A DNA stretch of 64,000 nucleotides, from positions 19,444 through 83,443 of the forward strand of contig JBDWGM010000004.1 in the NCBI GenBank assembly GCA_039975755.1, in the 5' to 3' direction. The stretch is from Paracoccaceae bacterium. GTDB lineage: Bacteria > Pseudomonadota > Alphaproteobacteria > Rhodobacterales > Rhodobacteraceae. The notes under the pieces were generated by a model. The model did not search any database. It was not told where the DNA came from and saw only the letters and a program-made list of their open reading frames with translations. This document shows, in pieces, positions 1-64,000 of the stretch (positions within the stretch are counted from its first letter, which is position 1; each line of letters begins with the position of its first letter). The position numbers were made by a program, and so were the translations under genes.

Positions 1-1256
1 ACCTGAGCACCGGCGACAAAGCCATGTTGGCCGGTGACAAAGGCAAGCCCGCAGCCCTTGGGATGGACGTCATTTGCGCCATGGCAGCTTCGCAAGGGGC
101 AAGGCGATTGATCGACGTCACACGAGGCCACATCGACGGGTGTATCTATGCCCATGAGGCAAACCTCATCTTTGCGACAACCATGGCCGAAATGGGCGCG
201 AAGGTAACCATCCCAACCACGATCAACGCAATCTCGGTTGATCGCGAGAACTGGACCAAACACGATATGCCGCCTGATTTTGGGCGGGCCGCGAGCCGAT
301 TGGCCGATGCCTATGTCCAAATGGGTGCGCGTCCGACATTCACCTGCGCGCCTTACCTTGCCGATGATGTGCCCCAACTGGGCGAAGACATCGGTTGGTC
401 GGAATCCAATGCTGTGATTTTTGCCAACAGCGTGTTGGGTGCGCGGACGGCCAAGCATCCCGATTACCTTGATCTGTTTATTGCACTGACCGGGCGCGCA
501 CCGGAAACTGGTGTCTACCTGTCAGAGAACCGTCGCCCGCGCGTTGTGATCGATGTCGAAATGCCCGACGATTATGACGATGCGATTTGGCCGTTGCTTG
601 GCTGGATTACGGGCCGTTTGGCCCCGGATCGCATTCCGGTGCTGAGGGGGATCGAACAAAGCACACCAAACCGGGATGACCTGCGCGCAGTGTGTGCAGC
701 ATTTGGAACCACATCAGCTGCAGCCCTATTGCATGTGACCGGCGTGACGCCAGAAGGTGATGTTGAACCCACTGCCGATGCAAGGCACGCAACAATTACC
801 CCTGCCGATTTCGCCGCCGCGTGGGATGAACTGAATAGCGGGTCAGAAAAGATCGATCTGGTTGCTTTGGGCAGCCCGCATTTTTCATTAGAAGAAACGC
901 GCCGATTTGCCGAACTGATGGCAAGCCAGCAAAAACACTCAGACGTATCTGTCATCATAACATTGGGGCGCGATACCTTTGCCCAAGCGCAAACCGAAGG
1001 CCTTGCCACTCAACTTCAGGCGATAGGTGTTCAGTTCTATTCAGACTTGTGCTGGTGCTCGATTGTGGAACCAGTGTTTCCAACACAGACGAAAACCTTG
1101 ATGACGAATTCGGGAAAATACGCCCATTATGCCCCGGGCCTTAGCGGAAGAAACGTACGCTTTGGAGGCCTGGCTGATTGCGCCCAAGCCGCTGTCACTG
1201 GCATGGCCCCGACTGAGCCGCCCAAATGGGTGTCTTTCACCAAGCCTAAAACGTAG
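1..1256 (+). CDS. Aconitase X (AcnX/DUF521) catalytic-subunit-like dehydratase; 5' end lies outside the window
   Basis: ORF 24..1256 stays open upstream to base 3 (LSTGDKAMLAGDKG...). The AMLAGxxG N-terminus and TRGHIDGC segment are typical of DUF521/AcnX. No DUF126 small-subunit ORF follows. Confidence 0.7.
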   Translation, partial: LSTGDKAMLAGDKGKPAALGMDVICAMAASQGARRLIDVTRGHIDGCIYAHEANLIFATTMAEMGAKVTIPTTINAISVDRENWTKHDMPPDFGRAASRLADAYVQMGARPTFTCAPYLADDVPQLGEDIGWSESNAVIFANSVLGARTAKHPDYLDLFIALTGRAPETGVYLSENRRPRVVIDVEMPDDYDDAIWPLLGWITGRLAPDRIPVLRGIEQSTPNRDDLRAVCAAFGTTSAAALLHVTGVTPEGDVEPTADARHATITPADFAAAWDELNSGSEKIDLVALGSPHFSLEETRRFAELMASQQKHSDVSVIITLGRDTFAQAQTEGLATQLQAIGVQFYSDLCWCSIVEPVFPTQTKTLMTNSGKYAHYAPGLSGRNVRFGGLADCAQAAVTGMAPTEPPKWVSFTKPKT

Positions 1257-2178
1257 CGCCGGTGTCTGCAGTGATCAGCTCTTTATAGAGCTTTTGAATA
1301 CGCTCCATCACAGGGCGGTCGCTGGTTCCAATCGGCTTGCCGTCGATCTCTGACACAGGGGTTTGCGCGCCGAACGTCCCTGTCAAAAAGGCTTCGTCTG
1401 CATTGTAGGTTTCAAAAAGCGAATAGTTGCGTTCGAAGACCGGGATATCGTTGTCGCGGCAGATATCGATAACCTTTTGGCGGGTCACGCCATTCATGCA
1501 GTAATCCTCGGTCGAGGTCCAAACTTGCCCCTTGCGTACGATAAAGAAATTGCAGGCATTGGTTGTATTCACAAACCCATGCGGGTCGAGCACCAGCCCT
1601 TCATCTGCCCCCATCTGTTCCGCTTGCAAGCAGGCCAGAACACAGTTCAGTTTGGAATGGCTGTTGTATTTGGCGTCTTGACTCATCGGCAGGCCGCGCA
1701 CCTGAGGTACCGTGGCCAGACGAATGCCGGTCTTTAACCCGCCTGCAGGTTTCGAATGTTCAATGATGATCACCAGTGTCGGGCCGGATCGGCTGAGCGA
1801 GGGGTTTTGAAACGATTTCACCTTGGTGCCGCGCGTCAGCATCAAACGGCAATGGGCGTCGGTGGTCATACCGTTTGCTTTGGCGGTCTTGTTCAACGCA
1901 TCCAAGATGCCATTACGGTCCATGCCAACATCAAGTGACACCGCCTTGCACGAGCAAAAAAAGCGGTCCATATGTTCATCAAAGAACGACCATTTCCCGT
2001 TATAAAGACGCATCCCTTCCCACATGCCATCGCCCAACATAAAGCCGCTGTCATAGACCGACACTTTGGCGTCGTCGCGATGCACGATCTCACCATTTAC
2101 ATAGATCTTGATGTCCATGTTGCGCAGGTCTTCATCTGCGTCGTGGGTGGTTCTTTTGGTCTCAGGCATTTGGGTCAT
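1246..2178 (-). CDS. Class IV (branched-chain / D-amino-acid) aminotransferase
   Basis: ORF 1246..2259. The IYVNGEIV..DAKVSVYDSGFMLGDGMWEGMR start and length fit fold-type IV PLP aminotransferases. Start trimmed to the ATG at 2178 because the upstream SDR gene ends at 2219; the start is uncertain (2169 is also possible). Confidence 0.8.
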   Translation of the reverse strand: MTQMPETKRTTHDADEDLRNMDIKIYVNGEIVHRDDAKVSVYDSGFMLGDGMWEGMRLYNGKWSFFDEHMDRFFCSCKAVSLDVGMDRNGILDALNKTAKANGMTTDAHCRLMLTRGTKVKSFQNPSLSRSGPTLVIIIEHSKPAGGLKTGIRLATVPQVRGLPMSQDAKYNSHSKLNCVLACLQAEQMGADEGLVLDPHGFVNTTNACNFFIVRKGQVWTSTEDYCMNGVTRQKVIDICRDNDIPVFERNYSLFETYNADEAFLTGTFGAQTPVSEIDGKPIGTSDRPVMERIQKLYKELITADTGATF

Positions 2179-2218
2179 CCATTTGATTGGAGCGGGACGA
2201 TAGATTTCCAGCCAATAT

Positions 2219-2947
2219 TTAGACGGCGGTATATCCACCATCGATTGGCAGGCATACACCTGAAATCATTGCGGCACCGTCTGACAATAAAAAGACAACC
2301 GGTGCCGCGATATCGTCTTCGGTCGCCCATTTCTGAAGCGGCATCGTTTCCAGGAAAGGGCCTTGGATTTCTGGACGCCCCCAATACCACGCGGACATGG
2401 GCGTCATTACCACCGTCGGGTTGACCCCATTGACCCGGATACCGTGGGGCCCAAGCTCCATCGCAGAAACGCGGGTTATGTTGTCCAACGCCGCCTTGGA
2501 CGAGCCATAGGAAATATGCCCGCGCAATGCGACCAAAGACGCTTGGCTTGATACGTTTACAATCGCCCCGCCCTTGCCCAAGCGGATCATCGATTGCGAC
2601 GCATACTTCGTTACCAACAAGGCCCCGCGTGCATTGATCGACATCACTTTGTCAAACACGCTGATGTCTGTTTCCATTGGGGTAGCGATTTCGCCGCCAA
2701 AGCCACCACAGTTGACGGCCCCCCATAGGTCTAGATCTTCAAGCGCTTCGCGTATTTCTTCTTCGGATTCCAGATCGAACGCCAAAGTCCGACACCCCGT
2801 TTCTTTGGCCAATTCCCCCAGCTTTTCTTGATCACGACCATTCGCAATGATGTCTGCACCAGCCTCTGCCAAATGCCGCACGATCGCGCCACCAATACCG
2901 CCGCTTGCGCCGGTTACAAGGATCGGACCTTTGTTAAGACCATTCAT
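2219..2947 (-). CDS. Short-chain dehydrogenase/reductase (SDR), carbonyl/xylulose-reductase-like
   Basis: TGASGGIGGAI Rossmann motif, NVSS, and the YGSSK catalytic Tyr-x3-Lys. 242 aa. Confidence 0.85.
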   Translation of the reverse strand: MNGLNKGPILVTGASGGIGGAIVRHLAEAGADIIANGRDQEKLGELAKETGCRTLAFDLESEEEIREALEDLDLWGAVNCGGFGGEIATPMETDISVFDKVMSINARGALLVTKYASQSMIRLGKGGAIVNVSSQASLVALRGHISYGSSKAALDNITRVSAMELGPHGIRVNGVNPTVVMTPMSAWYWGRPEIQGPFLETMPLQKWATEDDIAAPVVFLLSDGAAMISGVCLPIDGGYTAV

Positions 2948-3059
2948 CGGATTATCCTTTAGAAGCCTGCGACCGTATGTTCTGAATTACAGGGACACAC
3001 CCCATTCAAACATGCTAAAAAGCAATCATAGTTGACTTTGTCCGTCAATGTTTCGACGC

Positions 3060-4442
3060 CTAAGAGGTTTGAGGCGCGCTCGCATTGTAGACAAGCCCCC
3101 CGATTTCTTGGTTTGCAACGCGGTTCGCGACGATCAATGCAATGATCCACCCTGAACTGACCGCAATACCGATGCCAAGCCACACACCCCACACGCTCAT
3201 GTCGAACACGCCAATCAAAAGCCACACAAAAAATGCGACGCCAAAACCTTGGCGATAGATCGAGATCCATAGCGTCCAGATTGGGCGTTTGAGTGCTTGC
3301 AAAAACGAATTTATGGAGAACAACATCATATAGATCGTGAGTAGAAAGCTATCTACGCGCAGATAGCTGACACCGACATCTATGACTGCCTGAGTATCGG
3401 TAAACAGCGACATCACAATAGGCGCACCAAGCCACAAGATTGGCGCGACAACGATGGTCATAACGAACCCTAACTTCCAACAAAACCAAAGTGCGTCACG
3501 GACGCGTTCATGGTTGCCTGCCCCAAAGTTTTGCGCAGCGATAGGTAACAGCGCACCCGTCATGCCAAAGACGGGCAAGAGTAAGACCTGTTCGACCCGC
3601 AACGCGACAGCATAAGCAGCCAGCGCATGTTCCCCAAACCCTTTCAGCGCATATTGTACGGCAAATCCCGAGATGAACATGACCAGAAAAGCAGAGGCAG
3701 TCGGAATCATCTGGGCTAAGATTTCTCGGTAGCGACCAAGATCGGGCATAAGCTCGCGCAGCCCGGCCCCTTTTATCACACGCAGGTTATGCACAGCGCG
3801 TAATACAAACAACATGACACCGGTCTGTGAAACGACCGTAGCCAATGCGATGCCATTGAACCCAATCCCCGGGATCACCCCAGGAATACCATATATAAAC
3901 AACGGATTAAGACCAATGTTGGCAAGAAACGCTGTCATCATCGCGCGCTGCATCGTGACCGTATCCCCGTGGGCCTGCAATATCCCGTTAGCGGCGTATG
4001 CGATCAAAAACCCTGGAAGGGCCGACAATAGCCAATAAAAATAACCATTGGCAGCGTCCCGATATCCGCCGGGCTCGGAAATCAACGCAATGAGCAATGG
4101 CCCTGCAAACCCACCTGCCACGACAAGGATCAAAGTCATGACAAATGCAAAGGACAGGCCCTGCATGGCGGTCCGCCTTGTCGCGGCGTCGTCTTTTTTA
4201 CCGCGTGCATTCCCGACAAGGGCCCCCATCGCTGATCCTATACCAAACCCAACGGCCATCATTATGAAAAAGGCTTGGAACCCGATGGCCAGACCGGCTT
4301 GCGCCTGAGTAGACAACTGACCCGCGAAATAGATATCGACAACGTTATAGAGCGTTGAAAAAAGCATCCCCATCGCGGCTGGTACAGCAAGCGTGCGGAA
4401 ATGGTCGGAAATTGGACCTTCGGTCAGGTCATGATCTTGCAT
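3060..4442 (-). CDS. MATE family efflux transporter
   Basis: 460 aa and 12-TM-like. The N-terminus LAVPAAMGMLFSTLYNVVDIYFAG is typical of NorM/MATE. Confidence 0.85.
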   Translation of the reverse strand: MQDHDLTEGPISDHFRTLAVPAAMGMLFSTLYNVVDIYFAGQLSTQAQAGLAIGFQAFFIMMAVGFGIGSAMGALVGNARGKKDDAATRRTAMQGLSFAFVMTLILVVAGGFAGPLLIALISEPGGYRDAANGYFYWLLSALPGFLIAYAANGILQAHGDTVTMQRAMMTAFLANIGLNPLFIYGIPGVIPGIGFNGIALATVVSQTGVMLFVLRAVHNLRVIKGAGLRELMPDLGRYREILAQMIPTASAFLVMFISGFAVQYALKGFGEHALAAYAVALRVEQVLLLPVFGMTGALLPIAAQNFGAGNHERVRDALWFCWKLGFVMTIVVAPILWLGAPIVMSLFTDTQAVIDVGVSYLRVDSFLLTIYMMLFSINSFLQALKRPIWTLWISIYRQGFGVAFFVWLLIGVFDMSVWGVWLGIGIAVSSGWIIALIVANRVANQEIGGLVYNASAPQTS

Positions 4443-4653
4443 GATGAGGGCTTTCGCTAGAGTCAGGCCGAGCCGATGGACGCGTGCGCCCCAAGGTCAG
4501 ACGACACATAATGTCACCCGACGCTGTCGAAGCAACTCTTCTGTTTCACAAACCAAAAGTTATTATGGGCATTGGTCGCCGAACTGGACGGTCGGAATCC
4601 AATTCTACGCCCATTTCCTGATGGTCTGTTCGTCTCTGGATGTAACCGTAACC

Positions 4654-6273
4654 CTAATCCGTTTTTGGCGCAGGCTCTTGAACATCGGCCGTTATCAGGT
4701 CGGCAGGGTCACGTTCCCATTGGAACAACCAAACTTCGGTCAATTTTCGATCCTCGCCAGCCACATGTGCCGTAATTTCGATCAACCGTTCATCTTGTCC
4801 GTCCACATCGAAAAACAACCGCCAACGTCGTGTGGCGTCGTCAATTTTGTGCAATCCTAAGCCCGAAATCTCACCTGCCGATGTTGTCACAACGGGTTTC
4901 ACAATCGCTTCTGGTGCCAGATCGCCAAGAGCGCCACCTTCAAAATCTACGACAAATTTCCGGAGGTTCGGATTTTCAAGAGGCACTCCCGATGGTCCGC
5001 CGACACCTGTGCGTGTGCTGTGAACATAGGCCAATTCGCCGGCCCCATCAGCAGGCAATGCACCCCAATGCATTTTGTAACTATAGGTGCGTGTCTCACC
5101 CGCTTTGGGTGCATTCTCCGGCATCCAAAACAGAACTATGTTATCTTCGATTTCCAGCTCCGCCGGTATTTCGACCAATCGAATAGTACCTGCGCCCCAA
5201 TCACCAATAGGTTCGATCATTACCGAAGGTCGGTTGTGATACTGTGCACCCGCATCTTGATAGGCTTCATAATAGCGGTCCCGCTGAAGCAAACCGAATT
5301 GAACAACGTCCTCTCCCGAGAAATAGGAATTGGAAACGTTATGTGGATTGTTCAACGGCCTTACCAATACGTCGCCAGACCCACGGATGATCTGCAACGC
5401 GTCACTGTCATGGACCTGCGCGCGGAAATCATCGAACACACGCTCAGAATGTTCAGCGAAATAGAACATCGATGTCAGCGGCGCGAGGCCAAGCTGTCGG
5501 ATATCCGTGCGGAAATTGAGTTCGGATTCGACTTCGATCACTGTGTCTGCGCCCGGTGAAATAACAAAGCGATACGCCCCGGTGACGGATGCACTGTCCA
5601 TGGCTGCGTAAATTTCTAATGCAGCGTTTTCCGTCTCTGGCCGCACAACCCAAAAGGACGTGAAGCGGGGAAATTCCTCTGGTGTATTTAACCACGTATC
5701 AATGGAAAGACCCCGAGCCGATAACCCGTAACTGTTGCCAGCCCCCAAGGCGCGGAAATAGCTAGCCCCCAGAAAGGTAACCAGCTCGTCGAACTTTGCT
5801 GATGTGTTCAAGGGTGCGTTGACTTTTAGCCCAGCGACACCGGACAGTTCTGCGTGTTCTGGCACCCGATCTGCAAGATCGTTTCGATATTCAAAATCGT
5901 CTGTGCCAAAGATTAAAGGCCGCGCCTGACCATCGACGACTTCGTATACCTGTACAGGATCCGGAAATAGCCAACCGGGGTGAAACGCCTGCAATTGGAA
6001 AGGTCGCGCACTATCTGCCCAACGAGATTGGCTCGGGCGGAAATAGATGTTGCGATAATCGTCATAGGTCAGGTTCTCGAGAAAGTTATCCAAAGGCATT
6101 GGCGGCGCATCAGGCACCTTGGCCCGTTCCTGCATCTGACTTTTGAGCCACTCGAACGAAAATGGTACTGCTGAATCTGTTGTCTGCGCGTTCGAATGTC
6201 TCGCGACTGTCGTACTTGCCAGTAAGCCTGCCAGCACACTGCGCCGTGTGATGCGTTTTTGAAGTAACATCAA
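4654..6273 (-). CDS. opgD: Periplasmic glucan biosynthesis protein, OpgD/OpgG (MdoD/MdoG) family
   Basis: 539 aa with a twin-arginine signal (ITRRSVLAGLLA). Length and conserved blocks (FRALG..SYGLSARGL) fit the MdoG/MdoD family; the Tat signal favours OpgD. Confidence 0.75.
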   Translation of the reverse strand: MMLLQKRITRRSVLAGLLASTTVARHSNAQTTDSAVPFSFEWLKSQMQERAKVPDAPPMPLDNFLENLTYDDYRNIYFRPSQSRWADSARPFQLQAFHPGWLFPDPVQVYEVVDGQARPLIFGTDDFEYRNDLADRVPEHAELSGVAGLKVNAPLNTSAKFDELVTFLGASYFRALGAGNSYGLSARGLSIDTWLNTPEEFPRFTSFWVVRPETENAALEIYAAMDSASVTGAYRFVISPGADTVIEVESELNFRTDIRQLGLAPLTSMFYFAEHSERVFDDFRAQVHDSDALQIIRGSGDVLVRPLNNPHNVSNSYFSGEDVVQFGLLQRDRYYEAYQDAGAQYHNRPSVMIEPIGDWGAGTIRLVEIPAELEIEDNIVLFWMPENAPKAGETRTYSYKMHWGALPADGAGELAYVHSTRTGVGGPSGVPLENPNLRKFVVDFEGGALGDLAPEAIVKPVVTTSAGEISGLGLHKIDDATRRWRLFFDVDGQDERLIEITAHVAGEDRKLTEVWLFQWERDPADLITADVQEPAPKTD

Positions 6274-6562
6274 GTGTCGGTTCCTTCATTCGGAATGGCG
6301 AAGGCACTGAGCCGCTGATCGCCCGAGATTGGTTTGACGCGAGGCATACACAACCATCGCTGGATTCTTTCGGTCGCAAATAACCTGTTTTCTAAATGAA
6401 AGGCACGACACTTTCTCGCTAGTGGTCTGTACGTGAATATAAGCGTCGTTTTTGGCAATTTCGCGCCGATACAGGGGTGTCATCCCAGTTCCGGCGCGGA
6501 CATACCAACCTTGATCGAAGGTCCGGTTCAAAACAGACGCCAATTTTCTTGTCGAGAATTCA

Positions 6563-7285
6563 TCAACCCGCCGGAAGATATTTCTCCAAGAACCCTTCTA
6601 ATGCTGACCAGTATTCAGCGCCATCGCCACTGTCCAAAGCGGATGCACCATGGCGCCCTGACCCATTGGGCACAAACTCAACAACCGGACTGCCAATCTT
6701 TTTCGCAAAAGGTTTCCAATGACCGGCTTCGCCACGCGCGCTTGTTAAGAAAGCTGGCACTTGCATACCGCCCAGTTCTTTCGCGACGTAATTGCTCGAT
6801 CCGTAATATTCGCCGGGCGAGAACGACATGACAGCATCCGCAAAAGTCTTGTCCTGCGCTGACAGCACCAAAACCAGCCCTGCTGAATAAGAAGATCCAA
6901 GAACGCCGACCCGGCGCGCGCCTGCGTTTTGACGTGCCCAATCAGATGCCGCAACAAGATCCGGGATTGCTGCAACAAAGCTGGTGCTTCCTCCAGCTGA
7001 AGCGACCGTTTCATTCCGCACACCATTGATTTGCCCACCAGAGCGTTGGTCAACTGCAAGGGTGGCATATCCAAGACCGTTCAACCGCTCAGAGATTTTG
7101 TGGTATTCGCCACGGCTTGCACCCGCCATGTGAAACAGAACAATAACCGCTGCGTAATCGGCCTTGGGGGCTTTGAAGTCAGCAGTAACCGTGACACCGT
7201 CCGAAGCTTGGAACTGCACCGTTTCCGCCTGTGCAATTGAGATGGTTAAAAGCATCACACTCAAAGCGCTGCGCAACAATTTCAT
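6563..7285 (-). CDS. Secreted alpha/beta hydrolase (dienelactone-hydrolase-like)
   Basis: Signal peptide MKLLRSALSVMLLTISIAQA and a GSSYSAG nucleophile elbow (G-x-S-x-G). Start placed at the ATG at 7285, preceded by GAAAGGA; 7303 is an alternative. Confidence 0.65.
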   Translation of the reverse strand: MKLLRSALSVMLLTISIAQAETVQFQASDGVTVTADFKAPKADYAAVIVLFHMAGASRGEYHKISERLNGLGYATLAVDQRSGGQINGVRNETVASAGGSTSFVAAIPDLVAASDWARQNAGARRVGVLGSSYSAGLVLVLSAQDKTFADAVMSFSPGEYYGSSNYVAKELGGMQVPAFLTSARGEAGHWKPFAKKIGSPVVEFVPNGSGRHGASALDSGDGAEYWSALEGFLEKYLPAG

Positions 7286-7462
7286 GATGGGTCCTTTCTT
7301 CATCTAAAATTAGCGTAACAGTTTGAATGAAGGAGGCAGATAACGATTTTGAGATAATTTACGACCGGATTTATGGCCAAGCAGGTCAAACGCAATCAAA
7401 GCGGTCATCCATCGAATGCAGTGAAATGGTTAAGGTGTTTGACCTTTGCGTGGACACATTTG

Positions 7463-8131
7463 CTATTTCAGGATTTCAACCATTTCCGCATAACCACGTG
7501 CCACCGCATGCTGCAATGGCGTAACTCCCTCACGATCTCCGATGGATTTATCTGCCCCTGCGTCCACAAGGATTTGCACCGTTTTTATGTGATCTGGTCC
7601 TCCGTCACCCAGAACGACTGCTTCAATCAAAGCTGTCCAGGCGAGGTTATTGATATGATCAAGCGGTGCCCCGCCCGCGACAAGACGCGCGACAACATCG
7701 TGATGCCCAAGATGGGCCGCCGCAATCAGAGCTGTGCCATCATAGACGCTTGTGACAAGGCCAGGCTTGTTACCAAGCTCCATCGCCAATGACACCATTT
7801 CAGGGTCATCCGCGACCGCTGCAATGGTCAGCACGTCATAGACACGGTTTTCAAGCGCGTTCATATCCGCACCACCCTCAGCTAACGCGATCAGTACGTC
7901 ATCATGAGATGCAAATGCAGCAACATGCGCAGGCGTACGCTTGGAGCCATCCCGGACATTGAGATCGGCCCCTGTTGCGATCAAACGTTTCACCTCGGCC
8001 ACATCGCCTTCATGGGCTGCAAGGTGCAATCCATCATAGGATGCAATGTCAGATGCCGACGGCGCAGTCTGAGCAGTTACAAAACCGCCGCTTCCAACAA
8101 GAAAAGCTGCAAAGACCAAAGAACGAAGCAT
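7463..8131 (-). CDS. Periplasmic ankyrin-repeat protein
   Basis: Signal peptide MLRSLVFAAFLVGSGGFVTAQ, then repeated G-(T)P(A/L)H-A...GH.D/E.V..L...GA motifs (RTPAHVAAFASHDDVLIALAEGGAD, GVTPLQHAVARGYAEMVEIL). Start trimmed to 8131. Confidence 0.8.
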   Translation of the reverse strand: MLRSLVFAAFLVGSGGFVTAQTAPSASDIASYDGLHLAAHEGDVAEVKRLIATGADLNVRDGSKRTPAHVAAFASHDDVLIALAEGGADMNALENRVYDVLTIAAVADDPEMVSLAMELGNKPGLVTSVYDGTALIAAAHLGHHDVVARLVAGGAPLDHINNLAWTALIEAVVLGDGGPDHIKTVQILVDAGADKSIGDREGVTPLQHAVARGYAEMVEILK

Positions 8132-8344
8132 GAAGTCACCTTTCCAAAAACCGTCAATCACAGCTCGATGTTTCCAAACCAATCGACCAGCTCGGCAATG
8201 AATTTCTTGCACTAGCAGACGCTTGAAAACCTCTGTAAGCAAGGTGACTTTCGATAGATGACATCAATTGAATGTGACCAAATCCCCCAGCATACCGAGG
8301 CGTATGCTTGCTTTGTCATCAAGAAAAATTTGATTTGGCAGATC

Positions 8345-9121
8345 TCAGGCCGGCACGGCCTCTTCCGGTGCCTCCTTTGCGCCGGTCATAAAGGCCACCG
8401 CGTCAGACATTGTATAATCCTTTGGATCAATGACACACAGACGTTTTCCCAATCGGTGCACGTGGATACGGTCTGCGACTTCGAACACATGCGGCATGTT
8501 GTGACTGATCAAAATAATCGGGATGCCACGGGATCGCACATCTTGGATAAGCTCGAGCACTTTGCGAGATTCTTTGACGCCAAGCGCGGCTGTAGGCTCA
8601 TCCAAAATGATAACCTTAGATCCAAATGCAGCAGCACGGGCCACAGCGACACCTTGGCGCTGTCCACCGGACAACGTCTCGACTGCTTGGTTGATGTTCT
8701 GGATCGTCATCAAGCCCAGTTCAGTCAGCTTATCTCGAGCGAATTTCTCCATCGCGGCACGATCCAGTTTGCGAAACACTGTCCCCATGATACCGGATTT
8801 GCGAAGCTCGCGCCCCATGAACATGTTGTCCGCAATCGACAAGGCCGGGGACATGGCCAGCGTTTGATACACCGTTTCAATCCCATGTTCTCGCGCTTGG
8901 ATCGGGGAAGAAAAATTGACCTTTTCACCTTCCAACCAGACATCCCCGGCATCGGGTATAACCGCGCCAGACACAGCTTTGATCAACGTTGATTTACCCG
9001 CGCCGTTGTCACCAATCACGGCAAGGATTTCGCCGGGATACAGATCAAAATCGCAATGATCGAGCGCTGTGACCTTGCCATAACGCTTGACCAGATTTCG
9101 CCCCTTAAGAATAGGTTCCAT
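8345..9121 (-). CDS. Sugar ABC transporter ATP-binding protein (single-cassette, FrcA-like, CUT2)
   Basis: Walker A GDNGAGKST, signature LSGGQRQ, Walker B IILDEPT. The ATG at 9121 overlaps the permease stop (TAATG). Confidence 0.85.
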   Translation of the reverse strand: MEPILKGRNLVKRYGKVTALDHCDFDLYPGEILAVIGDNGAGKSTLIKAVSGAVIPDAGDVWLEGEKVNFSSPIQAREHGIETVYQTLAMSPALSIADNMFMGRELRKSGIMGTVFRKLDRAAMEKFARDKLTELGLMTIQNINQAVETLSGGQRQGVAVARAAAFGSKVIILDEPTAALGVKESRKVLELIQDVRSRGIPIILISHNMPHVFEVADRIHVHRLGKRLCVIDPKDYTMSDAVAFMTGAKEAPEEAVPA

Positions 9122-10185
9122 TACGCTGATACCTTTCTGATCCACTGATCGACTGCCACGGCCGCGATGATAAGCAAGCCAATCAGCAAAAACGTCCACT
9201 GCGCGTCAGCGCCCATCAAACGCAATCCCAGAGTGAACACACCAACAATCAATGCGCCAAACAACGCTCCTAAGATCGATCCACGCCCTCCGAACAGGGA
9301 AATTCCACCGATCACAACCGCCGTAATGCTTTCGATATTGGCCAGTTGCCCGACAGTGGGCGAAATCGAACCGATCCGACCGACCATCGCCCACCCGGCA
9401 AAGGCACAAATCAAACCAGACAGCAGATAAACAGATATCAAAGTCTTTTTGACGTCCACTCCCGACAGTTCGGCCGCGTCCGGGTCATCGCCAACGGCAT
9501 AAACATGACGTCCCCAAGCCGTATGCTTCAAGGCATAAGCCAAAGTGAAAATCAAAGTGATCATAAAGATCACGCCAAGGGTCACGGTCGCGCCGCCAAT
9601 TTGGAACTTGGTCCCAAAGACCTGCAGAAGGCCGGCATTGTCTTCGATGTCCTTACTGCGGATGGTTTCATTGGCGGAATACAGGAAATTCGACGCCAAA
9701 ACGATTTGCCACATGCCCAACGTTACAATGAAAGGCGGAAGCTTCATGTAGGCCACCAACCAACCATTCAAGAGCCCGCACACTGTTCCAACCAGAAGGC
9801 CGATTACAATCGCAATCTCAACCGGCATGCCATATCCAAAGACCATCTGCCCCATGACCACCGACGACAAAACCATAATGGCACCAACGCTAAGATCGAT
9901 GCCCGCCGTCAGGATAACAAGGCTTTGTGCAGCGGCGACAATGCCCACGATCTGCACCTGTTGCAGGATCAATGTCATCGCAAAGGGCGAGAAAAAACGT
10001 TGTCCCACAAGCATTCCAAAAAGCACGATCGATGTGACAAGGACGATCAGCGGAACAAGTGCGGGGTTCACGTGCAATAAATGCTGTAGCTTGCCGACAA
10101 GACCTTTTCGGGTGTCTTCGAACTCGGCGATCGATTCCGTTGGATTGCTGGATGCAGCTTCATAGTCGGACGTTGATTGGGACAT
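9121..10185 (-). CDS. Sugar ABC transporter permease (FrcC/RbsC-like)
   Basis: 354 aa polytopic membrane protein lying between the binding-protein and ATPase genes. Branched-chain/ribose-type permease pattern. Confidence 0.85.
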   Translation of the reverse strand: MSQSTSDYEAASSNPTESIAEFEDTRKGLVGKLQHLLHVNPALVPLIVLVTSIVLFGMLVGQRFFSPFAMTLILQQVQIVGIVAAAQSLVILTAGIDLSVGAIMVLSSVVMGQMVFGYGMPVEIAIVIGLLVGTVCGLLNGWLVAYMKLPPFIVTLGMWQIVLASNFLYSANETIRSKDIEDNAGLLQVFGTKFQIGGATVTLGVIFMITLIFTLAYALKHTAWGRHVYAVGDDPDAAELSGVDVKKTLISVYLLSGLICAFAGWAMVGRIGSISPTVGQLANIESITAVVIGGISLFGGRGSILGALFGALIVGVFTLGLRLMGADAQWTFLLIGLLIIAAVAVDQWIRKVSA

Positions 10186-10312
10186 ACATCGCCTCTCGCA
10201 GACGGCGCACCATCTGGTTGTGAATCTCTTAATTTATAATGTCAGCATTTTTCCGATTGTCGCGGAAAGAGAGGGCACATCCCGTGCCCTCTCTTCGATC
10301 TTTAAATCCGAC

Positions 10313-11329
10313 TTAGCCCCAGCAAAGCTTCAGACCTTCCTCGGATGAGATAGATGGCACGCCGTCAACTGGGTTGTCGGTCACAAGTGCAACACCAGTG
10401 TCAAAGAAGGCTTTGCCCGGCGTCAACTCTGGCTTAATGCCGTCATCGGCCCATGCCTTAATCGCCTCGACGCCCAAAGCAGCCATCAAAAGCGGGTATT
10501 GCTGCGACGTTGCACCAATTGCGCCTTCGGCAACCGCTTGAACACCTGGGCAACCGCCATCGACAGAGACAACAACGACGTCGTCGACTTTACCAAAGTC
10601 TTTCAATGTCTCGTGTGCGCCCGCGGCAGCTGGTTCATTGATCGTGTAGAGAACGTTGACACCATCATCCATGGTCAGAAGGTTTTCCATGGACTTGCGT
10701 CCCCCTTCCTCATTGGCGTTGGTCACTTCGTTATTGATGATACGCTCATCACTCTCGTCGCCCCATTTCGCAGGGTCGGCAAGATCAATACCAAAGCCTT
10801 GCAAAAAGCCTTGGTTGCGCAAAACACCCACGGTCGGTTGGGACACGTTAATGTTCATCATGCCGATTTTGGCTGTGGTTGTGTCATCGACCTGACCCGC
10901 AGCCCATTTACCGATGAGCTCACCCGCGAGGAAATTATCGGTCGCAAAAGTCGCGTCAGCCGCATCAATGGGTGACAAAGGTGTGTCGAGTGCGATCACG
11001 ACAAGACCCGCATCGCGCGCTTGCTGCACGGCAGGTACGATTGATGAAGTATCAGATGCAGTAATCAGAATGCCTTTGGCACCGTCGAGGATACAGGTTT
11101 CGATTGCTTGTACCTGTGTTTCGTGATCACCGTCGATTTTACCAGCGAAGGACTTGAGCGTCATGCCAAGCTCTGCAGCTTTGGCTTCTGCGCCTTCTTT
11201 CATCTTTACGAAGAAGGGGTTGGTATCGGTTTTTGTAATGAGGCAAACGGTTGTAGAATGGCCGTCGGCCCATGCTGCGCCTGTTGATGCAATCGTCATC
11301 ATAGCCGCGCCAATTAGAAATTTCTTCAT
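10313..11329 (-). CDS. Sugar ABC transporter periplasmic substrate-binding protein (FrcB/RbsB-like)
   Basis: Signal peptide [21 protein letters not shown] with GGGAGGA upstream of the ATG at 11329. Periplasmic-binding-protein type I pattern. Confidence 0.85.
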
Positions 11330-11825
11330 GATATCCTCCCAAGACGTAAAGGCCCTAGAATCATTTGGCCTTACCCTACGTGAACCTGATTTCACGCACC
11401 CGTCAACTGGGGCAGCTCTGGAGGCTTAAGACGTAGCCCCAATTTAAACTGACGAAGGGAGCCAGCCCCCTGCTAGATTTAACTGTTTTTGAATTTGTAT
11501 CCCGTGCCGGTTTTGCAGCCGTGTGGACCGACATCGCCTTGGCAACAAGCGCGAAGGCCTCAAATCTCGCAGTGTTTTATTAATGAAATTGTCCCTTAGA
11601 ATGAAACATTCGTCTGCAGGCGCAAATTCTGGGGCAAATTGAGTTCATCAGCGCGAAATCGCGCATGGTACGACAGTGTAGAGAAATTCGCAGCCCAATC
11701 GTCACACACGAGAACAAGTCCGCGTTACATTGAATTGATATCACAACAAACAGCACTACCTGTAACGTCCACACATCTCGAAAGTTGGACACACACCTCC
11801 AGCTAAAAAATCATGAAGGCCCCAC

Positions 11826-13988
11826 ATGCCATCCGAAGCGTCCCATACCGACTTTGTTTTGTCTAACTCACGTTCTGTCATAACAAAAACTCCGATATTG
11901 AACGAAGGAACTGTCGAATCCAAACGCGAAGAGATACTTGAGTATTTTCATCGCACTTTCTCCTTGTACGAGAGCATTTTCGACTGCCTTGTAGATGACG
12001 AAGCTTACTATGCGCGCGCGAACATGCTGCGCCATCCATTGATCTTTTATTATGGTCACACCTCGGTTTTCTACATCAACAAGCTCAACGTTGCGAAGTT
12101 GATCAACGAACGCATCGATCCGCACCTGGAATCAACGTTGGCCATCGGTGTGGACGAAATGTCATGGGATGACCTGAACGAAGCCCATTACGATTGGCCG
12201 ACACCGGCAAAGGTAAAGGCGTACCGCGACAAGACACGTGAGATCGTCGATAATTTCATCCGGACTTGTGATTTCACATTGCCAATTCAATGGGACGATC
12301 CGATGTGGGTCATCATGATGGGCATTGAACATGAGCGCATCCACCTTGAAACAACCGCGGTTTTGATCCGCGAGTTGCCGTTGGACAAAGTACAGGCGCA
12401 TGATGTCTGGAGCAAAATTTGTTTAGAAACGGGAACCGCCCCATTGAACGAATTGTTGGATGTTGCCGGTGGCGACATCGAATACGGCAAAGACAAATCA
12501 AACCCGCTATATGGATGGGACAACGAATTTGGGCATGCCGAAGCGAAAATCAAACCTTTCAAAGCATCCAAATACCTCGTTTCAAATTCTGAGTTTTTGG
12601 AATTCGTCGAAGCTGGAGGATATCACACCCGCAGCTATTGGGACGACGAAGGGTGGCATTGGGTGCAATATGCCAAGGCCGAACACCCAGTATATTGGGT
12701 CAAAGATGCGGACGGGTACAAATACCGGTCCATGCTGGAAGTCATCGATATGCCGTGGAACTGGCCCACGGATTTGAATTACCTCGAGGCCAAGGCCTTC
12801 TGTAACTGGAAATCTAAGGAGACTGGCAAGAACATCCGGATGCCGACAGAGGCAGAGTGGTATCACCTGCGCAACGAAACGACCCAAACAGACCAACCTT
12901 ATTGGACAAAGGCCCCCGGCAACATCAACCTAGAATATGAAATGTCGCCCTGCCCCGTGGACCGTCATGAGTTTGAGGGTGGCTTTTTCGACATTATCGG
13001 CAATGTTTGGCAGTGGACTGAAACACCTATTGATGGTTTGGAAGGCTACAACGTCCATCCAATTTACGATGATTTCTCATCGCCTACATTCGATGGCAAA
13101 CACAACGTTTTCAAAGGCGGTTGCTGGATTTCAACGGGCAATTATTCCATCAAGGATTCCCGTTACGCCTTCCGTCGCCATTTCTTCCAATACTCTGGCC
13201 TGCGTTATGTTGAAGCCGGTGAAATCGAGAACCCAATCATGAATGTTTACGAAACTGACGAACAAATTTCTCAATATATCGAGTTTCATTATGGGGAAGA
13301 ACATTACGGTGTGAAGAACTTCCCCGTCGCCTGCATCGAAGCTTTGGCCCCTCATATTACAGATATGAAAACCGAATGTGCCTTGGATCTGGGTTGCGCC
13401 ACAGGCCGTTCGTCCTTCGAACTGGCCAAGATTTTTGATCATGTCGACGCGCTTGATTTCTCGGCACGTCTGATCGAGGCGCCATCAACGTTACAATCGA
13501 CCGGGTCACAGCGCTATGTCATCGCCACCCAAGGGGAACTTGTTGATTTCAAAGAGGTGAAGCTGGCTGAATTTGATGGGTATGAAGCGATCAAAGACAA
13601 CGTTTCCTTCATGCAAGGCGATGCCTGCAACCTGGCGGACAAATACACCGATTATGATTTGGTGTTTGCGGGCAACCTGATTGATCGTCTGTACAAACCA
13701 ACCGACTTTCTTGCCTCGATCAAGGATCGCATTCGCCCAGGCGGATTGTTGGTCATCACGTCACCGTACACTTGGCTGGAAGAGTTCACACCAAAGGAAA
13801 ATTGGTTAGGCGGGTTCAAAGCTCAGACCGGCGAGAACTATTCCACGCTGGAAGGACTGGCGGAAAATCTCGCGCCAGAGTTTGAACTTGTTGGCGATCC
13901 ACAAGACATCCCCTTTGTCATTCGCGAAACTGCGAGGAAATTCCAACACAGCGTCGCCGAAATGAGCGTTTGGCGGAAAGCAAAATAA
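11826..13988 (+). CDS. ovoA: 5-histidylcysteine sulfoxide synthase / mercaptohistidine methyltransferase (ovothiol biosynthesis, OvoA)
   Basis: 720 aa with three domains: a DinB-like N-terminus (HPLIFYYGHT), an FGE-sulfatase-like middle (GNVWQWT, GGCWIS) and a C-terminal SAM methyltransferase (LDLGCATGRSS). This is the known OvoA architecture. Confidence 0.85.
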   Translation: MPSEASHTDFVLSNSRSVITKTPILNEGTVESKREEILEYFHRTFSLYESIFDCLVDDEAYYARANMLRHPLIFYYGHTSVFYINKLNVAKLINERIDPHLESTLAIGVDEMSWDDLNEAHYDWPTPAKVKAYRDKTREIVDNFIRTCDFTLPIQWDDPMWVIMMGIEHERIHLETTAVLIRELPLDKVQAHDVWSKICLETGTAPLNELLDVAGGDIEYGKDKSNPLYGWDNEFGHAEAKIKPFKASKYLVSNSEFLEFVEAGGYHTRSYWDDEGWHWVQYAKAEHPVYWVKDADGYKYRSMLEVIDMPWNWPTDLNYLEAKAFCNWKSKETGKNIRMPTEAEWYHLRNETTQTDQPYWTKAPGNINLEYEMSPCPVDRHEFEGGFFDIIGNVWQWTETPIDGLEGYNVHPIYDDFSSPTFDGKHNVFKGGCWISTGNYSIKDSRYAFRRHFFQYSGLRYVEAGEIENPIMNVYETDEQISQYIEFHYGEEHYGVKNFPVACIEALAPHITDMKTECALDLGCATGRSSFELAKIFDHVDALDFSARLIEAPSTLQSTGSQRYVIATQGELVDFKEVKLAEFDGYEAIKDNVSFMQGDACNLADKYTDYDLVFAGNLIDRLYKPTDFLASIKDRIRPGGLLVITSPYTWLEEFTPKENWLGGFKAQTGENYSTLEGLAENLAPEFELVGDPQDIPFVIRETARKFQHSVAEMSVWRKAK

Positions 13989-14007
13989 ACAAGATGCATA
14001 AGTATGA

Positions 14008-14040
14008 TCCCAGTTGGTTCCGGCCAGCTGGGATTTGTCA
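14008..14040 (+). terminator. Rho-independent terminator after ovoA
   Basis: 10-bp stem TCCCAGTTGG / CCAGCTGGGA (one G-U pair), loop TTCCGG, then TTTGTCA. It lies 20 nt after the ovoA stop. Confidence 0.55.
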
Positions 14041-14243
14041 TGCTTCAAGGGTGTTGTGCCCTCAAAACCCATACCTCTACCTTCAACACGATTGGGCGGG
14101 AAACCGAACTTCTGCCGTCCACGTCAAAGCTCAGCTTCATCGCGGCGACTCTCTTCGTTTGGTGCCAGCTCAAGCTAACAAATAGATATTTCTTTCCGTG
14201 CGATTGCGCTTAACTTCAAACCTCTCCGCGCGTAGAAATATGT

Positions 14244-14702
14244 ATGAACTTTGACCAAAAGCCCTTTTCTTATCGGCTTGACAGAAATGTACCTGAATTC
14301 CCGGACAGTGGACCCGTTTGCGTAATGGATGCGCATTGCGCACTTTGTGCACGAGGGGCGGCATGGATCGCCCGCAATGATCGACGCGTAGAATTCAAGA
14401 TCGTGCCTCTGCAGTCGGAGTTGGGCAACGCTTTGATGATCCATTATGCGATGGACCCTGAGGATCCGACGTCATGGCTTTATCTGGAGGATGGGCGCGC
14501 TTATGCATCGCTCGATGCGCTTATGCGTGTCGGGCGTCGCCTTGGACGCGTATGGCATGCGTTGAGCATCATGCGGATCGTTCCCAGTCCGTCGCGTGAT
14601 CGTCTCTACGTGATCGTTGCCACAAATCGATATCGTTGGTTCGGCACGGCGGATCTGTGTTCCTTGCCTGATCCCGAGGTGCAAAAAAGGCTTGTGTCAT
14701 GA
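14244..14702 (+). CDS. DCC1-like thiol-disulfide oxidoreductase (DUF393)
   Basis: MDAHCALCARG CxxC motif near the N-terminus and a C-terminal NRYRWFG motif. 152 aa. Confidence 0.75.
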   Translation: MNFDQKPFSYRLDRNVPEFPDSGPVCVMDAHCALCARGAAWIARNDRRVEFKIVPLQSELGNALMIHYAMDPEDPTSWLYLEDGRAYASLDALMRVGRRLGRVWHALSIMRIVPSPSRDRLYVIVATNRYRWFGTADLCSLPDPEVQKRLVS

Positions 14703-16366
14703 AACTTCTCATCCTCGGTGGGTATGGCGTGTTTGGGGGTCGTCTCGCAGAGCTGCTGTCCGACATTCCCGAACTTGAGATTTTGATATCTGGCCGCAAT
14801 TTAGATCGCGCCAAGCAATTTTGCGCCACTCTTCAGGGTGCCGCGACAGTTAAGCCGGTCAAACTCGATCGCAACGAGCTGGACCAGAGCATCAACACCC
14901 TTGCCCCCGACCTTGTTGTCGATGCGTCGGGTCCGTTTCAGGACTACGGCAAGGATTGTTATGGAGTGATCGAAACCTGTATTCGATCTGGTGTGAACTA
15001 CATGGATTTCGCCGACGCTGCCGATTTCGTTTTTGGTGTCTCCAAGTTTGACAGCGCAGCCAAAGACGCGGGTGTTTTTGTTTTGGCTGGGGTCAGCAGT
15101 TTTCCTGTGCTTACAGCGGCGGTTCTGCGCGAAATGTCTAAATCCATGCAGATCGTTTCCGTAACGGGTGGTATCGCGCCGTCACCTTATGCAGGTATTG
15201 GTTTGAATGTGATGCGCGCAGTGGCCGGCTATGCTGGCACCCCAGTAAAGTTGACGCGCGACGGGGCGCAAACAACGGCGCCCGGCCTTGCAGAAAGCAT
15301 GCGATACACAATCGCAGTGCCGGGCCGAATGCCGTTGAAGAATATCCACTTTTCTCTGGTCGATGTTCCCGACTTGCAGGTCATTCCGCCAGAGCACGCC
15401 ACCCTTAAAGACATCTGGATGGGTGCTGGTCCAGTTCCCGAATTCCTGCACCGGATATTGAATCTATTGGCCAAAGCGCGGGCAAAATTCAAATTGCCAA
15501 GTTTTGAACCAATGGCTCCCTTTTTTCACAAGGTTCTTAATCTGATGAAATTTGGTGAACACCGCGGTGGCATGTTCGTGCATGCAACTGGGTTTCAGGA
15601 CAGTAAGCCGATTGAACGTTCATGGCATTTGCTGGCTGAAGCGGATGACGGTCCATATATCCCTTCCATGGCAATCGAAGCGCTTGTCCGGAAGCTCTTG
15701 AGAAATGAGCGCATTCCAAATGGTGCGTGTGCTGCAACGCAAATTCTCAGCCTCGAAGATTATCAGCGGATTTTTGGCAAACGCACGATCTATACGGGGT
15801 TTCGAAGCGCGCCGTCCAAGAGCGCACCTCTTTATCGTCAGATCCTTGGGGATGCCTTTGATACGTTGCCTCAGCAGCTTCAGGCACTTCATGACGAAAC
15901 CGGCGCAAGCAGTTGGGAAGGCGTCGCTCGCGTGCAGCGCGGCACTGGGGTGATGTCCAAAATTATAGGGAAGCTATTTGGGTTTCCCCCGACCGGCGAG
16001 CAGATACCTGTAACCGTGCAATTTACGCCTGAGCAGGGCGGCGAGAAATGGTTACGAACATTTGGGACAAAATCTTTCTTTTCGATCCAGACGCTCGGCA
16101 CAGGCAGGGACGAACACTTGCTGATGGAGCGCTTTGGGCCCATCAAGGTTGCGTTGGCGTTGGTTGTGCGGGATGAGAAGCTGTTCTTGATCCCACGTCA
16201 TTGGTCGCTACTCGGCTTACCACTGCCATCTGCGTTGCTGCCTTCTGGGAATAGTTTTGAGGCTCAGGTGAATGGAAAGTTTCGCTTTGATGTCGAGATC
16301 TCAGCACCCGTCGTTGGACTGATCGCTGCGTATCAAGGGGAATTAGAACCGTCGCCGAAGGCATGA
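14699..16366 (+). CDS. Saccharopine-dehydrogenase-like NAD(P)-binding protein fused to a DUF4166-like C-terminal domain
   Basis: N-terminal MKLLILGGYGVFGG Rossmann motif. 555 aa. The start overlaps the DCC gene stop (ATGA), indicating translational coupling. Confidence 0.65.
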   Translation: MKLLILGGYGVFGGRLAELLSDIPELEILISGRNLDRAKQFCATLQGAATVKPVKLDRNELDQSINTLAPDLVVDASGPFQDYGKDCYGVIETCIRSGVNYMDFADAADFVFGVSKFDSAAKDAGVFVLAGVSSFPVLTAAVLREMSKSMQIVSVTGGIAPSPYAGIGLNVMRAVAGYAGTPVKLTRDGAQTTAPGLAESMRYTIAVPGRMPLKNIHFSLVDVPDLQVIPPEHATLKDIWMGAGPVPEFLHRILNLLAKARAKFKLPSFEPMAPFFHKVLNLMKFGEHRGGMFVHATGFQDSKPIERSWHLLAEADDGPYIPSMAIEALVRKLLRNERIPNGACAATQILSLEDYQRIFGKRTIYTGFRSAPSKSAPLYRQILGDAFDTLPQQLQALHDETGASSWEGVARVQRGTGVMSKIIGKLFGFPPTGEQIPVTVQFTPEQGGEKWLRTFGTKSFFSIQTLGTGRDEHLLMERFGPIKVALALVVRDEKLFLIPRHWSLLGLPLPSALLPSGNSFEAQVNGKFRFDVEISAPVVGLIAAYQGELEPSPKA

Positions 16367-16418
16367 TTGCTTTGAGGTTTTCACTGACGCTGGCGGCGAC
16401 ACCAACGATGTGGCTGCA

Positions 16419-17435
16419 TTAACGGATTGCCAGCCCATTTGTATCAAATATGTGAAGAAGGTCGTTTGGAATGTTCAGGCCAACAATATCGTTTGGGGTC
16501 AAGGTCGTCGTTCCGCTGACACGCACCGTAATTTGACCAGCCTTGCCACAGTTAAGGATAACGAAGGTATCTGCCCCCAAATATTCCAACACATCTACCG
16601 TTCCGTCGATCAAACCTGCCCCAGGATCGACCAATTCGATATGTTCAGGGCGCATGCCAACGGATGTTGCATCCTCATGCAGCGCAGCACCTTTCAGTGA
16701 CTTGACTGGAACAACATTCATCCTCGGCGATCCAATGAACTGAGCCACAAAAAGGTTTGACGGCTTTTCATAAAGCTCCCGAGGTGTCCCAACTTGGGCG
16801 ATCCGGCCAAATTCAAGCACGACAATGCGGTCGGCCAAAGTCATTGCTTCAACCTGATCATGCGTCACGTAGATCATCGTCGATTTAAGTGTCTGGTGAA
16901 GCTTGGCAATTTCATAACGCATCTCAACCCGCAGGGCGGCGTCGAGGTTTGACAGTGGTTCATCAAACAGGAACGCAGTTGGGTCCCGCACAATGGAACG
17001 GCCAATGGCTACGCGTTGGCGCTGGCCACCGGACAAATCCTTGGGGCGACGATCCATGTAATCGTCCAGCTTCAGAACACGAGCAGCCTCGTTCACCTTT
17101 GCATCAACATCAGCCTTGGCCAGTCCAGCGGATTTCAGAGGAAAGCCTACGTTATCGCGCACGGTCATATGTGGATAAAGAGCGTAAGATTGAAACACCA
17201 TCGCCAGCCCGCGTTTGTTAGGCGGCTCGGCAGTCGCATCCCGATCGCCTATCATGATTTGCCCACGAGACGTTTCTTCGAGCCCAGCGATCATTCTCAA
17301 AAGTGTGGATTTCCCACAACCGGACGGGCCAACGAAAATGACGAATTCGCCTTCTTCGATCTCAAGATCGACACCCTTGATGACTTGAGTATCGCCAAAC
17401 CATTTCTCTACCGCACTTAGTTTGATCGATGACAT
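16419..17435 (-). CDS. Carbohydrate ABC transporter ATP-binding protein (MalK/UgpC type)
   Basis: [22 protein letters not shown] and [10 protein letters not shown] motifs plus a C-terminal MalK-like regulatory domain. The ATG at 17435 overlaps the stop of the glycosidase gene. Confidence 0.9.
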
Positions 17436-18688
17436 CAAGCAGCCCCTCGCCGATTTTCGCGATTGTCCCGCGCCCAGCCCAGCCAGACTGCAGCGGTCCA
17501 AGTAAAGGTCTCTCCACCCGCAGGTGTTCCATTAAGAGGATCATAATATTCGGCAAATCCGTTCATCTCCATGAGGCGTGCAGTATCACCGCGGATACGG
17601 GCAGCCAAATCGTCGACGCCTTGTTCCTCCATCCCGGAGCCCACAAGGTAATTCATGATCGGCCAGGTCGGGCCCCGCCAATAACGCAGTGGCTCGAAGC
17701 CGTCACCATGGGGGTCGAAACTGGCCAAGCCATAGATTGCAGCATCCAACATGCGCGCAATCGCAGGCCGTGCACGATCATCATTGATGCCCGCATACCA
17801 GCACAAGGCCGAGGCGTTTGAGAGTACACCGTTGAATGTGCCCGCATGCACGTCGCGGCTATCATAGCCAGCAATCGCAGGGTTCCAGAGCGTTTCCGCC
17901 CCAGCCTCGAGGGTTACAATCCAGCTCTCAATCTCGGTGACGTCTTCACCAAAACGCCGACCCATCGCGGCCATGTCCCGCTGTGCCCGCAGCAAAGCGA
18001 ATGTCATCGTCGGATCAGCAACGCGAAACGGATTGATATCGCGCAATTCGTCTTGGTCCCAATTCACTGAGACGCCAAGCTGCACCAGCTTGAGGTATCG
18101 ATCATAGTCGTATTTGGTGGGTCGCATGGACGGGTCAACGTGACTGGTATCGCGGCGGGTGTAATCGCCCACATCGTCCGCATTGATGGCCCTCATCGCG
18201 CCATCCCAATCAGGCGCATTATCGCGCCCGGCCTCCCATGGATGCGTCACACAGACCGCGCCTTGATCCAGACGCCATTCCATAAACCACCGATGCCACG
18301 CATGCAGCTTGGGCCACATGGCACGGGCGCGCGGTTCACCTGTTGGATCCATTGCCAACATCTTGGCCATAAAGCTTGCGGCCACCGGGGGCTGACTGAT
18401 GCCAGAGGATGCGACGGGACCTCGGCCTTGCCAAACATCGGGGCCAGGAAAATAGCCGGAATCAACCCGGTGGAACAGAATATGCGGCACCATGCCATCA
18501 TCCCATTGCCCGGACAAAAGCGTTTCCAGTTCGGTCCAGCCACGGTCCGGGTCAAAGGTCGTGAATCCCCAGGCCGCAAAGGCGCTGTCCCAATTCCACT
18601 GGTAGGGATAAAGCCCGCGCGTCGGCAGCGTATAGCCGCCCTTGTCATTCATCCGCAGGATATCGCGGGCCTGTTCGTCTAACGTCAT
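17435..18688 (-). CDS. Cytoplasmic (alpha/alpha)6 glycoside hydrolase, GH63-like (glucosyl-/mannosylglycerate-hydrolase-like)
   Basis: 417 aa with no signal peptide. [15 protein letters not shown] and later WRGPTWP blocks resemble GH63/MGH-type enzymes. The family call is made from motif memory only. Confidence 0.55.
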
Positions 18689-18689
18689 A

Positions 18690-19907
18690 TCATCCCTTAA
18701 CTGACCCGGCGGTCAGCCCTTTCGTCATAAAGCGTTCGAGACCAAGGAACAGCGCCATGATCGGCACAGTCGCGATCACCGATCCGGCCATCAAATGCTG
18801 GCGTGGAATTTCTGAAGAATTGAGCGAGGCAATCCCCCGCGTGAGCGTGAATTTCGACGGATCATCCAACAGCATGAAAGCCAGCAGGAATTCGTTCCAA
18901 GCGATCATAAAGACATACAACGACACCGACGCCAGTGCAGGCAGCGACAGGGGCAACGTGATTTTCCAGATCACAGCAAGACGGCTGAGCCCATCCATGA
19001 GGCCCGCCTCCTCTACCTCGGAGGGCAACCCCCGGAAGTATCCTTGCAACATGTACAGCGCAACGGGGATGGTTGTGACCGGATAGATCATCACGATCCC
19101 AACGAATGTGTTGCGCAAACCAGTGGCAGAAAAGGCAATGTAGATCGGCAGAGCCAGCACGATCATCGGCACCATATAGATCAGCAAGATCGAACGCGAA
19201 AACACCGCCCGCCCCCGAAACCGCAACCTAGCCACCGCATAGGCCCCTGGGATCGCAAAAGCCAGAGTGATGAAAACAGTGATCACGGAAATAAAGAACG
19301 AGTTGAAAAGGTAGGTGCCAAAGTTGAACTGAGTAAACAGCTCGTCATAAGAGCGGAACAGTTCGGCCCCTTTGCTTAGGTCTATTGAGAAATCGAGAGG
19401 GTTCTGCATCAGCTCTGACTGGTTCTTAAAGCTGGTCATGACCATGACGTAGAACGGGATCAGCACGATGGCGGAAAAGAAGATATATCCAAAGCCCGTC
19501 AAAAAGCGGATCACTGCACTTTCAAATTCATAGCGCGTCAAAGACCCGATTGGCGTGTCGTGAAGAATTTTACGCATGGACCAGACGAAAATCACGCCCA
19601 GCACAATCGCGGCAAACACGGCCGCGACCAGGCTTGTGTCACCACGCTGGATCGGCCCGTAAGGCGTCAATGTGATGCCAATCAAGGCCAGCATCACGCC
19701 CCAATGGGCCCCCTTTTTTCGCGGCCCGGTCATCTCGGCGGCTCCCATCGAGGCAACAGCGCCCCAAAGCAAGCTAAGCCAAATAGAGGGGCGGAACGGA
19801 TCGCCCGTCGCAAAGGACATTCCGACGCTGATCGTGATCGCCAGAACCGCCATCCAAAGCGCTCCCAAAAGCGGCCCCGTGACATAGCCAAACCGCAGCA
19901 TGCTCAT
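18690..19907 (-). CDS. CUT1 carbohydrate ABC permease (MalG-like) with an extra N-terminal membrane domain
   Basis: The C-terminal ~280 aa are a typical MalG/UgpE-type permease (EAGLMDGLSRLAVIWKITLP EAA loop). The first ~125 aa add about 4 further hydrophobic helices. Confidence 0.85.
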   Translation of the reverse strand: MSMLRFGYVTGPLLGALWMAVLAITISVGMSFATGDPFRPSIWLSLLWGAVASMGAAEMTGPRKKGAHWGVMLALIGITLTPYGPIQRGDTSLVAAVFAAIVLGVIFVWSMRKILHDTPIGSLTRYEFESAVIRFLTGFGYIFFSAIVLIPFYVMVMTSFKNQSELMQNPLDFSIDLSKGAELFRSYDELFTQFNFGTYLFNSFFISVITVFITLAFAIPGAYAVARLRFRGRAVFSRSILLIYMVPMIVLALPIYIAFSATGLRNTFVGIVMIYPVTTIPVALYMLQGYFRGLPSEVEEAGLMDGLSRLAVIWKITLPLSLPALASVSLYVFMIAWNEFLLAFMLLDDPSKFTLTRGIASLNSSEIPRQHLMAGSVIATVPIMALFLGLERFMTKGLTAGSVKG

Positions 19908-21163
19908 AACCCTTCCTCTCGCGAGATATATTTGAGGAAGAAGATCGAGAAGGTGAGCAAACAGCCAAATATCACAACGGCAACCGCGGCCCCTGCCCCA
20001 ATGTTGGAAATCGCAAAGGCCTGCTCGTAAACATTTACGGTGAGCGTCCGCGTCCCCGCATTCCCGCCGGTTAGCAGGAAAATGTCGTCGAATTTGTTGA
20101 AGGTCCAGATAAAGCGGAGCAGGAACAAAACGCTAAGGATGCCCAAAAGCTGCGGCACGCTAAGGTACCAAAACTGCTGAAAAGGCGAGGCTCCGTCCAT
20201 GTCTGCGGCCTCGTACATATCGCTATCGATGCTTTGCATACGAGCCAGAATGAATAGGAACGACAGCGGGAAATAGCGCCAGATTTCAAAGATCGTGACC
20301 ATGATCAGGGCCAGGGGTCGCTCTCCGAAAAAGTTGATGGCTTGTGGCGTCACCCCCATCTGGATCAGCAGCGCATTGGCCGATCCTGAAAATGGGTCGA
20401 ATAGGATCAACCATGCGAATGCGACGGCAATAACCGGGGCGACATATGGGAACAGATAAAGGCCGCGCAGGATGCCTTGGCCCTTAAACGATTTATTCAA
20501 CAACAAGGCCGCAAAGAGCCCCACCAACAATGCCCCGATGGTACCAAAGACAGTGTAGAACAAGGTGACCCAAAGCACCTCAAAGAACTCATCCCCGTTG
20601 AAGATGCGTTTAAAGTTATCCAACGTGAAGGTGCTGTTGGTCAGGATGTTGGATGATGTCCCCGTCGTGGCGGCGAGACTGTCTTGGGGCCGCAATCCGT
20701 TATCCAAGTAGGCCTGTTCGACAATCACTGGAATGGTCAGCGTCTCGCGTGTGCCCGGTTCCCAATCACCCAGATCACAAGTCAGGGTACGGCCGTCCAC
20801 TGTACAGCGCGGATCAAGGTCTTGCACATTCAGGCCTTCGGGAATGACGTCCGAGAATGTGACACCGGCGATAGGTTCGTCTTGTGAAGAGTTACGAAGA
20901 CGGTAACGGATGGTTGCCTCATCCCCGACTGCATCATAATCGCCACGAATATCTTCACGCAGGACGACTTCCGGCGCGCGCAAATCGCCCAGCTCTACCG
21001 GTTTGAACGAGATCCAAAAGATCGCCAGTAATGGCAAAAGCACCACCAGCGCCACAGCAGTGATCGTTGGGAACAGCAATCCCCATGCCAAACGCGCTTC
21101 GCGTACGCCAAGTGGTCCGGTACCGGTCGGAGGGCCGAGATCTGCCATCGTGCTGTCTTTCAT
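19904..21163 (-). CDS. CUT1 carbohydrate ABC permease (MalF-like) with a large periplasmic insert
   Basis: EAA loop YEAADMDGASPFQQFWYLSVP. A ~125-aa soluble insert follows TM1. There is a 4-nt overlap with the next permease gene. Confidence 0.85.
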   Translation of the reverse strand: MKDSTMADLGPPTGTGPLGVREARLAWGLLFPTITAVALVVLLPLLAIFWISFKPVELGDLRAPEVVLREDIRGDYDAVGDEATIRYRLRNSSQDEPIAGVTFSDVIPEGLNVQDLDPRCTVDGRTLTCDLGDWEPGTRETLTIPVIVEQAYLDNGLRPQDSLAATTGTSSNILTNSTFTLDNFKRIFNGDEFFEVLWVTLFYTVFGTIGALLVGLFAALLLNKSFKGQGILRGLYLFPYVAPVIAVAFAWLILFDPFSGSANALLIQMGVTPQAINFFGERPLALIMVTIFEIWRYFPLSFLFILARMQSIDSDMYEAADMDGASPFQQFWYLSVPQLLGILSVLFLLRFIWTFNKFDDIFLLTGGNAGTRTLTVNVYEQAFAISNIGAGAAVAVVIFGCLLTFSIFFLKYISREEGL

Positions 21164-21217
21164 CAGGAAAGCTGTGGGCGGTTGGGCACCCCCTGCAAGG
21201 GATGCCTATTTCAGGTG

Positions 21218-22570
21218 TTACTGTACAGCCGCGATCGCTGCATTCAGTTCAGTGACAGTCGCTGCCGCGTCACGTTCACCATCGATGAACTCACGGACCA
21301 AACGGTTGATAACCTGGCTGTTGATGATGGCAGAAGCTGCGGAAAGCTGACCTTCTTCGACACCCCAACGTTGGGCCACATCCAGACCGCCAACGATCTC
21401 TTCGATCATGGCGTTGTCATAAAGGTCACCCAACGGGGCCTTGCGATCGACACCGACGTCAAGCGTTGCCCAAAGATCAGCGTACTCGGTTGCGTTGTTG
21501 GCTGTACCACGGCGGACTGGGAACTTGCCTTCTGGTGCGATTGCCAGCGTCGAACCATAGCCGTCAGACATTGAGTACTGCACGAACTCCATCGCCGCAT
21601 CCGTAGACGCATCGGATGTAATACCAAAGTAACGGACATCACCCCATGCCGCACCATCAGGGTTCGACGGGCCGGAAAAGTTTGTCACAATACCTGTGGC
21701 CGCAGCCAGATCGCGTGTGGTTGGATCATCGTTGATGGTGGGCGGAGCGCTGTCGCGCAGACCTGCCAATTCGTCGAGGATGAAGGGCGACCAGATGATC
21801 ATCGCCGCATTACCGCTAAAATACAGTGTGCGCGATTGATCCCAGAACAGATCACCCGGAGGCGAGGCTTCGGCGATAGCCTTGTAGAACTCAAGCACTT
21901 CGATGGTGGCAGCTTGGTCAAGGTCCTGAACACCGGCCGGGCCTACGGGCGACACTCCATTGGCAAGGAAAACATGCTCTAACACTTGGCTCATGAAGTT
22001 TTCGTCGATCTTGGTCGCTGCGACAAAGCCATACATCTCAGGCGGGTTGTGCAGCGCTTCAACCGCGGCCAGCACGTTTGCGTATGAATTCGGCGGCTCT
22101 AGGCCCTTCTCTTTGAACAGATCAGCGCGGTAGACCAACATCTGCGTCCAACCATCGACCGGTACAGAAGCAAAGCCGCCGTCAACCGAGGCCATGTTCA
22201 ACGCACCCGGTGCGAATGTATCAGCGCCCAGTGCCTCAACCACATCAGATGCCGCGTCTGTGTCCAAAATGCCAGCTTCTGCCCATGGGGCCGCATATTG
22301 CAGCGTGTGATAGATCACGTCTGGCAGATCGCCAGCAGCAAATGCAGCGGTCGCGCGTGTACCAAGATCGTTCTCAGAGACTGGGATCACCTCAACATTG
22401 TGACCGGTGGCCGCAGCAAAATCCGCAGCCATCGCTTCTTGCCGGGCCAAACGTTCTGGTTGCTCTTCTGTTGTCCAAAAACGCAGATCTTCTGCGGCAA
22501 GGGCTGTTGCCGATAAGGCAATCGCCATGGCTACGCCCGAGCGTAGAATTGTTTTTCCTGTGATAGTCAT
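21218..22570 (-). CDS. Extracellular solute-binding protein (family 1) for the CUT1 importer
   Basis: Signal peptide ...AMAIALSATALAA. 450 aa. First transporter gene after lacI. Confidence 0.85.
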   Translation of the reverse strand: MTITGKTILRSGVAMAIALSATALAAEDLRFWTTEEQPERLARQEAMAADFAAATGHNVEVIPVSENDLGTRATAAFAAGDLPDVIYHTLQYAAPWAEAGILDTDAASDVVEALGADTFAPGALNMASVDGGFASVPVDGWTQMLVYRADLFKEKGLEPPNSYANVLAAVEALHNPPEMYGFVAATKIDENFMSQVLEHVFLANGVSPVGPAGVQDLDQAATIEVLEFYKAIAEASPPGDLFWDQSRTLYFSGNAAMIIWSPFILDELAGLRDSAPPTINDDPTTRDLAAATGIVTNFSGPSNPDGAAWGDVRYFGITSDASTDAAMEFVQYSMSDGYGSTLAIAPEGKFPVRRGTANNATEYADLWATLDVGVDRKAPLGDLYDNAMIEEIVGGLDVAQRWGVEEGQLSAASAIINSQVINRLVREFIDGERDAAATVTELNAAIAAVQ

Positions 22571-22608
22571 CGTCTATCCTCCCTGAAAGACTGGTGGTTG
22601 TTTGGTTG

Positions 22609-23673
22609 TTATGGATGTGGGCAAGCCCCGGTTGATCCGCGATTTACGAAAACCGCCGGGACGGTTTTGCGTAGGGTGTCGAGGGCCTCGCCTCGAATGC
22701 GTTTGACTAACAGCGTCGCAAGCTCAACGCCTGCATTGCGGCTATCAACGACAAATGTGGTCAATGGCGGCTGCGCGTGGGCACCTTCGCGAATGCCATC
22801 ATACCCCACGACAGAAATATCGCGCCCTATGATCAGTTCACGCGCTGCAGCCGCACGGTAAACCCCCAAGGCAACGTGATCCACTGCACAGACAATCGCC
22901 GTCGGTGGTTGCGCAAGATCAAGAAGCGCACCTGCGGCTTGTTCGCCGTTCTCCAATGTGACCGCATTCTCAGAAATAAGCTTGGGATCAATGGGCAGAT
23001 TGGCGTCAGCCATACCAGCATGAAACCCCTCGCTCCGCAATTTGGCGTAGGAATAGATCGTACCGCCATTGATAAATGCAATTCTCTTGTGACCTAGTCT
23101 GGCCAAATGCTGTACTGAATCTCGCATGGCGTCCTCACCTCGGATATCGAACCAGCAACATCCATCGGGATCAGTCTGACGGCCATAAAGGACAAAGGGC
23201 ACGCCTGCGTCGCGCAGCACTTTGACCCTTGGGTCTTCAATCATCGCACGCGGCAAAACAAAACCATCCGCCTTGCGGTCCCGCGAGAGCGTGCGGAATG
23301 TTTCAATCAGATGCGTATCGTTATCCGCTGATGCAACGGTCAGTGTATAACCCTGCGCGGTTGATCCTTCTGACAGGCCAGCCAGAAATTCCGCCAAGAA
23401 CGGACGTTGGGCATCGTGGTCCCCAAGCTGCAACACAAAGCCAAGAGACCGCGTGCGGCCCGTTTTTATGGCCTGGGCTTGACTGAGCGGTTGATAGTTC
23501 ATCCGTTCAGCCATCCGCACTACTCTTAACCGAGTGGCTTCGGAGATATCAGCATAGTTGTTGAGCGCGCGGGATACAGTTGACTTGGTCAGATCAAGGG
23601 CAGTCGCAACATCACTTATCGTAACGCGTGAGCGATTTGGTCCTCCCGGTGAAGTCGACGCATTTCGTGTCAT
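22609..23673 (-). CDS. LacI family transcriptional regulator
   Basis: N-terminal HTH (VTISDVATALDLTKSTVSRALNN) plus a periplasmic-binding-fold effector domain. Confidence 0.9.
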   Translation of the reverse strand: MTRNASTSPGGPNRSRVTISDVATALDLTKSTVSRALNNYADISEATRLRVVRMAERMNYQPLSQAQAIKTGRTRSLGFVLQLGDHDAQRPFLAEFLAGLSEGSTAQGYTLTVASADNDTHLIETFRTLSRDRKADGFVLPRAMIEDPRVKVLRDAGVPFVLYGRQTDPDGCCWFDIRGEDAMRDSVQHLARLGHKRIAFINGGTIYSYAKLRSEGFHAGMADANLPIDPKLISENAVTLENGEQAAGALLDLAQPPTAIVCAVDHVALGVYRAAAARELIIGRDISVVGYDGIREGAHAQPPLTTFVVDSRNAGVELATLLVKRIRGEALDTLRKTVPAVFVNRGSTGACPHP

Positions 23674-23703
23674 TCTCTCTCCCCTTGCGACTCACATTGA
23701 ATT

Positions 23704-23719
23704 CCGAAACCGGTTTCGG
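23704..23719. promoter_or_regulatory. Candidate LacI-type operator (perfect 16-bp palindrome)
   Basis: CCGAAACCGGTTTCGG is its own reverse complement. It is centred on CG as in LacI-family operators and lies 31-46 nt upstream of the lacI-family start. Confidence 0.55.
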
Positions 23720-23955
23720 CAATAGCATCTTTACAGGTCTTTTTCGGACCCCAGATACCTAAATCTTCGCAGTGATATTCGTCAGACATCTCTAATGATC
23801 GTCAATGCAACAGCCTTGTTCCAAGGCGCGCCATGCAAAAGGTGCATATCGCCTTTGACCCTGATGAGCTTGTTCAAATGTTATGTTTTTGATACTGAAA
23901 ATTCAGATCAGGGAGGTCCTGATCTCGAAAATAGTCGTAGCGGAGGTCGCACGAG

Positions 23956-25062
23956 ATGAGCAAGATGCACACATTGGCTGTATTTATCGGCCGTTTCCAA
24001 CCCTTCCACGTCGGACATATGGATGTTGTCAACAGCGCTTTGGCGCAGGCTGACAGCTTGTTGATTTTGGTGGGCAGTTCTTATCGTCCCCGCAGTTGGA
24101 AAAACCCATTCACCTACAACGAACGCACTGCTTTCATTCGTGGTGCGACACAAGACGTGGCGAAGCCAATCGCGACTTTGCCGCTCGTGGATACATTGTA
24201 CAATGACCGCGCGTGGACAACCAATGTGCGTACAGCAGTGACGCTACACATGCGAAAAGCCGAATTGGATCCAAACCAAACTGATATCCTGTTGGTCGGT
24301 TTGGAAAAGGACAAGTCGTCCCAGTATCTGAATTGGTTCCCGTCTTGGGCGTTAAAGTCTGTGCCACCATCACTGCACGACAGCGATGTGATCAGCGCCA
24401 CAGATTTTCGCGAAGGCCTGTTCTTTGGGACTGAAGATGGAGTTGCGGGTTTGGCAAATCGGTTTGGTCAAGATCAAGTCGCCCAAGTGCAAAACTGGAT
24501 GGCAGGAATGCCTGACGCCGTTGATACCATCCGTAATGAGGGCGCGTTTGTGCGCGATTATCAAGACAGGATTGATGCGGCGGAAAAGGTCTATGGTTAC
24601 CCGATCCCGATTAACACGGCTGATGCGATTGTCGTACAGTCCGGTCATATCTTGATGGTTGAACGCAAAATGGAACCTGGCAAAGGTCTGTGGGCACTAC
24701 CTGGTGGTCACATCGATCCAGACGAGACGGCAGAAGAAGCTTGTGTACGCGAACTTTACGAAGAAGCTGGCCTTGATATGCCCAAAGGTGCGATGCGCGG
24801 GCGACTGCGAGCGCGGCGCGTGTTTGATCACCCTGAACGGTCTGAACGGGGTTGGGTCCGCACCGAAGCCTTCGTGTTCGAATTGCAGGACAGAAAGACG
24901 CTAGAGAAATTAAAAGCTGGTGATGACGCCGCCAACGCACGGTGGGTGCCCATCACTGAGATCACGCCAGATACGATTTTCGAGGATCACTTTGATATCA
25001 TCCAAGCCCTCGTCCCTGATGTGCCCTTTGCCTATTCGTCCATTTTGATGGCGCAAAGCTAA
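23956..25062 (+). CDS. nadM: Bifunctional NMN adenylyltransferase / Nudix hydrolase (NadM-Nudix)
   Basis: N-terminal FIGRFQPFHVGH nucleotidyltransferase motif. The C-terminal Nudix box is GGHIDPDETAEEACVRELYEEAGL. Confidence 0.85.
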   Translation: MSKMHTLAVFIGRFQPFHVGHMDVVNSALAQADSLLILVGSSYRPRSWKNPFTYNERTAFIRGATQDVAKPIATLPLVDTLYNDRAWTTNVRTAVTLHMRKAELDPNQTDILLVGLEKDKSSQYLNWFPSWALKSVPPSLHDSDVISATDFREGLFFGTEDGVAGLANRFGQDQVAQVQNWMAGMPDAVDTIRNEGAFVRDYQDRIDAAEKVYGYPIPINTADAIVVQSGHILMVERKMEPGKGLWALPGGHIDPDETAEEACVRELYEEAGLDMPKGAMRGRLRARRVFDHPERSERGWVRTEAFVFELQDRKTLEKLKAGDDAANARWVPITEITPDTIFEDHFDIIQALVPDVPFAYSSILMAQS

Positions 25063-25157
25063 GGCCCATTGCCCGCAAAGAGCATATCTTTGCACACCCA
25101 AATCTGCGGGAGGTCCGCAGGTTTCATATCCGTCCAAATCCGAGGAGGAACAGGACA

Positions 25158-26594
25158 ATGACTTATGACCCAATGGGCGCAAAAGCGCTTTTCTCCAATG
25201 CGGTTGCGGTAGATAATATTCTCTACGACACCGACAGTTACAAACTTTCCCACTTCAGCCAATATCCCGAAGGCACCCAATATGTGTCTTCCTATGTAGA
25301 ACCGCGCCGCGCGTGGGGGCAGATTGATCAGGTCATATTCTTTGGCCTGCAGATAGAGCTGGCGAAATTGGCGGGTAAAGTCGTGACCCAAGCCATGCTG
25401 GATGAAGCAACTCCATTTCTGAAAGCGCACGGTTTCGACATCTTCGTGGACGGTTGGCAGTATATCATCGATACATACAAAGGGCGTCTGCCGATCAAGA
25501 TCGAGGCCTTGCCCGAAGGCACCCTTGCACCTGTTTCAATCCCGCAGTTGCGGATCGAAAATACTGATCCCAATTGCTTCTGGTTGGTGTCCTATCTGGA
25601 AACACGTCTGTTACGGGCCATCTGGTACCCAAGCAGTGTCGCCAGCCTGTCTTACTTTGTGATGGGAAACATCCGTGAACGGCTTATTCAGACCGACGGT
25701 GACGCCGCTGGTGCAGAATTCAAACTGCACGATTTCGGGGCCCGTGGCGCCACCTGTTTTGAGGCTGCAGGCATCGGGGGGGCTGCACACCTCGTCAGCT
25801 CCTTGGGCACAGATACAATTGCGGGCTTGGTCTATGCGCGCAACTTCTATGGTGCCGATATGGCTGGGTTCTCTATTTCGGCCAGCGAACACTCCACCAT
25901 GACTGCGGCGGGCGAAGACGGTGAGCTCAACCAGATGCGCAGGTTCTTACAGCAAAACCCTGCGGGTATCATTGCTTGTGTCAGCGACAGCTATGATTTG
26001 ATGCGGGCCGTCAAAGACTACTGGGGTGGCGCGTTGAAAGACGACGTTTTGGCCCGTGACGGCGTGTTGGTCGTGCGGCCCGACAGTGGCGATCCGTTAG
26101 AAATCGTCCCTGACGTGATCGAAGCCTTGATGGCCAAGTTCGGATACAGTCTGTCCAAACAAGGTTACCGGATATTGCCCGAAAAGGTCCGCGTGATCCA
26201 AGGGGATGGAGTGAACAAAGACTCTATCCTGCAGATCATGGATGTGATGATCGAACGGGGCTTGGCCATCGGGAACATCGCGTTCGGCATGGGCGGCGGC
26301 CTATTGCAAAAGGTCGATCGAGATAGCTTCGGCTACGCGATGAAGGCGTCTGCTGTGTACTACGGTGGTAAATGGCACGATGTGTTCAAAGACCCGATCA
26401 CTGCAAAGGGCAGCAAAACATCCAAGAAAGGTAAACAGGGTGTGATGCGCACAGAGTCCGGCGCATTCGTTGCCAGGCCGGCGGCGAACATACCCAAAGG
26501 AGGCGATGCACTGGAGTGTGTGTTCCTGAACGGTGAAATCAAACAGGTGCAAACCTTTGATCAAATCCGCGCACGTGCTTGGCCTGACGTCTGA
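25158..26594 (+). CDS. nadV: Nicotinamide phosphoribosyltransferase (NAMPT)
   Basis: 478 aa. LYDTDSYKLSH, HDFGARG and VRPDSGDP blocks are characteristic of NadV/NAMPT. Confidence 0.9.
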   Translation: MTYDPMGAKALFSNAVAVDNILYDTDSYKLSHFSQYPEGTQYVSSYVEPRRAWGQIDQVIFFGLQIELAKLAGKVVTQAMLDEATPFLKAHGFDIFVDGWQYIIDTYKGRLPIKIEALPEGTLAPVSIPQLRIENTDPNCFWLVSYLETRLLRAIWYPSSVASLSYFVMGNIRERLIQTDGDAAGAEFKLHDFGARGATCFEAAGIGGAAHLVSSLGTDTIAGLVYARNFYGADMAGFSISASEHSTMTAAGEDGELNQMRRFLQQNPAGIIACVSDSYDLMRAVKDYWGGALKDDVLARDGVLVVRPDSGDPLEIVPDVIEALMAKFGYSLSKQGYRILPEKVRVIQGDGVNKDSILQIMDVMIERGLAIGNIAFGMGGGLLQKVDRDSFGYAMKASAVYYGGKWHDVFKDPITAKGSKTSKKGKQGVMRTESGAFVARPAANIPKGGDALECVFLNGEIKQVQTFDQIRARAWPDV

Positions 26595-26622
26595 AAATAG
26601 AGTGCAGCCCTAACACCTGTAG

Positions 26623-26648
26623 CGGCCCCTTCAGGGGCCGTTATCCAT
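26623..26648 (+). terminator. Possible terminator after nadV
   Basis: 7-bp GC stem CGGCCCC/GGGGCCG with a TTCA loop, followed by TTATCCAT (only weakly U-rich). Confidence 0.4.
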
Positions 26649-26769
26649 GTCGGCCTTACCTTGTTGGGGATGTCCCAAAGCTGTCGGAAACATCGGCACG
26701 GCTTTGAGATTAAAATTTCGCGAAGCTCTTTTGCGTTGCAATTGGATCACTGAAGAAGGAGGCGTCGGT

Positions 26770-27417
26770 TTAACGCGGCTTAGCTTTCTCTAAATAGGCG
26801 TCCATTGCGGGTCGGTATGCTATCAGTTCTTCGCTGACGACGTTAAATGATTGAAGTCGTTTGTCATAATCAACCACTATATCCGGCCATCTGATTGGTA
26901 AATCAAGTGCGGCCTCAAATGCCTTGATCCACGCAAATGTCACTGCAAATCCGCAATCACATAACCATAATGTGCCAGTATCAAGTGGGTTTTGTGATAA
27001 TAACAAACCAAGCGATGAGAGCTGTTTGGAAATCAGCGCACCGCCGTTTTTCACTGCGTCTGGGTCGCGCGTTTCATAATCCACATGGGGATAGATTGCG
27101 CGCACGGCAGGTTCTAGGCGCGTGTCGTGGGATCGGCTAAATTCACGTGCTTTGGCACGCAGTTTTGGAGTGTCGGGTAACATTGGAACGTCTGGAAAGG
27201 CCTCTTCCAGGTATTCAGCAATTGCTTCGGAATCTGACAACATCAAATCGTCGTGGATCATAGCCGGCAGGTTCCCCGATGGCACGATCGCACGGTATGC
27301 ATCAGATCCGTACCCACCGGGTGGTGGAAGCTGTTCGAATGGGATGGATTTGTGTGCCAGCATGATCCGCAGTTTGGCACAGTACACAGCGACTGGGACG
27401 GAATAGATTGTTAGCAT
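26770..27417 (-). CDS. Glutathione S-transferase family protein
   Basis: Thioredoxin-like N-domain (LTIYSVPVAVYCAKLRIMLAHKSIPFE, NLPAMIHDDLMLSDSEAIAEYL) plus a helical C-domain. Start trimmed to 27417. Confidence 0.8.
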   Translation of the reverse strand: MLTIYSVPVAVYCAKLRIMLAHKSIPFEQLPPPGGYGSDAYRAIVPSGNLPAMIHDDLMLSDSEAIAEYLEEAFPDVPMLPDTPKLRAKAREFSRSHDTRLEPAVRAIYPHVDYETRDPDAVKNGGALISKQLSSLGLLLSQNPLDTGTLWLCDCGFAVTFAWIKAFEAALDLPIRWPDIVVDYDKRLQSFNVVSEELIAYRPAMDAYLEKAKPR

Positions 27418-27588
27418 CTCGGGCCTCTTGGTGTTCAGAGGAAAAGGCCAGCCACCTAGGTTGGTGTCAAGGGCGGTGTACGCGGTCCAGCTTTTGATTG
27501 GGCACACCACGATGGAAAGCACAGTCCGATGTCTAGGTGCCGAACTGCAAGACGCATTGGCGGAATCAAACGCTAATGAAAATGTTGC

Positions 27589-27611
27589 AGGCGGCCCATG
27601 ACCGGCCGCCT
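27589..27611. terminator. GC-rich hairpin, probably a bidirectional terminator after the EF-G paralog
   Basis: AGGCGGCC / GGCCGCCT 8-bp stem starting 8 nt past the stop at 27619. U-containing tails occur on both strands (TATTTGTTT on plus, ACATTTTCATT on minus). Confidence 0.5.
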
Positions 27612-27618
27612 TATTTGT

Positions 27619-29664
27619 TTAAGCACTCGCGCGCAGGTCCGTTGCGATCACTTTCGGGACCTCTGCATAGTGATCAAGCACCATGGAAAAGGTGGCCCGA
27701 CCGCGTGACAGCGAGCGCAATGCGCTGACATAGCCGAACATCGTTGCCAGCGGCACATGGGCCACGATGTTGTGTCCGGCTTTCCCCGCCTCCGACTGCA
27801 CCACGGTGCCACGCCGTGTATTCAGATCGCCGATCACAGCACCGACAAAGTCGTCTGGCGTCGCGATGTCGACTTTCATGCGCGGTTCCAGAAGAACCAC
27901 CCCACCTTCGGCAAAGCCTTCAACCGTGGCTTCCCGAGCGACCCGTTCGAACGCAGTCGCCGAACTGTCGTTAGGGTGGAATGCCCCATCAACAAGCGTG
28001 ACGCGTGCGCCCGACATAGGCCACCCAAGTCCTGAGCCGCTGGCAAATGCCGTCCGCACCCCAGCTTCGACAGCTGGGATGTATTCGGACGGCACAGCGC
28101 CGCCGGTGATGTTGTCGATAAAGACAAGGTCTTCGTCGGGTTCAACCACCAGCTTGACTCGCGCAAACTGCCCAGGCCCACCGGTTTGCTTACGCAAAGT
28201 GCGGTCGACCACGGCTTTGCCGATCAACGCCTCTCGATAGGCCACGCGCGGCTGACCAAGATTGGCTGAGATGCCATAGGTGCCTGCGATTTCCTCCAGA
28301 GTGATCTGAAGGTGCAATTCACCCATGCCTGCAACCAGCGTCTGTCCCGTTTCGGGATCAGTGCCGACACGCAAAGACGGATCTTCGCGCGCCATTGTTG
28401 CCAGCACCTGACCCAGCTTGGATTGCGCCAGAGCATCAGACGCCTCGACCACAGCCTCGATCACCGGCTCTGGACAGACCAACCCATCCAGAACCAAAGG
28501 CATCTTCGGATCGCTCAGGCTGTCGCCCGCACGCACCGATTTCAAGCCCATGACCGCAATCACATCGCCTGCTTCAGCCACGTCCAAATCAACGTGATCG
28601 TCGGCATGCATCTTAAGGATGCGGCCAACGCGTTCACGATCTCCGGTCGTGGCGTTCAGCACAGCCATACCTTTTTCCAGCCGTCCTGCATAAAGCCGGA
28701 CAGTCGACAGCGCACCATACTTAGTGACACGGCTCTTGGCGACAAGCGCCAGTAACGGTGCCTTTGCGTCAACGTCACGAGTCTGCGTCTCACCATCAGG
28801 TGCCACGCCTTGCGCAGCTGGCCGGTCCAAAGGTGACGGACAGTAGGCCGCAATCGCGTCCATCAAAGGTTGCACCCCGATGTTGCGATACGCCGAGCCT
28901 GCCAGAACCGGCACTCCAGCACCCTTGATACAGGCCGTCCGCACAAGTCCGCGCAGCGTTTCGGCATCAATGTGTTCACCGCCAAGGTATCGAACCAGAG
29001 CCCGATCATCATGTTCGGCAACCATTTCGACCAAAACCAAGCGGGCCCGTTCAGCATGTTCAAACAGTGCGTCTGGCACATCAGTCACCTCTGGTTTCGT
29101 TGCATCCGAGGTCCACAAGAGCGCGCGCATGGCGATCAAGTCGATCACGCCAAAGAACGCGTTATCAGACCCCATTGGCATCTGAACAACCAAAGGTTCT
29201 GCCCCAAGCTGGTCCCGGATTTGCACAACGCAACCGTCAAAGTCCGCACCAAGGCTGTCCATCTTGTTGATGAACGCAATCCGCGGCGTGCCATAACGAT
29301 CCGCCTGCCGCCAGACGGTTTCGGACTGTGGCTCTACGCCAGACACTGCTGAAAAGACCGCGACAGCGCCGTCGAGCACGCGCAAGGACCGTTCGACTTC
29401 AATCGTGAAATCGACGTGCCCAGGCGTGTCGATGACGGTGACGTCGCAACCGTCCCATTCAAATGCAGTGGCCGCAGCCGAGATCGTAATGCCGTGCGCC
29501 TGTTCAACCGCGCGACTGTCCATTTCGGTGTTACCCGTGTGGACATCGCCGACCTTATGGATCCGCCCTGCATTGAACAAAATGCGTTCCGTCAATGTGG
29601 TCTTGCCAGCGTCAACATGTGCCATGATGCCAATGTTGCGGATGTTATTAATGTGCCGGGCCAT
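27619..29664 (-). CDS. Elongation factor G paralog (EF-G-like translational GTPase), not in a str operon
   Basis: G1 AHVDAGKTT, DTPGH and NKMD motifs, five-domain length (681 aa) and a domain IV loop GAFHPNDSS. The ATG at 29664 is preceded by AAGGAGGG. The core deviates from canonical EF-G (MDSRAVEQAHGITI versus MDWMEQEQERGITI). Confidence 0.85.
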   Translation of the reverse strand: MARHINNIRNIGIMAHVDAGKTTLTERILFNAGRIHKVGDVHTGNTEMDSRAVEQAHGITISAAATAFEWDGCDVTVIDTPGHVDFTIEVERSLRVLDGAVAVFSAVSGVEPQSETVWRQADRYGTPRIAFINKMDSLGADFDGCVVQIRDQLGAEPLVVQMPMGSDNAFFGVIDLIAMRALLWTSDATKPEVTDVPDALFEHAERARLVLVEMVAEHDDRALVRYLGGEHIDAETLRGLVRTACIKGAGVPVLAGSAYRNIGVQPLMDAIAAYCPSPLDRPAAQGVAPDGETQTRDVDAKAPLLALVAKSRVTKYGALSTVRLYAGRLEKGMAVLNATTGDRERVGRILKMHADDHVDLDVAEAGDVIAVMGLKSVRAGDSLSDPKMPLVLDGLVCPEPVIEAVVEASDALAQSKLGQVLATMAREDPSLRVGTDPETGQTLVAGMGELHLQITLEEIAGTYGISANLGQPRVAYREALIGKAVVDRTLRKQTGGPGQFARVKLVVEPDEDLVFIDNITGGAVPSEYIPAVEAGVRTAFASGSGLGWPMSGARVTLVDGAFHPNDSSATAFERVAREATVEGFAEGGVVLLEPRMKVDIATPDDFVGAVIGDLNTRRGTVVQSEAGKAGHNIVAHVPLATMFGYVSALRSLSRGRATFSMVLDHYAEVPKVIATDLRASA

Positions 29665-29793
29665 AACTGACCCTCCTTTCCAAGGCACGCATGACGGCTG
29701 CAAATCAGGACAGCGCGCACATACGGCCCGAGGCACCTTCTCTAGTGGTGCGATTTCATATGGTGTTGAGGAAGAGGGAAAGGCCCTCGTGAT

Positions 29794-29873
29794 GGAGACG
29801 CGCAAGAGTACCCCTGACGGATCGTCAGAGCGTCTCCCCTATCTGGCTATCTTCAGTCATCACGCGCCTCCTT
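29794..29873 (-). promoter_or_regulatory. Candidate leader: 11-codon uORF with a strong SD, overlapping nested hairpins, upstream of the EF-G paralog
   Basis: Minus strand: AAGGAGG-N6-ATG ACT GAA GAT AGC CAG ATA GGG GAG ACG CTC TGA (29860..29825). The outer stem is GGAGACGC (29837-29830) / GCGTCTCC (29801-29794) and the inner stem is CTGACG/CGTCAG (29828-29814). Confidence 0.35.
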
Positions 29874-30128
29874 TTGGCTGATCGACGGGTTAATGCAAGT
29901 CGGCGATTCGTGTCAACTGAAAGGCTGCCTAGTGTGTATTGAGTCGTAGTTCGGATTTCGCCCTGTCGAACCGAAATTCGGAATTTGTGCAAAGTACGAC
30001 ACCAATCACATCCAGCCCCTTCGCGCAGTGTGCAGCGTCATACGCCAGCAATGGCCAGGTCCCAGGATAAGCCCTTTTTTGGATCCGTTCGCATGTGCTG
30101 CCCGTCCACGTGGTCCAATTGCGCGTCA

Positions 30129-30959
30129 CTACTGCGCTTCATTCAAAGACCAATCATATTGATATCGATCGATGCGCCCCCGTGCCTGCAATGCGGCGGC
30201 TTTGGGCTCAGGGGACTTGCTGATCAAACGTTCAAGGACCTCACTTTGGTTGGCCCCGAAGTCTTCACGAAACCAGATGTAAATTTTGGACGCAGTCACA
30301 CGCCCGTCTTCGTCGATGCTGATCCCACGATCATCCGCCAGATAGGAAAGTTCCGCTGCCTCTAGCGCAGCATCAAGCCCCGCGCCACGCCACGCTTGTG
30401 GCGCGAGATTGGGGCAAGACGCAGCGGCGCAATTCAAGGCGTAGTGAATACGTGGCTCGTTGAAGGTCGGGCGTATGATGCGGTGTTCAATATCGTTCAG
30501 ACTAAGCGCCGTGCCATTGACCATAACGTCTTTGCGGTTCCAAGGGCCGATGCTGAGCGGTCCATCTTTGATCTCTCGGATACTGCCGACGGGATAAGCA
30601 TCTAAGACAACGCGAATGGTTTGCGCATTATACAGGTTGATCCAATACGCCAGTTGATCATTACGCTCCAAGTTGCCCGGATTTACCTGTTGCAGTTGAT
30701 CGACGAAGCTTGCCAGATTGGCTCGATCCGTCGCGCCGACCGCTTTGTAATCCATGCGCGCGATACCACTTGCGTCTTTGGACCAATACTTGGTCAAAAA
30801 CTGATCATAGGTCGCGTAATTCACCTGTTCCGTTTGCACTGGAGTTTGGAAGGCGAAATTTTCGGACAGCAAGGTCGGTTTTGGCAAGGCGAGACGTTCA
30901 ACGGATGCACATGCACTGAGGCTGATGGCAAGTGAAGCAACTACTAGGGTTCGCAGCAT
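30129..30959 (-). CDS. DUF547 domain lipoprotein
   Basis: Lipobox LSLSAC after MLRTLVVASLAI. YWINLYNAQTI and HYALNCAA(A)SCP blocks are typical of DUF547. Start trimmed to 30959. Confidence 0.75.
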   Translation of the reverse strand: MLRTLVVASLAISLSACASVERLALPKPTLLSENFAFQTPVQTEQVNYATYDQFLTKYWSKDASGIARMDYKAVGATDRANLASFVDQLQQVNPGNLERNDQLAYWINLYNAQTIRVVLDAYPVGSIREIKDGPLSIGPWNRKDVMVNGTALSLNDIEHRIIRPTFNEPRIHYALNCAAASCPNLAPQAWRGAGLDAALEAAELSYLADDRGISIDEDGRVTASKIYIWFREDFGANQSEVLERLISKSPEPKAAALQARGRIDRYQYDWSLNEAQ

Positions 30960-31244
30960 TGTCGATCTTCCCTTATTTTGTTCAGATCGAGTGTTTTCAG
31001 TACAGACCCTTAAGGACAAGCCACCTCTCGCAGATGTGCACCTTCGTCAGGTAAGCCAACACGTGCTGCGCGGCTGCAAATGTCCGGAAAGCGGTGATTG
31101 AAAATTGCGCCTCAACTGGGCGCAGTGCCCGTGTAAGGGCCAACAGACCAGCATTGCCGTTGGCCCTCGATATTCAGGGGTTTCTAGGCTGGGGCCGAAG
31201 CGAAAAGTCTGTGATCAATTCCAGCAAGATTGAAACGAGCTAAA

Positions 31245-31793
31245 TCAGCCCCGGACAATCCACTGTTTGAAATTCGGCTCCAAGGTGTCACAGGATGCGA
31301 GGATCAGATCGCAGGATTGGAACGGACCTGCCTCGTCAATGACCGAAGAGACAGTCAGACACTGCGATGGATCTGTGCCGAGGCGCATTTCCATTGTTTC
31401 AGCATCATAGGCGAATTTCTGATTTGATGTGGAGGCGTCGCATGCGATCAAACCGAATGGATTAACCTCGTTCTCCGGCGCGTTATGAGCCATGCATTTG
31501 TTCTCATAGGTTACCGAAGAAATCATGCCGGTGTCCTCTCCATAGGAAAACAAGACATCATTGCCACTTGGTTTGCACGAGTGGGCATGAAGCAAATCAG
31601 TCAAATCGCGGCCATCAGTGTCGATGCACCATCCTAGCTTTGCTTCTTCCTGAAGGTTGTCGGCGAGGTGAATGATTGCGCCTTGGGTTTTGATGCTCGG
31701 CGCTTCTGCAAATGCAGGCAGCGTGATGCCAAGGCCCAAAGTTGCGGCAATCATTGTGGGGGTGATGGAAGAGATGTTTCTCATTTTAGTCAT
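31245..31793 (-). CDS. Secreted cysteine-rich protein, possibly a ricin-B/beta-trefoil-like lectin fold
   Basis: Signal peptide ...GITLPAFAEA, eight Cys, and patterns such as WCIDTDG, NQKFAYD, QCLTV and KQW reminiscent of QxW repeats. The function is unknown. Confidence 0.45.
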   Translation of the reverse strand: MTKMRNISSITPTMIAATLGLGITLPAFAEAPSIKTQGAIIHLADNLQEEAKLGWCIDTDGRDLTDLLHAHSCKPSGNDVLFSYGEDTGMISSVTYENKCMAHNAPENEVNPFGLIACDASTSNQKFAYDAETMEMRLGTDPSQCLTVSSVIDEAGPFQSCDLILASCDTLEPNFKQWIVRG

Positions 31794-31795
31794 CC

Positions 31796-32515
31796 TTAGA
31801 ACTGCTGTTGAAATTCACGAATTCGGGCTGCGTTGACACCACGGTCACTGCGGCCAACGCGGGACACGCTGCGCATATCCACACGGCTTCCGCTGTCTTG
31901 TTCGCTCACGACAACCGCAACATCGTCTGCAAAGTAAAAGACGGATGTGCGAGTCGTTGCTTCGAAACGACGGGCTTCGGCGTCCGAAGCGACAATTTCC
32001 CATCCCGTATCATTGGCAAGCTCTAACGCACGGGCAAATGCCGCATCAGCGGAAAGGTCGGTTTCTAGCGGTGCGATATCTGGGTACGTAGCGGCTTGGG
32101 TTTGGGCCACCTCTTCACCGGCATAGACAAGCGACGTCCGCGCACCTTCGCGAGTGTCATCCAAAACCAAGAATTCTGGCGGATTGGTTGTGTCAGTCGT
32201 GATGTCATTGATCGGGGCACCGCGCACAGGTGGGTTAAGCCTAGATGAAATCATCGGACCCAAACTGATCACGCCAACAACTGTGACCACTCCGCCCAGC
32301 ACTGCGCCTGCCTTTTCCTTGCGAACAAGATGGGCAATCAGGGCAAGCAGCCCGACGCCTGTGACAATCATGGCAATCAGATTGAAGTAACCGCGGTACA
32401 GGCCAAGGCCGGTAATCGGCTCCCAAACGCCCAATCGCGCCCCGAACAAAAACAACAATGTGGCCAGCGCACCTATGATGGCAACCAGCAGTGCGATCTT
32501 TCCTGCATGCTTCAT
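31796..32515 (-). CDS. DUF1499 domain membrane-anchored protein
   Basis: Three N-terminal TM helices, then a C-terminal block ...RVDMRSVSRVGRSDRGVNAARIREF typical of DUF1499. Its stop lies 2 nt from the next start. Confidence 0.65.
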   Translation of the reverse strand: MKHAGKIALLVAIIGALATLLFLFGARLGVWEPITGLGLYRGYFNLIAMIVTGVGLLALIAHLVRKEKAGAVLGGVVTVVGVISLGPMISSRLNPPVRGAPINDITTDTTNPPEFLVLDDTREGARTSLVYAGEEVAQTQAATYPDIAPLETDLSADAAFARALELANDTGWEIVASDAEARRFEATTRTSVFYFADDVAVVVSEQDSGSRVDMRSVSRVGRSDRGVNAARIREFQQQF

Positions 32516-32534
32516 TTTCTCTCCAATCCCTGTC

Positions 32535-32582
32535 TTGCATATTGCTTATTTGCTCGGTATGCAAATATTGCACACTATGCAA
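32535..32582. promoter_or_regulatory. Candidate TetR operator region (TTGCATA / TATGCAA inverted motifs)
   Basis: TTGCATA (32535-41) is inverted relative to TATGCAA (32558-64 and 32576-82), and TGCAA-ATA-TTGCA forms a palindrome at 32560-32572. The region sits in the divergent DUF1499/tetR intergenic space. Confidence 0.35.
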
Positions 32583-32593
32583 GGTTTAATTGA

Positions 32594-33184
32594 ATGGCAC
32601 TTCCATTACGGCAAAAACGGCGACAAGAAACGGCGTTTCAAATTCAACGCGCAACGTTGGATTTGGCCATGCAAAAGAGCCTTGAAAGCACGACCACCGA
32701 AGAAATTGCCATTATCTCGGGTGTCAGCACACGGACGTTTTTCAATTATTACCCCAACAAAGAGGCTGCAGCCGTAGGGCATCCGCCGAAATTCCGCGAA
32801 GAAGACAAAGACGCTTTGCGAAACGGAACAGGCCCGATAGCAGTGGACTTGAAAAGGATGTTGGATCGCCACGTGGCAACGTTGTCGGAACAAGAAGACA
32901 TACTTCGAATGGTCGGGACTATACTGCGTTCAAACGAGAAAGCGCGCGGAATCCTTGAAGGCCTTCTCGCGGCTGAACGTCAAGAAATTGCCGACGCCTT
33001 GTGCAGCCGAGTGAGCAACCGACAAACCGCTGCGGCCCTCGCCAACGCTGTCACATCAGCAATCGGCGGCGCAATTTTCCTTTGGGAAAATGACAAAGGT
33101 TTAACACTTGGCGAAGCGTCGGAAAAAATTTGGGAGGGTTTGATAGATGCATCGCAACTTCTTCTGCCGCCGAACGACACCTAG
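32594..33184 (+). CDS. TetR/AcrR family transcriptional regulator
   Basis: N-terminal HTH (TTTEEIAIISGVSTRTFFNYYPNKE). 196 aa. It lies upstream of the efflux genes. Confidence 0.85.
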   Translation: MALPLRQKRRQETAFQIQRATLDLAMQKSLESTTTEEIAIISGVSTRTFFNYYPNKEAAAVGHPPKFREEDKDALRNGTGPIAVDLKRMLDRHVATLSEQEDILRMVGTILRSNEKARGILEGLLAAERQEIADALCSRVSNRQTAAALANAVTSAIGGAIFLWENDKGLTLGEASEKIWEGLIDASQLLLPPNDT

Positions 33185-33380
33185 CGTCAAAAGAAAGCCT
33201 CACAGCTTATCTTTCCCGAAGCGTCAATTGGGTGCCCTCAGAAATGCAGACACACCTCAAAATGAAGAATAGTTGGACCAGACCCAACGGATCGGACGCC
33301 GTGCACCGTATAACCAATCGAAATCAGATTTCCAAAAATTGCCGTTCTTGCACAAGCAAGGGCTATCGAAAGGCTCAATC

Positions 33381-34555
33381 ATGAAAAAGATCCTCTACGT
33401 TATAGCGTCCTTCGCTATCCTTGCAGGCGCCTATGTCTGGTCGTTTGAGGTTCCAGCCGCGATCCTGCCCCCAACAACCGAAACCGCTCAGGGGACTGGT
33501 GGTCCCAGCGGCCCGGGCGGTCCCCCGGAGGACCAGGCGGCCCTGGTGGTCCCGGGGGCCCCGGTGGTCGCCCCGGTGGTGGTGCGACGACCGTTGTTTT
33601 GACGCAGCTTGAAAAGCAGCCATTTGAGAGTGTGTACCGAGCGATTGGCGGTTCTGAAGCCGTCAACAGCGCCAACGTGACCTCTGACGTGTCCGACAGA
33701 ATTGTGGAAATTAATCTGCCCCCAAACGCACAGGTGTCTCAAGGTGATATCTTGGTGCAACTGGATGCGCGGGCCGCAACGCTTTCTCTTGAGACGGCAC
33801 AAATCGAGTTAGAACAAGCCTCGGACACAGTCGCCCGCTATGAGCTTTTGCGACAAACTGGCAATTCCACTGTTTCGGATGTGACAATATCTGAGGCACG
33901 GCTGGCACAGCGCCTCGCAGAAGCGAACGTCGCGCAGGCTGAGCTTTCGTTGGAAGACCTCACAATTCGAGCACCTATTTCGGGTCGGCTTGGGCTTAGC
34001 GAGGTCAGCGTCGGTGACTTCATCAGCGCGAATAGTGAGATTGTCACAATCGACAATGCCAGCGCATTGCTGGTCGAGTTCGAACTGCCCGAACGGTCCG
34101 TCGGGCTCCTGTCCGTTGGGCGCGAAGTCGCATTGGAAACCCCTTCTTTGACGGGCCGGTTTTTCGAAGGTGAGATCACCTCTTTTGACAGCCGGATTGA
34201 TGCGGTCACACGGGCTGTGACGGTCAAGGCGCGTGTCGAAAACCCGGACGAAACACTCTGGTCGGGCATGACATTTACTGCGCGCCTCACCAACCTCAGC
34301 GATCCTCTTTTGGTGGTACCAACGACTGCCATCACGTGGTCCCGCGACGGTGCCAGCATTTGGTTCGAGAAAGAAGGCAAAGCACAAAGTACCCCGGCCA
34401 CGATCCTGTTTCGGCGTGATGAACTTGTCTGGCTGGATGTTGAATTGCCGGTCGGCACCATGGTCATCACCGAAGGCGCACACAAACTGCGCCCAGGCTC
34501 CGCGATCACCGATGCCAACGCTGACACTCAACGTTCAGATAAGGAACCGACATGA
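33381..34555 (+). pseudogene. RND efflux periplasmic adaptor (MFP/HlyD-type), reading frame broken in the Gly-Pro linker
   Basis: The frame of 33381 gives the signal-anchor MKKILYVIASFAILAGAYVW...GGPSGPGGPP and stops at 33600. The adaptor body (GGPGGPGGPGGPGGRPGGGATTVVLTQLEKQPFE..., ORF 33599..34555) is in the -1 frame. That frame is open only from 33449 and has no start before the TTG at 33599. Confidence 0.6.
33498..33586 (+). repeat. GC-rich GGN-GGN-CCN (Gly-Gly-Pro) tandem tract inside the adaptor gene
   Basis: Repeated ggtggtccc / ggcggccct / ggtggtccc / gggggcccc / ggtggtcgcccc units. A C5 run lies at 33522-33526. Confidence 0.7.
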
Positions 34556-37500
34556 GCACGCCAACGACCCAACGCGCGGCCTCAGGTTTGGCCGATCTGT
34601 TTGTCGCACGACCCATTTTCGGATTTGTCGTCAATCTCTTGATCCTGATTGCCGGTCTGGCAGCGTTGTCTTCTGTAGACGTGCGTGAAATGCCGGACAT
34701 TGATCAGCCAGTTCTTTCGGTGCGCACGACTTACGAAGGCGCAACGCCAACAACCGTCGATCAGGAAATCACACAAGTTCTGGAAGATGCGCTGAGCGCA
34801 TTGGAAGGCCTGTCTTACATAGAATCAAGTTCGACCACTGGGACAAGCAGCATCACCATCGATCTGTCAGAAGACACAGACATTGACGTGGCCGCAAACG
34901 AAGCCCGCGAGATCGTGTCCGCAACCGTGCGCGACCTTCCCAGCGATCTGGAAAATGATCCAACAGTTTCAAAATCGGACAGCAATGCCGACGCGATCAT
35001 CCGATTGGCCGTTATGGGGGATGCCAAGCTGGCGGAGCTGACCGCCTTGGCAGAGGGGGTCATCTATAACAGGCTGTCTTTGATTGATGGGATCGCCGAA
35101 GTCACAACGCGAGGGGATCGATCAAATGAGTTTCGTGTAACTCTCGATGATCGCCTCTTGCTCAGCCGTGGCTTAACGATTTTTGACGTGACCGCTGCGC
35201 TTACAGATCTGCGCGACGACACGCCTTTGGGCGCGCTTGAAACAAATGCGCAAACGATTGCCCTGCAGGTTGGAAATGACGACGTCACCGTTGAGAGTAT
35301 CGGTCAGATTCTCATCGGGTCGGACACGCGGATCTCTGATGTGGCCTTGGTTCAACTGCTTCCCGAAGATGTAGACGTGGCAACCCGCGTCAATGGACAA
35401 ACGGCCATCGGGCTGGACATCACCCGCCAATCTGAGGGGAACACGCTTGAGATTTCGCAAGCCGTTGGCGTGGCGGTTGAAGAACTTCGCAAAGACCTCC
35501 CCGAGGGCGTTGACCTTATCGTCTCATCAGATGACGGCATATTCATCGAAGGCGCGTTGACCGAAGTTGTGAAATCCATCGGATTGGCGACAGGGATCGT
35601 GATCCTCGTGATTTTTGCGTTCTTGCGGTCGTTCCGCGCGACCCTCATTCCTGCCGTTACTATCCCGGTTGCACTGGTTGGAACCGTTGCAGTGATTTGG
35701 CTGACAGGCTTTTCAATCAACACGATCAGCCTTTTGGCGCTGGTTTTGGCGACAGGTATGGTTGTTGATGACTCCATTGTTGTTGTCGAAAACATTGTGC
35801 GCAAGCGCAATAACGGAATGGGCGCTTTCGCGGCGGCGGCTTCGGGCACCAACGAAGTTTTCTTTGCGGTCATATCGACCACAGCAACGCTTGCCGCTGT
35901 CTTCATTCCGATCTCGTTTTTACCGGGACAAGCCGGAGGCGTGTTCAGCGAATTCGGATTTGTTCTGGCATTTGCCATGACATTGTCGTCGATGGCAGCG
36001 CTGACCTTGGCGCCCGTTTTGGCCGCACTTCTTGATCCAGGAAAGCCGTCAGAAACCCGACAAAGCGAACCTAAGGCGCCCGGCCGTCTGTCGCGCGGTT
36101 TCGATTGGATAATGGACTGCGCCATTCGCATGCCTTTGCTTGTACTGGCGATTGCGATCGGCTTCGCGATGATTGCCTTGGGTGCGGCAAGCCAGTTGGC
36201 GTCAACAATCACGCCGACCGAAGACCGTGGCGTATTCTTGGTTCAAGCGCGCGGCGCATCCGATACCACTTCTGAATATCTCGACTCGCAAGTTGCACAG
36301 ATCGAAGAAATCCTCGTTCCGTATCAAGAATGCGGACAGGTAAGTTCGGTCCAAAGCATCATCGGCATCGGTGGAGGCACAAACGCATTCATCGTGGTAC
36401 GCCTGCCGGATTGGACAGAGCGTGATTGGTCACAACAGTCGCTTATGGGCCCAATCAACGGCAAACTTTCGGCCATACCCGGGGTTCGCGTGTTTGCGAT
36501 CTCACCCAACAGCCTCAACATTCGCGGGGGCGGCAACGGGCTGACCTTTGCGGTGAACGGTACGAATGTCGACGGCATGACCGATGCGGCAAGTGACCTC
36601 GTGGGCGCGATGTCTCAGGACGCCAGTTTTTCAAACCCACAGGTCTCTGGAGACAGTGCGCGGGCGCAGTATGAAATCACTGTGAATCAAGAAATGGCGG
36701 GACTCTTTGGCCTTAGCGAGGCGGATATCACCAGTACGATCAGTGCACTCACGCAGGGCACCGTCGCTGTAAGCGTGTTCATAGATGACACTGAAACTGA
36801 CGTAAACGTCGTACCGGGTGGGCCACCCATCAATGATCCCAGTGACCTTGAAGGTATCCAGCTCCGCTTGCCAAGTGGCGAATACATCCCATTGTCGTCT
36901 ACGGCGACTTTGACGCCAGTGGTCAGCCAATCTTCTATTGAACGTCAGGGCGGCACCTTGGCCGTGTCCGTTCAAGCAAACCTGCCAGACGGTGTGGAAC
37001 TCGGTGATGCAATCGCCCGTGTTGAAGAGCTTGCAACTGAACATTTGCCCGAAGGCATGGGGATTATCTTTACAGGTGAGGCCGCGTCTCTCGGAGAAAG
37101 CCAAGGTGGCGTGTACACAGTGTTTGGCATTGCCGCGATCGTCGTGTTCCTTGTTCTGGCCGCCCAGTTTGAAAGTGTCGCAAGCGCAATCGTCATCATG
37201 TTGACTGTTCCGTTTGGCCTTGCTGCAGCGCTTCTTGCGATCTCGATCACAGGTGGTTCTCTGAACTATTACAGCCAGATTGGATTGGTTCTGTTGATCG
37301 GGGTTATGGCAAAGAACGGCATCCTCATTGTTGAATTTGCCAATCAACTTCGTGAGGCTGGGCAAGATATCGACAGCGCCATTCGCGACGCGTTGCGGTT
37401 GCGTATCCGCCCCGTGATCATGACGATGGTGTCGACGGTATTTGGCGGCCTTCCCCTTATCTTGTCGACTGGCGCTGGCGCCGAAGCGCGTATTGCCGTG

Positions 37501-37662
37501 GGTTGGGTCATCGTTGGCGGGCTTGGTTTTGCAACGGTTTTCACCTTGTTCCTAACGCCAGTGTTCTACCGCTGGATCGCCAACTGGGGTGCGGAACCGG
37601 GGACGTCTGCTCGTCGGTTGCAGCACGAGAAACATCCTGAACAACTCACTTTTTCGAACTAA
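34552..37662 (+). CDS. RND family efflux transporter permease (AcrB/AcrD/AcrF type)
   Basis: 1036 aa with 12 TM helices and two large periplasmic loops. The N-terminus FVARPIFGFVVNLLILIAG is typical. There is a 4-nt overlap with the adaptor ORF. Confidence 0.9.
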   Translation: MSTPTTQRAASGLADLFVARPIFGFVVNLLILIAGLAALSSVDVREMPDIDQPVLSVRTTYEGATPTTVDQEITQVLEDALSALEGLSYIESSSTTGTSSITIDLSEDTDIDVAANEAREIVSATVRDLPSDLENDPTVSKSDSNADAIIRLAVMGDAKLAELTALAEGVIYNRLSLIDGIAEVTTRGDRSNEFRVTLDDRLLLSRGLTIFDVTAALTDLRDDTPLGALETNAQTIALQVGNDDVTVESIGQILIGSDTRISDVALVQLLPEDVDVATRVNGQTAIGLDITRQSEGNTLEISQAVGVAVEELRKDLPEGVDLIVSSDDGIFIEGALTEVVKSIGLATGIVILVIFAFLRSFRATLIPAVTIPVALVGTVAVIWLTGFSINTISLLALVLATGMVVDDSIVVVENIVRKRNNGMGAFAAAASGTNEVFFAVISTTATLAAVFIPISFLPGQAGGVFSEFGFVLAFAMTLSSMAALTLAPVLAALLDPGKPSETRQSEPKAPGRLSRGFDWIMDCAIRMPLLVLAIAIGFAMIALGAASQLASTITPTEDRGVFLVQARGASDTTSEYLDSQVAQIEEILVPYQECGQVSSVQSIIGIGGGTNAFIVVRLPDWTERDWSQQSLMGPINGKLSAIPGVRVFAISPNSLNIRGGGNGLTFAVNGTNVDGMTDAASDLVGAMSQDASFSNPQVSGDSARAQYEITVNQEMAGLFGLSEADITSTISALTQGTVAVSVFIDDTETDVNVVPGGPPINDPSDLEGIQLRLPSGEYIPLSSTATLTPVVSQSSIERQGGTLAVSVQANLPDGVELGDAIARVEELATEHLPEGMGIIFTGEAASLGESQGGVYTVFGIAAIVVFLVLAAQFESVASAIVIMLTVPFGLAAALLAISITGGSLNYYSQIGLVLLIGVMAKNGILIVEFANQLREAGQDIDSAIRDALRLRIRPVIMTMVSTVFGGLPLILSTGAGAEARIAVGWVIVGGLGFATVFTLFLTPVFYRWIANWGAEPGTSARRLQHEKHPEQLTFSN

Positions 37663-37678
37663 AGGAGGTATCAAAACG

Positions 37679-38608
37679 ATGTTCCTAATCACAAGCAAAC
37701 CCGTTGCTGTATCCGCAGCTGCCTTCATTGTCACAGCGGCAGCTCCAGCTCACGCTCATGATATCACGGATGTTTTCTTGACTGATCGGTCCGCGACCTG
37801 TGCGGATTACGCGGCTGAACACACCGCCTCGGCAACGGATATTTTCACCAAAGAAGACCACAACGCCGAAGTTTTGATCACGACCGACGGAGCAACATGT
37901 ACAATCGCGTCCAACGCTGTCCCGAACCACGACTTTAATGCAGCAGAGGGCTTCTTCCACGGCTTTGCCCCACAAAATCAAACCTACAGCATTTCAGCGA
38001 ACCCTGTGGCGACCGAAACCCCTACTCCGCTCACGCTAGGCATCGATAACGCGGTGTTTTTGAACGGTGTTAAGCTCGATCTGGTCGCGGCAGGTTGCTA
38101 TGGCGTTTCCAACGGTTTGTTTGGGTGTTTCGATATGACGACACCCTATCGTTATGACCCAATGGGCGCGGGAAGCAGCCAATTTGGTGCCGATAAGCAT
38201 AACGCGCATACTCAACCCGACGGTCTGTATCATTACCACGGTAACCCCGTTGCTCTTTTTGAGCAGGACAACCCAACTGAAGCATCGCCTGTTATTGGCT
38301 TTGCCGCAGACGGTTTCCCAATCTTTGGCAGCTTTATCAATGACAACGGCACCATCCGCGCCGCGACCACAAGCTATCAATTGAAATCCGGCACTCGTCC
38401 GGATGGCGACGAGGGACCCGGTGGTGCCTATGACGGAACCTTTATTGATGATTGGGAATTCGTAGAAGGACTTGGCGATCTCGATCAATGCAACGGCATG
38501 TACCAAGATGGTGTCTATGGCTATGTCGTCACCGCGACCTATCCACATGTGATGGGGTGCTTTACAGGAACGCCTCACCCGTCCTTTACGAAACCACGTC
38601 CAGAATAG
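37679..38608 (+). CDS. Secreted YHYH-motif protein
   Basis: Signal peptide MFLITSKPVAVSAAAFIVTAAAPAHA, the DGLYHYHGNP motif and a later GYVVTATYPHVMGCF block. AAAGGAGG lies 8 nt upstream of the ATG, which is 16 nt after the RND stop. Confidence 0.7.
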   Translation: MFLITSKPVAVSAAAFIVTAAAPAHAHDITDVFLTDRSATCADYAAEHTASATDIFTKEDHNAEVLITTDGATCTIASNAVPNHDFNAAEGFFHGFAPQNQTYSISANPVATETPTPLTLGIDNAVFLNGVKLDLVAAGCYGVSNGLFGCFDMTTPYRYDPMGAGSSQFGADKHNAHTQPDGLYHYHGNPVALFEQDNPTEASPVIGFAADGFPIFGSFINDNGTIRAATTSYQLKSGTRPDGDEGPGGAYDGTFIDDWEFVEGLGDLDQCNGMYQDGVYGYVVTATYPHVMGCFTGTPHPSFTKPRPE

Positions 38609-38661
38609 GTTTTGTTGCCACCAATCCTCATTTGGGAAAGGTGGCATAAACCCAACATCAA

Positions 38662-38688
38662 AAGCTTCGGTGTGTTTTTTCGAAGCTT
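38662..38688. terminator. Hairpin between convergent genes (YHYH / BKACE operon)
   Basis: AAGCTTCG / CGAAGCTT 8-bp stem. A T-run sits in the loop on the plus strand, and TTGATGTT follows the stem on the minus strand. Confidence 0.4.
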
Positions 38689-38749
38689 CTGTGCGAGTGC
38701 TGGTTTCTCTTAAAATTCGACAGGGAACTCCGCGGTAGGACGCGTTGTC

Positions 38750-39688
38750 CTAGAAATTTACGCGATCACCGCCTTTTAGATCTAGGATCTCTCGGGCTTC
38801 ATCGGGGGTGGCGACCTGGCATCCTAGATCTTCGACAATACGTCTGACTTTGGCAACTTGTTGGGCGTTGCTTTCTGCCAAATGACCTCGCGAAATGAAC
38901 AAGCTGTCCTCGAGCCCAACGCGCACATGACCGCCCATCTGACTTGCAGTGGTCGCCATAGAGATTTGCGATGCTCCCGCGGACAAGATCGACCAGCGGT
39001 AATCATCACCGAACAACTTATCAGCCGTCTTTTTCATAAACACCAGATTGTCGATATCAGCGCCAATCCCACCTAAGATACCCATGACAAACTGGATAAA
39101 CACAGGCGCCTTGAACAATCCCGTGTCCATGCAGAATTTCAGGTTATACAAATGGCCCACGTCATAGCATTCATGTTCAAACTTAATGTCATGCGGGGCA
39201 AGCGTTTCGGCGGCTTCGCGAATATCTCGGAATGTATTGCGGAAGATATTGCCATCTGAACCCGAGACATAGTCTTTTTCCCAATCGAACTTCCAATCAT
39301 CATCGCCATAGCGTTTGGCCAAGGGATGAAAACTGAAATTCATCGACCCCATATTCATGCTGCACATTTCGGCGCTGAAGGTGGCGGCAGGTTTGATCCG
39401 GTCTTGGATCGAAAGGGTGAGTGAGCCACCGGTCGAGATATTCACGACCGCGTCACTGGCTTGCTTGATACGCCCCAAGAACGGGCTGAAATCATCTGGG
39501 TTAACAGAGGGTGCACCCGTTTCATTGTCACGGGCATGCAGATGCAAGATGGATGCACCCGCTTCTGCGGCTTCGATCGCTTGGGCCGCGATATCGTCAT
39601 ACGTATAGGGTAAGGCATCCGACATGGTTGGCGTGTGTATTGCGCCTGTAACGGCACAGGTGATGATGGTTTTTTGTTGCTTCGCCAT
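38750..39688 (-). CDS. Beta-keto acid cleavage enzyme (BKACE/DUF849, 3-keto-5-aminohexanoate-cleavage-like)
   Basis: IITCAVTGAIHT, ILHLHARD and HVRVGLED blocks are typical of BKACE TIM-barrel enzymes. Confidence 0.85.
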   Translation of the reverse strand: MAKQQKTIITCAVTGAIHTPTMSDALPYTYDDIAAQAIEAAEAGASILHLHARDNETGAPSVNPDDFSPFLGRIKQASDAVVNISTGGSLTLSIQDRIKPAATFSAEMCSMNMGSMNFSFHPLAKRYGDDDWKFDWEKDYVSGSDGNIFRNTFRDIREAAETLAPHDIKFEHECYDVGHLYNLKFCMDTGLFKAPVFIQFVMGILGGIGADIDNLVFMKKTADKLFGDDYRWSILSAGASQISMATTASQMGGHVRVGLEDSLFISRGHLAESNAQQVAKVRRIVEDLGCQVATPDEAREILDLKGGDRVNF

Positions 39689-39691
39689 TGC

Positions 39692-40705
39692 CTAGGCTCC
39701 TTTGTCCGCGTTGTCCGTTTGAACGCGATAGCTGAGGGGGAATAGTTCGAGATCAAAGCGATTGCGGATCAAACCCCACACGCCTTTCGGAGCCTTGAGC
39801 ATGATGCCTATCGCAACGAGGCCCAGAACGATTAGGTAGATTGTGCCAAGATCGGCCAGCGTTTCGCGCAATGCGAAAAACAAGATTGTGCCTATGATCG
39901 GCCCTTCAAGAGTTCCGATACCGCCGATGACAACGATGAAAATCACAAAAGCGGTCCAGTCATTTACCGAAAACGCAGCGTCCGGTGAGATCCGCAGTTT
40001 TTGCAAAAAGATCAGTCCGCCGATGATCGCCGTAAAGGCCGACGTAACAACATAGACTTCCAGCTTGGTGCGCCAGATGTTGATTCCCAACCCTGCTGCC
40101 GCAACCTCACTGTCACGGATCGCCGTGAGAGCAAGCCCGCGTCTTGACCGCAAGAACAGATAGACACAGCCCATGACTACGACGGCCGCACCCAATGCCA
40201 ACCAATAGCTCAACGCTTCTCGGCCCGACCGCGAGTCCGCAAGAGACTTGACCACGTCGACGGGCAATGAAGATCCAGATCCCCCGCCCAAGGATGAGAC
40301 TTGCGCAAAGCTTAGCCGGAAAACTTCAGCCATGACCCAAGTGCCGATGGCGAAATACGCACCTTTTAGACGGAAAATCAGACCTGCAATTGGGACCGAC
40401 AACATACCAGCCAGCACGCCGCCAGCGAGAATGGCCACAATCGGATGCAGCCCAGCAAACATTGTCAGTGCGAACAACAAATATCCGCCAAAGCCGACAT
40501 AGGCTTGCTGACCAACTGAAACGAGACCTGCATACCCGGCCATCAAGTTCCAAAGCACTGCGAGAGAAAGGTAGAGGTAAATTTCACCGAGAAGACGTAG
40601 GTCTGCGCGCCCGGCCCACCAAGGCGCCGCAGCGAGTACGATAAGGCCTAGGGCGGCGACAACCATCGCGACCTGTGCTGAACGGCTGGATCTGACAATA
40701 CGCAT
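39692..40705 (-). CDS. Branched-chain-amino-acid-type ABC permease (LivM-like)
   Basis: Polytopic, 337 aa from the ATG at 40705, which lies just after the upstream permease stop (TGACCATG). Confidence 0.85.
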   Translation of the reverse strand: MRIVRSSRSAQVAMVVAALGLIVLAAAPWWAGRADLRLLGEIYLYLSLAVLWNLMAGYAGLVSVGQQAYVGFGGYLLFALTMFAGLHPIVAILAGGVLAGMLSVPIAGLIFRLKGAYFAIGTWVMAEVFRLSFAQVSSLGGGSGSSLPVDVVKSLADSRSGREALSYWLALGAAVVVMGCVYLFLRSRRGLALTAIRDSEVAAAGLGINIWRTKLEVYVVTSAFTAIIGGLIFLQKLRISPDAAFSVNDWTAFVIFIVVIGGIGTLEGPIIGTILFFALRETLADLGTIYLIVLGLVAIGIMLKAPKGVWGLIRNRFDLELFPLSYRVQTDNADKGA

Positions 40706-40707
40706 GG

Positions 40708-41571
40708 TCAATGGGCCACCCTCGGAAACAGGCCTTGCGGACGCACAGCCAATACAACCAGGAATGCGATATGACCTGAAAGTAACTGCCAACCTGGATC
40801 GATCTTGGCACCAATGGTTTGGGCAACGCCAAGAATGATGCCACCAGAAAGTGTGCCCCATAAATTGCCCAAACCACCAATGATCACGGCCTCAAATCCA
40901 AAGATCAGGCGTGCGCCACCAACAGACGGATCGAAGCTTGTGCGCACCCCCAGAAGGATGCCAGCAATCGCTGTCACGGCCAGCGCCAAGGCCATCGCCA
41001 TCCCGAAAACATGCGCCTTGTTTAGGCCCATTAGTTGCGCGATGTCGGAATTGTCTGAAGTCGCCCGAAAGGCGCGACCCAATGATGTCCGGTAAAACAT
41101 GAACTGAAGCGCTGCGATCACGGCTACGGCGATCGCAAACGTCAACAAAGGTAAAACGCCCACTGTCAGCCCACCCAGCGGCAAACTTGCAGTTTCAACT
41201 ATGCCCGCGTTCAATTTTTGTGGATCGGCAGAATAGCCTTCAAGCAGTGCATTCTGAATGATGACAGATAGACCAAAGGTGACCAGCAAAGGTGGCAGAA
41301 TATCATCGCCAAGTGTCCGGTTGAGAATCCCGCGTTGCAACACATACCCGATCCCAGCCATCGCAGGCATAACAATCAAAAGGGCCACAAACGGATGAAT
41401 TCCAAGCATGACTGTTGTTGACAGACCTAAATAGGCCGCCAACACAATCAGGTCACCATGGGCGATATTCACCAGCCGCATGACGCCAAAAATCAGCGAC
41501 AAACCGGCGGCAAACAACGCATATAGCCCGCCCAACAATGTGCCTTGCACGATGGCTGAAACCCAATCCAT
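40708..41571 (-). CDS. Branched-chain-amino-acid-type ABC permease (LivH-like)
   Basis: 287 aa. The N-terminus MDWVSAIVQGTLLGGLYALFAAGLSLIFGVMRLVNIAHG is typical of LivH. Confidence 0.85.
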   Translation of the reverse strand: MDWVSAIVQGTLLGGLYALFAAGLSLIFGVMRLVNIAHGDLIVLAAYLGLSTTVMLGIHPFVALLIVMPAMAGIGYVLQRGILNRTLGDDILPPLLVTFGLSVIIQNALLEGYSADPQKLNAGIVETASLPLGGLTVGVLPLLTFAIAVAVIAALQFMFYRTSLGRAFRATSDNSDIAQLMGLNKAHVFGMAMALALAVTAIAGILLGVRTSFDPSVGGARLIFGFEAVIIGGLGNLWGTLSGGIILGVAQTIGAKIDPGWQLLSGHIAFLVVLAVRPQGLFPRVAH

Positions 41572-42281
41572 TATGCTTCTACTCCAAAATAGGCGCGAGT
41601 GATCTCCTCGCGCGAAACGGTGTCAGTCGTACCCGACAGCGACACGCGACCCTCTTGCAAACAGTAAACCCGCGATGACACTGAAAGCGCCTTGCTGATG
41701 TCTTGTTCAACAATCAAAGCCGTCATTCCGTCGCCTACGATTTGGGGCAACGCGTCATAGATGGTTTTGATTATTACAGGAGCGAGACCTAAGCTGATCT
41801 CATCGAAGAGAATGACATCTGGGTTGGCCATCAATGCACGCCCAATTGCAACCATCTGTTGCTGGCCACCAGAGAGTGTCGTTGAGGCCTGATCCCGGCG
41901 TTCTTTCAAGATCGGGAAAAGAGAATAGACAGTTGCCAACGACCATGGCCCGGCACGACCAGTTTGCGCCCCGATCAATAGATTCTCTTCCACCGAAAGT
42001 GAGGGGAACAATTGGCGTCCTTCTGGAACCAGTGCGATACCTTCCTGTGCAACTTGATCCGCCCGCAGCGTTCCAATTGCTTTGCCTTGGTAGGAAACTT
42101 GCGCAGATTGGTTTGACAAAAGGCCGGATATGGATCGCATCAAGGTCGTCTTGCCTGCACCATTCGCACCGATAATTGCCACCACTTCGCCCGCATAGAT
42201 GTCCATGTCGACGCCAAACAACGCTTGGAAATCGCCGTAATGGGCATCCAATTTATGCAAGGATAAAACAGGATCAGTCAT
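41571..42281 (-). CDS. ABC transporter ATP-binding protein (LivF-like)
   Basis: GANGAGKTT, LSGGQQQM and ILFDEIS motifs. The ATG at 42281 overlaps the LivG-like stop (ATGACTGA); the track start at 42296 is a TTG. Confidence 0.85.
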   Translation of the reverse strand: MTDPVLSLHKLDAHYGDFQALFGVDMDIYAGEVVAIIGANGAGKTTLMRSISGLLSNQSAQVSYQGKAIGTLRADQVAQEGIALVPEGRQLFPSLSVEENLLIGAQTGRAGPWSLATVYSLFPILKERRDQASTTLSGGQQQMVAIGRALMANPDVILFDEISLGLAPVIIKTIYDALPQIVGDGMTALIVEQDISKALSVSSRVYCLQEGRVSLSGTTDTVSREEITRAYFGVEA

Positions 42282-43002
42282 CGGCGTCGATCCCAAGGTA
42301 GATTTCTTTCACTTCGGCACTGTCCATAATTTCTTTCGGTGGGCCTTCGGCAATCTTGCGACCAAAATCGATGACGATCAGACGTTCGGCGACAGCCATC
42401 AGGGCATGGACAACATGTTCGATCCAAATGATGGTCGTGCCTTTGGCGTGGATCCGTTGGATGGTCGCAATCAAAGCTCCGCATTCCGCATCGGTAAGCC
42501 CGCCTGCGATTTCATCAAGCAACAGCAGTTTGGGTTTCGCCGCCAATGCGCGCGCCAGCTCCAAACGTTTGCGTTCCGAGAGTGACAATGCGCCAGCCCG
42601 CATGTTCGCCTTTTCCGCTAACCCAGTTTCATGCAGAACGTCCAAGGCATGGGCCTCGGCCTCACGCGCGCGCAAACCTGCGCCCTGGCTGGCACCAACG
42701 AGCGCGTTTTCAAACACTGTCATCCCGACAAAAGGTTGAGGGATTTGGAAAGATCTTGCCACGCCCATTTTACAGCGCGCAGCAGGTGGTGTTTTGGTGA
42801 TATCCTGTCCATCAAACCGGATCGTCCCACTATCAGGGGGCAACGATCCGGTAATAAGATTGAACAGAGACGTCTTGCCCGCGCCGTTTGGCCCAAGAAT
42901 GCCAACAGCTTCGCCTTGTGCCACGTCAAAGCTAGTGGCATCTGCGACTACGACTGCGCCAAACGATTTTTGCAGAGCCGTGACAGAAAGAAGAGCGGAC
43001 AA
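42274..43002 (-). CDS. ABC transporter ATP-binding protein (LivG-like)
   Basis: GPNGAGKTS Walker A, LSERKRLELARAL and LLLDEIAGG motifs. Confidence 0.85.
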   Translation of the reverse strand: MSALLSVTALQKSFGAVVVADATSFDVAQGEAVGILGPNGAGKTSLFNLITGSLPPDSGTIRFDGQDITKTPPAARCKMGVARSFQIPQPFVGMTVFENALVGASQGAGLRAREAEAHALDVLHETGLAEKANMRAGALSLSERKRLELARALAAKPKLLLLDEIAGGLTDAECGALIATIQRIHAKGTTIIWIEHVVHALMAVAERLIVIDFGRKIAEGPPKEIMDSAEVKEIYLGIDADD

Positions 43003-43014
43003 GACGAAATCTCC

Positions 43015-44286
43015 TTAGCTCAACAACTTTAAGTCGCCGCCCAACGGAATGTTGGTTGCAGCCGCGTTGTTGGTGATGACCAGTTCCAAGTTGTCGCCAG
43101 TTTTCTGCCACTGCCCCGCAACCAATGGAGTCTTGGTCACGTTTGGCACAGGACCCGCGCCAAAGTTCACATCCCCCACAATCGTCGACATGTTTGTTGT
43201 CTTGATTGCTTCGACAATGGCCATTGGATCATCCAAGTCCGCCACACGCGACACCACATCTTTCACGACCTCAAACAACGCGTGTTTGAATCCGATCGGT
43301 TGTGTCCATGGACGGCCCGTTGCCACAGTGTATCCGTTCGCCAAATCACCGGCACTCATTCCTGACAGCGAGGAATTGAACGGATGGTTCGGGCTCCACC
43401 AGATCTCAGACGTCAACCCGTCTCCACGATCGCCGAGGCTTTCGATAACGGAAGGGAACAGCAGCGCTTTGCCGATTGTTACGACTTTGGGGCGGAACTC
43501 CTGCTGCGCGGCCTGCGCCCAGAAAGTCGCAAAGTCCGGCGCGATCATGTTACCGGTGATGATCTCGCAGCCTGCCTCTTTAAAGGCGGCAATGTAATTC
43601 GAGAAATCATCGTTGAGAGGTTGATAGCGGCCCGGGTCAGTGAGCGAATAACCAGCCTCAGCCAGCGGTTTGGGAAAGCCAAGCTCGGGATCACCCCAAG
43701 CGTTGCCGTCCGCATCATTCGGGAACAAACCACCGATTTTTTTAGCGGCACCAGAGTTGCCCCACAGATCGAGGAAATTGCCGATGACATCCTCAAGGCC
43801 CCAGAAGAAGTGGTAAGTGAAATCAAACCCCTCAGCCGAGTTGCCGTTGCGGCCAAAGAAATACGGCTGCCACGGGCAATCAGTCGTAATGCATGGAACC
43901 TCGTTTATTTCAGCCTGATCCGACACTGGGTTTGTCGTGTCTGGGGTCGAAGCTGCGACCATGATGTCAACTTCGTCACCCAAGATCAGGTCTGCGGCCA
44001 CTTCTGCAGCACGGTTGGGGTTTGATTGGCTGTCCTTCGAAATGATCTCGATGTTAAAAGACTTGCCGTTGTTCTCAACGCCGCCTGAAAAGGCAGCTTG
44101 GATGCCTTCAAGGACATAGTCATCCGCTTCGGCAAAGCCTGCCAACGGGCCCGTACGGGGGCTGACATGACCAATTTTGATAGTTGGCGATTGCGCGTAG
44201 GCTCGTCCAGATGTCAGGATAGCAGGTGCGGCGACGGATGCTGCGAGCCCACCCAAAATATGGCGTCTGCTTAGTGTCGGTTTCAT
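43015..44286 (-). CDS. Periplasmic substrate-binding protein (LivK/amide-urea type) with a Tat-like signal
   Basis: MKPTLSRRHILGGLAASVAAPAILTSGRAYAQ. GGGAGGAG lies upstream of the ATG at 44286. Confidence 0.85.
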   Translation of the reverse strand: MKPTLSRRHILGGLAASVAAPAILTSGRAYAQSPTIKIGHVSPRTGPLAGFAEADDYVLEGIQAAFSGGVENNGKSFNIEIISKDSQSNPNRAAEVAADLILGDEVDIMVAASTPDTTNPVSDQAEINEVPCITTDCPWQPYFFGRNGNSAEGFDFTYHFFWGLEDVIGNFLDLWGNSGAAKKIGGLFPNDADGNAWGDPELGFPKPLAEAGYSLTDPGRYQPLNDDFSNYIAAFKEAGCEIITGNMIAPDFATFWAQAAQQEFRPKVVTIGKALLFPSVIESLGDRGDGLTSEIWWSPNHPFNSSLSGMSAGDLANGYTVATGRPWTQPIGFKHALFEVVKDVVSRVADLDDPMAIVEAIKTTNMSTIVGDVNFGAGPVPNVTKTPLVAGQWQKTGDNLELVITNNAAATNIPLGGDLKLLS

Positions 44287-44309
44287 CTTTGCTCCTCCCA
44301 AAGCTTTGA

Positions 44310-45239
44310 TTATTTAGGTAAAATTTCCTCTAGCTTTCTAAGATGATCAGCGACGCGGGCTTTGGTTTTTTCCAGGTCGCCTGCCTCCCAATCTCGAAGG
44401 CCTGTGCCTGCGGCCATGCCGCTGCGGCCTGCGTCTCGCATCTGTTGGAGGTACGGCGATGGTTCACCAGATGTCTCCAGATCAGACAAAACTTGATTAT
44501 GGATATCTTGGGTCAGCTCCAAGCCGACAAGATCAGCGTTCTCGAGCGGCCCCAGAACCGCCAATCGTCGACCAAAGCTGGCCTTAACAACGTTATCCAC
44601 GGTTTCAGCATCACAAATGCCATTTTCAACCAAAGAAATTGCTTCGCGCCAAAGCGCATGCTGCAAACGGTTGCCGATGAAACCCGGTACATCCTTTTCC
44701 ACCATCGCAGGCGTCTTGCACGATTGTGCCAGCAGATCGAACATGCGCTGCGCCAATTCTGGATCAGCCCATTTTGTTTTCACAACTTCCACAAGTGGGA
44801 TCATGTGAGGCGGGTTCCACCAGTGGGTTCCAAGCGCGCGATGGCGGCCAGACAAATCCGCCATAATTTTGGAGATCTGGATAACGGATGTGTTTGACGC
44901 AAGGATTGCATCTTCAGGCGCGTGTGCTTCGATCTCAGCGAAAATCTGTTTCTTGAGCTCAAGCTTCTCAGGCGCTGCTTCGAAAACGAAATCGGCCGTT
45001 TTGACCGCTTCAGCCATAGTATTCGTCAGAGACAAACGGCCCAGAGTGGCAGAGATTTCATCACGCTCTGCACCAAGAAGCGTCAGGCTTTCGGCAATGC
45101 GATCAGGACACGACGCCAGCATTTCCGAAACCGGATCAGTCACCACCACGTGGTGCCCTGCCCGCGCAAATGTCAGAGCAATTCCATGCCCCATCAATCC
45201 GGCGCCAATCACTGCGATATGTTGGCCAGCCTCAGTCAT
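44310..45239 (-). CDS. 3-hydroxyacyl-CoA-dehydrogenase-family NAD-dependent dehydrogenase (carnitine-dehydrogenase-like)
   Basis: IAVIGAGLMGHGIA Rossmann motif and the HADH C-terminal domain. There is a 4-nt overlap with the SDR gene. Confidence 0.8.
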   Translation of the reverse strand: MTEAGQHIAVIGAGLMGHGIALTFARAGHHVVVTDPVSEMLASCPDRIAESLTLLGAERDEISATLGRLSLTNTMAEAVKTADFVFEAAPEKLELKKQIFAEIEAHAPEDAILASNTSVIQISKIMADLSGRHRALGTHWWNPPHMIPLVEVVKTKWADPELAQRMFDLLAQSCKTPAMVEKDVPGFIGNRLQHALWREAISLVENGICDAETVDNVVKASFGRRLAVLGPLENADLVGLELTQDIHNQVLSDLETSGEPSPYLQQMRDAGRSGMAAGTGLRDWEAGDLEKTKARVADHLRKLEEILPK

Positions 45240-46021
45240 CCCGCGGTATACCCGCCATCAGCATATAGGATATGCCCGGTGTAAAAATCAGAGGCGGCTG
45301 ACGACAGGAACAACAATGGCCCTGCCAGATCTTCCGGTTCGCCTAAACGTCCCTTGGGCACGCGGGCAAGAAACCCTTCGCGCACTGCAATGGCTTGTTC
45401 AGTGTCTTCGAACATCCACGCTGTTAAGGGAGAACGGAATACTGTCGGTGCAATTGCGTTGACGGTAATTCCTGTTGGCCCCAATTCGCAGCCAAGGGAT
45501 TTTGTCATCCCATCTACTGCAGCTTTGGATGCGCAATACGCTGTATATCCCGCTGGGTGTCCCAACAATCCGCGCGCAGAAGACACAAAAACGATCTTGC
45601 CGCCGTCGCCCTGTGCCTTCATCTGCACAGTCGCGGCACGGGCGATCAGCCAGCTTTGCGTGACGTTGGCATCCATAACCCCTTCAAAGGTCGCAGGATC
45701 CATTTCTTCGATCTTGGCAACTTTGTTCATGCCTGACGCAACGACCAGAATATCCAATCGACCGAACGCGTTCACGGCCTCGGCCACCATATCACCACAG
45801 GCTGCTTCGCTGTCTGGCCGGGCGTTAATTTGGTGAACGTCACCTTTGCATTTCTTGGCAACCTGGGCCATCTCATCAGCATTGCCAGCCGCAAGCACCA
45901 CCTTGCATCCTGCACCCGACAAGCACTGCGCCGCGACTGCGCCAAAAGCGCCAGACGCTCCGGTGATCAGAGCAACCTTGCCTTTCACGTCAAACATGGA
46001 AAACGGGTTTTCAAGTGACAT
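45236..46021 (-). CDS. SDR family oxidoreductase
   Basis: ITGASGAFGA, VSSA and YCASKAA (Tyr-x3-Lys) motifs. Confidence 0.85.
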   Translation of the reverse strand: MSLENPFSMFDVKGKVALITGASGAFGAVAAQCLSGAGCKVVLAAGNADEMAQVAKKCKGDVHQINARPDSEAACGDMVAEAVNAFGRLDILVVASGMNKVAKIEEMDPATFEGVMDANVTQSWLIARAATVQMKAQGDGGKIVFVSSARGLLGHPAGYTAYCASKAAVDGMTKSLGCELGPTGITVNAIAPTVFRSPLTAWMFEDTEQAIAVREGFLARVPKGRLGEPEDLAGPLLFLSSAASDFYTGHILYADGGYTAG

Positions 46022-46025
46022 AGGT

Positions 46026-46379
46026 CTATTCCGGTCTCTTGCCGCCGGGATACGGGATCACGACAAGCATTTTACAAATATTGTTGGTTTTGTTCTCGAT
46101 CCGACGCACTTCTCCGGGTGGAATGGTGCAGCTGTCCATGGCGGATAGAACAGTTTCAACACCGTCCACCTCGACCGTCATTTCACCTTCGAGAACGACA
46201 TAGACTTTTTCGAAGGGGGTACTGTCAGGGCCAGCACCCCCCCCAGGGAGAAACTGCGAAAAACCGATCCATTGGTTTTCGGGTCCACCATCTTCAAAGC
46301 CTTGCAAACGCAGCCCCGCCACGCCCCAATGGTTTGGAGCATCATAGGTTTCGGCGTCTGCAAACCGCTTGATCAGCAT
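46026..46379 (-). CDS. Cupin domain protein
   Basis: 117 aa. The beta-barrel pattern FEKVYVVLEGEMTVEVDG...IPPGEVRRIEN fits a cupin. Confidence 0.7.
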   Translation of the reverse strand: MLIKRFADAETYDAPNHWGVAGLRLQGFEDGGPENQWIGFSQFLPGGGAGPDSTPFEKVYVVLEGEMTVEVDGVETVLSAMDSCTIPPGEVRRIENKTNNICKMLVVIPYPGGKRPE

Positions 46380-47218
46380 CAGAACGCTTCTCCAGCTTCG
46401 ATACGGTAAGCTTGTTTTTTATCGGTGATGGCCACCAGACGAATGATACAACCGTCACCACGATCCCAGTTCCATGGGAAGAACGCGAAGGTTACGCGCT
46501 TGCCTGTCACCGCATCCAGATCGCCGCCGACGTTTTCGATGCCCAATATACCGTTTGAGAACAAGGTGTTGTGCACCGGCTCCCAATCGGGAAAGTCATC
46601 TTTCCAATCGTTACCGCCAGACCATTCCTTATATTCTTCCTCAAGATGTGGAAGGATTGGTCCGTTGCGCTGTGGGCCAATTGCCGTTGCCAGAGGGTGG
46701 TCGTTGGCCTGCGTGTCGTGACCCACAACCTTCACACCTTTTTCAACCATCCAGTCCGCTGCAGATTGTACGAGGCCGGGGCAGTACGCGAAATAGTCGC
46801 CATCTTCGTATTCTTTGTGCCAGCCTGTGTTGATGATCAGCACGTCGCCCTTGCGGATCGCATGACCACAGGCTTTTTCGAGATCGTCCCCTGTGATGCT
46901 TTCCCACTTTTTCTTAGGGATCGAAACGACAAGACCAGAGCCAAAGAAATGGGGCAGTGGAACTTCATCGATAAACGGGGTGCCTTGCACAACATGCGCA
47001 GGCGCATCGATGTGGGTCGTTACGTGCATCGTTGTGGTGATTGTCTGGCTCAGCACGCCAGACTTCGCCATGTAGTGCTTTCTCTCGATTGCGACGTCTT
47101 TGAAGTAAGGCCAATTGGGACACTGATACCCGAACCGGTGGCTCAGGTTCACGAACTCAAGGCCCATGTCGTTGTCCAGATTATCCTGAAAATCAATCCC
47201 GCGGATCGTTACACTCAT
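46379..47218 (-). CDS. Cyclase-family (kynurenine-formamidase-like) metal hydrolase
   Basis: HVTTHIDAPAH matches the HxxxHxDxPxH cyclase-family motif. The ATG at 47218 is preceded by GGGAGGA. Confidence 0.75.
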   Translation of the reverse strand: MSVTIRGIDFQDNLDNDMGLEFVNLSHRFGYQCPNWPYFKDVAIERKHYMAKSGVLSQTITTTMHVTTHIDAPAHVVQGTPFIDEVPLPHFFGSGLVVSIPKKKWESITGDDLEKACGHAIRKGDVLIINTGWHKEYEDGDYFAYCPGLVQSAADWMVEKGVKVVGHDTQANDHPLATAIGPQRNGPILPHLEEEYKEWSGGNDWKDDFPDWEPVHNTLFSNGILGIENVGGDLDAVTGKRVTFAFFPWNWDRGDGCIIRLVAITDKKQAYRIEAGEAF

Positions 47219-47253
47219 CGCATCCTCCCAAAAGTCATTCGCCCCAGTGTTCC

Positions 47254-47283
47254 GCATTATGGTGCATTATGTACCGCATGGTG
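47254..47283. promoter_or_regulatory. Phased GCAT(T/G)(A/G)TG repeats in the divergent IclR/operon promoter region
   Basis: GCATTATG at 47254 and 47264 (10-bp phasing), and GCATGGTG at 47276. They lie between the operon start (47218) and the iclR-type start (47364). Confidence 0.3.
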
Positions 47284-47363
47284 GTCAACTATTGATTTTC
47301 ATTTTTTGCTTTTTTAAGCTAGTGCGAGCTATCGACCCCTAAAATACTCAACGAGACATTCCG

Positions 47364-48104
47364 GTGAACGTGCAAGAAACCCCTAAAACACAAGGCATTC
47401 AGGTCATTTCCAGGGCCGCCGACATCTTGCGCGTTTTGGGATCTGACTCCGGCGGACTAAGCCTTGGACAGATTGCTCGCAAAGTGGAACTGCCCCGCTC
47501 TACGGTACAGCGGATCGTCAGTGCGCTGATCCATGAAGGGCTTGCGGCATCAAATGGAGGCAATGGGGGAATCAGGCTGGGGGACGAAATTCGGGCCCTG
47601 GCGAATGCACCGGCTTTTGACATTCGAGAGCATTTCCGGCCTCTTTTGGATCAGATTTCGGCAGCCACATCCGAGACCGTTGATCTTGCGGTTCTCGAAG
47701 GCCGCCACATGCGTTTCATTGATCAAATAGAAGGCAATCAGCGGCTTCGTACTGTAACAATGATTGGGGACAGGTTCCCGCTCACGACAACGGCAAATGG
47801 AAAGGCGGCGCTTGCGGAACTCAGCGAAACGTCAGCCCGCGCCCTGATCTCCGCTGAACTCGACTCCGATGACCGTGCAGCGGCTTTGATGGATGAGTTG
47901 CGCCGTATTCGAGATGGAGAAATCGCGACCGACATTGGGGAGCATTCCGAAGAAGTCTGTGCTTTGGGATTTTCTGTCATCGGCCCCAACAAAGAAATCG
48001 CGGCAGTTTCGATTCCTGTTCCAAGTAGCCGCTTTCATAGAATTAGGGTCGAACTTACAAAAAAGCTGAACCTTATTCGAGAGACAGAAATTCCGAAATC
48101 GTAG
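47364..48104 (+). CDS. IclR family transcriptional regulator
   Basis: Winged HTH (LSLGQIARKVELPRSTVQRIVSAL) plus an IclR effector domain. It has a GTG start. Confidence 0.85.
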   Translation: MNVQETPKTQGIQVISRAADILRVLGSDSGGLSLGQIARKVELPRSTVQRIVSALIHEGLAASNGGNGGIRLGDEIRALANAPAFDIREHFRPLLDQISAATSETVDLAVLEGRHMRFIDQIEGNQRLRTVTMIGDRFPLTTTANGKAALAELSETSARALISAELDSDDRAAALMDELRRIRDGEIATDIGEHSEEVCALGFSVIGPNKEIAAVSIPVPSSRFHRIRVELTKKLNLIRETEIPKS

Positions 48105-48270
48105 GAATTTCCCCGTCCGTTTCAGTCCTCAAATCTACCTGCTTTGTTACTACAAATGTTGTCAAAGGGACGGCATCAAACCGGGACAGACCCAATGAAC
48201 CGAGAATTGCATTCCGCCCCAATCCGGGATCAATGTTCTTTTGGATAAGCGTAGGCTACAGCAAATTTCG

Positions 48271-49380
48271 CTACATTGGTTCAATGGGCACCAGCTCTTT
48301 GCCATTCTTTTGGTGTCTTGCCAAAAGCTTGTTTACCAATGCCTGTTTCCGAACCGTGGGTCGCGCCGAACGTCCAGCTTGTTCCGTACCTTCTAGTTCG
48401 GGAAAAATCTCGAAAATTTCTTGACGCGCTTTATCAGTAATTGCCCGAAGTGCATTAGGCCCGGTTAAGAGACTCTCGGCAGGCGCTCCATTTGCAAAGA
48501 TGACCTGATGCTTTTCTAACAATATGTGTACGTAGCAAACCGGAGCAAACGAGATCTCTTGCTCGATGCCGACTGCTCCAACCAATTTGATTGCAGGGAT
48601 GAAGATTTCCCGTTGGCCGAACATGCGTTCCGCGATTTTGGAAACGGCGAGAAGGCGATGTTGAGGCGACACCAGAAGGTCGGTCTGTGGAACGCCCTCC
48701 CCCAATGCTCCTGCGCGAATGCGTACGGGTCGTAGATGAGGTGAGGCAACAAGTTGGGCGGTGGACAGGGTACGTTTGCCAATCCAAACAATCTTCTGTG
48801 CGCCATCTTGGGCAGTTATGACTTCGTCACCTATGGCCAAAGTTTCGATCTCTTGCTCACCACTAGGCGTGAGAACCCGCGTCTTTTTGCAAAAACAAAC
48901 AACCGTGTTCGTTATGGTGTTATTGAAATTTGCCTGATTGTAACGGTTAGGGAACGTGTTATCGAATGTGCCAAGTGTGATCGACTCAATCTGATCAGAA
49001 GCTGAATTGATACGGTTCGCTGCTCCACCGTTTACCAAAATAGCCTGCGTTCCGTCGCTTAAGGAGATCAGCTCAAGTGTCGCGTTCGAAGTGGAGCCAT
49101 CGGCGTAGGTAATCGTCGAACCGGTAAAACGATCGTTATCTGTCTGTGTGGTTGAAGCTTCGTCAGAGAAATCACCATCATCGTCGATATCAACCACTAA
49201 GCTGTCGCCGACATTCATAGCGTTGTTGCCGCCCGCCAGAGTACCGTCTGTTTGTATATTGAAGACTTGTCCAAGGTCGCTTGCAGAAATCAGGGTGCCT
49301 TCGGCGGCGGCTCCTCCAACGCTTAGCGCTGTAGGAAGGTAAAATCCATTGCCGACCAATATCACAACAGAAAACCTCAA
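48271..49380 (-). CDS. Hint (Hedgehog/intein-like) domain protein with a roseobacter-type N-terminal module
   Basis: The C-terminal half (VVCFCKKTRVLTPSGEQEIETLAIGDEV...LLVSPQHRLL...HQVIFANGAPAESL) is a Hint_2-type domain. It has a TTG start straight after an in-frame TAG. Confidence 0.8.
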   Translation of the reverse strand: MRFSVVILVGNGFYLPTALSVGGAAAEGTLISASDLGQVFNIQTDGTLAGGNNAMNVGDSLVVDIDDDGDFSDEASTTQTDNDRFTGSTITYADGSTSNATLELISLSDGTQAILVNGGAANRINSASDQIESITLGTFDNTFPNRYNQANFNNTITNTVVCFCKKTRVLTPSGEQEIETLAIGDEVITAQDGAQKIVWIGKRTLSTAQLVASPHLRPVRIRAGALGEGVPQTDLLVSPQHRLLAVSKIAERMFGQREIFIPAIKLVGAVGIEQEISFAPVCYVHILLEKHQVIFANGAPAESLLTGPNALRAITDKARQEIFEIFPELEGTEQAGRSARPTVRKQALVNKLLARHQKNGKELVPIEPM

Positions 49381-49605
49381 CTATAAGTTGATTAAAGCTA
49401 TGTTAAAATTTTAGTTGTGTCAACGATGGTTCCATTTTGGGAAAATGCCGACTGATTAACTGGAAAAATTCGTGCTGCGTCGCATGTCCTTCACGATCAG
49501 CGCGCCCGCAATACCCGCGCTCTCGCCCCATTCGGGTTAGTGCTGCGCTCAATTTCAGGTAAGAGGTTCCAACAATGACGTCTACCACAGGAAGGATCAC
49601 CGGGT

Positions 49606-50133
49606 ATGGACTTGGTAGAAACAGCCAGACTTTACGCCCAAGCTGCACACCGTGCCGTGGGGCAAAAACGAAAGTACACCGGCGAGTGTTACACGGTACA
49701 CACCTTAGATGTCGCCGCGTTGGTTGCCAGCTTTGATGGTACTCCAGAAATGGTTGCAGCTGCGCATTTGCATGATGTTGTTGAGGACACGGCTATTGAA
49801 TTGGCGGATATCCGTGACGTTTTCGGTGAGGAAGTTGCTGATTTGGTTGACTGGCTTACGGATCGCTCAAAGCCGGAAGACGGCAATCGGGCTGTGCGCA
49901 AGGCCGTTGATCGCGACCGCTTGAGCACGGCTCCTGCTAAAGCGCAAACAATAAAATGCTGTGATCTCATCTCCAACACCACCTCAATTGTTGAGCACGA
50001 CCCAAGCTTTGCGAAAGTGTATCTAAGGGAGAAAGCTGAATTGCTTGACGTCATGACTTCGGCTGATCCGAGAGCAAGGGATGCGGCATTGCAGCAGGTG
50101 CCTACCCCAAAAGGGCAGCCCAATAACCGTTGA
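49606..50133 (+). CDS. HD-domain phosphohydrolase, RelA/SpoT-hydrolase-like (small alarmone hydrolase candidate)
   Basis: H..V(x)n AAHLHDVVEDT ... FGEEVADLVDWLTD matches the (p)ppGpp-hydrolase HD pattern. It is 175 aa and has no synthetase domain. Confidence 0.7.
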   Translation: MDLVETARLYAQAAHRAVGQKRKYTGECYTVHTLDVAALVASFDGTPEMVAAAHLHDVVEDTAIELADIRDVFGEEVADLVDWLTDRSKPEDGNRAVRKAVDRDRLSTAPAKAQTIKCCDLISNTTSIVEHDPSFAKVYLREKAELLDVMTSADPRARDAALQQVPTPKGQPNNR

Positions 50134-50285
50134 AATTGGGGTCACCGTAAGACGTCAGCTGCGCAAATCTATATCGGCGTCACCGCTCTTGATAGGTTCA
50201 AAAAGCGTGCGAAACTCGATAGAACACGAGATACCACAACCACACGGTGCCTTAACGGGCACACGATTTCGATTGGACCAACTGC

Positions 50286-50636
50286 ATGCAATTTGCACCC
50301 GGAACTCATGTACTGCTGGACCTGTACGCCGCGCAATTCTTGGATGATTTAAGCGTCGTTCGCGAAGCATTATTAACAGCAGCCAATGACGTTGGCGCGA
50401 CCGTGTTGGACCAAAAATTTCACGTCTTTGGTGAGGGTTCAGGCATTACCGGAATGGTGCTGTTAAAAGAGTCGCACATTTCTATCCACACTTGGCCCGA
50501 AACCGGCTTTGCTGCGGTAGATATTTTCTTGTGCAGTGGTTTTTCACCTGACCCGGCAATCGCGGTCATAGAGGCCGCTTTTCAGGCCTCGCACAGTGAA
50601 GTTTCAAAAATTCATCGCGGCCAAAAATCTGAATAG
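50286..50636 (+). CDS. speH: S-adenosylmethionine decarboxylase proenzyme (small pyruvoyl type)
   Basis: 116 aa. GMVLLKESHISIHTWPE contains the Glu-Ser self-cleavage site of class 1 AdoMetDC. Confidence 0.8.
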   Translation: MQFAPGTHVLLDLYAAQFLDDLSVVREALLTAANDVGATVLDQKFHVFGEGSGITGMVLLKESHISIHTWPETGFAAVDIFLCSGFSPDPAIAVIEAAFQASHSEVSKIHRGQKSE

Positions 50637-50661
50637 TTTCTTTAACCAAGGCCATCACGGG

Positions 50662-52203
50662 TCATTCAAACCAAGCATCCCAACCGTCCTGATAGTAATG
50701 AACGAGCGCATGAGATTGAATAGTATTCAGATCGGCGGGAACGCGAGCTGTGTCTGCTGCAAAAACCTGCGCCTGTTGCCAGATTTCTGGGGTAAGATAG
50801 CGCAATCCCTGCGGCCAAACCAAATCACGTTGGGCGGGTTCATAAGGCGACACAAGCACAAAGCCCCATTCCCCAAAGCTTGGCACATAAGCGCGATATG
50901 GACGCACATATAAAGCTTGCAAGGCGCTCATGGGGTTCCGCGTACCTTCCCATGTTTCAATGATCGACCAGAACGCCTGTCGCGCAAAGAAAGGTGAACC
51001 CGCTTGGGTCACGAGAACACCGCGCGGCGACAATCGTTCGATCAGAATCGCGTAGAATTCGGTCGAGTACAGCTTGGACAGCGACAAATTTTTGGGATCG
51101 GGAAGGTCAACAATGATAACATCAAAAGTCGCATCGGTTTCTTCGGCAAAATTCCAGGCATCTTGATTGATGATACTCACCCGTGGATCGGACAGGGCCT
51201 CATCATTCAGATGCTTTAGTTGGGCATGATCACGAAATAGCTCGGTGACACGTGGATCTAGGTCCACGAGCGTAACCTGCGACACATCCTCATATTTCAG
51301 CACTTCGCGCGCTGCCATGCCGTCACCGCCGCCAAGTATCAACACGTCCTCATTTCGCGAGGCTTGTGCAAGTGCGGGATGGACCAACATTTCATGATAG
51401 CGATACTCGTCCGCAGAATCGAATTGGATCGAATGATCGAGAAACAAGCGTGTGCGATCGCGAAACCGCGTAACGGCGATGTTTTGATAAGGCGTCGTTT
51501 CTGACAAAATCAGGTCATCTTGAAACAATGCGGCATCTGCCACAGACACCAGCCGTTCCGATTGCACCAGCCCAGCCATCATCAGAGCAAATGCACCTGC
51601 GCATACAAATTTGAGAGTGGAATTGATCCGATCCCGAAACATGGCAATGGATACACCCGCCACGATTAAGTTGAGACAACCAAACACTAAGCTTGCAGAC
51701 ATCAAGCCAAGGTGTGGCACTATGAAAAGCGGGAACGCCAACGACGCAATCAACGCGCCAAGATAGTCGACACTGAGCACGTTTTCGAACCGAAACCGCG
51801 TGGCTCCGATGTCTTTAAGAACGCGCGCAATCAACGGAATTTCCATGCCTGACAGCACGCCAACACCGCCCAGCATAAGGTAAAGAAGAAGTTGGACTTC
51901 TCCGGTCAATGCATAGGCTGCGTAAACGACGGGAGCCAGAGCACCGCCGACAACGCCCAATGCGACCTGCACCCGCACAAAGCCCTGCAAAGCATCGCCC
52001 GTGAATCGCGAAAGCCAGGCACCAACGCCCATAGTTGCCAAGAATACACCGATCACAAAACTGAATTGGCGCACAGAGTCACCAAGCAGGTAGCTCGATA
52101 ATGTCGCGGCGATCAGTTCGTAAATTAGGCTCGCAATCGCCACAAGCCAAGTCGCAAGCAGCAACCAAATAGCCTGCTTGCTCTGGGTCGTGTCAGATTT
52201 CAT
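50662..52203 (-). CDS. Membrane-fused polyamine aminopropyltransferase (spermidine-synthase-like)
   Basis: The N-terminal ~200 aa are multi-pass membrane helices. The C-terminal domain has the ILGGGDG, VDLDP and IIVDLPDP spermidine-synthase motifs. Confidence 0.8.
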   Translation of the reverse strand: MKSDTTQSKQAIWLLLATWLVAIASLIYELIAATLSSYLLGDSVRQFSFVIGVFLATMGVGAWLSRFTGDALQGFVRVQVALGVVGGALAPVVYAAYALTGEVQLLLYLMLGGVGVLSGMEIPLIARVLKDIGATRFRFENVLSVDYLGALIASLAFPLFIVPHLGLMSASLVFGCLNLIVAGVSIAMFRDRINSTLKFVCAGAFALMMAGLVQSERLVSVADAALFQDDLILSETTPYQNIAVTRFRDRTRLFLDHSIQFDSADEYRYHEMLVHPALAQASRNEDVLILGGGDGMAAREVLKYEDVSQVTLVDLDPRVTELFRDHAQLKHLNDEALSDPRVSIINQDAWNFAEETDATFDVIIVDLPDPKNLSLSKLYSTEFYAILIERLSPRGVLVTQAGSPFFARQAFWSIIETWEGTRNPMSALQALYVRPYRAYVPSFGEWGFVLVSPYEPAQRDLVWPQGLRYLTPEIWQQAQVFAADTARVPADLNTIQSHALVHYYQDGWDAWFE

Positions 52204-52427
52204 TAGGATAAAATGACGGCCGAGATGATTAACGACAATGAAATGAAGACAGAAGCAATCAAAATCGCCAGCGCTACGTTCTGATCTGTCTCAATCTCTT
52301 TGATGATGGGGAATGGAGAAAATGTACGGATCACCCACCAGCATAGGCATAAGATAAAGATCCCGATCAGTGAAAAAATGAGCGTCGAGAGTATCTCTGC
52401 TCCTGAAATTTCGGCAAAAAGTTCCAA
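52203..52427 (-). CDS. DUF350 (YjfL-like) small membrane protein
   Basis: 74 aa with two TM helices around a PIIKEIETDQNVA loop. TTG start with AGGAG 7 nt upstream. Its stop overlaps the next ATG (TAATG). Confidence 0.7.
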   Translation of the reverse strand: MELFAEISGAEILSTLIFSLIGIFILCLCWWVIRTFSPFPIIKEIETDQNVALAILIASVFISLSLIISAVILS

Positions 52428-52437
52428 CTTTAATCTC

Positions 52438-52593
52438 CTATTTCACGCGACCATTTATGCCGCCACCAACTCCGCCAATCCTTACAGATCGATCCAAGTC
52501 TCTGCTTTCCTGCCATACGCTGTTGATCGACAGGTAGTACCCGCCAGCCAACGCACACACTGCCAGAATAATGAATATTGCGCGCGCGATCAT
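52438..52593 (-). CDS. Unlisted 51-aa single-TM protein with a Gly-rich tail
   Basis: Hand translation: MIARAIFIILAVCALAGGYYLSINSVWQESRDLDRSVRIGGVGGGINGRVK*. The ATG abuts the upstream stop (TAGATG), and its own TAG overlaps the SD of the DUF350 gene. Confidence 0.5.
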   Translation of the reverse strand: MIARAIFIILAVCALAGGYYLSINSVWQESRDLDRSVRIGGVGGGINGRVK

Positions 52594-53883
52594 CTAGTCA
52601 TCGCTCCAATCGCTGTGGCGCATCCGTCGATATTGGTGAACCGTGGAGCGTGCGATGTGATAGATACCAAAGAGCGCAAAGACCAAAGCGATGAATTGCA
52701 ACCAACGGCCATTGGTCACGCCTTGTCGCAAGCGCAAGGTCACGTTACCAAGTGGGGCGCCCTGACGCCCCCATGTATCAGCCTCTAGCAAATCGACTTC
52801 GACCTGATAGGTGCCGGTCTTACGGGGTATAAAGCGCAGAGCTGAGGTCCGACGTCCTTCACTCCATGCGCCATCACTGTCGCGGCCGGAATAACGTTCC
52901 ACGGTGCGGCCAGCCTCGAAGACCGGTACATCTTCTGGATCGGTGACGTGTACTCCTAAATATGCCCAGCTGTTGTTCACATCAGCACCAACTTGGATGC
53001 GGGCAAGCCGATCCTTTTCTGTAATCTCAAAAGCGATTTCTTGCGGCAGTTCGCTTACATTGAACGTCCAGTTCTGGCCAGAACCACCACCCGGTGATCC
53101 AATGACGGTAACAGACATAACCAGCGCAATCACAGCGAATACAAATGATGAAATCGCAAAGAATCTTTGATGAGGTCCGGGCGAAAAGGGCTTTAGGACA
53201 TTGAAACCCGTGGACTTAGGTGGGTTCTGAACACCGAAGGATGCGTATACCTCTGCCGCTGACACATACTCTGTGCGCAAGACTTCTTCTTCAGTTGCCG
53301 ATTTACTGAAATCGAGCATCGCAGTTTCGCCCAACATTGAAACGCTTGTCGTTTCTGCACCAATCTCGGGGCGCCAATTGAACTCGCCTTCGACGAAACT
53401 AATCTCGGCCGTTGACGTTTCGAAATAGGAAAATGTTCCCTCAGAATTACGCACCGTTGGGCGTGTCTCTGCTGTTTCAACGCTTGTAGGCGCGATCCAA
53501 GCTGGTCGGGTATAGCCACGATAGCGGCGTGTAAAACTTAGGTTTCCGTCCTCAACCGTCAGATAAGCATAGCCATGAGTTGGTGAAAACAATTGATGTT
53601 CGACCCATGTCCAAACTCGTCCGCCCCATCGTTCTGTCATGCCGAGCTTGCCGATAACGGTAAAAGACACCGCATTGATTTCACCCGTCATCCCAATCGA
53701 AAAAGGAGTATTAGGGCGTTCAAGGTCCGAAAATTGACGAAGCACCGCAAAATTGTCTTGGGCATCCAGTTCGGAACCGCAATAGCCACATACCATGACT
53801 TGCACTCGGCCGCCGCCAAGAACATCCAAACCTGCACCACAAGAGTTACAGTTTATTGATTTGATATCAGAGTTTCGGGTCAA
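52594..53883 (-). CDS. Zinc-ribbon + DUF4178-like domain membrane protein
   Basis: CNSCGAG...CGYCGSEL ribbon, then a DUF4178-like block (FSIGMTGEINAVSFTVIGKL...WTWVEHQLF...YLTVEDG). There is a mid TM helix (FFAISSFVFAVIALVMSVTVIG) and a C-terminal TM helix. Confidence 0.65.
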   Translation of the reverse strand: MTRNSDIKSINCNSCGAGLDVLGGGRVQVMVCGYCGSELDAQDNFAVLRQFSDLERPNTPFSIGMTGEINAVSFTVIGKLGMTERWGGRVWTWVEHQLFSPTHGYAYLTVEDGNLSFTRRYRGYTRPAWIAPTSVETAETRPTVRNSEGTFSYFETSTAEISFVEGEFNWRPEIGAETTSVSMLGETAMLDFSKSATEEEVLRTEYVSAAEVYASFGVQNPPKSTGFNVLKPFSPGPHQRFFAISSFVFAVIALVMSVTVIGSPGGGSGQNWTFNVSELPQEIAFEITEKDRLARIQVGADVNNSWAYLGVHVTDPEDVPVFEAGRTVERYSGRDSDGAWSEGRRTSALRFIPRKTGTYQVEVDLLEADTWGRQGAPLGNVTLRLRQGVTNGRWLQFIALVFALFGIYHIARSTVHQYRRMRHSDWSDD

Positions 53884-54494
53884 GATCTGGTCTCTATCTT
53901 GAGGTTATACTGGTCAAGCCAGGCACCAGTATACCAATCTGGATCACCTGTGGAAAATTCCCCGGATAGCAGCGTATCATCGTCGCCCTGGCAGTTAATG
54001 AATTCATACTTAGAGCCAAGCTGAAGAGCCTCCGGAAACTCTCCCCGAAATGCGATGCATGTCGCGGTATCCTTTTCCGTTACTCTGTAATTTGTCTCGG
54101 GGGTGGTCAGGGAATCTCCCAGCTCTGGGGGCGTCTTGATGCTTGGCGCATCGTCGGGAGACAAAGGACGCTGAACGATCACGTCTCCCTCGTCGACCGA
54201 AATCCAAACTTCTTCGCCACGGTCCGTAACGGCAAAAAACTCATCCCACCAACCGATGCCGTAACTAAAACGCGCATGACCCATCACGTTATAGGTTTCT
54301 GCACCGAAACTCACGGTTTCACCGACCTGAAACAACAACGGAGCATCATGCATTTCGCCACTCGCCCCCGCGTCGCGCAAATGGCCTGAGTCAATATACA
54401 AGGTGGTCTGACACGACGCACAGGTGGTCATTTTGGCCGTGGCAAAGCGCGCGTCCTGGATATTTCCGCAATTTGGGCAATTTAGATCAGCCAT
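53880..54494 (-). CDS. Zinc-ribbon + DUF4178-like domain protein (soluble)
   Basis: CPNCGN...CASCQT ribbon, then FQVGETVSFGAETYNVMGHARFSYGIGWWDEFFAV...VWISVDEG. Its stop overlaps the next start by 4 nt. Confidence 0.65.
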   Translation of the reverse strand: MADLNCPNCGNIQDARFATAKMTTCASCQTTLYIDSGHLRDAGASGEMHDAPLLFQVGETVSFGAETYNVMGHARFSYGIGWWDEFFAVTDRGEEVWISVDEGDVIVQRPLSPDDAPSIKTPPELGDSLTTPETNYRVTEKDTATCIAFRGEFPEALQLGSKYEFINCQGDDDTLLSGEFSTGDPDWYTGAWLDQYNLKIETRS

Positions 54495-54769
54495 AAAGGA
54501 GGACTAAACCCCGCCGTGTTTCATGTCCACAATCAAGACGTTAGAACGACAATTTTGTACGTTTGTTCTAGCAGTTTAGAATACACCGCATGAAGATATT
54601 TGAAACGTCGATTGAGATCTGAACACCCGCATTCGAGCTGTTTCGGATTAGCGAAATGTTGGCTGAACGAGCTGTAGAGGGCTGACAGCATTGCTCATTT
54701 CGGTCAGACTTCGCCTAAACAATTTGTGTGTTTAAGCTTCTGCAATCGCAAAAGGTATGAGCAAGTAAA

Positions 54770-55216
54770 ATGCAAAACGAAGTTAGAATAGTTGACGCGT
54801 TCGGGGAAGTCTTAAAAATTCATAAGGTCTCGGAGGGAAAGGACCAGTTTGAAGGCGTCATATGGGAGGGTGTGTATCTTGCTTGTGCTCAACTTGAAAA
54901 GGCCAATTTCAAAGGAGCGGATTTGTATTGGGCCAGTTTCTTCCTTGCTCACCTGAATGGGGCCAACTTCCAAAATTCCAACCTTCAAGGTGCCGATCTA
55001 AAAGAAGCATCATGTGTCGGAGCAAACTTTCGCAGGGCCAACCTAGGTAGAGACAATCTTGGCGGCAGTTCGCAGTTGCAAGGTGCTGACTTGACCGGCG
55101 CCATTTTGAACCGCGCGCGCCTCGACGGGGCAGAATTTGACGAGCACACCAAGTTTCCAAAAGGATTTCATCCGCTATCGTACGGCATGGTCGAAAAAAC
55201 GTCATCGGAACGATGA
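54770..55216 (+). CDS. Pentapeptide-repeat protein
   Basis: Runs of A(D/N)LxG-type pentads (ANFKGADLYWASF..LNGANFQNSNLQGADLKEASCVGANFRRANL...LQGADLTGAIL). Confidence 0.85.
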   Translation: MQNEVRIVDAFGEVLKIHKVSEGKDQFEGVIWEGVYLACAQLEKANFKGADLYWASFFLAHLNGANFQNSNLQGADLKEASCVGANFRRANLGRDNLGGSSQLQGADLTGAILNRARLDGAEFDEHTKFPKGFHPLSYGMVEKTSSER

Positions 55217-55509
55217 ACCGATATCTCCGCAAAGCTAAACTACGCTGCCATAAATGAGGTCTCCGGGTTGCTATGCCCGTAACATTTCCACCTTGTTGCA
55301 ACATCTGTTTACTGTTCCGCTGCCTAGTTCCTGACCACGCCAGACCTCGTTCAACAACAAGGAACGAGGTTACATCGTGTGAGGCATAAAAACGTGTTGC
55401 GGATGGTGCCTTCATTGTGTTTGCAGATGGAGGGCGTTCAACCGGTGCTGGGCGCATTTGATTGCTGTTTTTGCGGATCATTAAAAAGCCAATCTGGGAT
55501 AAGACACAT

Positions 55510-56796
55510 ATGATCGACACCACCGCCTCAATTTCAAATACCACCCGCACCATAGTGGTGGGTGGTGGTATGGTGGGGATTGCGACGGCTATTTGGGCGG
55601 CTAGGTCGGGGCAAGCTGTTACATTGATCGACAAATCCACGCCCGAGGGCCGCGCCAGCTTTGGCAATGCGGGGGTTTTGGCCTCGTCATCTGTTTTGCC
55701 CGTAACGATGCCGGGCTTGACTGGAAAATTGCCAAAGATGTTGCTCGATACATCCGAACCGATCTTTGTGCGCTGGCCCTATCTGCCGCGAATGATCCCA
55801 TGGGCCTTGCGCTTTCTCTCCCATGCAAATGAGGCAGACACCCGCCGGATCGCCGCCGCGCTCGCACCGATCATTGGCAATAGTCTGGACGATCATCTGG
55901 CTTTGGCCGAAGGCACCCCTGCCCGTCCTTTCATCAAACCCTGCGATTTTGCTGTGCTCTTTCCGGACCGTGCAAGTTTTGCCAAAGATGGCTTGTCCTG
56001 GGACATTCGCAAACATCTGGGGTTCAGCTGGCAAGAGATCGAAGGCCAGGCGCGCAAGGACTACGACCCATTGTTCCCCAACCAATTTGATTTTATTGCC
56101 GCTTTGCCGGGCCATGGCCGTATCACCGACCCTGGCGCTTATTTAGAGGCGCTTCGCGATCATTTTGAAGCGTCCGGAGGGCAGATCATTGCAGGTGAGG
56201 TCACCGATATCGTCCACACAAACGGGCGCGTGAGCGGTGTCATGACAGATCAAGGCCTGATCGATGCGTCCTGCGTGGCGATTACAGCCGGGGCGTATTC
56301 GCCTTTGTTGACGCGAAAACTGGGCGTGCACATCCCGGTCGAGGCCGAAAGCGGGTATCATCTTGAGTTCTGGGAGCCCTCGCACATGCCGAAGGTGCCG
56401 ACCATTGTCCCCAGCAGCAAGTTCATCTTGTCACCCATGGAGGGGCGTTTGCGCGTGGCCGGAGGGGTCGAGTTTGGTGGCCTTGGTAACACAGGGCGCG
56501 AGGTTCCATTCGCTGCATTGAGGAAAGGGTTGGATAAGATCTTGCCCAACCTGAGTTACAGTCGCGAGACCCGTTGGATGGGCCATCGCCCGGCGCCCAC
56601 GGATTCCGTGCCGATCATCGATGAGCTGCCGCATATCAAGGGCGTGTTCTTGGGCTTTGGCCATCAGCACGTAGGTTTAACCGGCAGCGCCCGTACCGGG
56701 CAGCTTTTGGCAAATTTGATGCAAGGCCTGAAGCCAAATATCGACCTGTCGCCATACGCCGTTACGCGCTTCTACCGGTCAGCTCGTCGGGCGTAA
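55510..56796 (+). CDS. FAD-dependent oxidoreductase (D-amino-acid-dehydrogenase-like)
   Basis: The IVVGGGMVGIATAIW dinucleotide-binding motif follows the ATG at 55510. Length and the C-terminal GFGHQHVGLT block fit the DadA/DAO family. Confidence 0.8.
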   Translation: MIDTTASISNTTRTIVVGGGMVGIATAIWAARSGQAVTLIDKSTPEGRASFGNAGVLASSSVLPVTMPGLTGKLPKMLLDTSEPIFVRWPYLPRMIPWALRFLSHANEADTRRIAAALAPIIGNSLDDHLALAEGTPARPFIKPCDFAVLFPDRASFAKDGLSWDIRKHLGFSWQEIEGQARKDYDPLFPNQFDFIAALPGHGRITDPGAYLEALRDHFEASGGQIIAGEVTDIVHTNGRVSGVMTDQGLIDASCVAITAGAYSPLLTRKLGVHIPVEAESGYHLEFWEPSHMPKVPTIVPSSKFILSPMEGRLRVAGGVEFGGLGNTGREVPFAALRKGLDKILPNLSYSRETRWMGHRPAPTDSVPIIDELPHIKGVFLGFGHQHVGLTGSARTGQLLANLMQGLKPNIDLSPYAVTRFYRSARRA

Positions 56797-56993
56797 GAGG
56801 TCTTGCAGGGATGACATTCGGAACGCCAGATCAAGCGGCGTTCTGTACAGGCCTCAAACGGCATAGGTCGACAAAATGACCGATGCGGCAGGTCTTAGCA
56901 CTTAGACTGTCAAATTTGGGGGGGATGCGTTCGATAGCGCTGCGTCAACAGGGAATGACTGCAAGGCTGTGGGCCGTAATAAGTACAGCAGGT

Positions 56994-59900
56994 TTAAGTT
57001 GCCGAAGCGTGAAAAACGGCTGCGTTCGAGAGTTTTAGTTCGGTTTTTGCGGCATACATGCGTACCTCTCGTCGGGTCAGCACAGTAGCGGCGCGAGGGT
57101 AGTTTATAAAATCAAGGCCTTGAGTTGGGTCCAACTGAAGCGCGCGCAGCAGAAATTGTCGTTGCGCCGGAGCCAACATCCGCATTGCTTGCGGGCCGGG
57201 GTAAAAGCTCTCGCTGGCCCGGCCTTGGGATGTCAGGACGACATGTTCTTTGCAACACAGGTGAATGTAGCTGACGGCATCGCGATTGCATGCAAATGAC
57301 GCAAGGCGCGTTTCTTCGGCGAGGTGACGCGCACGCGCAAAGACGGTTTGTCCATCCGCCAAAGTCATCAATACGCAATGTTGCGGTGAGACCAAAATTG
57401 GTTTTTCCGCACTCCCTGGGTCGGGTTTAAGTCGCACGGGCGTATGTTTCGGATCACGCGTTCCGGCCCTAAGCGCCAAGTCCGTTCGGCTGGTCCAGAC
57501 CAGTGATTGAGGAACACCTAGATACGTGCACACCAAATCACCAGCGCGCAGAGTTTCGACCGGACGTGCACCAGAAGGTGTGTCGATCAAAGTGCCTGAC
57601 GTGAAACAAGCAACCCCTGTGTTGTCAGTCGTCAGATCTTTACCGTTTGATAGGCCGTCGAAGGTTAAACCTTCATTGGTGCCAAAGCGGTCTTTGCCTG
57701 AGTAATCAACAGTCCCGGCCCCATCGTCGCTGTTGCTTTGGTTCAGAACATTGTCGTCCGCTAAATCTTCGCGCAGATCAAAGATATTGTCATAGAAATT
57801 AGTCAGATCGATGAAATCGTTGTTGGTTGTATCATCATCATTCAGAGCACCGGTGTTACCAGTGTTGAAATCCGCAATCGTATCCGCGCCATCCCCAACG
57901 TTATAGATGAATACGTCGTTGCCAGAGCCGCCACTGACGACGTCATCGCCGACATCGCCACTGACAGTGTCACTCCCTTCCCCTCCGAAAACGCTGTCGT
58001 CGCCAGAACCACCTTCGACCAAGTCGCTGCCGTCTTCGCCGTCGACGGTGTCATTGCCAGTTCCACCAAAAAGCGAGTCACCTTGCAAACCACCATCAAT
58101 ACTGTCGTTGCCCGCGCCCCCATCGATCGTATCATTTCCAGAGAATGTTCCGCCATGAAGGGTATCGTCGCCATCACCGCCTATAATAGAATCATCGCCA
58201 TAACCGGCATCGATTGAATCGTTGCCGCTGCCGCCATCGATCGTGTCACCGCCATTGCCGCCGAAGACTGTGTCGCTGCCGCCCCCTGCATCGACAACGA
58301 TGCCCTCACGGTCACCGAAAAAATCGTCAAAAACGTCCGTGGCATCAACAGAATCCGACTGGTCCGACAGAAAGATGCTTTCGACGTCATCAAAGGACAG
58401 TGTGTCACTGCCATCCGTAATCGTTCCATCTTCTTCGGTGATATAGGTCACTGTGACAGGACCGGTCAGGGCAGTCAGATCAAGGACATCATTGTCCGAG
58501 GCGCTGTTACCGCCGATGATGACGTCATTGCCAAACCCGTCCTCGATGATAAATCTATCGCTGCCATCGCCGCCGTCTAGTGTATCTGCACCAAGCCCGC
58601 CATAGATCGTGTCATCGCCGGCATCCCCACCGATTCCATCGTCACCCGCATCACCGTGAATTTCGTCATTCCCAGCACCGCCGCCAAGCCCGTCATTACC
58701 ATCGCCACCAAAAATCGTGTCATTTCCATCATCGCCGCCGATCCCGTCATTCCCAGCACCGCCGTAAATCTCGTCATTGCCCGCATTTCCGCCGATCCCG
58801 TCATCGCCATCGCCACCAAAAATTGTGTCGTCACCGTCTCCTAGGCCGATATTGTCGACCCCTGCGCCCCCAATATAGACGTCATCACCCGAGGTGCCGC
58901 CGGTACCGTCCTGACCATCGCCCGAGATAATGAAATCACGAATACCGCCAGTATCTGCAAAGAAATCCGCGGCATCTGTGCCAATGCGCAGATCGAACAC
59001 ACCGTCTGCAAATTCAATCTGTTCAAAGTTGCTGATGGTGTCGGCGCCGCCGTCATTGACTGTATCCGTGATGATGATAGTCGAACCATCGATCTCATAG
59101 GTGTAGTCCAGATGATTGCCGGAAAAGACGACGCGGTCCTCTACCCCATCGCCACCGTCCAGATTATCGTTGCCATCCCCACCTCCGATCTCGTCATCGC
59201 CAGCTCCACCTTCTAAAGTATCCGCGCCGTCGCCGCCTGAAATGGTGTCATCCCCGGCACCACCCAAAACCGAGTCGTTGCCACCGTTTCCTTCCAGGGA
59301 ATCCGCGCCATCTCCACCCTCTAGTGTGTCAGCGCCAGAGCCACCCAGTATTGTGTCATCGCCCGCACCGCCCAGAACAGAGTCGTCCCCCTCATCCCCT
59401 TCCAAGGAATCAGCCCCGTCGCCACCGTCTATTGTATCGGCACCCTGACCGGCGCTGACTGTGTCATTTCCTGCACCAGCCTCAATACTGTCCGCTTCAT
59501 CGGTAATCGCATCAGCTTGATCATCAGAAAAACCAACAGGCATTGAATCTGCGCCGGCTGTCCCATCGACGGTGCCATCCGTTTCGACAAAAGCCCCAAC
59601 CTGGCGTACACTGTTCATCCCGATCGAGGTATTTGTGACCAATGTATCCAACGTGATCGAACGGATCGCGTCAGCCTCTAATTTTACCTGATCCGAATTG
59701 TAGAAACGTTCGGGGGCCAAATAGAGATTACCAGCAGTGTCCTGAAAAATAGTCGCGCTTGATAACGTATCGGTACTGCCGTCGGCATACGTGACAGTGG
59801 CACCGTAAAAAGATATGCCATCAAACGTCTGATCTGGGCCGCCATCAATGGTAAACGTTTCGTTGGCGACGTTGTTATTCATTTCGTAAAGTTGAGAGTT

Positions 59901-60089
59901 TGCGCCTCCGGTAAATGACACGCTGCCCGGTGCAAAGGTTTGAATATTCGCAGCAAGCGGATCAGAGATAGATCCAAAAGTGTCGCCAACGATTACGTTG
60001 GCGTTTCCGGCAGTGTTACCCCCTTCGACCGCATCTATGGGCGCTGTGTTTCCAAGATAGAAAACACTGAATGTCGTACCGCTTACCAT
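56994..60089 (-). CDS. Large RTX (GGxGxD Ca-binding repeat) protein with a C-terminal Hint domain
   Basis: 1031 aa: N-terminal module (aa 1-~200), three RTX blocks, then GVACFTSGTLIDTPSGARPVETLRAGDLV...ILVSPQHCVL...HVVLTSQGRASESF (Hint_2-type). Confidence 0.85.
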   Translation of the reverse strand: MVSGTTFSVFYLGNTAPIDAVEGGNTAGNANVIVGDTFGSISDPLAANIQTFAPGSVSFTGGANSQLYEMNNNVANETFTIDGGPDQTFDGISFYGATVTYADGSTDTLSSATIFQDTAGNLYLAPERFYNSDQVKLEADAIRSITLDTLVTNTSIGMNSVRQVGAFVETDGTVDGTAGADSMPVGFSDDQADAITDEADSIEAGAGNDTVSAGQGADTIDGGDGADSLEGDEGDDSVLGGAGDDTILGGSGADTLEGGDGADSLEGNGGNDSVLGGAGDDTISGGDGADTLEGGAGDDEIGGGDGNDNLDGGDGVEDRVVFSGNHLDYTYEIDGSTIIITDTVNDGGADTISNFEQIEFADGVFDLRIGTDAADFFADTGGIRDFIISGDGQDGTGGTSGDDVYIGGAGVDNIGLGDGDDTIFGGDGDDGIGGNAGNDEIYGGAGNDGIGGDDGNDTIFGGDGNDGLGGGAGNDEIHGDAGDDGIGGDAGDDTIYGGLGADTLDGGDGSDRFIIEDGFGNDVIIGGNSASDNDVLDLTALTGPVTVTYITEEDGTITDGSDTLSFDDVESIFLSDQSDSVDATDVFDDFFGDREGIVVDAGGGSDTVFGGNGGDTIDGGSGNDSIDAGYGDDSIIGGDGDDTLHGGTFSGNDTIDGGAGNDSIDGGLQGDSLFGGTGNDTVDGEDGSDLVEGGSGDDSVFGGEGSDTVSGDVGDDVVSGGSGNDVFIYNVGDGADTIADFNTGNTGALNDDDTTNNDFIDLTNFYDNIFDLREDLADDNVLNQSNSDDGAGTVDYSGKDRFGTNEGLTFDGLSNGKDLTTDNTGVACFTSGTLIDTPSGARPVETLRAGDLVCTYLGVPQSLVWTSRTDLALRAGTRDPKHTPVRLKPDPGSAEKPILVSPQHCVLMTLADGQTVFARARHLAEETRLASFACNRDAVSYIHLCCKEHVVLTSQGRASESFYPGPQAMRMLAPAQRQFLLRALQLDPTQGLDFINYPRAATVLTRREVRMYAAKTELKLSNAAVFHASAT
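57909..59480 (-). repeat. Three blocks of RTX nonapeptide-coding repeats
   Basis: By my residue count the blocks span aa ~204-316, ~400-512 and ~600-727 (GGAGDDTILGGSGADTLEGGDGADSLEG etc.). Each block ends in a hydrophobic capping segment (DRVVFSG, DRFIIEDGFGNDVI, NDVFIYNVGDGADTIADF). Confidence 0.8.
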
Positions 60090-60849
60090 AGTTACCTCAC
60101 TTATTTACCCTAATTTCTTACGCTTAATTCCACTGTTTCAGATGTGCTGGGATGGCAGTCTCGATCGATTGCCGACATGCTTTTTCGTCGCCAAACCCTG
60201 CGGGCAATGTCCGATGATCCCTTGGTTCCGCCACATCCCAAGCAACCGAGTGGTTCCAGCAAGCCAAAGACCTGCAATCCATAGGTTTCGTGATTTGTGT
60301 ACTGCGCTGACCGAAATCGTCTTCATGGCGCATGACAGTATCGCAGCAAAACTTGCAGTTGACTTGGCGCGACAGCCAAACAAAGCCGATGGGCAGATCC
60401 CGCGTAGATGCGCGGATGCTGCGCGGTTTATTAGCAGAAAGTTAAACACGATGCCCCTTACCTAAAGATAGAAATATTATTCAGGTGAGGAAAAAATCGG
60501 GTTACTATAAGCTGTTCCAGATCAAACGTTTTTCAGATTAATTGATTGAGTTTTTATTTAAATTCCTAGGGAAAAATTAATCTTTGGAAATGGTCGCGGG
60601 GTGTCACGCCACCCACCCGGACGCCTGCAGCTGTATTGCCAGCACAAGACACCCAACGCTGCGATCTGTACCGCATCACAGGTAAAGATCGCGCGTGCGC
60701 AGAAACCTCAAGCGTCTCTGGTCAGAGAACGTGATTTACGGGTTGCCAAACCTGATACAATTCGAACATTGTTCCATTATGGTGACCGCAATTTCTGCGA
60801 AAACTGAACTTGATAAGCAATGCATTTCGTCAAATCGAACGGGGAAGAA

Positions 60850-61356
60850 ATGTCTAAAGAAGAGCTTGAAAAATACAGAACCGCTTTGGTCGATCTATAT
60901 AAGCGCACACGTGTCCTTGACTACTCGCCAGAAGAATGTGCTGAACCTTTCACGAAAGAAACTATTGAACTTACCATAGCAGACATAAAATCAATAAAAA
61001 CAAAATCCGGTGTCATCCGAGGGTTCCTCGATTTTGATGAAAATCTTCGGCATTCTTCGGTTAATCGTTCCGATCACGGTACCGACGAATGTCATCAAAG
61101 CGCGATTAGTGAAAGGAAAAAAGTTGATGAAATATATCAGTACATTTACAAAACATACGGCATCGATATTTATGAATTTGCCGCGAAGAAGAACAAAAAG
61201 ATTCAGAAAATTATTCAGCGCGGCAACATCGAAACCATCGCAGAATATCGCTTGGTACACGACTTTCTTAGCGACCTTCCCACCGACGGCAACATTGCAA
61301 GCGTGACTGCGATCAACAAAATGATCTCTGATTTCGACAAGAAGCATGTGGAATAA
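60850..61356 (+). CDS. Hypothetical protein in the AT-rich island
   Basis: ORF 60820..61356. The internal ATG at 60850 (MSKEELEKY...) has GGGGAAG upstream. It is Lys/Glu/Ile-rich and helical-looking, with no motif I recognise. Confidence 0.45.
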   Translation: MSKEELEKYRTALVDLYKRTRVLDYSPEECAEPFTKETIELTIADIKSIKTKSGVIRGFLDFDENLRHSSVNRSDHGTDECHQSAISERKKVDEIYQYIYKTYGIDIYEFAAKKNKKIQKIIQRGNIETIAEYRLVHDFLSDLPTDGNIASVTAINKMISDFDKKHVE

Positions 61357-61429
61357 GTGTTATGATTTGTGTACACTTGTCTGACCCAGATGACGTCATC
61401 AGAACTGCGTGTGAAAGAGGACAGGTAAA

Positions 61430-61819
61430 ATGAGCCATTCCGTTTTTCCGAAACTGCCGCTGGAAGAGATGACACGAGATGCAGCGCTTCCGGGCGAGGA
61501 GAATATTGATAAAAGAATACGTGCAAATTATGCTGCTTTATACAATGAAACTGACGAATTTTTTGTAGATTTACTTTGCAAATCCTTCGATGCTGATGAT
61601 AATTTTAAATCAAGGGATTGGGTCTACAACCTGTATGAATTGTTTATGCAAGTATCAGGATCAGCCTATGGCGCTAAATTAATTATTTATAAATTTGAAG
61701 AAGTACAAAAAACCGATAAACGATATATCGAAATTATAGAATCTCTCGTTGATCTATCCAGTAGAATAGAAAAGATAGACGCTTCGTTATTTTACCACAG
61801 TAAAATAGAATATTTGTGA
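61430..61819 (+). CDS. Hypothetical protein in the AT-rich island
   Basis: 129-aa ORF with AGGACAGG upstream. It has very low GC, is acidic and helical-looking, and has no motif I recognise. Confidence 0.45.
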   Translation: MSHSVFPKLPLEEMTRDAALPGEENIDKRIRANYAALYNETDEFFVDLLCKSFDADDNFKSRDWVYNLYELFMQVSGSAYGAKLIIYKFEEVQKTDKRYIEIIESLVDLSSRIEKIDASLFYHSKIEYL

Positions 61820-62112
61820 TGTTGAAAAAATGCCAGAGTAAGAAGTGGAATGCGGGCAAGCCGCAACGATCAAAGATCCTGAAATCTCTGCTTTGAAGGC
61901 AGTCTCAAAAATACCGCTCTCTTCAAAAAAAATCGATTACAAGTGCATTAAAAGAACTGCAGCACAGCCCAAGCGAGAAATTTGACCTTGGCCACCAGAT
62001 CGCACAACAAAAACCTGAAAGAGATACCAAATGTGATGCATATCGATGATGCGCGGTGGTGTCGGGGATGAGGATGGCGTAGGCTGGTTGAATTCTTAAC
62101 TATTCTTACCGT

Positions 62113-62679
62113 TTGGACATACCTACAGTGGCAATTTACCTTATTCGACACGCTCAGTCGGCGTTTAATGCGGTGTACGATCCCAACAAGCCTGATCCAA
62201 TGATCTTTGACGCACCGATTACGCCGCTTGGGGAATCTCAGGCGCAGCAGGCGCGGGCCGCAGTTGGAAAGCTGGATCTTGAACATGTGATTGTTTCGCC
62301 GTTCACCCGCACCTTACAAACGGCTCATTTGATTTTTGGGGACAGGTTTCCGTTTCAGATCAATGCGGCCGTGCGTGAACAGCTTTGCAACAGCTGTGAT
62401 GTTGGCAGCCCGCCTGAGCAATTGGCCACGCGTTACCCGCGCCTTGATTTCACGCATCTGGAACAGCGTTGGTGGCATCAGGGCAAAGAAGATCACCGCG
62501 GGATTTCGGTCGAACCGGAAGATGTCTTGCACGAACGCGCGCGTATGTTTGCCGAAGAGTTGAAGCGCGATGGAGTGCATTCCACTGCAATTGTCACGCA
62601 TGGGAACTTTATTCGGGCGTTGACGGGCATCCAGCCGAACAATTGCGAAGTGGTCAAGTTTGACCCACATGCAGCTTAA
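62113..62679 (+). CDS. Histidine phosphatase (phosphoglycerate-mutase-like) family protein
   Basis: The IYLIRHAQSAFN RH(G/A) catalytic motif is near the N-terminus, with VTHGNFIR further on. The start could be the TTG at 62113 or the GTG at 62128. Confidence 0.75.
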   Translation: MDIPTVAIYLIRHAQSAFNAVYDPNKPDPMIFDAPITPLGESQAQQARAAVGKLDLEHVIVSPFTRTLQTAHLIFGDRFPFQINAAVREQLCNSCDVGSPPEQLATRYPRLDFTHLEQRWWHQGKEDHRGISVEPEDVLHERARMFAEELKRDGVHSTAIVTHGNFIRALTGIQPNNCEVVKFDPHAA

Positions 62680-64000
62680 AGCAATGAGCGCCAGAGTGTT
62701 GCGTAATCGCTAAGCTGTTGCGTGTTTTCGGGCGGTTGCAGGGTGTCGGGCGGTGTGATGCCAGTCCTTGATCCGAACAGCAATGCGGCCCCGATGCTTG
62801 TTCCGGTGGCAGAGGGACTGTGGCACACTGGGCGGCCCGTTGCGGCATGCAGCATTGCCAGATAATGGCGGTTCGCGGCAAACGGGCCTTCGACAATCGT
62901 TGGCCCATTGGCTCCGGTCAGAGACAGGCATGTGTCGGTCATTAAGGCCAAATAGAATGACAGCGCGACAAAGCGTTGGTTTGACCCAACGGGTGGTTCC
63001 GCCACGTGCCAATTCATCGTCCGGCCCGGATACGGCCCTGACGTTGGGTCCACAGCGGGCAAGAGCATCGTGTTTTCGGCGAGCACCTGAGTGGCTGCGT
63101 CCGGGTCGTGTGAAGGGGGGTGGCCCTGTTGGATCAGTTCGAATTCCCGCCCACCCATGAACCGAGCGGACGGCACCACATTGCCCAGTGCATTGACGTT
63201 GATCAGGGTATCGCGGCTAGGGTCCAATTCGGGCTCGGCTCCGCCCATGGTCATTGCAATGACCCACGTTCCGGTGGACACCACGGAAAAGGGTGCGCTT
63301 CGGTGCAGCACATGCGGATACAAGGACGCGTTGGAATCGTGAATGCCGCACATGACGGGTGTGTCTGGCGGCAAGCTTGTGACCGTGGCGATTGCGGGAC
63401 GGATGGAGCCCAAACGTTGCGTTGAATTTATAACCGGGGCCATTTTGTCGGCGATGTCGAGCTTTTCCACCAAATCAGAGAAGGTGCCCTGCTGTGGCAG
63501 CCAAAGATCGGTGTGGCATCCGATGGACGTGACATCGCTGGCGATTTCCCCGGTCAATCGGTGCCCCCAATATTGTGGATAGGTCAGGATGTGCGCGGTG
63601 CGGGATTTCAGATCGGGATCGGTTTGAAACATCCAATGGAGTTGCGCACCAACGTTCAAGCCATTCGATAAACGAGGCGACCCGGTTTGTTCGAAAGGGG
63701 CGCGGATGGCATCGTAATCTGCAGCAGTTTCGGCAGGGCCGTCATGTTCGTAATCAAGCACGGGTGCTGCAAGCTGTCCGTTCTGATCAAGCAGAACAAT
63801 GCTGGCGCCATGGGTTGTGATCGATATGCCGTCAATCTGGTGTTCCTTGTGGAATTGACGCAGCGCCGCCAGAAGAAATTCCCATATGCCGTCCGTATCA
63901 AAGCAGGGCCATAGCGGTCCTGAAACAACAGTATTGGGGCGCGTCAAAACGGCGATTTCCGTCATGGTGTTTAGATCGACCAACGCGAGTTTTGCATTGG
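62676..64000 (-). CDS. FGGY-family carbohydrate kinase; N-terminus outside the window
   Basis: The frame stays open to the window end (...NAKLALVDLNT...). HGASIVLLD, GIHDSNAS and VSTGTW blocks fit FGGY/rhamnulokinase-like kinases. Confidence 0.8.
   Translation of the reverse strand, partial: NAKLALVDLNTMTEIAVLTRPNTVVSGPLWPCFDTDGIWEFLLAALRQFHKEHQIDGISITTHGASIVLLDQNGQLAAPVLDYEHDGPAETAADYDAIRAPFEQTGSPRLSNGLNVGAQLHWMFQTDPDLKSRTAHILTYPQYWGHRLTGEIASDVTSIGCHTDLWLPQQGTFSDLVEKLDIADKMAPVINSTQRLGSIRPAIATVTSLPPDTPVMCGIHDSNASLYPHVLHRSAPFSVVSTGTWVIAMTMGGAEPELDPSRDTLINVNALGNVVPSARFMGGREFELIQQGHPPSHDPDAATQVLAENTMLLPAVDPTSGPYPGRTMNWHVAEPPVGSNQRFVALSFYLALMTDTCLSLTGANGPTIVEGPFAANRHYLAMLHAATGRPVCHSPSATGTSIGAALLFGSRTGITPPDTLQPPENTQQLSDYATLWRSLL

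Follow-up and report, generated by a model that had tools for sequence, protein, structure and literature searches.

A Lys-tailed micro-protein as a candidate acceptor for the membrane-fused aminopropyltransferase of a conserved DUF4178-DUF350 operon

The locus analysed here is a minimal core made up of an AdoMet decarboxylase (AdoMetDC), two zinc-ribbon (ZnR)-DUF4178 units, a Lys-tailed micro-protein, a DUF350 protein and a 7TM-aminopropyltransferase. It almost certainly belongs to a widespread bacterial cluster type that is already known, and its micro-protein gene is a real, conserved gene whose product has the C-terminal lysine as its only invariant residue. Taken as a whole, the set is best explained by the use of cytoplasmic decarboxylated AdoMet (dcAdoMet) across the membrane to aminopropylate a lysine of the micro-protein, a reading to which we grant rather less than an even chance. 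The lysine-ended micro-protein is a testable candidate substrate for the membrane-bound "spermidine synthase", and the present analysis adds the conservation of the block over about 14 lineages, the Lys-ended micro-protein, the predicted outside location of the transferase and the neighbouring Tat amine oxidase.

ORF calls in the window, the whole 64,000-nucleotide stretch of Paracoccaceae DNA that was analysed, place five genes on the minus strand at 50662-54494 and a facing AdoMet decarboxylase gene on the plus strand:

54495..54769, no strand: upstream intergenic region, common to the operon and a divergent pentapeptide-repeat gene, with no operon ORF upstream
53880..54494, minus: first operon gene, soluble zinc-ribbon + DUF4178 protein, 204 aa (PF13785, 69.5 bits)
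52594..53883, minus: zinc-ribbon + DUF4178 protein, 429 aa, TTG start (PF13785, 41.1 bits)
52438..52593, minus: micro-protein, 51 aa, with a hydrophobic N-terminal helix and a Gly/Ser/Arg-rich tail ending in Lys
52203..52427, minus: DUF350 (YjfL-type) half-size 2-TM protein, 74 aa, TTG start (PF03994, two hydrophobic segments)
50662..52203, minus: fusion protein, 513 aa, with a 7-TM domain at aa ~9-213 and, after it, a complete aminopropyltransferase (SpeE) fold at aa ~228-513 (NF002956, 607 bits)
50286..50636, plus: class 1b pyruvoyl AdoMet decarboxylase (SpeH/SpeD type), 116 aa, convergent (PF02675, TIGR03330)

These six ORFs and the four junctions between the operon genes are as a previous sequence-only reading had described them. 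Specifically, the 429-aa gene overlaps the stop of the 204-aa gene by 4 nt (TTGA), a junction at which Leisingera has ATGA, and the homologues of its product begin at the same MTR... as the TTG-start protein. The ATG of the micro-ORF follows directly on the TAG that ends the 429-aa gene; the DUF350 gene starts 10 nt past the micro-ORF stop, which is spanned by a TAGGAG; and the DUF350 and transferase genes share a TAATG overlap at 52203. The decarboxylase gene and the 513-aa gene converge, with 25 nt separating their ends. The operon promoter presumably lies within 54495..54769, a region in which a sigma-70 consensus scan gave no match, the matches over the whole region not being above chance.

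The arrangement was compared across 72 loci with sufficient upstream sequence, which had been retrieved by the transferase alone. The same ordered block, with DUF4178 upstream on the same strand, was found in 58 of them, belonging to about 14 lineages, and is therefore not a chance juxtaposition; together with the tight junctions, this recurrence bears out the earlier proposal of a single unit, the gene order being kept over many phyla. DUF350 lies directly before the transferase in 55 of the 58 DUF4178-bearing loci, and in 14 loci the two DUF4178 genes are fused into one. In 30/58 loci the operon opens with AdoMetDC, in agreement with its suggested role as functional partner of the transferase; in close relatives its gene occupies the same place as here. 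An amine oxidase gene follows the transferase in 32/55 loci, its products carrying twin-arginine signals, in many cases with a lipobox after them; such a Tat-exported enzyme behind the transferase gene is a feature of other phyla. In five Campylobacterota loci a PLP-dependent decarboxylase of the Orn/Arg/DAP type is found after the transferase, and 15 loci have a Band-7/SPFH-SHOCT protein upstream. Lastly, in 14-16 loci the transferase has no adjacent partners, and no residue sets these enzymes apart.

The gene that the sequence-only reading had treated as incidental, the micro-ORF, turned out to be the most informative of the set. A small ORF ending in K, coding for a single N-terminal helix and a tail of low complexity, occupies its position in 60/62 loci, compared with 2/41 reverse-strand control ORFs and a background of 4-5%. 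When ORFs were picked by a rule that took no account of the last residue, a K-ending ORF was obtained in 55/58 loci; the three non-K picks are wrong ORFs, and a K-ending ORF is present there too. In an alignment of 43 diverse micro-protein sequences (A3), no column but the terminal K is invariant, and all of the 120 best database homologues, independently called, end in K. The terminal codon is AAA in 40 cases and AAG in 19 (in the window AAA, at 52441-52443, with the stop at 52438-52440), all three stop codons are used and the spacing to the next gene varies, which indicates a constraint on the protein and not on the ribosome-binding site. In Rhodobacterales the micro-protein is kept at the protein level, with an ESRDLDxSxR...VK motif; no family in Pfam and NCBIfam covers it. 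A search begun from a micro-protein, in place of the transferase, leads back to the same operon. A Myxococcota version carries a lipobox. The 16 same-family transferase loci without adjacent DUF4178 and DUF350 have no K-ending ORF either. Against the lysine being an acceptor stand two loci, L058 and L069, in which DUF4178 and DUF350 are present and no K-ending ORF is found, and a GGK subfamily whose Gly-Gly codons (GGAGG) also make up the Shine-Dalgarno site for the gene that follows.

HMM searches recovered all the domains previously proposed, namely AdoMet_dc, Spermine_synth, DUF350 and DUF4178. Specifically, the 513-aa protein matches Spermine_synth (PF01564, E 1e-38, aa 267-451) and scores well over the cut-off of 472 bits for NF002956/PRK03612, while NF037959 'MFS_SpdSyn' (33 bits) stays below its cut-off of 40. 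Its AF2 model (pLDDT 94.3) has seven TM helices, and in Foldseek the transferase model superimposes on 1uir, 6bq2 and 3anx with TM scores of 0.72-0.79 and an rmsd of ~2 Å, the closest structures being long-acceptor enzymes, that is Thermus triamine/agmatine aminopropyltransferase (APT) and thermospermine synthase. Q240, Q260, Y269-H270-E271, GGGDG (G291/G293), D314/D316, D348 and D366...D369 are invariant in the transferase domain, and the membrane domain has three further invariant residues, E29, E121 and D146. Judging by the former, the transferase keeps all the motifs needed to bind dcAdoMet and to deprotonate an attacking primary amine, in line with its initial description as a membrane-fused protein with spermidine-synthase signatures. 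The decarboxylase matches PF02675 (E 4e-32) and TIGR03330 (114 bits, cut-off 75.65), and the processing motif KESHISIHTWPE is present. The DUF350 protein matches half of PF03994 (positions 5-65 of 133; E 4e-10, 40.2 bits, cut-off 26).

Both ribbon proteins exceed the 25-bit cut-off of PF13785, and the CxxC...CxxC ribbon that had been noticed ahead of DUF4178 is present, with its cysteines invariant in the homologues. No TM segment is predicted in the 204-aa protein; related loci have a counterpart of ~205 aa in the same place or, in 14 loci, as a fusion with the gene that comes next. The two TM helices ascribed to the longer protein are supported by prediction and by its AF2 model (pLDDT 88; helices 239-262 and 393-421), giving the order cytoplasmic ribbon/DUF4178, TM, beta-sandwich (aa ~270-387, predicted periplasmic), TM and acidic tail. 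It has 397 full-length homologues of ~430 aa, and C12, C15, C32, C35, EGEF at 165-168, W306 and G325-R326 are invariant; Foldseek returned only generic beta-sandwich matches for this protein.

The membrane-domain loops of the transferase are strongly asymmetric, Lys+Arg amounting to 11.1 on the N-terminal side vs 2.7 on the transferase side, a bias seen in 48/48 sequences. By the positive-inside rule, the transferase domain is probably located outside the cytoplasm, on the trans side of the membrane, contrary to the earlier assumption of a cytoplasmic enzyme. The micro-protein flanks carry a net charge of ~+1 before the helix and ~-0.4 after it. Should the positive-inside prediction not hold, the enzyme and the tail of the micro-protein could face opposite sides of the membrane. 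We know of no use of dcAdoMet outside the cytoplasm.

On these grounds, we propose that dcAdoMet would be made by the cytoplasmic decarboxylase and handed by the 7-TM domain, with its acidic E29, E121 and D146, to the transferase domain at the periplasmic face. The latter would put at least one aminopropyl group on the epsilon-amine of the C-terminal lysine of the micro-protein, whose identification as the acceptor is tentative, the balance of probability being somewhat against it. Since a C-terminal N-epsilon-aminopropyl-lysine equals a peptide amide-linked to spermidine, bar the alpha-carboxylate, the reaction would leave a spermidine-like cation tethered to the inner membrane on its outer face. 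The two DUF4178 proteins and DUF350 may act as a membrane-spanning scaffold or as regulatory subunits.

The acceptor could instead be a non-protein envelope molecule (phospholipid head-group, lipopolysaccharide or peptidoglycan amine), an exported diamine or a periplasmic free amine, which we consider rather unlikely. The micro-protein would then be structural or regulatory, and its lysine a pseudo-substrate plug or a peptidoglycan anchor like that of Braun's lipoprotein, which joins peptidoglycan via its C-terminal Lys. A predicted periplasmic transferase and a Tat amine oxidase suit any extracytoplasmic amine, the loci lacking an adjacent micro-protein have enzymes indistinguishable from the rest, the Campylobacterota PLP decarboxylase hints at a small diamine, and Ravi et al. 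suggest membrane-structure links (PMC11237479). However, such an acceptor leaves unexplained why the sole invariant of a fast-evolving protein is a terminal primary amine beside an amine-alkylating enzyme; in addition, the conserved block includes no gene for an L,D-transpeptidase or for lipid modification, and the family spans very different envelopes (Clostridia, Chloroflexota, Bacteroidota, Melainabacteria).

An ordinary membrane-anchored synthase, producing spermidine, thermospermine or longer polyamines from free diamines in the cytoplasm, perhaps with export and with the other genes as accessories, is very improbable, even though the 607-bit equivalog is named 'polyamine aminopropyltransferase' in NCBIfam, the catalytic site is complete, AdoMetDC adjoins the transferase gene and the fold is nearest to free-polyamine enzymes. 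The positive-inside bias sets the transferase domain outside the cytoplasm, and the strict linkage to four non-metabolic membrane or exported proteins would remain unexplained. Species bearing fusions of this kind are reported by Li et al. 2019 to be without spermidine, and the fusion reportedly fails to complement an E. coli speE mutant. According to a later paper of that group, bacterial membrane-protein/APT-like fusions, which may not be PRK03612-type, have been found by experiment to take no part in spermidine/spermine synthesis (PMC12803844). A device of the PspA/IM30 world that senses or repairs envelope stress, in which the DUF4178 ribbons sense and aminopropyl transfer is the output, appears improbable as the explanation, and is compatible with the proposed mechanism and the other readings, not a true alternative to them. 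The tie to envelope stress suggested by the sequence-only reading holds as an association in other genomes, since related Shewanella operons hold PspA + CesT/Tir and Band-7/SPFH-SHOCT proteins occur upstream in 15 loci, and the 429-aa protein is sensor-like in topology, its two TM helices flanking a periplasmic beta-sandwich. The association does not extend to this operon: PspA and Band-7 are absent near it and in close relatives, as well as from the majority of the 58 conserved loci, so that the PSP machinery is not needed for the core to work.

Aminopropylation of the micro-protein lysine can be set against several known systems. Li, Kurihara, Kim, Liang and Michael (2019, Biochem J 476:2579) reportedly linked class 1b AdoMetDC to a membrane-fused aminopropyltransferase and DUF350. 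They are said to have proposed an aminopropylation target other than putrescine, apparently leaving the acceptor open and making no mention of a Lys-terminated small protein, the DUF4178 pair or an extracytoplasmic catalytic domain, and their fusions may not be PRK03612-type orthologues. Ravi et al. 2024, whose source on AdoMetDC linkages is Li et al. 2019, catalogued the operon of a 7TM-spermine-synthase, DUF350, DUF4178 and a small exported protein, so that the system is not undescribed as had been thought; they do not mention lysine, and list B. subtilis YdjH, given earlier as DUF4178-like, as a TPM-domain protein (PMC11237479). Shewanella oneidensis SO_3763-3767 resembles the present locus in its 7TM-spermine-synthase fusion, YjfL/DUF350, DUF4178 and a small protein directly before DUF350, listed as LipoSIG+Ctha_1186+low-complexity (PMC11237479). 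In contrast, the window has neither the CesT/Tir-PspA dyad, PspA being usually missing from the block, nor the RHH regulator; its two ZnR-DUF4178 paralogues, of which one has 2 TM as well as a periplasmic domain, lie upstream and not after PspA, its DUF350 is a 2-TM half unit instead of 8 TM, and its small protein is TM-anchored and not a lipoprotein.

In E. coli yjfIJKLMC, DUF350 (YjfL) is likewise followed by a Gly/Ser/Arg-tailed exported protein, YjfM, and then by a polyamine-to-peptide enzyme; in this cluster and in tolC-ygiBC, the DUF1190 lipoproteins YjfM and YgiB are paired with YjfC and YgiC, which the passage of PMC11762307 citing Pederick et al. 2023 gives as peptide-spermidine ligases. 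The expected products are near-identical, peptide-CO-NH-spermidine in E. coli and peptide-Lys(N-epsilon-aminopropyl) here, but the chemistry differs, an ATP-grasp enzyme joining preformed spermidine to a carboxylate there and dcAdoMet alkylating a lysine amine here. The tails of YjfM (...HWGG) and YgiB (...SMGG) finish in Gly-Gly and that of the micro-protein in Lys, and HMM comparison revealed no similarity of its family to YjfM or YgiB.

In the Dlt D-alanylation pathway, for which Schultz, Snow and Walker reportedly described the DltX micro-protein in 2023, an activated donor from the cytoplasm crosses by way of a polytopic membrane enzyme, DltX, a single-pass protein encoded in the operon, takes the group outside the cell on a conserved C-terminal residue, and positive charge is added to the envelope. 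This is an analogy only: the families are unrelated, with a transient Tyr hydroxyl carrier there and a stable Lys N-alkylation proposed here. A polyamine-like chain on the lysine epsilon-amine of a ribosomal product also occurs in hypusine on eIF5A, for which spermidine is the donor of deoxyhypusine synthase, and in the long-chain polyamine lysines of diatom silaffins; these systems are eukaryotic or archaeal, with other enzymes and internal lysines. Finally, canonical SpeD/SpeE, Thermus TAAPT (1uir/3anx) and thermospermine synthase (6bq2) share the fold and the catalytic and dcAdoMet-binding residues, whereas the present protein has an N-terminal 7-TM domain, a predicted extracytoplasmic site and the family-specific R268 before the catalytic Tyr, a position held by Y or I in the solved aminopropyltransferases.

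The six ORFs proposed by the sequence-only reading are all present in the window, between 50286 and 54494. Five lie on the minus strand and code, in order, for a 204-aa and a 429-aa zinc-ribbon DUF4178 protein, a 51-aa micro-protein, a DUF350 protein and a 513-aa transferase, the latter consisting of a seven-helix membrane (7-TM) domain fused to an aminopropyltransferase; the sixth, a plus-strand gene for a 116-aa AdoMet decarboxylase (speH), converges on the transferase gene. The four junctions by which that reading had joined the minus-strand genes could be read directly in the window sequence.

Gene junctions of the operon
53880-53883, minus strand: stop of the 204-aa gene and start of the 429-aa gene, with a TTG start inside a TTGA overlap
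52594/52593, minus strand: stop of the 429-aa gene and start of the micro-ORF, with TAG abutted by ATG
52438-52440 / 52427, minus strand: stop of the micro-ORF and start of the DUF350 gene, with TAGGAG across the stop and a TTG start 10 nt on
52203, minus strand: junction of the DUF350 gene and the 513-aa gene, TAATG

TTG is a credible start for the 429-aa gene, since the same MTR... beginning is found in 24 of 24 aligned homologues and the corresponding junction in Leisingera reads ATGA. HMM searches placed every proposed domain above its curated threshold. A promoter and terminator scan of the locus gave matches not above the shuffled expectation. The source is a bacterium of the Roseobacter group (Paracoccaceae), and the closest homologues are 95% identical MAG proteins labelled Paracoccaceae or Roseobacter; in Leisingera, the proteins adjoining the micro-protein are only about 46% identical to those of the window. 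The five genes are identical in kind and order in the near-identical contigs and in Leisingera thetidis; some annotators call the 51-52-aa gene.

Surroundings of the operon
48271-49380, minus strand: Hint_2-domain protein
49606-50133, plus strand: stand-alone HD_4 / SpoT-type hydrolase-domain protein of 175 aa, directly upstream of the AdoMet decarboxylase gene
54770-55216, plus strand: pentapeptide-repeat protein, divergent from the operon
55462-56796, plus strand: DAO-family FAD oxidoreductase, after the pentapeptide-repeat gene
56994-60089, minus strand: Hint_2-domain protein
60001-62000: region with a GC content of 0.43, against about 0.53 elsewhere
60820-61356 and 61430-61819: ORFs with no Pfam match

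In the two 95%-identical contigs (L001 and L002), the HD_4 / SpoT-type gene is missing at the corresponding position. The FAD oxidoreductase gene adjoins the operon in these two contigs as well, but not in Leisingera. The two Hint_2 proteins, encoded within about 2.5 kb either side of the locus, are probably secreted and self-processing, with no relation to the operon; one of them is 1031 aa long and has about 10 RTX calcium-binding repeats. The region at 60001-62000 may be recently acquired DNA.

The transferase matches the NF002956 / PRK03612 equivalog over residues 5-511, scoring 607.2 bits where the cut-off is 472. An exact-sequence look-up of the 513-aa protein returned no record. Its AF2 model (pLDDT 94.3) shows seven TM helices followed by a complete SpeE fold, which Foldseek aligned to SpeE and thermospermine synthase structures with TM scores of 0.72-0.79; among the top 50 Foldseek matches the SpeE part alone was matched, and the 7-TM domain found no structural relative. 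By both Foldseek and phmmer, the closest solved relatives are the Thermus triamine/agmatine aminopropyltransferase, the Pyrobaculum SpeE and the plant thermospermine synthase, all of them long-acceptor enzymes. The fusion alignment derives from a representative search with 15,925 hits, of which 975 (clusters at 50% identity) lie at E ≤ 1e-30. The GGGDG motif that binds decarboxylated AdoMet, the acidic ligands of ribose and adenine, and the catalytic Asp pair (DxxDP) with Tyr-His-Glu are all in the protein, as ILGGGDG, VDLD, QDA, VDLPDP and YHE. Among 48 family members, Q240, Q260, Y269-H270-E271, GGGDG, D314/D316, D348 and the catalytic pair D366 and D369 are each either invariant or conserved to at least 90%. 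Since these motifs are conserved across the 48 members, the attack of a primary amine on decarboxylated AdoMet (dcAdoMet) should be intact. In the membrane domain, the conserved residues are E29, E121, P123, D146, Y147 and N178 (48 members). In addition, R268, which adjoins the catalytic Tyr, is shared by at least 90% of the family, its position being occupied by Tyr or Ile in two aligned solved enzymes (Pyrobaculum 7xif and Thermus 3anx); this residue is a lead, and no more, as a candidate for carboxylate recognition.

The 116-aa protein scores 114.2 bits on TIGR03330 (cut-off 75.65), with the AdoMet_dc domain above threshold, and contains the Glu-Ser self-processing site as a KESHISIHTWPE motif; it is a predicted class 1b pyruvoyl AdoMet decarboxylase. 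For Arg or Orn as substrates alternative to AdoMet, the comparison paper is PMC10407285.

The DUF350 protein (YjfL family, PF03994; 40.2 bits against 26) matches profile positions 5-65 of 133 only, that is one 2-TM half unit. DUF4178 (PF13785) was found with 69.5 bits in the 204-aa and 41.1 bits in the 429-aa protein, against 25. The ribbon cysteines that had been noted are all four invariant in homologues, and both TM helices assigned to the longer protein are there. In the 429-aa protein, two TM helices enclose a beta-sandwich; the ribbon and a beta domain precede the first helix, and the tail after the second, in which R420 is invariant, is basic at first and then acidic. The beta-sandwich has no basic residues right after the first TM helix, and a cytoplasmic ribbon/beta domain with a periplasmic beta-sandwich fits a predicted membrane-spanning complex. 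The conserved polar residues of the predicted cytoplasmic domain (H96, H103, E111, R119 and E165-G-E-F), together with those conserved in the predicted periplasmic one (W306, G325-R326, Y331, W340 and E342), suggest putative specific binding sites. PDB sequence searches with both DUF4178 proteins gave nothing significant, with weak eS27-type ribbons only (E > 0.1). Foldseek matched the 429-aa model to generic beta-sandwich/jelly-roll folds only (GOLD, CBM, subtilase C-domains; query-normalised TM < 0.2), so that no function can be drawn from these matches. In 14 loci a single fused gene of 630-718 aa takes the place of the two DUF4178 genes, which shows that the two units work jointly. Such fusions were seen in many Acidobacteriota, Myxococcota and Bacteroidota and in a Clostridia MAG (loci L024, L025, L039, L041, L048, L055, L072, L073, L077, L079, L081, L084 and L085; for example L085:5051-6973).

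A survey in which one genome per species was scanned yielded 80 loci from about 14 lineages, 72 of which have at least 2.7 kb upstream of the transferase. The gene neighbourhood, whose conservation the sequence-only reading had left to be checked, proved to be widely kept: a same-strand upstream DUF4178 gene occurs in 58 of these 72 loci, and in 55 of the 58 DUF350 directly precedes the transferase. AdoMet decarboxylase is encoded in 35 loci, and in 30 of them its gene comes first on the same strand. Among the lineages are Acidobacteriota, Bacteroidota, Rhodobacterales, Campylobacterota, Melainabacteria, Myxococcota and Chloroflexota, as well as Gamma- and Betaproteobacteria, Bdellovibrionota, Desulfobacterota, Rickettsiales and Clostridia. 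At 14-16 orphan loci the transferase gene has no adjacent DUF4178 and DUF350, and none of these has a K-ending micro-ORF (L026, L029, L030, L032, L036, L038, L042, L050, L061, L063, L066, L067, L068, L075, L076 and L078). At the thresholds used, no residue separates transferases with from those without an adjacent micro-protein; partners of the orphan transferases may be encoded elsewhere.

The slot between DUF4178 and DUF350 holds, in nearly every locus, an ORF of 44-72 aa with a single N-terminal hydrophobic helix followed by a Gly/Ser/Arg/Tyr/His-rich tail. The helix of the window micro-protein, its ESRDLDxSxR motif and its ...VK end recur in the Leisingera micro-protein, the tail peptide of the window protein being ...SVRIGGVGGGINGRVK.

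C-terminal ends of the micro-protein, by lineage
...RVK / RIK: Rhodobacterales
...YGK: Campylobacterota, Gammaproteobacteria
...GGK: Acidobacteriota, Myxococcota, Syntrophales, Clostridia
...HHK / YHK: Bacteroidota, Melainabacteria, Rickettsiales, Bdellovibrionota
...SGK: Chloroflexota

When ORFs were picked without regard to their final residue, a terminal lysine was found in 55 of 58 loci, and the three misses were wrong picks in loci that hold a K-ending ORF too. In the formal count, a K-ending ORF was present in 60 of 62 loci and missing in two, against 2 of 41 reverse-strand control ORFs, with a background of 4-5%. No column but the terminal lysine is invariant in the 43-sequence micro-protein alignment, where Ser-[Val/Ile]-Arg and, after the helix, a Gly are semi-conserved; the terminal lysine is the sole lysine of the tail in 19 of the 43, and the window micro-protein has one lysine in all. 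The family falls under no Pfam or NCBIfam model. Searched against 5.8 billion proteins, the micro-protein profile found 1,076 clusters at E ≤ 1, and the best 120 of these, called independently by public pipelines, all end in lysine. A reciprocal start from one micro-protein homologue led back to the order DUF4178, micro-protein, DUF350, Spermine_synth and Amino_oxidase.

A cause of the terminal lysine at the level of the ribosome-binding site was ruled out by the use of both codons (AAA 40, AAG 19), of all three stops and of a varied spacing to the next gene, Bacteroidota included; therefore, the constraint is not at the RNA level. In the GGK subfamily only, the Gly codons (GGAGG) also act as the Shine-Dalgarno sequence of the next gene.

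In all 48 transferase sequences, Lys+Arg residues of the 7-TM loops are biased, with a mean of 11.1 on the N-terminal side and 2.7 on the transferase side. By the positive-inside rule, this would place the N-terminus inside and the transferase domain outside. The micro-protein helix is flanked by a net charge of about +1 before and about -0.4 after it (43 sequences), with Lys or Arg before it in 34 of 43, and the protein thus resembles a signal anchor or a signal peptide; one of the 43 members, from Myxococcota, has a lipobox (FSGC), and in Shewanella the counterpart is given as a lipoprotein. Moreover, 24 of the amine oxidases encoded beside the transferase in other genomes have a placeable FAD motif, and 19 of these 24 carry a twin-arginine motif (SRREFL, NRRQFI, TRRDLL), which a lipobox follows in about half of the 19; several of the remaining oxidases have KR or RK variants. 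All together, the loop bias, the micro-protein anchor and the Tat oxidase are three independent pointers to a predicted periplasmic location of the transferase domain, and the exported oxidase suggests that the species having it oxidise an aminopropylated product in the periplasm.

The flavin amine oxidase gene (PF01593/PF13450, about 540 aa) directly follows the transferase gene in 32 of 55 loci (among L020-L083 and L085; for example L046:11590-13266, L074:11506-13026 and L085:8932-10557) and is not in the window. In 17 loci it is followed by a gene whose product, a polytopic membrane protein of about 370 aa, has a conserved DV[AS]HVY[ST]TLFRTY motif and matches no Pfam family (for example L049:13160-14275, L028:13471-14535 and L077:13146-14192). 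Upstream of AdoMet decarboxylase, 15 loci encode a Band-7/SPFH protein that has SHOCT as its C-terminal domain and is also not in the window (for example L062:6555-7565, L059:6658-7638 and L074:6175-7182); this agrees with a variant in Ravi et al. 2024. In five Campylobacterota loci (L012, L013, L015, L017 and L018), a PLP-dependent Orn/Arg/DAP-type decarboxylase of about 355 aa with a weak Pfam match, possibly of the carboxyspermidine-decarboxylase type, directly follows the transferase (for example L015:8864-9931).

As the most likely, though tentative, reading, we propose that the micro-protein could be aminopropylated on its C-terminal lysine by an extracytoplasmic transferase domain, with dcAdoMet passed across the membrane by the 7-TM domain. 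Specifically, the cytoplasmic decarboxylase would supply dcAdoMet, the 7-TM domain would hand it to the external transferase domain and the epsilon-amine of the terminal lysine would act as acceptor. The product would be peptide-Lys(N-epsilon-3-aminopropyl), in which the spermidine carbon-nitrogen skeleton is joined through its N8-side and which would differ from a peptide-spermidine amide in the alpha-carboxylate alone; this near-identity would explain the need for a terminal position of the lysine. No earlier case of dcAdoMet serving as a donor beyond the cytoplasm is known to us.

The same predicted topology is consistent with an acceptor that is a non-protein or free amine of the envelope, the micro-protein being a subunit, a plug or a peptidoglycan tether, as are the loci without an adjacent micro-protein; we hold this possible but rather doubtful, and it leaves the invariant terminal amine of the micro-protein unexplained. 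Association in other genomes is the sole support for a PSP-type stress module, which would not exclude the other readings; in the window the core comes without PspA and Band-7, and we consider such a module unlikely. An ordinary membrane-anchored polyamine synthase would agree with the database name and the intact catalytic site, but it disagrees with the predicted extracytoplasmic topology and with PMC12803844, according to which bacterial membrane-fusion aminopropyltransferase homologues play no part in spermidine or spermine synthesis, and appears improbable.

Membrane-fused aminopropyltransferases with a dedicated AdoMet decarboxylase are widespread among bacterial lineages. If true, aminopropylation of the micro-protein would amount to a bacterial post-translational modification of a new type, a spermidine-like tail carried by a protein, as well as to the first extracytoplasmic use of dcAdoMet, and would give a purpose to the 'polyamine-independent' AdoMet decarboxylase. 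If it fails, the locus is still a well-conserved member of a known, unsolved cluster.

Li et al. 2019 reportedly found that AdoMet decarboxylase co-occurs with membrane-protein/spermidine-synthase-like fusions and DUF350, that there are species with such fusions and without spermidine, and that the fusion fails to complement an E. coli speE mutant. The mycobacterial speE presumably encodes the same membrane-fused type; a literature search on Rv2597-Rv2601 gave nothing useful. The locus had been put forward as an undescribed system, a view that does not hold, as the cluster type is already in Ravi et al. (PMC11237479); with the precedents of Ravi et al. and Li et al., the locus is a member of a noticed, unsolved system. 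Ravi et al. proposed the aminopropylation of other substrates, with reference to Li et al. 2019, described variants with Band-7-SHOCT, AdoMet decarboxylase and polyamine oxidase, and nowhere mention lysine (PMC11237479). They also give YdjH as a TPM-domain protein, so that the label 'YdjH-like' attached earlier to DUF4178 has to be dropped (PMC11237479). The second group of their PspA-linked operons (PMC11237479) has in common with the window the 7TM-spermine-synthase, DUF350 and DUF4178, as well as a small predicted-exported low-complexity protein before DUF350, but it contains a CesT/Tir (DUF2170)-PspA dyad that the window locus lacks. In Shewanella the order is LipoSIG+Ctha_1186+low-complexity, YjfL, TM+Spermine_synth, CesT/Tir, PspA, DUF4178 and RHH (PMC11237479). 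Precomputed Pfam annotations showed no PspA or DUF2170 among the neighbours in the near-identical loci and Leisingera. Against all window ORFs, phmmer with E. coli YjfI/J/K/L/M/C and with the amine oxidase, Band-7 and 371-aa membrane proteins gave no matches, an insensitive test since YjfL missed even the window DUF350.

In Braun's lipoprotein type of tether, a C-terminal Lys is cross-linked to peptidoglycan by an L,D-transpeptidase. In the micro-protein a terminal Lys is present; a lipobox is found in only 1 of 43 members, and no L,D-transpeptidase gene is conserved in the block. In E. coli yjfIJKLMC, YjfM comes after DUF350 (YjfL) and before YjfC, and is an exported DUF1190 protein whose Gly/Ser/Arg-rich tail ends ...RGHWGG; in tolC-ygiBC, the DUF1190 lipoprotein YgiB, with a tail of the same composition ending ...SRSMGG, is followed by YgiC. 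The yjfM (L087:8388-9026) and ygiB (L088:3745-4416) genes of E. coli K-12 each lie directly before the gene (yjfC, ygiC) for what is currently annotated as a peptide-spermidine ligase. The YjfM and YgiB C-termini are obvious candidates for the ligase substrates, though the ligases look cytoplasmic. The micro-protein family HMM found no similarity to E. coli YjfM and YgiB, and the likeness is thus one of analogy, not homology. By this analogy, a shared logic with YjfM/YjfC and YgiB/YgiC may be suggested, namely a polyamine-like cation on the C-terminus of an exported protein, beside DUF350, which could bear on envelope charge and on cationic antimicrobial resistance.

In conclusion, the cluster in the window is of the described kind, in a minimal form that lacks PspA and the oxidase. 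Within the literature searched, and to our knowledge, what is new is that the micro-protein family has an invariant C-terminal lysine and is strictly linked to the transferase, DUF350 and DUF4178, together with the predicted extracytoplasmic transferase and the acceptor hypothesis that would follow.
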